Positions 1-32,432 of a stretch of DNA of 32,432 nt are shown here, in pieces (position 1 is the stretch's first letter; each line of letters opens with the position of its first letter). The translations under genes were made by a program, and so were the position numbers. Location of the stretch: positions 1 to 32,432 of IMG/VR virus record IMGVR_UViG_3300010011_000013, one strand, 5' to 3'. A model generated the notes under the pieces. That model did not search any database. It was not told the DNA's origin and saw only the letters and a list, made by a program, of their open reading frames with translations. This stretch comes from a virus (taxonomy: Duplodnaviria; Caudoviricetes).

Positions 1-6
1 GTCTCC

Positions 7-312
7 CTAGCAGGTCTTTTCTCGCTTCGGGGAGGGGGGGGATATCCTCTCCTGCCATTGCTTTCCAAGGGCACTGAGTTCGTTGGTCCCACGCAGATGC
101 ATCCGGTTGTGACACGCCTCGCACAGACTGATGAGGTTCCACGACTCAAGCCACCAGTCAGGGTAGTCCTCCGCGGGGTAGATATGGTGTACCGTGTTGG
201 CCTGTATGCTCTTGCCGTACCGCCTGCACTCCCGGCAGAGGTATTCGTCACGCCTGAGCACGGCGGCTCTCTTGCGTTCCCATCTGGGATCGTTGTACCG
301 CTTCATTTCCAT
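7..312 (-). CDS. Terminase-associated HNH endonuclease (HK97 gp74-like)
   Basis: W..KR..VL.RD.YLCREC, VHHI.P, NLISLCEACHNRMH motifs; precedes terS on the circular map; start trimmed to ATG 312 (306 also possible). Confidence 0.9.
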   Translation of the reverse strand: MEMKRYNDPRWERKRAAVLRRDEYLCRECRRYGKSIQANTVHHIYPAEDYPDWWLESWNLISLCEACHNRMHLRGTNELSALGKQWQERISPPSPKREKTC

Positions 313-321
313 CCCCAAATC

Positions 322-356
322 AAACCAGCCCCGCCCGGCTCTCGCAGGGCTGGTTT
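322..356 (-). terminator. Intrinsic terminator/attenuator-like hairpin in late leader
   Basis: AAACCAGCCC (322-331) / GGGCTGGTTT (347-356) inverted repeat with T-rich tails on both strands. Confidence 0.55.
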
Positions 357-442
357 TTAGATCAAGCACAAATCGAAGTAACGGTCGTAGATAACGACAA
401 CGCCGCCCGTTCCAGCGGGCGGCTCCACTTTCAGCCGCTAAC

Positions 443-491
443 ACGATACCATGGTTTGTTGCCCCAAAAGTCCGATTTTAGTCCGAACTTT
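443..491 (-). promoter_or_regulatory. Putative RinA-activated late promoter
   Basis: Direct repeat AGTCCGA at 469-475 and 480-486 (11 bp period) upstream of extended -10 TGgTATCGT (451-443), downstream of the rinA-like gene. Confidence 0.6.
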
Positions 492-717
492 CCTGCATAC
501 GACGGCCGATGTCTGCCAGGCTTACTGCGAACGCTTGAAGCATTCGGTTAACGGACTCCACAAACCCGCTCAAGGCGTCAGGTATGCGCTCAACCCAGAG
601 TAGCGCCTGCCGAAGAACCCTGCTGCGCCACTTAAGAACCAGTACCTGTTCCTTTCGAGTCAACAGGCGTCCCTGTTCCATCTTCCTGAAAGCCCGCTTG
701 GTATCTCGGATTTTCAT
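478..717 (-). CDS. Hypothetical protein (79 aa)
   Basis: ORF tightly coupled to upstream gene, GAGGTG RBS. Confidence 0.65.
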   Translation of the reverse strand: MKIRDTKRAFRKMEQGRLLTRKEQVLVLKWRSRVLRQALLWVERIPDALSGFVESVNRMLQAFAVSLADIGRRMQESSD

Positions 718-720
718 GTT

Positions 721-1137
721 CTACACCTCGCCCAACAAACCCATTTCTACAGCGATAGCCCGAAGAATCCTATTCCGCCACTCAAAGTATGTACTGCGAG
801 AAACGTGCAGCCGCCGGTATATGCCTAAATCGGTGAGTTCTCGCTGCCAGTACCGCATTTCAAGCAGACGCTTCTTCTCTGGTTCTAACCGTTCATAGAC
901 CCTCGTGATGGCCTCGTAATGCTCTACCAGGCGTTCCAAACGTTTGGAGGTTAAGAGCCGCATAGTACGCGACAGGGTAGGGTCGCCGACGTCTTCGGCG
1001 CCTACGACCGCCAGTCGCTCAGGAGTGGCGTTGATGATGTCAGCCCTGAGCCGCTCGATCTCCTGCTTGCGCCACGGGTAAGCGTACAGTTCGGCTTCCA
1101 CGTACCGGAGGACCTGCCGTTCATAACGAGTGGTCAC
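721..1137 (-). CDS. rinA: RinA/ArpU family late transcriptional activator
   Basis: YVEAELYAYP, GDPT, C-terminal HTH LHVSRSTYFEWRNRIL; position before HNH/terS. Confidence 0.85.
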   Translation of the reverse strand: MTTRYERQVLRYVEAELYAYPWRKQEIERLRADIINATPERLAVVGAEDVGDPTLSRTMRLLTSKRLERLVEHYEAITRVYERLEPEKKRLLEMRYWQRELTDLGIYRRLHVSRSTYFEWRNRILRAIAVEMGLLGEV

Positions 1138-2513
1138 GCCACACCCCTCCTTGCTTCTTCAATCCTGACTCTCAGGGCGTTCAGTAATCGTTCTTGCGTG
1201 TCGCACTTCGCACCCAGAGCCTCCATCACGTCCTCATCCATTCCGCCTTCAACAACAAGGTGATGGATGATGACCTTCTCTTTCTGACCTTGCCTATGCA
1301 ACCTCTTGTTGGCTTGCTGGTACAGTTCCAGCGACCAGGGAAGGCCGAACCAAATCACTTGATTACCGCCTTCCTGAAGGTTTAGGCCGAAGGCGCAGGA
1401 CGCCGGGTGTGCCAAAAGGATGTCAATCTTTCGCGCGTTCCAATCGTCCTCATCCTGCGGTCCTTTCAGAACCCGCACACGAAGGCCAGTGCCGGCAAAC
1501 GCCTTCTGCAGCCGCGACAGGTCATGCTGGAACGAGTAGAACACCAAAGCCGGCTGACCGTTCAGTCCCTCAACCAGCTCCATGAACGCCTCAATCTTGC
1601 ATCGGTGGACCTCTACCACGTTCCTAGCCTCGTCGTAGACGGCGCCGTTACAGAGTTGCAGCAGTTTCCCAGTGAGGACCGCAGCGGTTCCCGCGTCAAT
1701 AACCTCGTCGTCGACTTCCAGCAGCATCTCTCGTTCCATCCGGTCATAAGCCGCTTGCGCCTTGCTGTCCAAGGTGACTGGAACGGTTACAGACGTGATA
1801 TCGGGAAGGCCCAGATAGTCATCAGCCCTCATACTGATGCAGATGTCGCTTATCCGTTCGTGAATAGCTTCCGAGGCCCCGGGCTTCGGCCGATAACTGA
1901 AGACGTGGTCCCGGTCCCGTTGATCAGGCTCGAAGTACCTTTCCCGGTAATGAGTGATACGTTTGCCCAGTCTTTCACCTTGGTCCAAGAGGTACATCTG
2001 AGCCCACAGGTCGATAAGGCCGTTAGGCGCCGGTGTGCCGGTCAGCTCAACAATGCGTCGGATATGCGGCCGCACCCATGTCAGCGCTTTGAACCGTTTG
2101 GCCTGGTGATTCTTGAAACTGCTCGATTCATCGATGACAACCATGTCAAAAGGCCAATCATTGCGGTAGTAGTCCACCAGCCAAGGTACGTTTTCACGGT
2201 TAATCACATACACGTCTGCCGGGGTGTTAAGTGCGCGTATACGCTGTGTCGCAGTTCCCAATACGCCAATTACTCGAAGGTGTTTCAGGTGGTCCCACTT
2301 CAACGCTTCGCGACTCCAAGTTTTCTCCGCTACACGTTTCGGCGCTATGACCAAAGTACGACTGATTGCAAATCGGTTGTATCGCAGGTCATTGATGGCG
2401 GTCAAGGTGATTACAGTCTTGCCAAGTCCCATGTCCAATAGCAGCGCGACCGCCTCGTCTGAAATCAGCCGGTTAATGCAGTATCGCTGGTATGGGTGTG
2501 GCTGGAATTTCAC
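1134..2513 (-). CDS. SNF2-family phage helicase
   Basis: DMGLGKT Walker A, VVIDESS, LTGTP, GLNLQ, QANKRLHRQGQ motifs. Confidence 0.93.
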   Translation of the reverse strand: MKFQPHPYQRYCINRLISDEAVALLLDMGLGKTVITLTAINDLRYNRFAISRTLVIAPKRVAEKTWSREALKWDHLKHLRVIGVLGTATQRIRALNTPADVYVINRENVPWLVDYYRNDWPFDMVVIDESSSFKNHQAKRFKALTWVRPHIRRIVELTGTPAPNGLIDLWAQMYLLDQGERLGKRITHYRERYFEPDQRDRDHVFSYRPKPGASEAIHERISDICISMRADDYLGLPDITSVTVPVTLDSKAQAAYDRMEREMLLEVDDEVIDAGTAAVLTGKLLQLCNGAVYDEARNVVEVHRCKIEAFMELVEGLNGQPALVFYSFQHDLSRLQKAFAGTGLRVRVLKGPQDEDDWNARKIDILLAHPASCAFGLNLQEGGNQVIWFGLPWSLELYQQANKRLHRQGQKEKVIIHHLVVEGGMDEDVMEALGAKCDTQERLLNALRVRIEEARRGVA

Positions 2514-2794
2514 TTGCTGATGACCTCCCTCAGCAAGGCGTCAACCAGGTTTCGGCTATCGACATCCGCGAAGACATCGAAACCTAGGCTCCTTATGCGC
2601 CTCTGCTGCGCGGCCTGAAGTGCCGTTGACTTCTTGCCCGGCGTCTTCAACTCTACAAATGCGATCTTGCCGCCTGGTAACAGTACCAAGCGGTCAGGCA
2701 CCCCTGCGTTTCCAGGGGAGATGAATTTGTATGCTTTTCCACCCTGAGCCTTAACCTGGTCTCGTAGATAGGCTTCGATCGCTGATTCCTTCAC
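2510..2794 (-). CDS. VRR-NUC domain nuclease
   Basis: E..IE, KF.SPG.AGVPDR, FVELK PD-(D/E)XK motif. Confidence 0.9.
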   Translation of the reverse strand: MKESAIEAYLRDQVKAQGGKAYKFISPGNAGVPDRLVLLPGGKIAFVELKTPGKKSTALQAAQQRRIRSLGFDVFADVDSRNLVDALLREVISK

Positions 2795-2829
2795 GTCGGT
2801 TCACCTCTTTGGCTTGCTCCGCTCAGTGG

Positions 2830-3099
2830 TGTTGACCTTGTTGACCTTTGCACCTTTTGCTCTCTTATATACCCACGCATGGGCGCGTAGGCGTAGCGTC
2901 TATCCTCTATTCCTTCTCTTTCACATTTCTAATAAGGAAAAGGTCAACAAGGTCAACAAGGACGGTATTACACCTGTTAGCACCTAATTTCTTCTGTTGA
3001 CTAACCTGTTGACTTTGTTTGTTTTCTAGGTCAACCAAGTCAACAAATCTGTTTTCAAGTTGGTCAACAAAACGGAGTCGGTCAACAGGGAAAGTCAAC
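2830..3099. repeat. Iteron array, putative replication origin
   Basis: 11 copies of GTCAAC/GTTGAC in about 270 bp, a perfect 20 bp inverted repeat (2830-2849 / 2939-2958) and AT-rich spacers, directly downstream of the primase-helicase gene. Confidence 0.8.
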
Positions 3100-5497
3100 A
3101 TCTTCGATAGCCTTTCTGTTGCCCGTATGGCCCAAACCGGCCCCTATATCTCGTCCAACCATCAAGGCAATCCAGGATGCTGTTGATCTCTACAGAGTCC
3201 GCGCGTCGCATAAACTTCGGGTCTCCCTGAAAACATTCGCACCAGATTTCAATAGCGCATATCCGGTCCCGCTCGGCGGTCTCTGTTTCAACCCCTCGCC
3301 CGAACTCGCCGCTCCAGTACATCCGCCGCTCAGCCAAAGACCGTTTCTCCCAGTTCAGCGGTACCCGCCGCTCCACGAACTCGCGGATGATCCCCTCTTT
3401 GGCGTTGCTCTCTTCGTGTGACTTCTGTTCCTGCCGCGCAAGGCGCTCCGCCTCACCTGTCAAGTACAGCCGTTCACCCATTTGCCAGCGGAAGAACGCC
3501 TCTGCCCAAATCTGGTCCACCTCGTTCTCCAAGTCGGTGAAGACGTTCTTGGTTGGAGCCTGGACGTACACGTCTACTGGCCAGAAACGGCGGTTGCCGG
3601 TCCGGTCTCGGAGGAACTCCGAGTCGTTGGTGGTCCCAAAGAATACACAGCGGCGCGGGTACAAGTTCGTCCTTCGGCCGTAGGACTCCCGGTAGATGTC
3701 CTCTGACCTGCTGAGGAACTGTTTCACCGCGCTTGTCTCGGCTCGAGTAAGGCCGTTCAGCTCGCCGATTTCGTTAATCCATGTGCCCTGAATCATCTCG
3801 GCGGCTTCCTTGCCCTCGAAGACCGCGAGGCTGTCCGAATACCACTTACGACCGAGAAGCCGGAGCATGGTGCTTTTTCCAATACCCTGGGGCCCTGAGA
3901 TAATGGGCATGTAGTCGTACTTGGTTCCGGGCGCCATCGCTCTGGCCACAGCGGCTGTGAGGCTCTTCCGGGCTACCGCACGGGTGTAGACGTTGTCTTC
4001 GGCGCCCAAGTAATCGATAAAGAGAGTATCCAGCCGGGGCTTGCCGTCCCACTCAAGTCCTTTAAGATAATCCTGGACATCGTTGATAGTGTGCTTATGC
4101 GCTGCCAGAGCCGCGGCGTCGTATACCCGCTCCTTACCCGTGATGCCGTAAGTATGTTCCAGGTAATGCCGGAGTCCGGCGTCATCGACGTCAGTCCACT
4201 GCCGGCGCCCCGTGCGGGGGTCCCACGGGAGAGCACCGAGGGCTAAACCCCGGTTCGCGAACTCGTCAAAGGCTAATTTGTCCTTGAGAAGGGGATCGTT
4301 TTCGAGAATGATCAGGATGTTGTCTACTGTCTTCTCCGGTTTTCCCGTGAGCGACGAGAGTTTCAACTTGGCTATCCAATTGGCGTCTTCACCAGTACTT
4401 ACCGATGCCCGAAAATCTGCTGTAGCCTGCTCATACCGTTCCTGATTCAAGAGTGTCGCAACAGCAGTATCGGCTACCGCGAGCTCGCACATGGCCGTAT
4501 ACGAGGGCAGTCTGTTAGTCGGCGTTTCCGGCTTCATGTCATCGTCGCGGTCACCGAACTTGTGTAGCCGAACTAGGTCGAAGGCGTTGACCAGACGCCC
4601 GCCGCACGGGTCTGTGGCGTGATGAGAGTACAAGAAGGCCCCATTGTCGTAGACAATCGCCCCACCTGTGGTGCTGCCTCCCGTGTATGTGAAGCGTCCC
4701 GGGTTATCGACGCAGGGCTCATAGACGCCCGGGAGGAACGTTTCCATGGCCTTGTAGACATCGTAGACGCGGCAGAAGGCCCCTACTATCCCGGGCTTGG
4801 CTGTCGGGTCACCTTGCTTGTCTGCGAGGCGCTTGTGTTCCTTTTGAGCGCCCGGGACCTGCGGCCACTCGTTTACATCTCTCCAGTCCTTGTATAGGGC
4901 CAGGAGCCCGTCCACGTCCAAGATGGGCTTATCGCCGTATTGGTAGACGAATAGGCTGTCAGCGCAGCAGGACGGCCAATACATAAGACGTGAGGCCTCG
5001 AATGTGGACGGGTCGCACAGTTCAATGCCTATGATGCTTGCAAGTTTTCGCGCCAGGGGTTCATACTCGTCTGCTGTGGCCGTGCGGTTGAGAAGAACCA
5101 GGACCCGTAAGCGGGGTTTGGCCTCTTCGTGCTTGCGGGTGCTGTAGACTACGTAGGCGCACCCGAGGGACTCGATACGCCGTAAGGTGTCCTGGGTGCC
5201 GCCGGGAGGGATATTATCGAGGTCCAGGGTCAATACGTCGCGCCCGAGGACACAGTTGGCTTTGCGGCGGCCGTCCTTGAGGATGCCGCCCACGAAGCCT
5301 CCCACGTCTTTGAGGTCATCCTGCTTGGATTTCGGCAAACGGAGGTACTCCGCTAGGCTCTCGGTGCCCCTGGCAGGGGTCCTGACCTTCTCAACAAGCT
5401 CCGACCACCAGAGCGTTTGTGGGGGCCACCGGGTAGCCCTGCGGCTCCCGGCGGCTGATATGGTGATTTGTCTGTCGTATGTAAACACAAGTGTCAC
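3095..5497 (-). CDS. VirE/VapE-type primase-helicase (virulence-associated E family)
   Basis: N-terminal LDLD and YSTRKH primase-like motifs; GPQGIGKST Walker A, WINEIGEL, GTTN..FL.D.TGNRRFWP. Confidence 0.9.
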   Translation of the reverse strand: MTLVFTYDRQITISAAGSRRATRWPPQTLWWSELVEKVRTPARGTESLAEYLRLPKSKQDDLKDVGGFVGGILKDGRRKANCVLGRDVLTLDLDNIPPGGTQDTLRRIESLGCAYVVYSTRKHEEAKPRLRVLVLLNRTATADEYEPLARKLASIIGIELCDPSTFEASRLMYWPSCCADSLFVYQYGDKPILDVDGLLALYKDWRDVNEWPQVPGAQKEHKRLADKQGDPTAKPGIVGAFCRVYDVYKAMETFLPGVYEPCVDNPGRFTYTGGSTTGGAIVYDNGAFLYSHHATDPCGGRLVNAFDLVRLHKFGDRDDDMKPETPTNRLPSYTAMCELAVADTAVATLLNQERYEQATADFRASVSTGEDANWIAKLKLSSLTGKPEKTVDNILIILENDPLLKDKLAFDEFANRGLALGALPWDPRTGRRQWTDVDDAGLRHYLEHTYGITGKERVYDAAALAAHKHTINDVQDYLKGLEWDGKPRLDTLFIDYLGAEDNVYTRAVARKSLTAAVARAMAPGTKYDYMPIISGPQGIGKSTMLRLLGRKWYSDSLAVFEGKEAAEMIQGTWINEIGELNGLTRAETSAVKQFLSRSEDIYRESYGRRTNLYPRRCVFFGTTNDSEFLRDRTGNRRFWPVDVYVQAPTKNVFTDLENEVDQIWAEAFFRWQMGERLYLTGEAERLARQEQKSHEESNAKEGIIREFVERRVPLNWEKRSLAERRMYWSGEFGRGVETETAERDRICAIEIWCECFQGDPKFMRRADSVEINSILDCLDGWTRYRGRFGPYGQQKGYRRC

Positions 5498-5537
5498 TCC
5501 AGTCCGGCGTGCCCCCGCCCAAAGGTGTTATTTCGCT

Positions 5538-5639
5538 TTATACGGGCTGGATAGGTCGACTAACGAGCGCCTCGCCCTTGGTCATGGTGGGTTCTTCGAT
5601 GGCCTCGGTATTGGTAACAGGGATCTCGTTGATGTTCAC
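5538..5639 (-). CDS. Small hypothetical peptide (33 aa)
   Basis: GTG start downstream of AAGGAG; MNINEIPVTNTEAIEEPTMTKGEALVSRPIQPV; not in ORF track. Confidence 0.4.
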   Translation of the reverse strand: MNINEIPVTNTEAIEEPTMTKGEALVSRPIQPV

Positions 5640-5644
5640 TTGAG

Positions 5645-6343
5645 TCACTCCTTTGAATGAGGTTCACGGTACGCAAGAGATGAACGGCGGTTAAGCATCT
5701 GTTGCTTTAGGCTGATCCATCGGCAGTTGTGAGGTGCGTAAGGTCCGTCTACGTCAATTCGGTCTATGGTGAGCCCTTCTGCATAACCCGCAGAGTAGGC
5801 CCATTTCCGAAAAGACAGGTAATCATTCCATTCCTCGCAAACTGTTATTCCACGCCCGCCGTAGAACGGGTAATCCTTGCATTTCGGGTTTGTGCAGCGT
5901 TGCTTCATGGTGGCCCATACATTGCGAAGTCTCTCGCCGTAATAACCGTGTCGGGTTGCGTTCTTAGCTGCAGTCTCTCGTTGAAGGCATCCGCAGCTTC
6001 TAGTTGTTCCGGAGGTAAGCTTGTAGGAGAGTACGGATTTGACATTACCGCAGTCGCATTTACAGATCCACGCGACTCTATCGGTCCGGCCTTTATCCCG
6101 TTCCAATACAGTCAATCGTCCGAAACGCTGTCCTGTTAGGTCTACGGCTTTGTTGGACGTGCGGTAGTTACACCCGCAACTGGTTGTATTCCCTCGGGTC
6201 AACTCCTGCGAGCCTACGACCTTTTCGTGTCCACAGTCGCACTTACAGAGCCATCGGGTTCTGCCCCATTTGTCGTTTTCTGCTCTGCCAATAACGGTCA
6301 ATTTACCGTATCTCTGTCCAGTCAAGTCGCGCACGTTTGGCAT
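5645..6343 (-). CDS. Free-standing HNH-type homing endonuclease with two Cys-rich repeats
   Basis: Two DLTGQR.G.LTV...W.CKCDCG...SCGC repeats plus YGGRGITVC.EW and TIDRID..G.Y...NCRW. Confidence 0.85.
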   Translation of the reverse strand: MPNVRDLTGQRYGKLTVIGRAENDKWGRTRWLCKCDCGHEKVVGSQELTRGNTTSCGCNYRTSNKAVDLTGQRFGRLTVLERDKGRTDRVAWICKCDCGNVKSVLSYKLTSGTTRSCGCLQRETAAKNATRHGYYGERLRNVWATMKQRCTNPKCKDYPFYGGRGITVCEEWNDYLSFRKWAYSAGYAEGLTIDRIDVDGPYAPHNCRWISLKQQMLNRRSSLAYREPHSKE

Positions 6344-6360
6344 TGGTATCGCCTGCCGTT

Positions 6361-8340
6361 TCAGTTTTTCTGGTAGTACTGACTGGCAAAACCTTCAGCT
6401 TTGAGAATGAGCCCCGGCGCCCAGGGAATGGGTTGTCCCATTGCGGAGGTGATTGCGGCAAGGTGAGCCTCAACCTCATCGGGTGTCGTGGCCTCGACCT
6501 CAAGAACGATCTCATCGTGGACATGGAAAACAATCTGATACCCTGCATGTGCTAGCCGTACGAGGCTTTCCGCTAGACAGTCTCGGGCTATCGCTTGTAC
6601 AACGTTCTCAGTGAGCTTCCCGCCATAAGTGGGGATGATTTCCCACTGTCGGGTTTTCTGGTTGACTCCTTGGTAATGCAGAGAGGCCCGATTCTTTTCG
6701 TTAACCTCTACAAAAGGCCTGGCGTAGAAGAGCTTACGGCCGGAGGGAAGTTGGATGGTGAGGAAGTCCTGCCCGTTCTCGTAGTCGCCTTCTCGGGCGA
6801 GGATGAGCCCTCGGACGCCTACGGGTACCCCAGTATTCATGACTTCAAGTGCGGCGTTCTCAAGGCTGTACCAGAAGTCCACGATACGCCTGTTGGCATT
6901 CCGCCAGCGGTGGACGATCTCAGGCAGCTCTTCCTCGGTCAGTCCCATGTCGAGAGCGCCCATGTTGATGAGCGCGCCGGGACCGCCTTGATAACCGAGA
7001 GCCAGTTCAGCGATCTTGCCTTTTTGTCGGAGCGGCGACTGTTTTGTAATCTCCTCAATAGGTACTCCGAACATGGCTGAAGCAGAGGCCTCATATATCT
7101 TGCCATGCGTAGCAAACACTTCTTGTCGCCACTGTTCACCGGCAAGCCACGCAATGATACGGGCCTCAATGGCGCTGAAGTCCGCAGCGATAAGCACCTT
7201 GCCGGGTTCAGCGACGAAAGCTGTCCGGACGAGTTGTGAGAGAACGTCAGGCACGTTTCCGTAGATGATCCGGAGGGCGTTAAGTTTCCGGCGTTTCACG
7301 CACTCTCTGGCATGGTCCAGACTCTCTAGGTAGTTGCGGGGGAGATTCTGCACCTGAACTAAACGCCCTGCCCAGCGCCCGGTTCGATTTGCGCCATAAA
7401 ACTGCAACAAGCCGCGAACCCTACCGTCGTCGCATACGGCGTCCTGGATGGCCAGGTACTTCTTGATACTGGCTTTGGCTAGCTCTTGGCGTATCTCAAG
7501 CATCCTCCGGGCCTTGTCGCTTTCTACAGTGTCCAGGAGCGATGAGACCGTGGACTTGCGAAGATCGGGCACGTCCTCTTCAAGTTCCTCTTCCAGCCAC
7601 GCCGTCAGTTGCTTTACCGACTTGGGGTTGTCGAGGCCCGAGAGGGCTATGGCCTCCTGCATCAGTTCGCCGGTGACCGTTTCATCGATATGCAGGGCCG
7701 CAGACACCAGGTCCATGTCCACGGCTACACCAGTGGCGTTGATGACCTGGTCCAGTTCCCACAGCTTCTGCTCGGCCTCGGGAACGGGGAACGACGACAG
7801 GCGCCGCTCAATCTCCATCTCGGTTACGACATCCTGTTTGCAGTACTCTTTGAACAGCTGCCACTTCTCGGGCTCGTGGCGGGGGAGGGTCCTGGTCCTC
7901 ATGCCGTTGGCTTTGCTGGGCTTGCATGGCACGCAGAACGTCCGGATGAGGGACGCGCCTACACTCATTTTGCGCTTGTCATCGGGCAAGCCTAGCGCGA
8001 CGGCTGTCGCTGCCAGACCGGCGGTATATCCGCAATAGAGACCGTGGAGCATCGTGCAGCGCCACTGTTCCAGGGGAGACCGGTAGAACTTGTTCAGGCA
8101 GTACCATTCGAAAGCAGCGTTATAAGCATGTTTGATGACGGAGGGGTCCTGCAAGGCACTGATGACCTCCGCCGGCAGCTTCTCGCCCTGGGCTAGGTCC
8201 ACAACCTGTACGGGTCCTCCGTCTATGGAGTAACCGAATAGCAGTATCTCGAAATCGGGGGACTGGACGTACTTGTACATCCCGGCCCGTTTGATGTCTA
8301 CGCTGGAGAACGTTTCTATGTCTATGTTGAGGGTTCGCAT
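6361..8340 (-). CDS. DNA polymerase family A with 3'-5' exonuclease domain
   Basis: DIET exo I, HAYNAAFE, TGRWAG, ADFSAIEAR motif A, RQKGKIAELALGY motif B, HVHDE motif C. Confidence 0.95.
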   Translation of the reverse strand: MRTLNIDIETFSSVDIKRAGMYKYVQSPDFEILLFGYSIDGGPVQVVDLAQGEKLPAEVISALQDPSVIKHAYNAAFEWYCLNKFYRSPLEQWRCTMLHGLYCGYTAGLAATAVALGLPDDKRKMSVGASLIRTFCVPCKPSKANGMRTRTLPRHEPEKWQLFKEYCKQDVVTEMEIERRLSSFPVPEAEQKLWELDQVINATGVAVDMDLVSAALHIDETVTGELMQEAIALSGLDNPKSVKQLTAWLEEELEEDVPDLRKSTVSSLLDTVESDKARRMLEIRQELAKASIKKYLAIQDAVCDDGRVRGLLQFYGANRTGRWAGRLVQVQNLPRNYLESLDHARECVKRRKLNALRIIYGNVPDVLSQLVRTAFVAEPGKVLIAADFSAIEARIIAWLAGEQWRQEVFATHGKIYEASASAMFGVPIEEITKQSPLRQKGKIAELALGYQGGPGALINMGALDMGLTEEELPEIVHRWRNANRRIVDFWYSLENAALEVMNTGVPVGVRGLILAREGDYENGQDFLTIQLPSGRKLFYARPFVEVNEKNRASLHYQGVNQKTRQWEIIPTYGGKLTENVVQAIARDCLAESLVRLAHAGYQIVFHVHDEIVLEVEATTPDEVEAHLAAITSAMGQPIPWAPGLILKAEGFASQYYQKN

Positions 8341-8410
8341 GGTGCATTCTCCTGACGCTGATTTCCGCGTGTTTTACCGGATGCGCGGCCCCCGGGTACG
8401 TAGTCAGGCG

Positions 8411-9136
8411 CTATGAGATGCCCATGACCCCGCCATTGACGGGTTTGCCAGTGATCGGGTCAATTTGTACGGGCGGCGCCACAGGCGGCTGTGGCTGTTG
8501 GCCGTAAGCCGGCTGATACGGCTGCTGGTAAGCTGGTTGCCCATACGCCTGCTGAGGCTGTCCGTAGCCCTGTTGGGGCTGCTGGACCCACTGTGGAGGC
8601 TGGCCAAAGTCATCTTCCGGAGTTGTCCGGTTGCCGAGCGGCTCACCGTCACGCGTTTTCTGGACGTTGCCCAGGCCGCACCCGACGCCCTTCTTCCCGC
8701 TATTTGCGTAGGGGAAGAAGTCCACGCTCACCCGGCCGTAGCATCCGCTATAAACCTCAGTCTGATTGATGATGGGGTTGAGCTGAGCATCAACAATCTG
8801 CGGCGGGTTCTTTGACGAAGCCGTGAAGACCCAGTGACCCTTGCACTCGGGGCCGAAGGGCATTCCATCAGAAGGTCTCACGCCGTCTCCGTCATAGACC
8901 GGGATCCCGAGGACTGGCGGCCTGACGCCGTTCCACGTCTTCTTGATCCCGAGTTCGATGGCGGCGTTGATCGCGGCGTCAATCCGCTGTTTTGTTGCGA
9001 CATCTGACTTTGGAACAAGAATCGTGACGGAATACTTAGCCTCTGTCTGCCCTGGTCTTGCGTAGGGTGCGAACAGATGCACAAACGAAAGCCTTGCTTC
9101 TCCTGTGACTACATGCTGGGGATTCTCTCTTGCCAT
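8411..9136 (-). CDS. DUF2815 ssDNA-binding protein (T7 gp2.5-like)
   Basis: RLSFVHLF, KYSVT.L.PK.D, YSGCYGR, G..CGLGNVQK..DGEPLG; Q/P/Y-rich tail. Confidence 0.88.
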   Translation of the reverse strand: MARENPQHVVTGEARLSFVHLFAPYARPGQTEAKYSVTILVPKSDVATKQRIDAAINAAIELGIKKTWNGVRPPVLGIPVYDGDGVRPSDGMPFGPECKGHWVFTASSKNPPQIVDAQLNPIINQTEVYSGCYGRVSVDFFPYANSGKKGVGCGLGNVQKTRDGEPLGNRTTPEDDFGQPPQWVQQPQQGYGQPQQAYGQPAYQQPYQPAYGQQPQPPVAPPVQIDPITGKPVNGGVMGIS

Positions 9137-9154
9137 CTCTCCAATTTCTCCTTT

Positions 9155-10336
9155 CTATTCTGTTGGCTGGGTACCAAAATCACTAACGGCATCTGGTCTT
9201 GTGATGGCCGGACGCTTGTCCGAGGCCTGGACGAGCGCGGGCTTACCCGGCGGCGTATGGACAAATGACGATACGAGCTCTGCGAACTTGGCTTTGCCGA
9301 GGAGCTTCTCTGTGGCGGCTAGGGTTATGGGCTTTCGTTCGTAGAGCATGGCCTCGTCTATGCCGGCGGCCTTGAGGGTTTCAAACGCGGCTTCCATGTC
9401 CGTCCACTGCCGGACTGCCCGGCCTTCGACAGCCTTCCAGCCGGGTATCTCGTTGCCCTTGAGGCATTCAGCGAGCGCGTATTCCTTGAGGTCCTCAATC
9501 CATGCGGCCAGGCCCTCAGCGATCTTGAGGATCTCGCCCACTTCGGCGTTGCTGATGATGGGCGGCTTGACCTTGCCGAAGTCCTCCAGGGCCGTGTATG
9601 AGTCAGCCCTGGCACGACAAGTGGCCTTGGCACGACAGAACCGGCAGTGGTCACCGGCAAAGAATTCTCCCTCACCTTTGAAGGCTTTGACGGCAATAGG
9701 CTTTACCATCTCGCCCCACCCGTAGAGGTCCGAAGTGGCGATTTCCCACTCCGAGATGGTGTCAAGACGGGGCTGTACGATGGCCATCTTGACTGTGCTA
9801 AGGTTGTACAGCATGCCGTACTTGGCCAGCGCGCCTAATGCGTAGAGCATCATCTGAGGGTTCTCCTCGGCCGATACTGGTACACCCTTGCCGTATTTGA
9901 AGTCGATGACGTGCAAGACGTTGCCGCCGATGATAATGCAGTCCGCAGTCCCGAAACCCTCAGGCACGTACTCTGTTAGGTCTAGCCGGACCTCCACCGC
10001 GATGTAGGGCAGTGATGGGTAGGCCATCGCTATGGACTTGATGTACTCTAGGTACGTGTCCGTATGGTATAGCATCTCGTCGCTGTAGAACGACGCGTTC
10101 TCCTGTATCTTCTTGAGCCGGCTGTTGAAGGCCCGCTGGCTCATGGGCTCAGTGTATTTCTGCAGCTTCAACGCCGCTATGGCGTGGGCCGTTGTGCCCT
10201 CCTCGGCATATGAACTTGGCGTCTCTGGCAGTGTCGCCTCTAGACGTGCTGACGGAGTACATTTGAGCCACCTGTGAGCTGCGCTGGCCGCGAGGATGGC
10301 GTGCGCCGGAGCCTGGTTAGTCACGAGGACACTCAT
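9155..10336 (-). CDS. DUF2800 PD-(D/E)XK nuclease (Cas4/RecB-like)
   Basis: HA.L..S.AHRW..C, GT.AH, GFGTADC, IDFKYGKG, QMMLYALG, CRFCRAK..C. Confidence 0.88.
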   Translation of the reverse strand: MSVLVTNQAPAHAILAASAAHRWLKCTPSARLEATLPETPSSYAEEGTTAHAIAALKLQKYTEPMSQRAFNSRLKKIQENASFYSDEMLYHTDTYLEYIKSIAMAYPSLPYIAVEVRLDLTEYVPEGFGTADCIIIGGNVLHVIDFKYGKGVPVSAEENPQMMLYALGALAKYGMLYNLSTVKMAIVQPRLDTISEWEIATSDLYGWGEMVKPIAVKAFKGEGEFFAGDHCRFCRAKATCRARADSYTALEDFGKVKPPIISNAEVGEILKIAEGLAAWIEDLKEYALAECLKGNEIPGWKAVEGRAVRQWTDMEAAFETLKAAGIDEAMLYERKPITLAATEKLLGKAKFAELVSSFVHTPPGKPALVQASDKRPAITRPDAVSDFGTQPTE

Positions 10337-10761
10337 ATCTTCGCCCCCAACTGACGAAGAGCCGTGGCAAACTCGCCGTAGCGCTCCTTGGGGAGCTCGG
10401 TGAGCGCCCGAACGCCGAAGGCGGCCAACAAGTTGACTAGTTCCTGCCGGCGCCCGCCGTCGATGAGCGGTGTGGCCGCGACGGCCAGTTGCTCCATCGT
10501 GTATGTAGGAGCAGATGTCGGGACGGCCTGGACCGGGGGCTGCGCCGGTTGCTGAACCGGAGTTTGGGCAGGTGTCTGAACGGGAACAGCGGGAGCGGGC
10601 TGCGGCTGTGCTGGAGCGGGTTGTTGCACAATCGCGGGCGGTTGCGCCGGGGTCTCAGATAGCTGAGCGGGAACCAAAGTACCGCAGTACGCCGCCGCTA
10701 GTTGACGGATGGCTGAGACCAGTTCTGAGGCTTCAACTTTGACGATGATGTCCAAACTCAC
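10333..10761 (-). CDS. Conserved phage replication-module protein, P/Q/A-rich linker
   Basis: Typical gene upstream of DUF2800; C-terminal LL..FGV..LTELP.E.Y..F. Confidence 0.75.
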   Translation of the reverse strand: MSLDIIVKVEASELVSAIRQLAAAYCGTLVPAQLSETPAQPPAIVQQPAPAQPQPAPAVPVQTPAQTPVQQPAQPPVQAVPTSAPTYTMEQLAVAATPLIDGGRRQELVNLLAAFGVRALTELPKERYGEFATALRQLGAKI

Positions 10762-10763
10762 TC

Positions 10764-11108
10764 TTAATTCCCCCTTTGGTTTTCTCCCAAAATCTCTTCC
10801 AGACGTCTCACTGCGGACTCGAGGCGCGTCACTGCGCGGCGCAGGTACTGGTTCGCAAACCTCAGGTGACTAGTCAGCAGGTTGTCGTCGTAGTCATCGC
10901 AGTTGATGAGGCATTCGAGGGTTCCGCCTTCGTCCAACTGCTCAACGAAGGCCTTAACCTCGTCCCTGACGTCTCTGGCCAGGGAGAGATACTCCGCGTC
11001 GCCCTCAGCCTTGTTGAGCAGAGCAGATGCTGATAGACTCTGGTTGGGTGTTTCACCTATGCGCTGCTCACTGACCCCGGGCAGCGCTTCTTGCTTAAGC
11101 ATCGGCAT
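10764..11108 (-). CDS. Hypothetical protein (114 aa)
   Basis: ORF in operon, GGAGG RBS. Confidence 0.7.
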   Translation of the reverse strand: MPMLKQEALPGVSEQRIGETPNQSLSASALLNKAEGDAEYLSLARDVRDEVKAFVEQLDEGGTLECLINCDDYDDNLLTSHLRFANQYLRRAVTRLESAVRRLEEILGENQRGN

Positions 11109-11277
11109 TAGTCGGGGCCTCCTCTACGGTAACGACGATCCCCTTCTTGGGGTCAATGCCCGCGGCATCTACATCAGCTTTCTTGAGATACAGAGTAATG
11201 AAGTTGCCGGCAGTATCTTTGCTTTCGAACCGATAGCAGGTCTTGGTCTCATTCCTGAAAGCCATCCTCATCTTCAC
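11095..11277 (-). CDS. Small hypothetical protein
   Basis: AGGAGG RBS, overlaps neighbours in operon fashion; start uncertain. Confidence 0.65.
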   Translation of the reverse strand: MKMRMAFRNETKTCYRFESKDTAGNFITLYLKKADVDAAGIDPKKGIVVTVEEAPTNADA

Positions 11278-11977
11278 CCGAGACAACCTCCTTCCTGGGT
11301 TTTGTGAATGCGGGGTATACCTTGCCGTCCCGGATAACGTATTTGCCGTGATATAGGTGGGGCTTACAGGGCCTCTCTTTCAGAAGCGGGTTGTTGGGGT
11401 CACTAGCGTAGTAACCGCAGACTTCACAACGGAAGAGACGGTCTCCTGTGGGGCTGGTCTCGATGGCTGGGACCCATGTATGGCTAGACGCCTTGGTGAG
11501 CTTCGGAGCCTGGGCATCTTCGGGTAGCCGGTCCTCCTGACTGGAGACGGGGGTGTACCTGCCAACTACACTTTGGGTCTCCTTTTGCCAGTGAGCTTCG
11601 ATAGACCCGTTCTTGGGTATGCCCAGTGAGGTGAGCCAATTGACTAGGGGCTTACTCGTGATGCCGTAGACTGACTTTTCCTCGTTGATGCTCATCTTGA
11701 GCCCGTTATCAGCGGGTTTCACACAGATAAGGCATCGCTTTCGGTCAACTCCTACTGTCCACCTCTCCGGGAGCCCTCCATTCAACTGCCGGATCTCCTC
11801 GACCAGTGCGACACTGAATCCGACGCTAATCTTGCGCAGCTTTAGTGTCGGTTTCTCCTCTTTCCAGAACTCGAACTCACCAATTAAGTAGCTAGTTACT
11901 GTCGTTTCTGCGGCATCGGAGGGGTTATTCGCCTTGGGGCCTACCGGGACACGCCTGGCGGGGCTGCCTGTGATCAT
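11249..11977 (-). CDS. Hypothetical protein with C-terminal H/C zinc-finger-like motif
   Basis: GGAGGTGA RBS before ATG 11977; HTW...CEVCG...C. Confidence 0.7.
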   Translation of the reverse strand: MITGSPARRVPVGPKANNPSDAAETTVTSYLIGEFEFWKEEKPTLKLRKISVGFSVALVEEIRQLNGGLPERWTVGVDRKRCLICVKPADNGLKMSINEEKSVYGITSKPLVNWLTSLGIPKNGSIEAHWQKETQSVVGRYTPVSSQEDRLPEDAQAPKLTKASSHTWVPAIETSPTGDRLFRCEVCGYYASDPNNPLLKERPCKPHLYHGKYVIRDGKVYPAFTKPRKEVVSGEDEDGFQE

Positions 11978-11981
11978 CTTG

Positions 11982-12227
11982 TCACCTCCTCTCATCGAGT
12001 CTCTTCAGCAACCGGTAGCTGTCTCTTAGGACGAAGGTCATGAACGCTAGAACGCCGACGCTGACGAGGATGTCGATGACGAGGCCGGCTGCCCGAGTTA
12101 TGGAGACGTAATCTCCTAACACCATACAGAGGACTACGACTATCCAGCCCCAGGCCCCGGCCACAATTGCCGAACGCGCGGTCTGCCGCCTGGTGATTGT
12201 CGCGTACGCCTTGTCCAGTTCTGACAT
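11982..12227 (-). CDS. Small two-TM membrane protein
   Basis: Two hydrophobic segments; AGGAGG-like RBS. Confidence 0.7.
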   Translation of the reverse strand: MSELDKAYATITRRQTARSAIVAGAWGWIVVVLCMVLGDYVSITRAAGLVIDILVSVGVLAFMTFVLRDSYRLLKRLDERR

Positions 12228-12240
12228 ATGTTTCTACCTC

Positions 12241-12441
12241 CTAACTGACCGTGGCCGCGGCTTCAGCCTTAGCGGCTTCCTCTTGCTGCCAGCGTTCAAA
12301 GTCGGCCCGAACTGCGGGGTCCTCGAAGTACTTGCGGACGGCTCTCACGACAGACCGGGCGAGGCTGTCCACCTGATAGCCGGGGATCGACTGTGGGGCT
12401 ATCGGGGCATTGGTGACGACGGTTGCCCGTAGTGTTTTCAT
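12241..12441 (-). CDS. Hypothetical protein (66 aa)
   Basis: GGAGAGGAG RBS before ATG 12441; YFEDP.V...FE.W motif. Confidence 0.7.
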   Translation of the reverse strand: MKTLRATVVTNAPIAPQSIPGYQVDSLARSVVRAVRKYFEDPAVRADFERWQQEEAAKAEAAATVS

Positions 12442-12542
12442 CCGGATTCTCCTCTCCAAAATCACGTGTGCCTTTGTGTCTAGGGATCTCTCCGCTTCCC
12501 GTCGAAGCCTGTCTGCGGGCGTCGACTAAGGAGATGGTTGTC

Positions 12543-12785
12543 TTGGGTGATCTGAACCTTCGTTCGCTATTCGGTGATGATGTCACTGAGTACAAGTGCC
12601 CGAATTGCGGTCATCAGGTCCGGTTCAAGACTCTGGATGCCCTTGAACACGGCGTGAAAGTTGATTGTCCGGGTTGCGGCCAAACCATCAACATTGAGCC
12701 GGAAGCAGAGGCGGGCCAGAGTCTGAGGCAAGCCAATAAGGCTTTGAGGGACTTCGAGAAGACTGTCAAGCGTTTCGGTAAGTAG
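12543..12785 (+). CDS. Small zinc-ribbon protein, antisense to early operon
   Basis: CPNCG...CPGCG; AAGGAG RBS before TTG 12543; convergent stop 3 bp from neighbour. Confidence 0.75.
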   Translation: MGDLNLRSLFGDDVTEYKCPNCGHQVRFKTLDALEHGVKVDCPGCGQTINIEPEAEAGQSLRQANKALRDFEKTVKRFGK

Positions 12786-12788
12786 CCG

Positions 12789-13199
12789 TTAGCGAGAACA
12801 TGTCGACGCCCTTTTCTCCAGCTGTTCAGCCTCTTGTGCTATCTCCTTCACACGAGCGCTGAGACGGTCCAGCTTGGCGTCGAACTCGGTTGTGTCGACG
12901 TCTAGATTCACAGTCAGAGTCTGTTCCTTCTTGGCGGGATTGGAAGACTGGGCCTGTGCCTTGCGCCGTTCTAACATCCCGGCCAAGTACGTTACTTTGT
13001 CCTTATACGCTACCGTCTTGTCATCTTCACAGGAGTTAAGCGAGATCGCCGTTATCTCGGGAAACTCTTTGACGATCATCAGCTGGGCTTCAATGGCCAG
13101 TTTTGCTTCAGCCGGGGCAAGGTGTAGTGCTTGCCTACCCAGTTTGATGACTTCGCTCGCCAGCAGTTCATAGACAGTCGTGTCAGTCTGGAACTTCAC
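12789..13199 (-). CDS. Hypothetical protein (136 aa)
   Basis: AAGGAAGG RBS, first gene after cro. Confidence 0.7.
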   Translation of the reverse strand: MKFQTDTTVYELLASEVIKLGRQALHLAPAEAKLAIEAQLMIVKEFPEITAISLNSCEDDKTVAYKDKVTYLAGMLERRKAQAQSSNPAKKEQTLTVNLDVDTTEFDAKLDRLSARVKEIAQEAEQLEKRASTCSR

Positions 13200-13272
13200 T
13201 TACAACCCTTCCTTTCTTGGTTGGCAGTCAGTTCTGTCGCTATGCGGTTGTCAAAGACCAAGAGAGCGCCTG

Positions 13273-13485
13273 TTACTGGGATTGCGTGTCGGGTGCTTCT
13301 TCGGGCTTCAGTAGGTCATCAATGGTGCAGCCCAGGGCTTTGGCGATGTCCGGCAGTTTGTCAGCAGTGGGCAGCCGAAGACCAGATTCCCACATAGCTA
13401 CTGCCGGTTGCTCGACGCCAACTAATGAGGCGAGTTGCTCTTGCGTCAGCCTAGCCTTCTTGCGGAGGCGTTTAAGCGCGATCAC
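13273..13485 (-). CDS. cro: Cro-like XRE HTH regulator
   Basis: LTQEQLA..VGV.Q.AVAMWESG.R.P; divergent from cI; GGAGGTGA RBS before GTG 13485. Confidence 0.9.
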   Translation of the reverse strand: MIALKRLRKKARLTQEQLASLVGVEQPAVAMWESGLRLPTADKLPDIAKALGCTIDDLLKPEEAPDTQSQ

Positions 13486-13505
13486 GTCTAGTTCACCTCC
13501 CACTA

Positions 13506-13604
13506 ATTATTGCGCAACGCAATAATATAACGGTTCGGAATGCCCGTCAATACATTTTGCTATAATTCCGCGCGTAGTATTAACGAATATCACCGTAGGT
13601 GATA
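13506..13604. promoter_or_regulatory. Lysis-lysogeny switch: divergent promoters and 17 bp operators
   Basis: Minus strand TTGACG-17-TATTAT (13550-13522); plus strand TGcTATAAT (13558-13566); palindromes TATTGCG-CAA-CGCAATA (13508-13524) and TATCACC-GTA-GGTGATA (13588-13604). Confidence 0.8.
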
Positions 13605-13629
13605 GGATTGCACCGAAAGAGGGATTACG

Positions 13630-14358
13630 GTGAACAGGCTAAGACAGTTAAGAACCGCACGGAAAATGAGCCAGCAGGACCTTGCGAATGCCCTCAACGT
13701 AGCTCAGGGGACTGTGAGCAATTGGGAAAACGGCGTTAGAGGTATTGACGCTACGATGCTGTCAACGCTGGCTGATTTCTTCGGGGTGTCCGTTGATTAC
13801 CTCTTGGGCCGCACTGACGATCCTACCGATTATGAGGACCCGGACCTGCTCTCAAACATAAAGCCAGAAATACTGGAGCACTGTGGCGGCAATCCCCGCA
13901 AGGCGTTAATTATGCAACGGGCAATTGAACGCGAAGCGATGTCGGACCCTTCCTTTTACGAGGACACTGTTCCGATTCCCATCCTTGGCAGAGTTCAGGC
14001 CGGAGTGCCGGTTGAAGCCGTGGAGGACATCATTGGTTACGAGAAGATACCGGCGGACATGGCGATGCTGGGCAAGCACTTTGCCCTCCAGGTTAAGGGT
14101 GACAGCATGTCGCCTCGTATCTGCGAAGGTGACATAGTGATAGTTCGACGGCAGAGTTCTGCAGAAAACGGAGACATCGTTGTCGTCTTGGTGAACGGGG
14201 AGGACGCCACAGTAAAGCGGTTTTTCAAATCGGAGCAGGGAATTACGTTGGTACCACTCAATCCTACCTATGAACCGCTATTCTTCTCATCATCAGAAGT
14301 AGAACGTTTGCCTGTTATCGTCATCGGCAAAGTCGTGGAGATGCGAAGAAAGATGTAG
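13630..14358 (+). CDS. cI: CI-like repressor (XRE HTH + S24 peptidase)
   Basis: N-terminal HTH; RVQAG cleavage site; GDSM catalytic Ser; TVKR catalytic Lys. Confidence 0.93.
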   Translation: MNRLRQLRTARKMSQQDLANALNVAQGTVSNWENGVRGIDATMLSTLADFFGVSVDYLLGRTDDPTDYEDPDLLSNIKPEILEHCGGNPRKALIMQRAIEREAMSDPSFYEDTVPIPILGRVQAGVPVEAVEDIIGYEKIPADMAMLGKHFALQVKGDSMSPRICEGDIVIVRRQSSAENGDIVVVLVNGEDATVKRFFKSEQGITLVPLNPTYEPLFFSSSEVERLPVIVIGKVVEMRRKM

Positions 14359-14367
14359 GGAGGGGTC

Positions 14368-14961
14368 ATGATGTTCTGTCCCAACTGTGGAAAAGAGGTC
14401 ACCGGGAAGTTCTGTTCAGAATGCGGTACACCTGTTGGTTCGTCGACCCAAGCCGGCGGACAGCCCCCCAGTACAACGGAGAGCTCTTCTACTATCATCA
14501 ACGGTCAGCGCATAGACCTACAGGCTCTTGTGAGTGCGCACGGGAAGAACAGGGTAGCCGCGGTTAAAGAGGTTCGTGCTCTTACGGGATTGGGGCTGGG
14601 CGAAGCCAAAAAGGTTGTCGACAGCGCTTACGCGATGTTCGCCCCGGCCGAGAAGTCATCCGGTGGTTTTTGGGCAAAAGTCAAAGAGAACGCCGAGGCC
14701 AAGCGGGTAGCGGAACAGGCTGAAGCTTTGCGGGAGGCCCAGCGCCTTCAACAACTCGAACGAGACGGTATTCCTTACTGTCCTAAGTGCCACTCCACGA
14801 GTCTATCAGCGCATAAGAAAGGTTTCGGATTCGGAAAGGCCGTAGTAGGTGTATTAGTGGCGGGCCCCATCGGTCTTGCCGCCGGGGGCTTGGGCTCTGG
14901 TAAGGTTAAAGTAACCTGCCTTAAGTGCGGACATCAGTTCATGGCCGGCAAAGGTAAATGA
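14368..14961 (+). CDS. Zinc-ribbon + ribosomal bL12 CTD-like + Gly-rich membrane/zinc domain protein
   Basis: FCPNCG..FCSECG; GKNRVAAVKEVRALTGLGLGEAKKVVD; CPKC...Gly-rich hydrophobic stretch...CLKCG. Confidence 0.8.
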   Translation: MMFCPNCGKEVTGKFCSECGTPVGSSTQAGGQPPSTTESSSTIINGQRIDLQALVSAHGKNRVAAVKEVRALTGLGLGEAKKVVDSAYAMFAPAEKSSGGFWAKVKENAEAKRVAEQAEALREAQRLQQLERDGIPYCPKCHSTSLSAHKKGFGFGKAVVGVLVAGPIGLAAGGLGSGKVKVTCLKCGHQFMAGKGK

Positions 14962-16511
14962 AAGCCGTTATCTACGCCCGATACTCACCTGGTCCTGATC
15001 AACGTGAGGAATCCATTGAAGGCCAGATTCGGGAATGCACGGAGTATGCGGAACGTCACGGCATAACCGTTGTAGGCCATTACGCTGACCGCGGTATCAG
15101 TGGCCGCACCGACAACCGGGCAGAGTTCCAGCGGATGCTTAAGGACTGTGAGAAGCGCCTCTTTGACGCGATCATTGTGTGGAAGATCAATCGGTTCGGC
15201 CGTAACCGTGAAGAGATCGCGATCAACAAGGTGCGCTGCCGTAAACACGGCGTAAAGGTCCTCTACGCGAAGGAGCACATACCTGACGGCCCCGAGGGCA
15301 TTATCCTTGAAAGCGTTTTGGAGGGCATGGCTGAGTACTACTCTGCTAATCTTGCCCAGGACGTAAAGCGCGGGATGAAGGAGAACGCTCTCAAATGCAT
15401 GTCTGCGGGTGGGACAACCTTATTTGGATATCAGATAGGCCAAGACCGGCACTACGAAATCCATCCCACCAACGGTCCTGTAATGCAGTGGGCTTTCGAG
15501 CAGTACGACAGCGGCAGAAGCATGACGGACATAGTAAATGAGATAAATGCCAGGGGTATAAAGTCAGCTACAGGCAAGCCATTCACAACGAATAGCCTTC
15601 GAACCGCACTCCGAAATCGAAAGTATACCGGCGTCTTCATCTTTGATGACGTGGAGATTGAAGGCGGCATGCCGGCCCTCGTCGAAAAGGACCGCTTTGA
15701 GAGGGTGCAGAGGAGGTTGGACATGAACAGACGCGCTCCAGCCCGTAACAAGGCTAAGGTAGACTACCTGCTGACCGGAAAGGTGTTCTGCGGTCACTGC
15801 AGTGCACCGATGTTAGGGGAGAGCGGAACCGGACGCGGCGGCAAGACCTACAACTACTATAAGTGCGGCAAGGCCAAAAAAGACCATACGTGTAATAAGA
15901 GATCCGAACGCAAGGAGTGGCTAGAGGACCTGGTTGTCCGGGAGACCGTGGAGAAGGTTCTCGTCGATGACGTCATTGACATGATCGCGGAGAACGTTGA
16001 GAGGATTCAGGAAGAGGAGCGAAAAGACAGTGACCTCCAATACCACGAAGAGCGCTTGGCCGGCACCGAGAAGGCCATACACAATCTTCTGAAGGCCATT
16101 GAGCAAGGCATTTTCACGCCCTCCACCAAGGACCGGTTGGATGAGTTGGAGCAAGAGAAAGCGGAGATAGAGAGTGCTATTCTTCAGGCGAAGTCAGTCA
16201 CTAGAGTGACTGTGACCAAGGCTCAGGTCAGATATTGGCTAAAGAGGTTTCAGGCGGGCGACATCAATGATCCCGAATACCGCCAGCGTCTCATAGAAAC
16301 GTTCGTGAATGCGATTTCCGTGTATGACGAAGGCTCTGACCAGGGCAATAGTGACAAGAAGATTGTTATCACCTATAATTACACAGGTGGGGAAACCACG
16401 GTTACTGGTTCGGATTTGACACAGGAATACCCACCAGTTCATTCTTATCCGAACCTCTTCTTCACGGATAAAGTCTTCGGCATAGTGATTAGAGCGGCAG
16501 TCGGGAAGTGA
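14958..16511 (+). CDS. int: Large serine recombinase (integrase)
   Basis: YARYS catalytic Ser, SIEGQ, D.GISG, RFGRN, recombinase domain, LLTGKVFCGHC zinc ribbon, coiled coil. Confidence 0.95.
   Translation: MKAVIYARYSPGPDQREESIEGQIRECTEYAERHGITVVGHYADRGISGRTDNRAEFQRMLKDCEKRLFDAIIVWKINRFGRNREEIAINKVRCRKHGVKVLYAKEHIPDGPEGIILESVLEGMAEYYSANLAQDVKRGMKENALKCMSAGGTTLFGYQIGQDRHYEIHPTNGPVMQWAFEQYDSGRSMTDIVNEINARGIKSATGKPFTTNSLRTALRNRKYTGVFIFDDVEIEGGMPALVEKDRFERVQRRLDMNRRAPARNKAKVDYLLTGKVFCGHCSAPMLGESGTGRGGKTYNYYKCGKAKKDHTCNKRSERKEWLEDLVVRETVEKVLVDDVIDMIAENVERIQEEERKDSDLQYHEERLAGTEKAIHNLLKAIEQGIFTPSTKDRLDELEQEKAEIESAILQAKSVTRVTVTKAQVRYWLKRFQAGDINDPEYRQRLIETFVNAISVYDEGSDQGNSDKKIVITYNYTGGETTVTGSDLTQEYPPVHSYPNLFFTDKVFGIVIRAAVGK
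16407..16455. other. Putative attP inside the integrase gene
   Basis: GGTTCGGAT (16407-16415) / ATCCGAACC (16447-16455) inverted repeat spanning 49 bp, centred at the start of CCACCA (16431-16436). Confidence 0.7.
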
Positions 16512-16751
16512 CTACCCCCTACCTTTCAGTAAACGCGCACAGTGTGATTCCTCCCGGTTCTGATCCGCTGATGCCATCTCGATCTTCGCAAGCGCTGCGC
16601 GTGCTCTCGGATCTGCCAAACAGCCTATGAGCCTCCTTGCGACCGTGCCGGCGTCCTCACCGACGAGCCATTTCGCCACGCTCTCCGTGGATAGCCCTAA
16701 TGAAGTTGCCAGCTCGCGGATTAACTCGTTGGTCGAGGGACTATGTTCCAT
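16512..16751 (-). CDS. Small hypothetical protein, HTH-like segment
   Basis: GGAGGGAG RBS; LATSLGLSTESVAKWL; stop abuts integrase stop. Confidence 0.65.
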   Translation of the reverse strand: MEHSPSTNELIRELATSLGLSTESVAKWLVGEDAGTVARRLIGCLADPRARAALAKIEMASADQNREESHCARLLKGRG

Positions 16752-16828
16752 GCCTCTCCCTCCAACGATTTAGCCATGTCGCATGGCAGCTTCTAGGTGA
16801 ACACTGGTAATCCCTGCCATGAAACAAT

Positions 16829-16872
16829 AATGCCCCCGATCGCAAGGATTGCTCCTCTCGGCCGGGGGCATT
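16829..16872 (-). terminator. Terminator at end of late/lysis operon
   Basis: AATGCCCCCG / CGGGGGCATT 10 bp stem, followed by ATTGTTT on minus strand; long loop. Confidence 0.65.
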
Positions 16873-16904
16873 GTAGTAGCGCAACGTTATTCCACGTGGG
16901 ATAT

Positions 16905-17225
16905 TCAGGCGGGAGTGTCTGGCAGTTTCACCTCAAAGAGAACCTGAAAACGGTCTTTGACCTCCGCAAGATACTTGAGTCCAACGACACCCGCGCCGGC
17001 GAAGTAGATAATCGCGAGGTCCTCGTGCCAGACACTCGGCAGCGCCAAGACCAGTAGCCCCGCCATATAGGGCAGGACCTGGGTTACCAGGAATCGGGGC
17101 GCCTCGCGGACGTCGAACTTGCCATCCCGCCAGGCGATGATCCACGCTAAAAGGGTCTTTACCAAGATAAGGGTCAAGACTCCTAGCAGAGTCCATAGAA
17201 TCTTCGGGTCGAGATTGAGAGTCAT
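16905..17225 (-). CDS. Holin-like membrane protein (about 3 TM)
   Basis: Hydrophobic segments, directly downstream of endolysin, AGGAGG RBS. Confidence 0.7.
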   Translation of the reverse strand: MTLNLDPKILWTLLGVLTLILVKTLLAWIIAWRDGKFDVREAPRFLVTQVLPYMAGLLVLALPSVWHEDLAIIYFAGAGVVGLKYLAEVKDRFQVLFEVKLPDTPA

Positions 17226-17245
17226 GGCTCCTCCTTTCCCGGGCT

Positions 17246-18508
17246 CTAGGCCCGCATTGCGAGTATGCCGAAAGCGATTCCGAGGGCGTATCTATCAAGC
17301 CACGCCGGTTCCTTGAGTAGCGCCCTGTCTGCCTTGTTGCTGAGGAAAGCCAATTCGACCAAGACTGCCGGCATTTGGGTGTAGCCCAGGATCATGTACT
17401 TGGCGGGGTCGATGCGTCTAAGAGGCAAGCCAGAAGCGATCCCGCTGTGGTGCATGATTGCCCTGGCAAGTGCCTCACCCTTTACCGAACCGGGCCAGTA
17501 GAACGCTTCGGCCCCCTCTGGCTCCTCCGAGCTGAACCAGTTTACATGGATGGAGATGTAATAGCCGGCGCCTGCGTCGTTACCGACTCTGGCTCTTGCC
17601 TTGATCTCTGCTTCGTCGTCAAGTCCAGGGGCCAAGTCCGTGTCAGTGGTGCGGGTAAGCACGACCTTGGCCCCTCCGCGCCGTAGGTATTCCGCCAGGC
17701 GGGTAGCGACATATAGAGTGATGACCTTTTCCTGAGTACCGTCCGGCCCGACACATCCCGGGTCCGGTCCGCCGTGGCCTGGATCGATGCAAACGATCAT
17801 CTGCTTGTCACCACCTTTCGGTTGGGGAGGTTGGGGAACCTCGGCTGGATGCTCGTCTACTAACTGCCTGAAAATAAGAGCGCAACATACCTGCCGCGAG
17901 GTATAGCCGATGAGTACCTTACCCGATGGGTCTATGGCCCCCACACTGCCGCCGCCATCGAGGCCGATAGCGTCACGACAACCGAGAGCTAGCATCTGGA
18001 AGGCTACTTGAGGGAGCGTTGCGGACATGGTTGCGTAGTGTACGAGACAGCCGTCATCGCGAATACCAATTGCTGCACGCTCGCGTTGTGAACCTTCCAT
18101 GAGGCCCGAGAAGCCGCAGCGAGATAATTCCGAAGTAATATTGGTGAGTCTACCGTCTCTCACCAGCCACGGCCCCGCACTAAACGCCCACCGTGCCGCT
18201 TTGATCTCCGCTTCGCTAGGCGCCTCCTTGATTACCACGCCGCCTACGCCGCCTGTGGCCATCATCACTGGCCACCGCGGATCGCCGGTAGTCCACACCT
18301 TACTGCCCTCGGCGATGAGCGACACTGACGGCCCGCTTGGCCCGGCTCGGTATTCCACGTTGACCGCACGTGCCCAGTCGCGAGTGACATACTTCGAGTA
18401 GCCGTCTGCGATCTGGCGGAGAGTCAAGCCCGAAGATTGCCCTGGTGTAAGGGGAGGGACGGCGAGGTCGACGTCTTCTGGCCTGGCGATTGTGATGAAA
18501 TCCATCAT
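17246..18508 (-). CDS. Endolysin: phosphodiester glycosidase (NAGPA-like) + Amidase_3
   Basis: AGPWLV.DG, RAAIGI, AIGLDGGGS in N-terminal domain; IDPGHGG.DPG, EK, ISIH.N, PAVLVE..F.SN in C-terminal domain. Confidence 0.9.
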   Translation of the reverse strand: MMDFITIARPEDVDLAVPPLTPGQSSGLTLRQIADGYSKYVTRDWARAVNVEYRAGPSGPSVSLIAEGSKVWTTGDPRWPVMMATGGVGGVVIKEAPSEAEIKAARWAFSAGPWLVRDGRLTNITSELSRCGFSGLMEGSQRERAAIGIRDDGCLVHYATMSATLPQVAFQMLALGCRDAIGLDGGGSVGAIDPSGKVLIGYTSRQVCCALIFRQLVDEHPAEVPQPPQPKGGDKQMIVCIDPGHGGPDPGCVGPDGTQEKVITLYVATRLAEYLRRGGAKVVLTRTTDTDLAPGLDDEAEIKARARVGNDAGAGYYISIHVNWFSSEEPEGAEAFYWPGSVKGEALARAIMHHSGIASGLPLRRIDPAKYMILGYTQMPAVLVELAFLSNKADRALLKEPAWLDRYALGIAFGILAMRA

Positions 18509-18738
18509 GGGGTCCCTCCATGCTGCCTCAGGCCCGCGCTGTCCAGTCTACGTTCAATCCGCTCGACACCTGCTCTGACGTCCTCCAGGAGACCATACCG
18601 CTCGGCTAACTTGTCCAAGGTATCGGTGAGTTTCTTCTCACGATCCCCCGAGGTCCTGAGGACGTAGAACAGCATTACCACAAACAAGACCGCCCAGAGA
18701 CCCTGGGCCATTGCCGTTTTGATGATCTCGCTTTCCAT
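18505..18738 (-). CDS. BhlA/UviB family holin
   Basis: ME.EIIK.AM.QGLWAVLFV.MLFYVL....REKKL; start trimmed to ATG 18738 with GGAGGGAGG RBS. Confidence 0.88.
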   Translation of the reverse strand: MESEIIKTAMAQGLWAVLFVVMLFYVLRTSGDREKKLTDTLDKLAERYGLLEDVRAGVERIERRLDSAGLRQHGGTP

Positions 18739-18755
18739 GGTCGCCCTCCCTCCAC

Positions 18756-18780
18756 AATCAAAACGCCGCCCGGAGGCGGC
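18756..18780 (-). terminator. Intrinsic terminator between tail and lysis genes
   Basis: GCCGCC-TCCG-GGCGGC followed by GTTTTGATT on minus strand. Confidence 0.65.
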
Positions 18781-18820
18781 TAACTGCCCACCGGTGTCCT
18801 GCCAGTCCTGGAAACGGACC

Positions 18821-19078
18821 CTATTCCTCAGGCAGCTCCTCTGGCGCCACTTCCTCGATCGGGTGCCACGTACCATTCTCCATCAGGTCCGACCATCTGA
18901 CCGAAGTCGCCCAGATGCACGGCCTCGTATACGGGCATCCGTCATTGGACCCATCGATAAACACCTGCAAGTTAACCGTATCCTCGCTCCACTCACGGAC
19001 CACGATTGCGGGCCGGTGTTCGCCCATGCTCGGACCACTCGGCATGACGTAATGCACGATCTCTCCAATCTTGGCCAC
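18821..19078 (-). CDS. Conserved small phage protein (SH3-like beta-rich)
   Basis: IG.IVHY, RPAIV, VNLQVF.DG, GTWH motifs; GGAGG RBS before GTG 19078. Confidence 0.75.
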   Translation of the reverse strand: MAKIGEIVHYVMPSGPSMGEHRPAIVVREWSEDTVNLQVFIDGSNDGCPYTRPCIWATSVRWSDLMENGTWHPIEEVAPEELPEE

Positions 19079-19082
19079 CGTC

Positions 19083-20690
19083 TTAGCCTCCTCTTGCGAT
19101 GAGTTGTACGAGTGCCTCTGTGTCGTCGGGTTGGTAGTCACCCAGTATGAGTTCAGTCACCGGAGGGCTCGCCAAGGGCCGATGCGTGATCTCCTGCACC
19201 ATCGCCAGCCACGGGTTCGCGTTGCCGTAGCCCCAGGGCGGATAGGCGATTGCTACGAGCTCGCCGAATCCGATTCTGGTGCAAAGTGGTATGCGGCACG
19301 TCAGCGAACGCTTCTCGACGCCGTGGACGGCGAGGTAAGCGTTAGCATATGACTGCGCGTAAGATTGGCTCGAACCGGCCGGCACGCTGATGCGGACCTC
19401 GATCCGCTTGTCGGCGGGGACCCCGGGCAGGCTTGCCGTGACCTCGATGAGCGGTTCCGAGCTCTCGACGTAACAGATGACATCTGTGACTTCCGGAGGT
19501 CTGATGCTAGGCGTAGGCTCATCGAGCATCTGGAGAATCAACGCCGCCAGGATGGTTAACTCTGAAAGGTATTGGTCGTCTGTTCCCGTACGCAGGAGTG
19601 TCACTCTTACTTGCATGGTAGTTGCGGAGCCAGTATCCACCAGCCCGGCGCAGGGTTGCCATGCGCCTGCGCCGATCTTGACCTCCAATGACGCCTGTAG
19701 ACCCGTGGTCAGCATCGAGACCAGCTTGGGACCAGAGTTATCGGTGATGTCTATGGCGGGGCTAGTCCACCGATGGAGCTCACCGATGAGCACGCTCAGA
19801 CGTGAGACAACGGGTGTGTCCTGTAGGTCTGGAGTAGCCGTCAGCGTTAGCCGGATCTGTAGATAGGCCGCTGTTGGTCCCGGCAGCGGCGCCCCGTTCT
19901 GAACCTCCAACCAGGCGCCGTATGTAGCTCCGTTATCAGCACTCCAGCGAACATGACATGCGATCCCGGACCCTGACGGCAGGGCGGCCTCGACCCAGGA
20001 CAACCAGCTGCTGGCCGGGCTTGCACCCTTCCCGTGCGCCAACCAGGGGCTGGTCCAAGTTCCTGAAGCAAAATACCCATTTTGGATCGTTAGGGTGATT
20101 CTCCCTCTGTAGGATTGTGTCACACCGTTCAACTGAAAATTGCCAGATAGCAGCGGGTTAGAGTCCTGTGACGTCCTTATGTACACGGTTCCGCTGGATG
20201 GCGTCGTATACCTCATTTGCACATAAACATCTTCGGTCAATACCACGTTCGGCTGTATAGAAAGGGCCGCCTCAAAGGTTGTCATTGACACCTCCGCCGA
20301 GAACAGCACCTCCCCATTACTTACCTTCACGAGTTCAAACGTGACAGGGATGGACCCAGCGGGGCGGTCGCAGTACCATCCGACGCGGGTCAGCATACCA
20401 CGGGCGGTAATCCGTTGCCTGGCTGTATAAGATGTGTTTGGAGCCATTGATTGATAACTGAAACTGCTAGCCGTAAAACTCGTCGTGTCAGCGGCCACGG
20501 ATAGTTGATTGCCCGCAACGGCGGTCTGGGCCTTTGTCCCGGCGTTCCAATCGGCATCCAATAGATACTGCTTGATATAGTCGGCAGTAGGGACAATATC
20601 CCCCGGCCTGCTGGTCAGGTCCAACCCTTCGGACGTTCCCGATTGCCAGTCAGCCTGCGAGGTGTACTTCTTGATGAGATCGCCTGGCAT
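19083..20690 (-). CDS. Tail tip / receptor-binding protein with hub-like C-terminal part
   Basis: 535 aa beta-rich; repeated DW..GT and WTSP motifs; last large tail gene. Confidence 0.75.
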   Translation of the reverse strand: MPGDLIKKYTSQADWQSGTSEGLDLTSRPGDIVPTADYIKQYLLDADWNAGTKAQTAVAGNQLSVAADTTSFTASSFSYQSMAPNTSYTARQRITARGMLTRVGWYCDRPAGSIPVTFELVKVSNGEVLFSAEVSMTTFEAALSIQPNVVLTEDVYVQMRYTTPSSGTVYIRTSQDSNPLLSGNFQLNGVTQSYRGRITLTIQNGYFASGTWTSPWLAHGKGASPASSWLSWVEAALPSGSGIACHVRWSADNGATYGAWLEVQNGAPLPGPTAAYLQIRLTLTATPDLQDTPVVSRLSVLIGELHRWTSPAIDITDNSGPKLVSMLTTGLQASLEVKIGAGAWQPCAGLVDTGSATTMQVRVTLLRTGTDDQYLSELTILAALILQMLDEPTPSIRPPEVTDVICYVESSEPLIEVTASLPGVPADKRIEVRISVPAGSSQSYAQSYANAYLAVHGVEKRSLTCRIPLCTRIGFGELVAIAYPPWGYGNANPWLAMVQEITHRPLASPPVTELILGDYQPDDTEALVQLIARGG

Positions 20691-20691
20691 G

Positions 20692-22287
20692 CTACTCTCC
20701 CTCCCCGTAACGCACGATGACGCCCTGGGCGGTCAAGGTGGTCGGATCTACGACGTGGCAGACCCAATCCAGCACGTCAGTTTCGACCCACCAGCGGAGG
20801 CCCCAGACCTTCATGCACTCACGGAATAAATCCACCACGGGCTTGCCCCGCAGCATCAGGTTGCCGATAATGCCAAGCGGGTTTGGGATGCCAGCGCTCA
20901 GAACCGGAGCGCAGTATGTGTCAATCGCAGTCACCATAGATGTGCCGATGTCCTGCTCAGGATAGTCCGCTTTAAGGATTCTCTCGGCCAGCACCTTGTC
21001 GCCGAGGGCCGCAACGATCTCCAAAGTGACGTCGCCAGGGTTCTTCTGCCAAACTCGGCCTCTATACTGCATCTGAGCGCCAGTGGAGTCATAGATGCTC
21101 ACGTCTACCGTATCGCCGTAGGCTATGCGATCGTCATTGCGGACACCGTGTTCATCGGGCCAGTTGGCGATGACGAATGAGATGGTGCCTATCTTGCCAT
21201 TACAGGTGAGGTTGACTGCCAGATCCAAACAGGCATATGGCGTGTCCTCGACAAACAATGAATAGCCCTCTTGGGCGACAACGCTCAGCACCACCCTCAA
21301 CGTCCAGATACTAGACAGGAGCCCATAACCCCAGTTGTCGATAGGCTGGACAGTCCAGTAATAGACGCCGATCGGCAGGGGGGCTTGGAGGGTATAGCGT
21401 ACCCTGGTGCCATCAGGAACTCCCGCAAGCAGCATGGGCTTCCACGTCGTTCCATCCAAATACTCCCAGCCCGCTTGGTCTAGCGACGAGTCAATCTCAA
21501 TTGGCTCAGCCATTGTGGGGCTACCGCTCACGGCTAGTTTGGCGTGGAAACGGTCGGCGGCGCTGTCCTCATGGCCCCTCATAACAAGTTCAAAAACAAC
21601 AGCAGGCTCATCGGTCATGGACTGATTCTTCGGGGCCTCCCTGTCTGGGGTAGGCGGGTAAGGTTCATAGGTGTACTCAATCTCAACGTCAACTGTCTTA
21701 GAGCCATCCACATTGACCAGAATATTATTACTGCCGCCCGTAAGCAAACCTGCTGCTATGTCATACCAATCACCGACCACGCCATCCCCCAAGGTAGCCC
21801 CCGTAATAACGTGTCCGCCCACGGTGATCTTAGGAGACGTAGACGGCGCAGGCCCCTTCGCATATGTCGTTGCTGAGCGGGTTTCGTTTGATGCACCAGG
21901 GAAACTGCCGCTGGTGAGTGTTATCCCGGTAGTCATGGAACCATAGCCGTCGCAGCTGGTCGAGACTGTGACGCGTTGACTAGCACCAGCCCCCAAGCTG
22001 AAATGTGTCGTATTAGAGCCCCCGGGTGCAGAAACACTAATATAGCCTACCGAACCTCCCGGACCGCCAGTCAAGGTGACGCTATATGAACAATGGCCTC
22101 CAGTAATCTCGAAGCCATACGGAGGAGAGGGGAACTGACCAGTGTAGGACGTTTCCGACCACGTCACGATTTTGGTGATGCCCCGGAAGCGCACCCGTCC
22201 GCTGTTTGCCCTAGTGCCTGGGATGTTGACGACCAGAGTCCCGCCGTTATTGGCTGTCCTCCATCCTGTGCTATCCGTGACCGCCAT
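20692..22287 (-). CDS. Tail tip protein: G/S/T-rich beta domains + hub-like C-terminal part
   Basis: Follows Dit position; YYWTVQ..D FN3/Ig-like motif; GDTV.V....YRGRV hub-like pattern. Confidence 0.75.
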   Translation of the reverse strand: MAVTDSTGWRTANNGGTLVVNIPGTRANSGRVRFRGITKIVTWSETSYTGQFPSPPYGFEITGGHCSYSVTLTGGPGGSVGYISVSAPGGSNTTHFSLGAGASQRVTVSTSCDGYGSMTTGITLTSGSFPGASNETRSATTYAKGPAPSTSPKITVGGHVITGATLGDGVVGDWYDIAAGLLTGGSNNILVNVDGSKTVDVEIEYTYEPYPPTPDREAPKNQSMTDEPAVVFELVMRGHEDSAADRFHAKLAVSGSPTMAEPIEIDSSLDQAGWEYLDGTTWKPMLLAGVPDGTRVRYTLQAPLPIGVYYWTVQPIDNWGYGLLSSIWTLRVVLSVVAQEGYSLFVEDTPYACLDLAVNLTCNGKIGTISFVIANWPDEHGVRNDDRIAYGDTVDVSIYDSTGAQMQYRGRVWQKNPGDVTLEIVAALGDKVLAERILKADYPEQDIGTSMVTAIDTYCAPVLSAGIPNPLGIIGNLMLRGKPVVDLFRECMKVWGLRWWVETDVLDWVCHVVDPTTLTAQGVIVRYGEGE

Positions 22288-22664
22288 CAGTACACCACCT
22301 CACCGGTAATCGCGTCGCGGAGATAGGGATCGAGCGCTGTGAACGTTGCTGGCACTATCCAACCCGAACCACCCTTCAGTCGCTCCTCGTCGCCCAACTC
22401 CAGAACAACTCGGTCGTAGTAGTGACTGTCAACCCCAGTCTGGTCGACATAAAGGCGCGCCTCCGTGTGCATAAGATCAGCTCGCTTCAACGCGACAAGG
22501 TCCTCCCACGAGAGGACCGTTATCGTGCATGTGAGCCTGGTCGGGCTCCTCCCGAAGTAGGTAGAATCCGCCTCATCCAATCGAGGGTACTCTGTAACGT
22601 GGTACTTCTTGATGTTCTTTGTGCGTATCTGACTCGCAAGTATCGTTATGTCCGCGTACCTCAT
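22287..22664 (-). CDS. Distal tail protein-like (minimal, 125 aa)
   Basis: Directly after TMP; ends with F.A.DPY motif typical of Dit N-domain. Confidence 0.7.
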   Translation of the reverse strand: MRYADITILASQIRTKNIKKYHVTEYPRLDEADSTYFGRSPTRLTCTITVLSWEDLVALKRADLMHTEARLYVDQTGVDSHYYDRVVLELGDEERLKGGSGWIVPATFTALDPYLRDAITGEVVY

Positions 22665-23887
22665 GGCAGCACCCCCGGTCGCGCCAACCGCAGCCTGGTG
22701 ACCAGATCAGTGTTGCGTCGGTCCAAGACCTCGTCCAGTTGCCTAAGTGTCTGAGAGTCAACGGGGCCAGTGACATTGATCGTTTGGTTGATGGTTACCG
22801 AATCGGTGCCGAGCGGGCGTACCTGGGCCCCCGTGGGCAGCCAAGCGAGTTCGGGACCACGTTCTCCTACGAGAGCCCAGCCGGACCGGAGTATGTCACC
22901 CCCGCTAGCAAGGGCGGGCATGTCAGGGGTTGGGGTTGGAGCGGGAGTATAGGTGGCTTTCCCACCTCCGCCAAACACTTTTTTCAGCCAATCCCAGGCC
23001 CTCTGCGCCGCACCGATGACCTTGTCAATTGCGTTGAGCACACCGCCGATAATGTCGACAACGGTTCCGACGACCTTGCCTATTGTGCCAAAGACGACAC
23101 TGAACGTCTTCTCTATCTGCGGCATGTGCTCAACAATCCAATCGAGCACTTTTTGAAGAATGGGCAGGAAAGCCGTGGTGAGTTCTCGGAAGATGGCCCC
23201 AAACCCGTCTTTCACGTCCGCCAGTGTGTCTCCGAATTGGACGTTGGCCTTAACAGCTTCCTCAGACATTACGATGCCCAGTTCATCGGCGCGGTTTTTG
23301 AGTTCTTCCATACCCGCACTACCGGCATTAAGAAGTGGCAGGAGTTCCGTGTATGATTTGCCGAGGACATCGTTGCCAAGAGCGTTTCGCTGCGCGCCTT
23401 GCTCCATGTCGGCTAGGGCGGCCATCACGTCCTGGAAGACCGCCTCGGTGCTTCGAGCCGAACCGTCGGCATTTTGGAGGGATATGCCGAGAGCGTCGAA
23501 CGCCTCGCTGGCCGCCTTGTTGCCCTTCAAGGCCGCGTCCATAGTGTCGGACAGCTTCTTGATGCCGGTCTCGAGCACGTTGATGTCAGCACCCGACTGC
23601 CCGGCCGCGTACTTCCAGCGCTGAAGTTCCTCGATATTGATGCCGGTACGCTCGGAGAGCTTGTCTATCTTGTCGGCGTATTCGGCCGTCTTGTTTGCGG
23701 CGGCCAGCATACCGCCGACAACGGCCGTGGCCGCGCCGGCGATGCCCGCGCCCCACTTGGCGGCCGTCCCGATGCCCTTGGCTAGTTTCGACGTAAGGCC
23801 TTCTGCCTTTTCTTCGGTTTTCGCTATGGACTTATTGGCCTCTTCGTTGTCCACGAAGATGGAACCGAACAATCGGAATATCTCCAT
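22661..23887 (-). CDS. Tail tape measure protein (short, 408 aa)
   Basis: MEIFRLFGSI start, Ala/Gly-rich helical, LASGG...ALVGERGPE C-terminal motif. Confidence 0.9.
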   Translation of the reverse strand: MEIFRLFGSIFVDNEEANKSIAKTEEKAEGLTSKLAKGIGTAAKWGAGIAGAATAVVGGMLAAANKTAEYADKIDKLSERTGINIEELQRWKYAAGQSGADINVLETGIKKLSDTMDAALKGNKAASEAFDALGISLQNADGSARSTEAVFQDVMAALADMEQGAQRNALGNDVLGKSYTELLPLLNAGSAGMEELKNRADELGIVMSEEAVKANVQFGDTLADVKDGFGAIFRELTTAFLPILQKVLDWIVEHMPQIEKTFSVVFGTIGKVVGTVVDIIGGVLNAIDKVIGAAQRAWDWLKKVFGGGGKATYTPAPTPTPDMPALASGGDILRSGWALVGERGPELAWLPTGAQVRPLGTDSVTINQTINVTGPVDSQTLRQLDEVLDRRNTDLVTRLRLARPGVLP

Positions 23888-23961
23888 TTATCTCACCCGC
23901 CGTCATGAAACGCCGATTGATGTGATAGACTCTGAAGTAACTAACGAAAGGTGGTATTGCC

Positions 23962-24126
23962 GTGAACTGGAAGAAGGCTGTAAGGACAATCAACAAGGCG
24001 GCTGCCAGGGCTAAAGACGTGGAGGCCGTTGCCGCGGCCGCCACAGGAGACCCCTCCAAACTCGTGAAGAGAGCCAAGAACAAGGCGAAGGGGAAGCTGC
24101 TCGCTAAGATCGGTTTCTGGAAGTAG
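23962..24126 (+). CDS. Small basic protein (54 aa), antisense moron-like gene
   Basis: AAGGTGG RBS, GTG start, MNWKKAVRTINKAAARAKDVEAVAAAATGDPSKLVKRAKNKAKGKLLAKIGFWK; upstream TGTGaTAGACT extended -10 (23921-23931). Confidence 0.7.
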   Translation: MNWKKAVRTINKAAARAKDVEAVAAAATGDPSKLVKRAKNKAKGKLLAKIGFWK

Positions 24127-24448
24127 CCTCGTAGGCAGCGACAACCTTGAGCATCTCGGCCTCGATTTTCTCGGGGTCAACTTCGTTGCTGCTTTGCCAC
24201 GATACCCTCTCAAGCGCCGCGAGAAACTCAGTGAACGGTTGGTACGGCACTCTCCCCAGGACCATGAGCGGGTACCTGGACCGCCAAATGTCCCAGGCAT
24301 ACCGCTGCTGCTCGGACTTGACCGCATGTTTTATATAGTCCATGAGAACGGAAGCCGGTAGGTCGCAGATAGCCGCCCAGTCATAAGCTGACGAAAGGAG
24401 TTCTACTATTCTAGGCCCGCCAACTTGGCAGCACGTGAGAAAAAAGGG
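24104..24448 (-). CDS. Tail assembly chaperone, frameshifted (gpT-like) part
   Basis: Open -1 frame entered at slippery CCCTTTT(TT) 24448-24440; lies between chaperone and TMP. Confidence 0.75.
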   Translation of the reverse strand, partial: PFFLTCCQVGGPRIVELLSSAYDWAAICDLPASVLMDYIKHAVKSEQQRYAWDIWRSRYPLMVLGRVPYQPFTEFLAALERVSWQSSNEVDPEKIEAEMLKVVAAYEATSRNRS

Positions 24449-24699
24449 CGCACCTTGGGGTCGGAGAAAAGCTCTTTGACAAACTCCCAAGCATCGACGT
24501 TTGCCGCTTCGTCTTCCGAAATCCTCTTGACCTCAGAAATGAAGGCATACAGTTCCTTCTCCGCGAGGTGGAGCCTTGAGACGGCCTGGAGGAGCAGATC
24601 CGCCCCCACCTGCTCGGCAGACGCCTTGGGATCGGTAACCTTTAATCCGAGCTTATCTATGACGGCCGAAAGCTTGACGGCCTGTTTGATGGTCAGCAT
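24406..24699 (-). CDS. Tail assembly chaperone (gpG-like)
   Basis: Between major tail and TMP; ends near slippery site (RPFFS). Confidence 0.8.
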   Translation of the reverse strand: MLTIKQAVKLSAVIDKLGLKVTDPKASAEQVGADLLLQAVSRLHLAEKELYAFISEVKRISEDEAANVDAWEFVKELFSDPKVRPFFSRAAKLAGLE

Positions 24700-24710
24700 G
24701 TTATCACCCC

Positions 24711-24738
24711 AGAATAAGGAGGCGAGTTGCCCCGCCTC
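24711..24738 (-). terminator. Hairpin after major tail gene
   Basis: GGAGGCG / CGCCTCC stem followed by TTATTCT on minus strand. Confidence 0.55.
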
Positions 24739-24742
24739 CGCG

Positions 24743-25294
24743 TTATACTATCGCGTCTACTTCCTCGATCTTGTAGAGCTCGCCGGCGGCCGGGTGCGTG
24801 CCAGCGGCCGGGTCCCAGTGGGCGTAGACCTCGAAAGGCACCACGCCCTCGGACTTCGGTTGGGTGTTGAGCGTGAAGTCGCCTTCGTTCATGGCGTTGA
24901 AGAGTGTGATCTTCTTGTATTTCCCGCCAGCGCACTTGGCGAACATAGTGATGTTCTTGAGGTACTTCGAGGCGGATATGACGCCGCCCACGCCGCTGGA
25001 GATGACCTTCAGCATGTCGTCATACTCCGCGTGGGGCATGGCGAGAGCGAGGTTCTCCAGGCTGGTGTCCATGAGGCTGAACGTGAGCTGCGCGTTTATC
25101 TCATCCACGACCTGAAGTCCCTTCGTTTTCCCCATTCTGCCGTCATACTCGATGTCGCGTATGGTCTTGGAGGCAACGAATTGAGCCCCTCCCTTGGTCG
25201 GCCCAATTAGACGCTCGTCGGTCTCGCCGTAGTTCGCGTAGATGAGACCGTGGTCGATCTGGATGTTCTCTATCTGTTGAGTAGTGAGAGCCAT
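24743..25294 (-). CDS. Major tail (tube) protein
   Basis: IGPTKGG..F, IEYDG..GKTKG motifs; position after tail terminator gene. Confidence 0.85.
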   Translation of the reverse strand: MALTTQQIENIQIDHGLIYANYGETDERLIGPTKGGAQFVASKTIRDIEYDGRMGKTKGLQVVDEINAQLTFSLMDTSLENLALAMPHAEYDDMLKVISSGVGGVISASKYLKNITMFAKCAGGKYKKITLFNAMNEGDFTLNTQPKSEGVVPFEVYAHWDPAAGTHPAAGELYKIEEVDAIV

Positions 25295-25306
25295 AGTATC
25301 ACTCCC

Positions 25307-25675
25307 TTACTGGTAAACCCTAACCTGATAGGTATACCTGCGCCGCTTTAGCGTAGGCTCGTCAGCCGTAATCGGAGCGAGCCTGATGTCTCTGTAAACC
25401 TGGGCTCGTGCGTTGCCGATGACGAACGTCTTGCGGTGGAGATCGCTGTCGACCGATTCCACAAGCGCGTCGAGTTCTGAAGTGTCAGGCTTGTTGTCCC
25501 AGAAGTCCACGTCCAAAACCCAGACCTCCGGCAGTTCCCCTGTGTCGATTGCGTTGGGTAGGTCGTAGACAATGTAAGGGAAGGTTGCGTCAGGAGCGGC
25601 GTTCTGGAAGTAGACTCTGGAGTGCTTCGTTCTCAGGTGAGAATAGATGGCTGCCCTAAGCTCCCTCGGGCTCAT
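25307..25675 (-). CDS. Tail completion/terminator protein
   Basis: VYFQ.A...A.FPYIVY motif; synteny; start trimmed to ATG 25675. Confidence 0.8.
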   Translation of the reverse strand: MSPRELRAAIYSHLRTKHSRVYFQNAAPDATFPYIVYDLPNAIDTGELPEVWVLDVDFWDNKPDTSELDALVESVDSDLHRKTFVIGNARAQVYRDIRLAPITADEPTLKRRRYTYQVRVYQ

Positions 25676-26108
25676 CCTCTCCCACCCCCTCGTCTTCATC
25701 TATTAGCCCTAGAGCGCGGTTCTCATCCTCAATAGCCGAAAGATACGCCCCTTCGATGCGCCGGATGTCGTCGATGTTCTCAAATACTGAATTCCGCAGG
25801 ATGCTCCGCTTCGGCTGGTTTCTGGTGCCTAGTTCTTGGTCGACGCCATACCAGGTATCGTGCTTGAGGCCGACCTGGAGGTCTGTTTCTTTCTTGCGTA
25901 CCCAATACTGCAACGCGTGAGGCGGGCGCTTGCCTCTTCGGAGACCTCGCAGTTTCCTCATCTTGTCGAGACCCCGCCTCCGCACCAGCTTCCCGACGTC
26001 CTTCAGGGCTGCCCTGGTGAGCTCCGAGAGGAGATATTGGCAGCGATCCACCTTCGAGATGAACTCGACTCCATGCTTGGTTATCCTGACGGCGGGAGGG
26101 ATTGGCAT
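25656..26108 (-). CDS. HK97 gp10-like neck/tail protein
   Basis: WYG..QELGT..QP motif; synteny. Confidence 0.8.
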   Translation of the reverse strand: MPIPPAVRITKHGVEFISKVDRCQYLLSELTRAALKDVGKLVRRRGLDKMRKLRGLRRGKRPPHALQYWVRKKETDLQVGLKHDTWYGVDQELGTRNQPKRSILRNSVFENIDDIRRIEGAYLSAIEDENRALGLIDEDEGVGEDEPEGA

Positions 26109-26132
26109 GGTCTAGATCCCCCCTCTACTGCC

Positions 26133-26438
26133 TTAGCCATTGGCGGGCATCCTCTCGCAAGTGAGTTCTATCTCCTCGTTGCCGGTCGCATAGGTCCTCA
26201 CCACAGAGTAGACCGCCCCCTCATACTCCACCTTGCGCTCGCCGTTGTACTCGCAGCGGTGGATGACCAGCACCAGTTCAGGCCTGAGTCCTGCCATGGC
26301 CGCTTGGTAGAACTCGATGCGGGCGACGGACTTTTCAGCGCATAGGACCGCGGTGCGCGTCACGACTGGTATCCACTCGCCGATCTCGTTTTCAACATAG
26401 GTCTCCGCTATGAGCGTCACTTCATGGTCGTAGGTCAC
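26133..26438 (-). CDS. Head closure / head-tail adaptor
   Basis: SV.R.EFYQA..AGLRPE, EY.GE..VEY.G..Y.V.RTY; GTG 26438. Confidence 0.85.
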   Translation of the reverse strand: MTYDHEVTLIAETYVENEIGEWIPVVTRTAVLCAEKSVARIEFYQAAMAGLRPELVLVIHRCEYNGERKVEYEGAVYSVVRTYATGNEEIELTCERMPANG

Positions 26439-26878
26439 GGCGTCACCACCTGCCATTGACCGCCAACGAGGTCGACCTGAGTCCATACGTCATCTAGATA
26501 CATCTGCTTCGTGCCGTCTGGCAGGATGTACACGGTATAGGCCACGGGTGTCGCAGGCAGCTCACTCACTGTCAGGACAGCGTCAACTCTGATGTTAGCC
26601 GCCCCAACATGGACCATGAGGTTGTGCAGCCTATACTGCAAGTGCCTGGGCATGGAGAGCGAGGAAGATGTGCCTTCCATGACGCTCTGATAACGCCATG
26701 TGGCGTAGTCCACCACGAACATGAGGTGATAGGGGTTAGCCCCGTCTAGGACTAACCCCTTTTCGTCCGAGAGTTCCGCGAGGATGCCGTCGACGATTGA
26801 CGTCAGGTAGGTATCTCTCACGGTCGTCTTAATGCCCAGTCGCTCCTTGACCAAGGACACGACGGTTGCGGCGTCCAT
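26435..26878 (-). CDS. Head-tail connector (gp6/gp15-like) with C-terminal extension
   Basis: K.RLGI....RD.YL, FVVDYATWRY, MPRHLQYRLHNL then about 55 extra residues. Confidence 0.85.
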   Translation of the reverse strand: MDAATVVSLVKERLGIKTTVRDTYLTSIVDGILAELSDEKGLVLDGANPYHLMFVVDYATWRYQSVMEGTSSSLSMPRHLQYRLHNLMVHVGAANIRVDAVLTVSELPATPVAYTVYILPDGTKQMYLDDVWTQVDLVGGQWQVVTP

Positions 26879-26889
26879 CATCATCACCT

Positions 26890-27177
26890 CTACGCGGTCT
26901 TGGTCACGATGACCGTGTAGACCATCTGAGTCGTGCCGTAGGTTACGGTGATCACGACGGTGTTCTCGCCCAGGTTCCAGGTCGCAGGGGTGCCGTTCTC
27001 ATGGGGTGCTCCGTTGACCGTGATCGAAATCATCGCTCCCGGCTTGGCCGCAGTAGCGGTGATTGTGTTGGTGGCGTTGGTTGTCTCGGCTGTGTAGCTC
27101 GTCGCCGACGGGTCAAACTCCGGAGAGAGCGTTAGCGAGCCTAGCGTCAGCCCCGCTAGACTCGCATCTAAGGGTTT
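26890..27177 (-). CDS. Cadherin-like/Ig-like capsid extension reached by -1 frameshift
   Basis: Open frame with no start codon/RBS at its 5' end: PLDASLAGLTLGSLTLSPEFDPSATSYTAETTNATNTITAT...YTVIVTKTA; slippery AAACCCT directly before capsid TAG. Confidence 0.8.
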   Translation of the reverse strand, partial: KPLDASLAGLTLGSLTLSPEFDPSATSYTAETTNATNTITATAAKPGAMISITVNGAPHENGTPATWNLGENTVVITVTYGTTQMVYTVIVTKTA

Positions 27178-28562
27178 GCCGCGTCAGGCGCGAAGGCGAC
27201 CGAAGTCGTGGGCGCGGTGTTGGCTATGTTGACGATGACGAAAGCCTCGCCGAAGACCGGCATACCGTCGTAGCGAGCAGTACCTTTGAATACAGTCTGA
27301 TCTTCGATGAACTTGACATGCTCGGAGGCCGCGAGGCTGGCGCCGGCCCTCTCGGCCAGGAGGTACAGCGAGCCGTAGCCGCCTATGATGTCATTGTCCG
27401 GGATGAACGGAAGTTCCACGATGTCTCCGCCCTCTATCGGCATGGTGTTGTTCACGCCAGCCACGAGAGCGCCCGAAGCGTTGAACGTGACGGCCCGGGA
27501 GAGTATCTCCATCCTCGTCTTGCGGTTCATAGCCCAGAAGGTCCCGCCTCTGGCGTAGTTCGGCCTCGCGGTGCCCAGGTTCTTTATGAGAGTTGCAAAG
27601 AACTGCTCCGCGCTGAGGCCACTTGGATCAAACTTGAGCAGGTTGCTCACGCTGAGGTTCGTCCAGGCGGGGGCGTTCGCGCCCCAGTCGCCGGGCTGCA
27701 CAGTCTGAGCGAGCCTGGTGGCTATACCGAGGGGCATCTTGACGCCCGTGCCGTAGAGTATGGCCTTATCAACGCCCAGGCCGATAGCCTGCCCGATGGC
27801 GTCCAGGATTTCGGCGGCAAGATTGAGGTCGCTGTCCTGGAGAGTCGGGTTGGGCAGGGCGATGTAGCCGCCGACCTTGTACCCGTCAACCTCAACCTGA
27901 TTGAACGTGAGCGCAAGTTCGTTCAACTTGCCGACCGCCTCAGTCCAGATGCCCTCCGGCACAGCGCCCATAATGTTCTGCCGGGCCTTGCCGCCCACGG
28001 TTCTCACGTTGACCTTTGAGACGAGTTTGCTGTACCTATACAGGTTGTCCCGCAGAAGGTCAAGCATGACCTCCGGGATGGTGAGCTCGGCGCCCGTTAC
28101 GGCGCGTTTCTCGCTGGCGAGGCTGCGGACGCGGGTCAGGAATTCCTTCACGTCATCCCTGGCCACAAACGCATTCCGCTGCTCGATGGTCCAGTCACGG
28201 AAGAAACCTCTCTTCATGCGTATATCTCCTCCTTGAATCAGTTTTCCTCTGTCCTCCGCTCGGGGTTCGGGAATCGGGTTGCTGGTATCAGGGGCCTTGG
28301 TGTTAAGCTGCTCGATCTCCCCCTCAAGGGCCGCTATCTCGCCTTCGAGTTTCGATTTCTTCTCGGCTATACTGGTCTTTTCGGCCTCGACCTTCTTGAC
28401 CTCTTCCTCGACGACCGACAACTCCTCGTCGGTCTTGGCCTCGTCTATCGAGCCCTCCAAGGCCTGCGAGCGCTCCTGCAGTTTCTTCTCGTCCTCGGCC
28501 AGCGCCGCAAGAGCCTCCTTACGCTGGTCGATTTTCTTCCGGAGCATCAGGATCTTTAGCAC
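27168..28562 (-). CDS. HK97-fold major capsid protein with N-terminal scaffolding (delta) domain
   Basis: Coiled-coil N-terminus, TIPE, W..E, AILYGTG..MPLGI, RYDG.P. Confidence 0.93.
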   Translation of the reverse strand: MLKILMLRKKIDQRKEALAALAEDEKKLQERSQALEGSIDEAKTDEELSVVEEEVKKVEAEKTSIAEKKSKLEGEIAALEGEIEQLNTKAPDTSNPIPEPRAEDRGKLIQGGDIRMKRGFFRDWTIEQRNAFVARDDVKEFLTRVRSLASEKRAVTGAELTIPEVMLDLLRDNLYRYSKLVSKVNVRTVGGKARQNIMGAVPEGIWTEAVGKLNELALTFNQVEVDGYKVGGYIALPNPTLQDSDLNLAAEILDAIGQAIGLGVDKAILYGTGVKMPLGIATRLAQTVQPGDWGANAPAWTNLSVSNLLKFDPSGLSAEQFFATLIKNLGTARPNYARGGTFWAMNRKTRMEILSRAVTFNASGALVAGVNNTMPIEGGDIVELPFIPDNDIIGGYGSLYLLAERAGASLAASEHVKFIEDQTVFKGTARYDGMPVFGEAFVIVNIANTAPTTSVAFAPDAANP

Positions 28563-28563
28563 G

Positions 28564-29136
28564 CTATCTTAACCTCCCTTTCAGAGCGTTTTTCCTCTGC
28601 TCAAGTTGCCGTTGCCTGTGCTGCTCAAACTCTGCCTTGCGGGCCTGCACTCCGGTGTCCTCATAGGCGGGGAACGTCGCAATGCTTACCTCCCACAACT
28701 TCACCTCCTCCAAAGTCCACTTGACCGTCCCATCTTCCCGCCAGTCTGTGGTCTCCCGCAGGATGTCGAAGCCGAAGGAGCATTGGTTCACGTCGCCTCT
28801 CTGTACCCGGGCATACAGGTTCATGGCGTCGGAGTCTTCGCGGTTTATCTTGATGCGGCCCCAAAGGCCCCGGGTGTCAGTCTTGAGTTCCAGAGTCCCA
28901 GCCTTCGTGCGTCCAAGGACCAACGTGCTGTCGTGATTGATGAGTGCCCGAATGTCGCCGCTCAAGGTGCTGTCAAAGGCGGTAGGCGCTATCTCCTCAT
29001 AAGCCCCGGGCCACAGCTCCGCTTCCTGCCCGAAGACGGCGAAATACCCTTCGATGTAGAGGTCTTGCCCTTCATCCTCGGCTCTGGTGGTAAGTTCCGA
29101 CGTAAGGGTTCTGACCTGCCGCTTGTCCCTATTCAT
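28564..29136 (-). CDS. HK97-family prohead protease
   Basis: [33 protein letters not shown]. Confidence 0.93.
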
Positions 29137-30313
29137 CCTCATCACCTCCGTTGGGCTTGAGTTTCGCCTGGTCGCCTATCATGCCGCGCGGGATGTAGTT
29201 CTCGAGGATGACGAGGTCGTCAAGCGCTTCCCTCGGCGACATGCCCATCCAGTCGCGGACCTCGTTGCCGCTCATGATGCCGCGGACGTACATATTGGCC
29301 CCGACCTCGGAGAGCTCTTTGAGGTCGTAAGCGTAGAGGGCTCGCGGGTTGAACCTGAAGTACCAGTTCGGGCTCAGCAGGAGCTTTTTGGTCAGCTCCT
29401 GCTCGATGCCCCGCGCTATCGGCATGAGAGTTGAGCGGATGAAGTTGTTGAACTCGTCTTTCTTAAACTCACCCACGCCCAGAAGGAAGGGTGGCACACC
29501 GAAGATACCAGCCACGGTACGCTTGTCCAACTGCACAGCGTCATTGAGCGCCAAGTCCTGCAGCGTAAGGGGCCTTACCTGTTCAACCTTGACCAGTTCA
29601 GCGGGTATTACCCAGGGCTGCCCACCCTCCGTCTCGTCGACATACTTCCTGAGTATTGCCTTGCGCCCTTCCGGACTGGCTAATTCCTCTGTCATGGCGT
29701 CCACGGAGACGATGAGCGGCGGCTTCCACTTGTCCGACAGGAAGCCTTTCTTGGTCTTGGCAGCCTGGCGGAGGTTCTCGACAAGGTCTTTCAGCACTAC
29801 CTGATAGCCCCTGCCTATCCAGGGTCGCTCCGGGTCCGGGTTGATGATGAAATGCAGGATTTCATCGGCGGCGTACGACTTGCCCTGATACATCACCACA
29901 TAACTACCGGGCGTATCAACGAACGACACACCCGACGGCTTGAGCGGTACAAGATCGCTAAGCAGTCCGTCTTCTGTGAACTTTGGATAGACCACGCTAT
30001 TGCCTTTGCCGTCAAGAAGCATCGTGTAGACTATCCAGTACACCCATGCTTTACGGGTCATCAGACTGTAGGGGTTGATGTCGACCTTGCGCGAGAGCTC
30101 ATTCTTCACCCGTACATCGCCGTTCTCCGTGTTCTCCATGAGGTAGATGGTCATGGAGGAGATGAGGTCCGCTATCCTGTGCGCGGCCGTGCGGACCTCA
30201 GGGTTGTCGCTCAAGCGAGTGTAGCCCGAGACGCAGAGTGTGTCGTAAGCGTCGCTCGACAAGAGCCAAGTCCTCGTCTGCCGCTTGCGCCTGAGTCGGT
30301 CGAAGAATCCCAC
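29129..30313 (-). CDS. HK97-family portal protein
   Basis: [31 protein letters not shown]; GTG 30313 with AGGTGGTGA RBS. Confidence 0.93.
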
Positions 30314-30324
30314 TTTCTCACCAC

Positions 30325-32043
30325 CTAACTCTTGAGCCATTCATTAGCCTTACTGGACTTCTCTAGGTTCTCAAGCATCTGGATCGCGGCGAACACAGAG
30401 GCGTCAAATAGGTCGATCCGCATTTCGGGCATAACCTTCTGGTACTGGATCATGTCGTCGGTCTTCTCAATACCCTGGACGTTCTGGACGCAGTACTCGA
30501 ACGCCTGGCTGTGCAGGTAGTAAAACTTGCCGTCTTTGGCCATTTTCTCGATGCGTCGGAACCCTTCCGACTTCCTGTAGAAGTACTGCGGCTGGTCGAC
30601 CACCTGGAAACCAGCCTTCTTCATGGCGAGAACGAATTCACGGCTGAACTTCCGGTCGAATCCCACCTGCTTAATGCGAAATCCCATGGCCCGCATCTTC
30701 TTAAACCAGTTCACGATGTCGGAGATGTTGACTGTCGGCGTGTTGCACATGTCAAGCCAGCCGTCATCTTTCCAGCCGAAGAGCGGTATATTGTCCTCCT
30801 CGGCCTTGCGGGTGGCCGCCACTATCGGGAACCAGGCGTGGGTAATCGCTATGTCCACGCCCTGGTAGTTGCCGTAGAGGCAAGAGGCCGTAAGGTCGTG
30901 CATCTTGGACAGGTCTGCGCCGCCAAACCAGTCAATGGGCAGTTTCGCCAGTTCATCCAGCGTCCAGGTGTACCTGCGATCCGAGGCCTTGAACTCCTCG
31001 ATGTTGAAGTACGCCTTCATCGCCGCGGTGTACACGTTGAGCGACTTTGCCAGGAAGTCTTTGCGCTGCTGCGGGTCGTTCTGCGCTTGCAGCGCGTCGT
31101 TCATGATGTCCTCTGGTCGAATTGTCACGCCATAGTTCGGATTCGCCTTCTCGTGTTCTACGGGGTTGGTGTAGTCCACATCCCCGTTCTCGTCTTGGTC
31201 CGCCTTGCAGATGAAAATGAAGTAGGCTTCGTCCGTGACTGTCTTGTCCAGTATCTTTTTGCAGTATTGCAGGCGGTTGTAGCAAAAGGAATTCATCTCG
31301 TCACCGGCCGTGGTAATGCCGATGCAGAGTTTGTTAGTGTATGCCTTGCCAGCCTCTTTAATGACGTTGTACTGCTTAGGTGTCTTGTAGGCGTGGAGTT
31401 CGTCGAGGATTTGAATGTTACTGTTCAGCGAGTCCTGCTTGTCAGGGTTGGCTGCAAGGGCCTCGATGTAGATGCTCCCGTCGGCGAGCTCGCCGCTTAT
31501 GCTATGCTCCTGGTTGTTGTCCAGGATGCGGAATGACCCTTCTTCGCCGAGTTCTTTGACGTTGTAATGGATAAACCCGAACGACTGTAACGCCTGCCTC
31601 AGAGCGGCCGCCACGATGTAGATTTTGCTCCCAGATGCCCTCTCCAGAATGCCGAGAGCCCAAGCCAAGGCTGCGGCGAAACTGGTCTTGCCGTTCTTCC
31701 TGGGCACATAGATGAATGCCTCTTTGAACCGCCGGATCTTTGTGCCCTCGTAGTAGAACCCAAGAAGGTTGTAGACGATGAACTTCTGCCAGGGCTGTAG
31801 GAGGAATGGCTTACCCCGCAATGGCGAGCCGTCCAGCGCTTCACCCTGTTTATGGACGAAGGTGCGCTCGATGAGTCCGATAACCAACTCTGCGTCGCGG
31901 GGCCTGAACTCATAAGTCGGGTTCTCTAGGTCATCGAGAAACCTCCGGCAGACCTGTATCTGTTCTTTGCAGGCGACCTTGCGACCTTCGACAATTGAGC
32001 GGGCATACTCAAGGACCAGGTCATAGTTTGGGGGCTTTTTCAC
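30325..32043 (-). CDS. terL: Terminase large subunit
   Basis: LQPWQ, PRKNGKT Walker A, ILDELH Walker B, ITTAG, KANPN, GADLS..DLT, RID..DA. Confidence 0.96.
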
Positions 32044-32381
32044 TTCAGGTCACTCAGCACCTGAGCCAGTTTGGATTCCTTACCCTTGTCGATGGTCACG
32101 CTTTCAATCGCCTTGGGGTTTAGACAGAGCCGATCCGAGTATGCCAAAATGTCCTTACGGAGGTTTTCGAGGGTTGCGACAATCGGCGACTTTTTGACGC
32201 CGCCCTGACCGGTCTCGACTTCGCATTGATAGCCCCCGCGCTGGAACGAGTCGGTGAGGACGGTGTACTGTTCCACTAGTTCGGCGTATATATCAATCAG
32301 GCGGTTATACTGGGGTTTGTATACGCCGAGGGCCTTCATATCGGCTATCGTGCGCCGCTTGATGGTCTCCTTCTTCGCCAC
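32040..32381 (-). CDS. terS: Terminase small subunit (P27-like)
   Basis: KSP.V..LE.LRKDIL.YSD.L.LNPK; directly upstream of terL; GGAGG RBS. Confidence 0.9.
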   Translation of the reverse strand: MAKKETIKRRTIADMKALGVYKPQYNRLIDIYAELVEQYTVLTDSFQRGGYQCEVETGQGGVKKSPIVATLENLRKDILAYSDRLCLNPKAIESVTIDKGKESKLAQVLSDLK

Positions 32382-32432
32382 ACCTCCTCACCTCCCAAAA
32401 ATCTTTGCCGCAGTCGCTCTATTGGAAAGGGG

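Follow-up and report, generated by a model that had tools for sequence, protein, structure and literature searches.

Canonical large serine integrases have attP beside their gene, not inside it. In two tyrosine recombinase systems with long shared cores, IntP/IntR of Myxococcus phage Mx8 and the repressor of mycobacteriophage BPs, attP lies within the gene itself and integration rewrites the C-terminus of the product; the gene divided in BPs codes for the repressor. Among serine enzymes, two systems with a comparable layout have been published. In the Roseburia intestinalis phage Shimadzu, the integration site lies inside int, and the two forms of the integrase differ in their last 20-22 residues (bioRxiv 10.1101/575076). 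DsiB, a large serine recombinase of the Dehalococcoides ssrA islands, has a 3' end that always overlaps the att site at the end of the tmRNA gene (PMC3146451). An att site inside an integrase gene is therefore not new in kind. The available portions of three further papers (PMC12884075, PMC13626063 and PMC10083194) contain nothing on such a site in a serine integrase.

Here we describe a whole virus record of 32,432 bases (the window), which carries genes for replication, head, tail and lysis and in which no tRNA gene was found. We consider it highly probable that the window is a free temperate phage with attP in the last 34 codons of its own serine integrase gene, and that relatives residing at the 3' ends of tRNA and tmRNA genes have shed a conserved tail of 24 residues, the likely switch between insertion and excision. 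The lysis genes are oriented toward the 3' end of the integrase gene, the arrangement of a temperate phage in its excised state. The coordinates of the site and of the associated features are collected in Table 1.

Table 1. Features of the integration module of the window and the evidence for each
Feature	Position	Strand	Evidence
Large serine integrase gene, free-phage (attP) form, 517 aa	14958..16511	+	Pfam Resolvase 3-144, Recombinase 171-255, Zn_ribbon_recom 271-328; phrog_95 integrase
P arm of attP with motif GGTTCGGAT; GTTCG occupies positions 24-20 counted from the centre; coding for GSDLTQEY	16407..16431	+	Conserved in 96 distinct frame-0 relatives; retained by all integrated forms
Inferred crossover dinucleotide CC, equivalent to tRNA positions 71-72	16431..16432	+	18 junction pairs; L172
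Phage-borne ACCA, gives the tRNA back its discriminator base and CCA at attL	16433..16436	+	Consensus of P' and B' arms; all 18 attL junctions (CCA demanded by the search pattern)
attP P' arm, ATCCGAACC, motif at positions 23-19	16432..16455	+	Inverted repeat; found after tRNA 3' ends in 45/50 genomes, 0 in reversed-pattern control
24-codon tail, free form only; predicted beta-hairpin (residues 500-502, 507-514)	16437..16508	+	Homologue conservation; pN/pS 0.17; AlphaFold2
TTCGG (Phe-Gly codons), third motif copy; RNA pairing with the P' arm in many relatives, weak here	16476..16480	+	Window fold z = +0.88
66-aa unnamed protein, candidate recombination directionality factor (RDF)	12241..12441	-	Linkage to family integrases
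Cro-like regulator (13273-13503, minus) and CI-like regulator (13630-14358, plus), upstream of the integrase	13273..14358		Pfam/PHROG

The integrase scores above the Pfam cut-off for serine catalytic, recombinase and zinc-ribbon domains, the last with an inserted coiled coil. S10 and four Cys residues are invariant across 35 aligned integrase rows, and structure comparison matches the fold to that of canonical large serine integrases. No second serine recombinase was detected with Pfam or PHROG among the 34 window proteins scanned. Several other genes of the window are recorded here in their own right. A 79-aa ORF on the minus strand (16512-16751) ends flush with the integrase stop; it has a weak match to a transcriptional-regulator family (E 0.02) and no homologue in the fetched loci. 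A small ORF with two zinc ribbons (12423-12785, plus strand) runs against the early genes and is 91% identical in the related provirus L001. The endolysin (17246-18508, minus strand) has an unusual N-terminal phosphodiester-glycosidase (NAGPA) domain ahead of Amidase_3, and a short tape-measure-like gene of 408 aa (22664-23887, minus strand) is followed by two 530-aa genes without a Pfam or PHROG match (19083-22287, minus strand).

The site was first proposed, in a sequence-only reading, from a perfect 9-bp inverted repeat centred at the hexamer CCACCA. The repeat is indeed perfect (GGTTCGGAT at 16407-16415 and ATCCGAACC at 16447-16455, 100% complementary with 31 nt between) and delimits a 49-bp site, but it is centred on 16431, the C with which the hexamer begins, and not on the hexamer's middle. 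The assignment of CCACCA (16431-16436) to Pro492-Pro493, with 24 residues after it in the 517-aa ORF, can be read directly from the gene. By itself the repeat does not rise above chance: the window contains 21 perfect 9-bp inverted repeats whose spacers do not exceed 40 nt, and after codon shuffling 16% of integrase genes (n=300) contain one. Its meaning derives instead from its conservation in relatives and from the junctions that fall there.

Such junctions were found in close relatives. In L001, the integrase protein of which is 94% identical, the sequence matches the window up to 16436 and then diverges. L205 shows a junction of the L001 type, with tRNA-Leu(TAG) 29 nt downstream and then host genes. 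Two of the four runs compared with the window have contigs that leave it exactly after 16436. That of run X2 passes into L001 sequence; it is identical to L205 over the compared stretch, may come from the source of L205, and is not independent of L001 and L205. That of run X3, with one mismatch over 16055-16436 (382 bases), continues into a different sequence. Prophage junctions elsewhere, for example at 16752-16900, had been named as an outcome that would speak against the site, and the junctions of L001 and of contigs from two runs map to CCACCA. No contig spanning 16437-16821 was present in the four runs compared with the window. The phage's own attL and attB were not found in viral scans (none in the first, only the L001 record in the second), in the four runs compared with the window or in four compared with L205, and L047, the start of provirus G001 (a record 74% complete), has no att site in its first 600 bases.

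Two further observations concern the surroundings of the crossover. At 16822, contigs from two runs join the window from other sequence, beside a terminator-like hairpin (16824-16877); this loose end is likely a module boundary between the lysis and integration modules in related phages. Also, a sigma-70-like promoter (GTGACA-17-TATAAT, 11/12; 16351-16379, plus strand) lies in the integrase 3' end, directed across the crossover, and is present in L001 as well; in a lysogen it would face the downstream tRNA-Leu, which integration parts from its neighbour. As a family-wide feature this promoter-like site was rejected, since only 3 of 128 loci reach 11/12, two of them being the window and L001.

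The family was surveyed through the best 120 of at least 7,995 integrase homologues. What follows Pro-Pro in these is either a conserved tail, some 25 residues long (a motif fits 71 of the 120), or unrelated sequence. At the DNA level, the right-arm motif was present in 51 of 169 loci scored, a few of these being chance or hairpin matches, with 44 of 92 in the viral set versus 7 of 77 genome loci. Integrated forms have 0 to 323 unrelated residues past Pro-Pro (median 18, n=95), and attP-type forms have a median of 25 (n=49). A tail retained by prophage homologues would have contradicted the proposal; in integrated forms it is absent, and unrelated residues stand in its place. A hairpin with a T-run directly follows the core or attR in 78 of 92 integrated-type loci. 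The integrated gene reads on into the sequence beyond the tRNA, in most cases a terminator.

A search pattern made of a tRNA 3' end followed by the right arm matched in 45 of 50 genomes, with up to 11 matches each and none for the reversed control; the 50 are the genomes with an integrase, out of 80 genome loci, and among genomes picked in this way the elements are common. From Clostridia genomes, we chose 18 junction pairs in which the junction lies on the same contig as the integrase, upstream of it and in line with it. The pattern required CGAAC and CCA, but neither an open frame nor the FG motif. Joining the two ends gave an in-frame tail of the conserved kind, 21-53 residues long, in all 18 pairs, although the integrated genes themselves end in 0-120 unrelated residues; the rebuilt tails carry the motif [PS]N..FG in 17 cases and belong to a second frame class in one. 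Together with the divergence of close relatives after CCACCA, these rebuilt tails bear out the earlier proposal that integration swaps the last ~24 residues and gives rise to two forms of the integrase. The proposed target, the 3' end of a tRNA or tmRNA gene, was likewise recovered in relatives: ARAGORN called 15 of the 18 junctions (seven Leu, two tmRNA, two Pro, one each of Lys, Ala and Arg, and one more Leu).

The dinucleotide at tRNA positions 71-72 is identical at both ends in 18/18 pairs (CC, GC, GG, CG or GT), and in ten of them the identity between attL and attR begins exactly there. A further relative, L172, diverges directly after CC. From the pairs and L172, which bound it, we infer that the crossover is the CC at 16431-16432, in which case Pro-Pro is kept in both forms of the enzyme. 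The ACCA supplied by the phage keeps the tRNA whole after integration.

Insertion in the opposite orientation was seen at 4 of 169 loci (L048, L091, L110 and L130), three of which (L048, L091 and L130) have GG at the crossover position; a loose pattern for reverse-orientation junctions, and an attR pattern, gave matches only at the control level. Two complete Faecalibacterium chromosomes (G032:C1 and G021:C1) hold 10 and 11 tRNA-end junctions with a P' arm, most of them paired with an integrase and bounding elements of about 3 to 33 kb. In G032, eight of the ten junctions are paired with a same-strand family integrase within 33 kb. In seven relatives (L014, L016, L095, L118, L176, L195 and L196) the att site is in another reading frame, with the core read as Ser-Thr, and a hydrophobic tail with a Val-Phe motif is kept. 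Four others (L131, L146, L203 and L019) have frameshifted or stop-containing P'-like arms after the integrase ends, possibly representing insertions into an already occupied site.

Counted from the crossover, GTTCG starts at position 24 in the P arm, at 23 in P' and at 19 in the tRNA arm; the B' arm has no motif and shares ACCA alone. In large serine integrases, attB carries the motif read by DBD2, the zinc-ribbon domain, 5 bp further inward than attP does (PMC3783163). The shift from P to the tRNA arm is the same 5 bp (24 to 19), and under this rule the tRNA T-loop most likely serves as the attB motif. DBD2 would then recognize GGTTCG both in attP and in the T-loop, which would enable one family to use many tRNAs. 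The 4-bp shift of P' and the motif-less B' arm depart from the symmetric textbook site.

Conservation of the tail was analysed in 31 sequences of one length class. In the unpaired loop, pN/pS is 0.17 in frame versus 1.08 and 2.52 out of frame; the ratio is 0.50 after the stem and 1.56 in the first three tail codons. At residues 7 and 8 after Pro-Pro, the second codon positions are invariant T (31/31), and the spacing from the arm to the third motif keeps the frame in 51 of 54 cases, although the pairs are related and these counts not independent. Judged by these codon patterns, the tail is under protein-level selection. Part of its conservation is at the level of DNA or RNA. Pro is encoded by CCG in 29/29 and Phe by TTC in 27/30, and in many relatives the P' arm pairs with the Phe-Gly codons, the two arms co-varying through compensatory and G-U changes. 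The resulting hairpin, which is weak in the window (fold z +0.88), probably serves to terminate the tRNA transcript at attL.

AlphaFold2 places tail strands at residues 500-502 and 507-514, with a pLDDT of about 85 for 505-514 and under 50 for the linker before them, which is the att-encoded stretch. Structural alignments to the LI, SPbeta, Bxb1 and phiC31 integrases stop at residues 474-479, before the att codons, except for one Bxb1 row among the full-length rows that aligns to residue 507. The tail is thus predicted to be a beta-hairpin added past a complete canonical fold, and the integrated form would keep the whole canonical enzyme and lose the add-on. A Foldseek search against viral models returned integrases only and nothing on the tail. 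Covariation between the tail and DBD2 (79 rows, effective 53) gave scattered pairs, apparently driven by kinship and without a shuffled control, and was discarded.

The 66-aa ORF has no Pfam or PHROG match, and the ESM Atlas returned only unnamed clusters, at 0.87, but it has at least 4,596 homologues. A profile search found it in 14/14 whole elements, in 73 of the 80 viral loci that include 3 kb of upstream sequence and in 20 of 58 genome loci, where only about 4 kb of flank was read; 25 loci with distant serine recombinases gave no match. Of 15 matches in three complete or near-complete chromosomes, 14 are located upstream of a family integrase, at most 32 kb away and on the opposite strand, as in the window, and homologues are present in Shimadzu (orf36) and FP_Epona. 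The protein appears to travel with these integrases, and this linkage makes it a candidate RDF.

The tail, present in one form of the enzyme and absent from the other, likely switches the integrase between insertion and excision. The RDF has been shown to bind DBD2 and the coiled-coil hinge (PMC11722253). According to predictions, most RDFs extend the DBD2 sheet by one beta strand, and some integrases have C-terminal strands that could obstruct this site (PMC12286644). Strand addition and its blocking together favour the tail as a plug. The hairpin would occupy the docking edge for excision factors on the DBD2 sheet, and with this edge plugged the free-phage enzyme would integrate even with the factor present. 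Integration at a tRNA end would delete the plug from the integrase gene, and the prophage enzyme would then bind the factor, probably the 66-aa protein (12241-12441), and excise. We hold this mechanism tentatively, as the most likely one, ahead of readings in which the tail governs stability or activity or is a neutral peptide. Effects on stability have been suggested for Shimadzu by analogy to mycobacteriophages (bioRxiv 10.1101/575076), and it is possible, if less probable, that the tail sets the amount of enzyme and not its direction, one form being degraded or misfolded faster. The integrated forms do carry random and often hydrophobic ends translated from terminator sequence, or in some cases finish at Pro-Pro-stop, and loss of the hairpin could expose a hydrophobic sheet edge. 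Yet the canonical fold is complete without the tail, the conserved tail residues are internal and beta-patterned, and the final residues vary (AAVGK, EEVG, FTRK). A tail with varying last residues is unlike a terminal degradation tag.

We regard it as unlikely that full catalytic or synaptic activity depends on the tail, which might for instance offset the motif-less B' arm, and that a weak prophage enzyme thereby stabilizes lysogens. The Mx8 integrase reportedly loses activity on integration, and B' indeed lacks the motif, but the tail-less form keeps all canonical domains and excision must start from the tail-less gene. While DsiB has been suggested to be fully functional only on the circle (PMC3146451), the Shimadzu prophage excises and blooms (bioRxiv 10.1101/575076). 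Least favoured, and very improbable, is that the tail is a by-product, with P' conserved as DNA and RNA (a binding arm and a hairpin ending the tRNA transcript at attL) and the peptide neutral. The co-varying arms, often followed by T-runs, and the fixed CCG and TTC codons would be expected from this, but not the low in-frame pN/pS in the unpaired loop, the maintained frame or the length near 25 codons. Moreover, the subfamily with att in another frame retains a similar hydrophobic VF tail, and the window keeps the peptide motif without a stable hairpin. Returning to the plug, a wider version of it is doubtful when taken as a whole: the attP hairpin would be a self-deleting plug of the excision-factor site, a tRNA-targeting family with about ten copies in one Faecalibacterium chromosome would set direction by self-editing, and an unnamed small-protein family of more than 4,500 members would be its RDF.

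If the tail does gate direction, it would answer a question posed in PMC12286644, namely how excision is controlled in integrases with C-terminal strands over the RDF site. Prophage-derived genes are without the tail, so genome-mined integrases would be the wrong form for integration assays. Additionally, because the family most likely reads the near-universal tRNA T-loop and ACCA, with the target chosen largely by two bases, it is a candidate insertion tool for native tRNA ends in gut Clostridia.

Compared with the canonical integrases (Listeria LI/A118, SPbeta SprA, Bxb1 and phiC31), the window enzyme has the same domain order and fold, and the systems likewise share a site of roughly 50 bp and a 2-bp crossover. 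The inward shift of the DBD2 motif in attB agrees with the published 5 bp for P against the tRNA arm, but is 4 bp for P'. The LI attB has the motif in both arms (PMC3783163), and here it is in the tRNA arm only. The solved structures of the canonical enzymes stop at the point where the att codons start in the window integrase. Mx8, the precedent cited in the sequence-only reading, does share the layout of attP within int, but the window integrase is of the serine family, unlike that of Mx8, and the nearest precedent is the same-family integrase of Shimadzu (LR596903 orf31), with 44.8% identity over residues 1-511. The Shimadzu attP has the same geometry of arm, 15 nt, core, 10 nt and arm; its free-form tail is homologous to that of the window, with a common motif, and its orf36 is the homologue of the 66-aa candidate. 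The core differs (GCACTC versus CCACCA), as does the source, a gut host for Shimadzu and digester or bioreactor samples for the window phage, runs with small word shares being excluded as habitat evidence. DsiB is alike in layout; it works with a second recombinase, DsiA, on non-phage islands, and it points toward the tmRNA and reads the antisense strand (PMC3146451), as only 4/169 loci do here. The closest integrated relatives of the window read instead into sequence downstream of the tRNA. The literature searched, outside subscription journals and bioRxiv supplements, does not describe the T-loop reading, selection on the tail or the candidate RDF, and the accessible text of the Shimadzu paper neither maps the crossover nor presents a T-loop reading, a test of selection or an RDF (bioRxiv 10.1101/575076). 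To the layout already described for Shimadzu and DsiB, the present analysis adds the exact crossover, the T-loop reading, the test of selection on the tail and a candidate factor.
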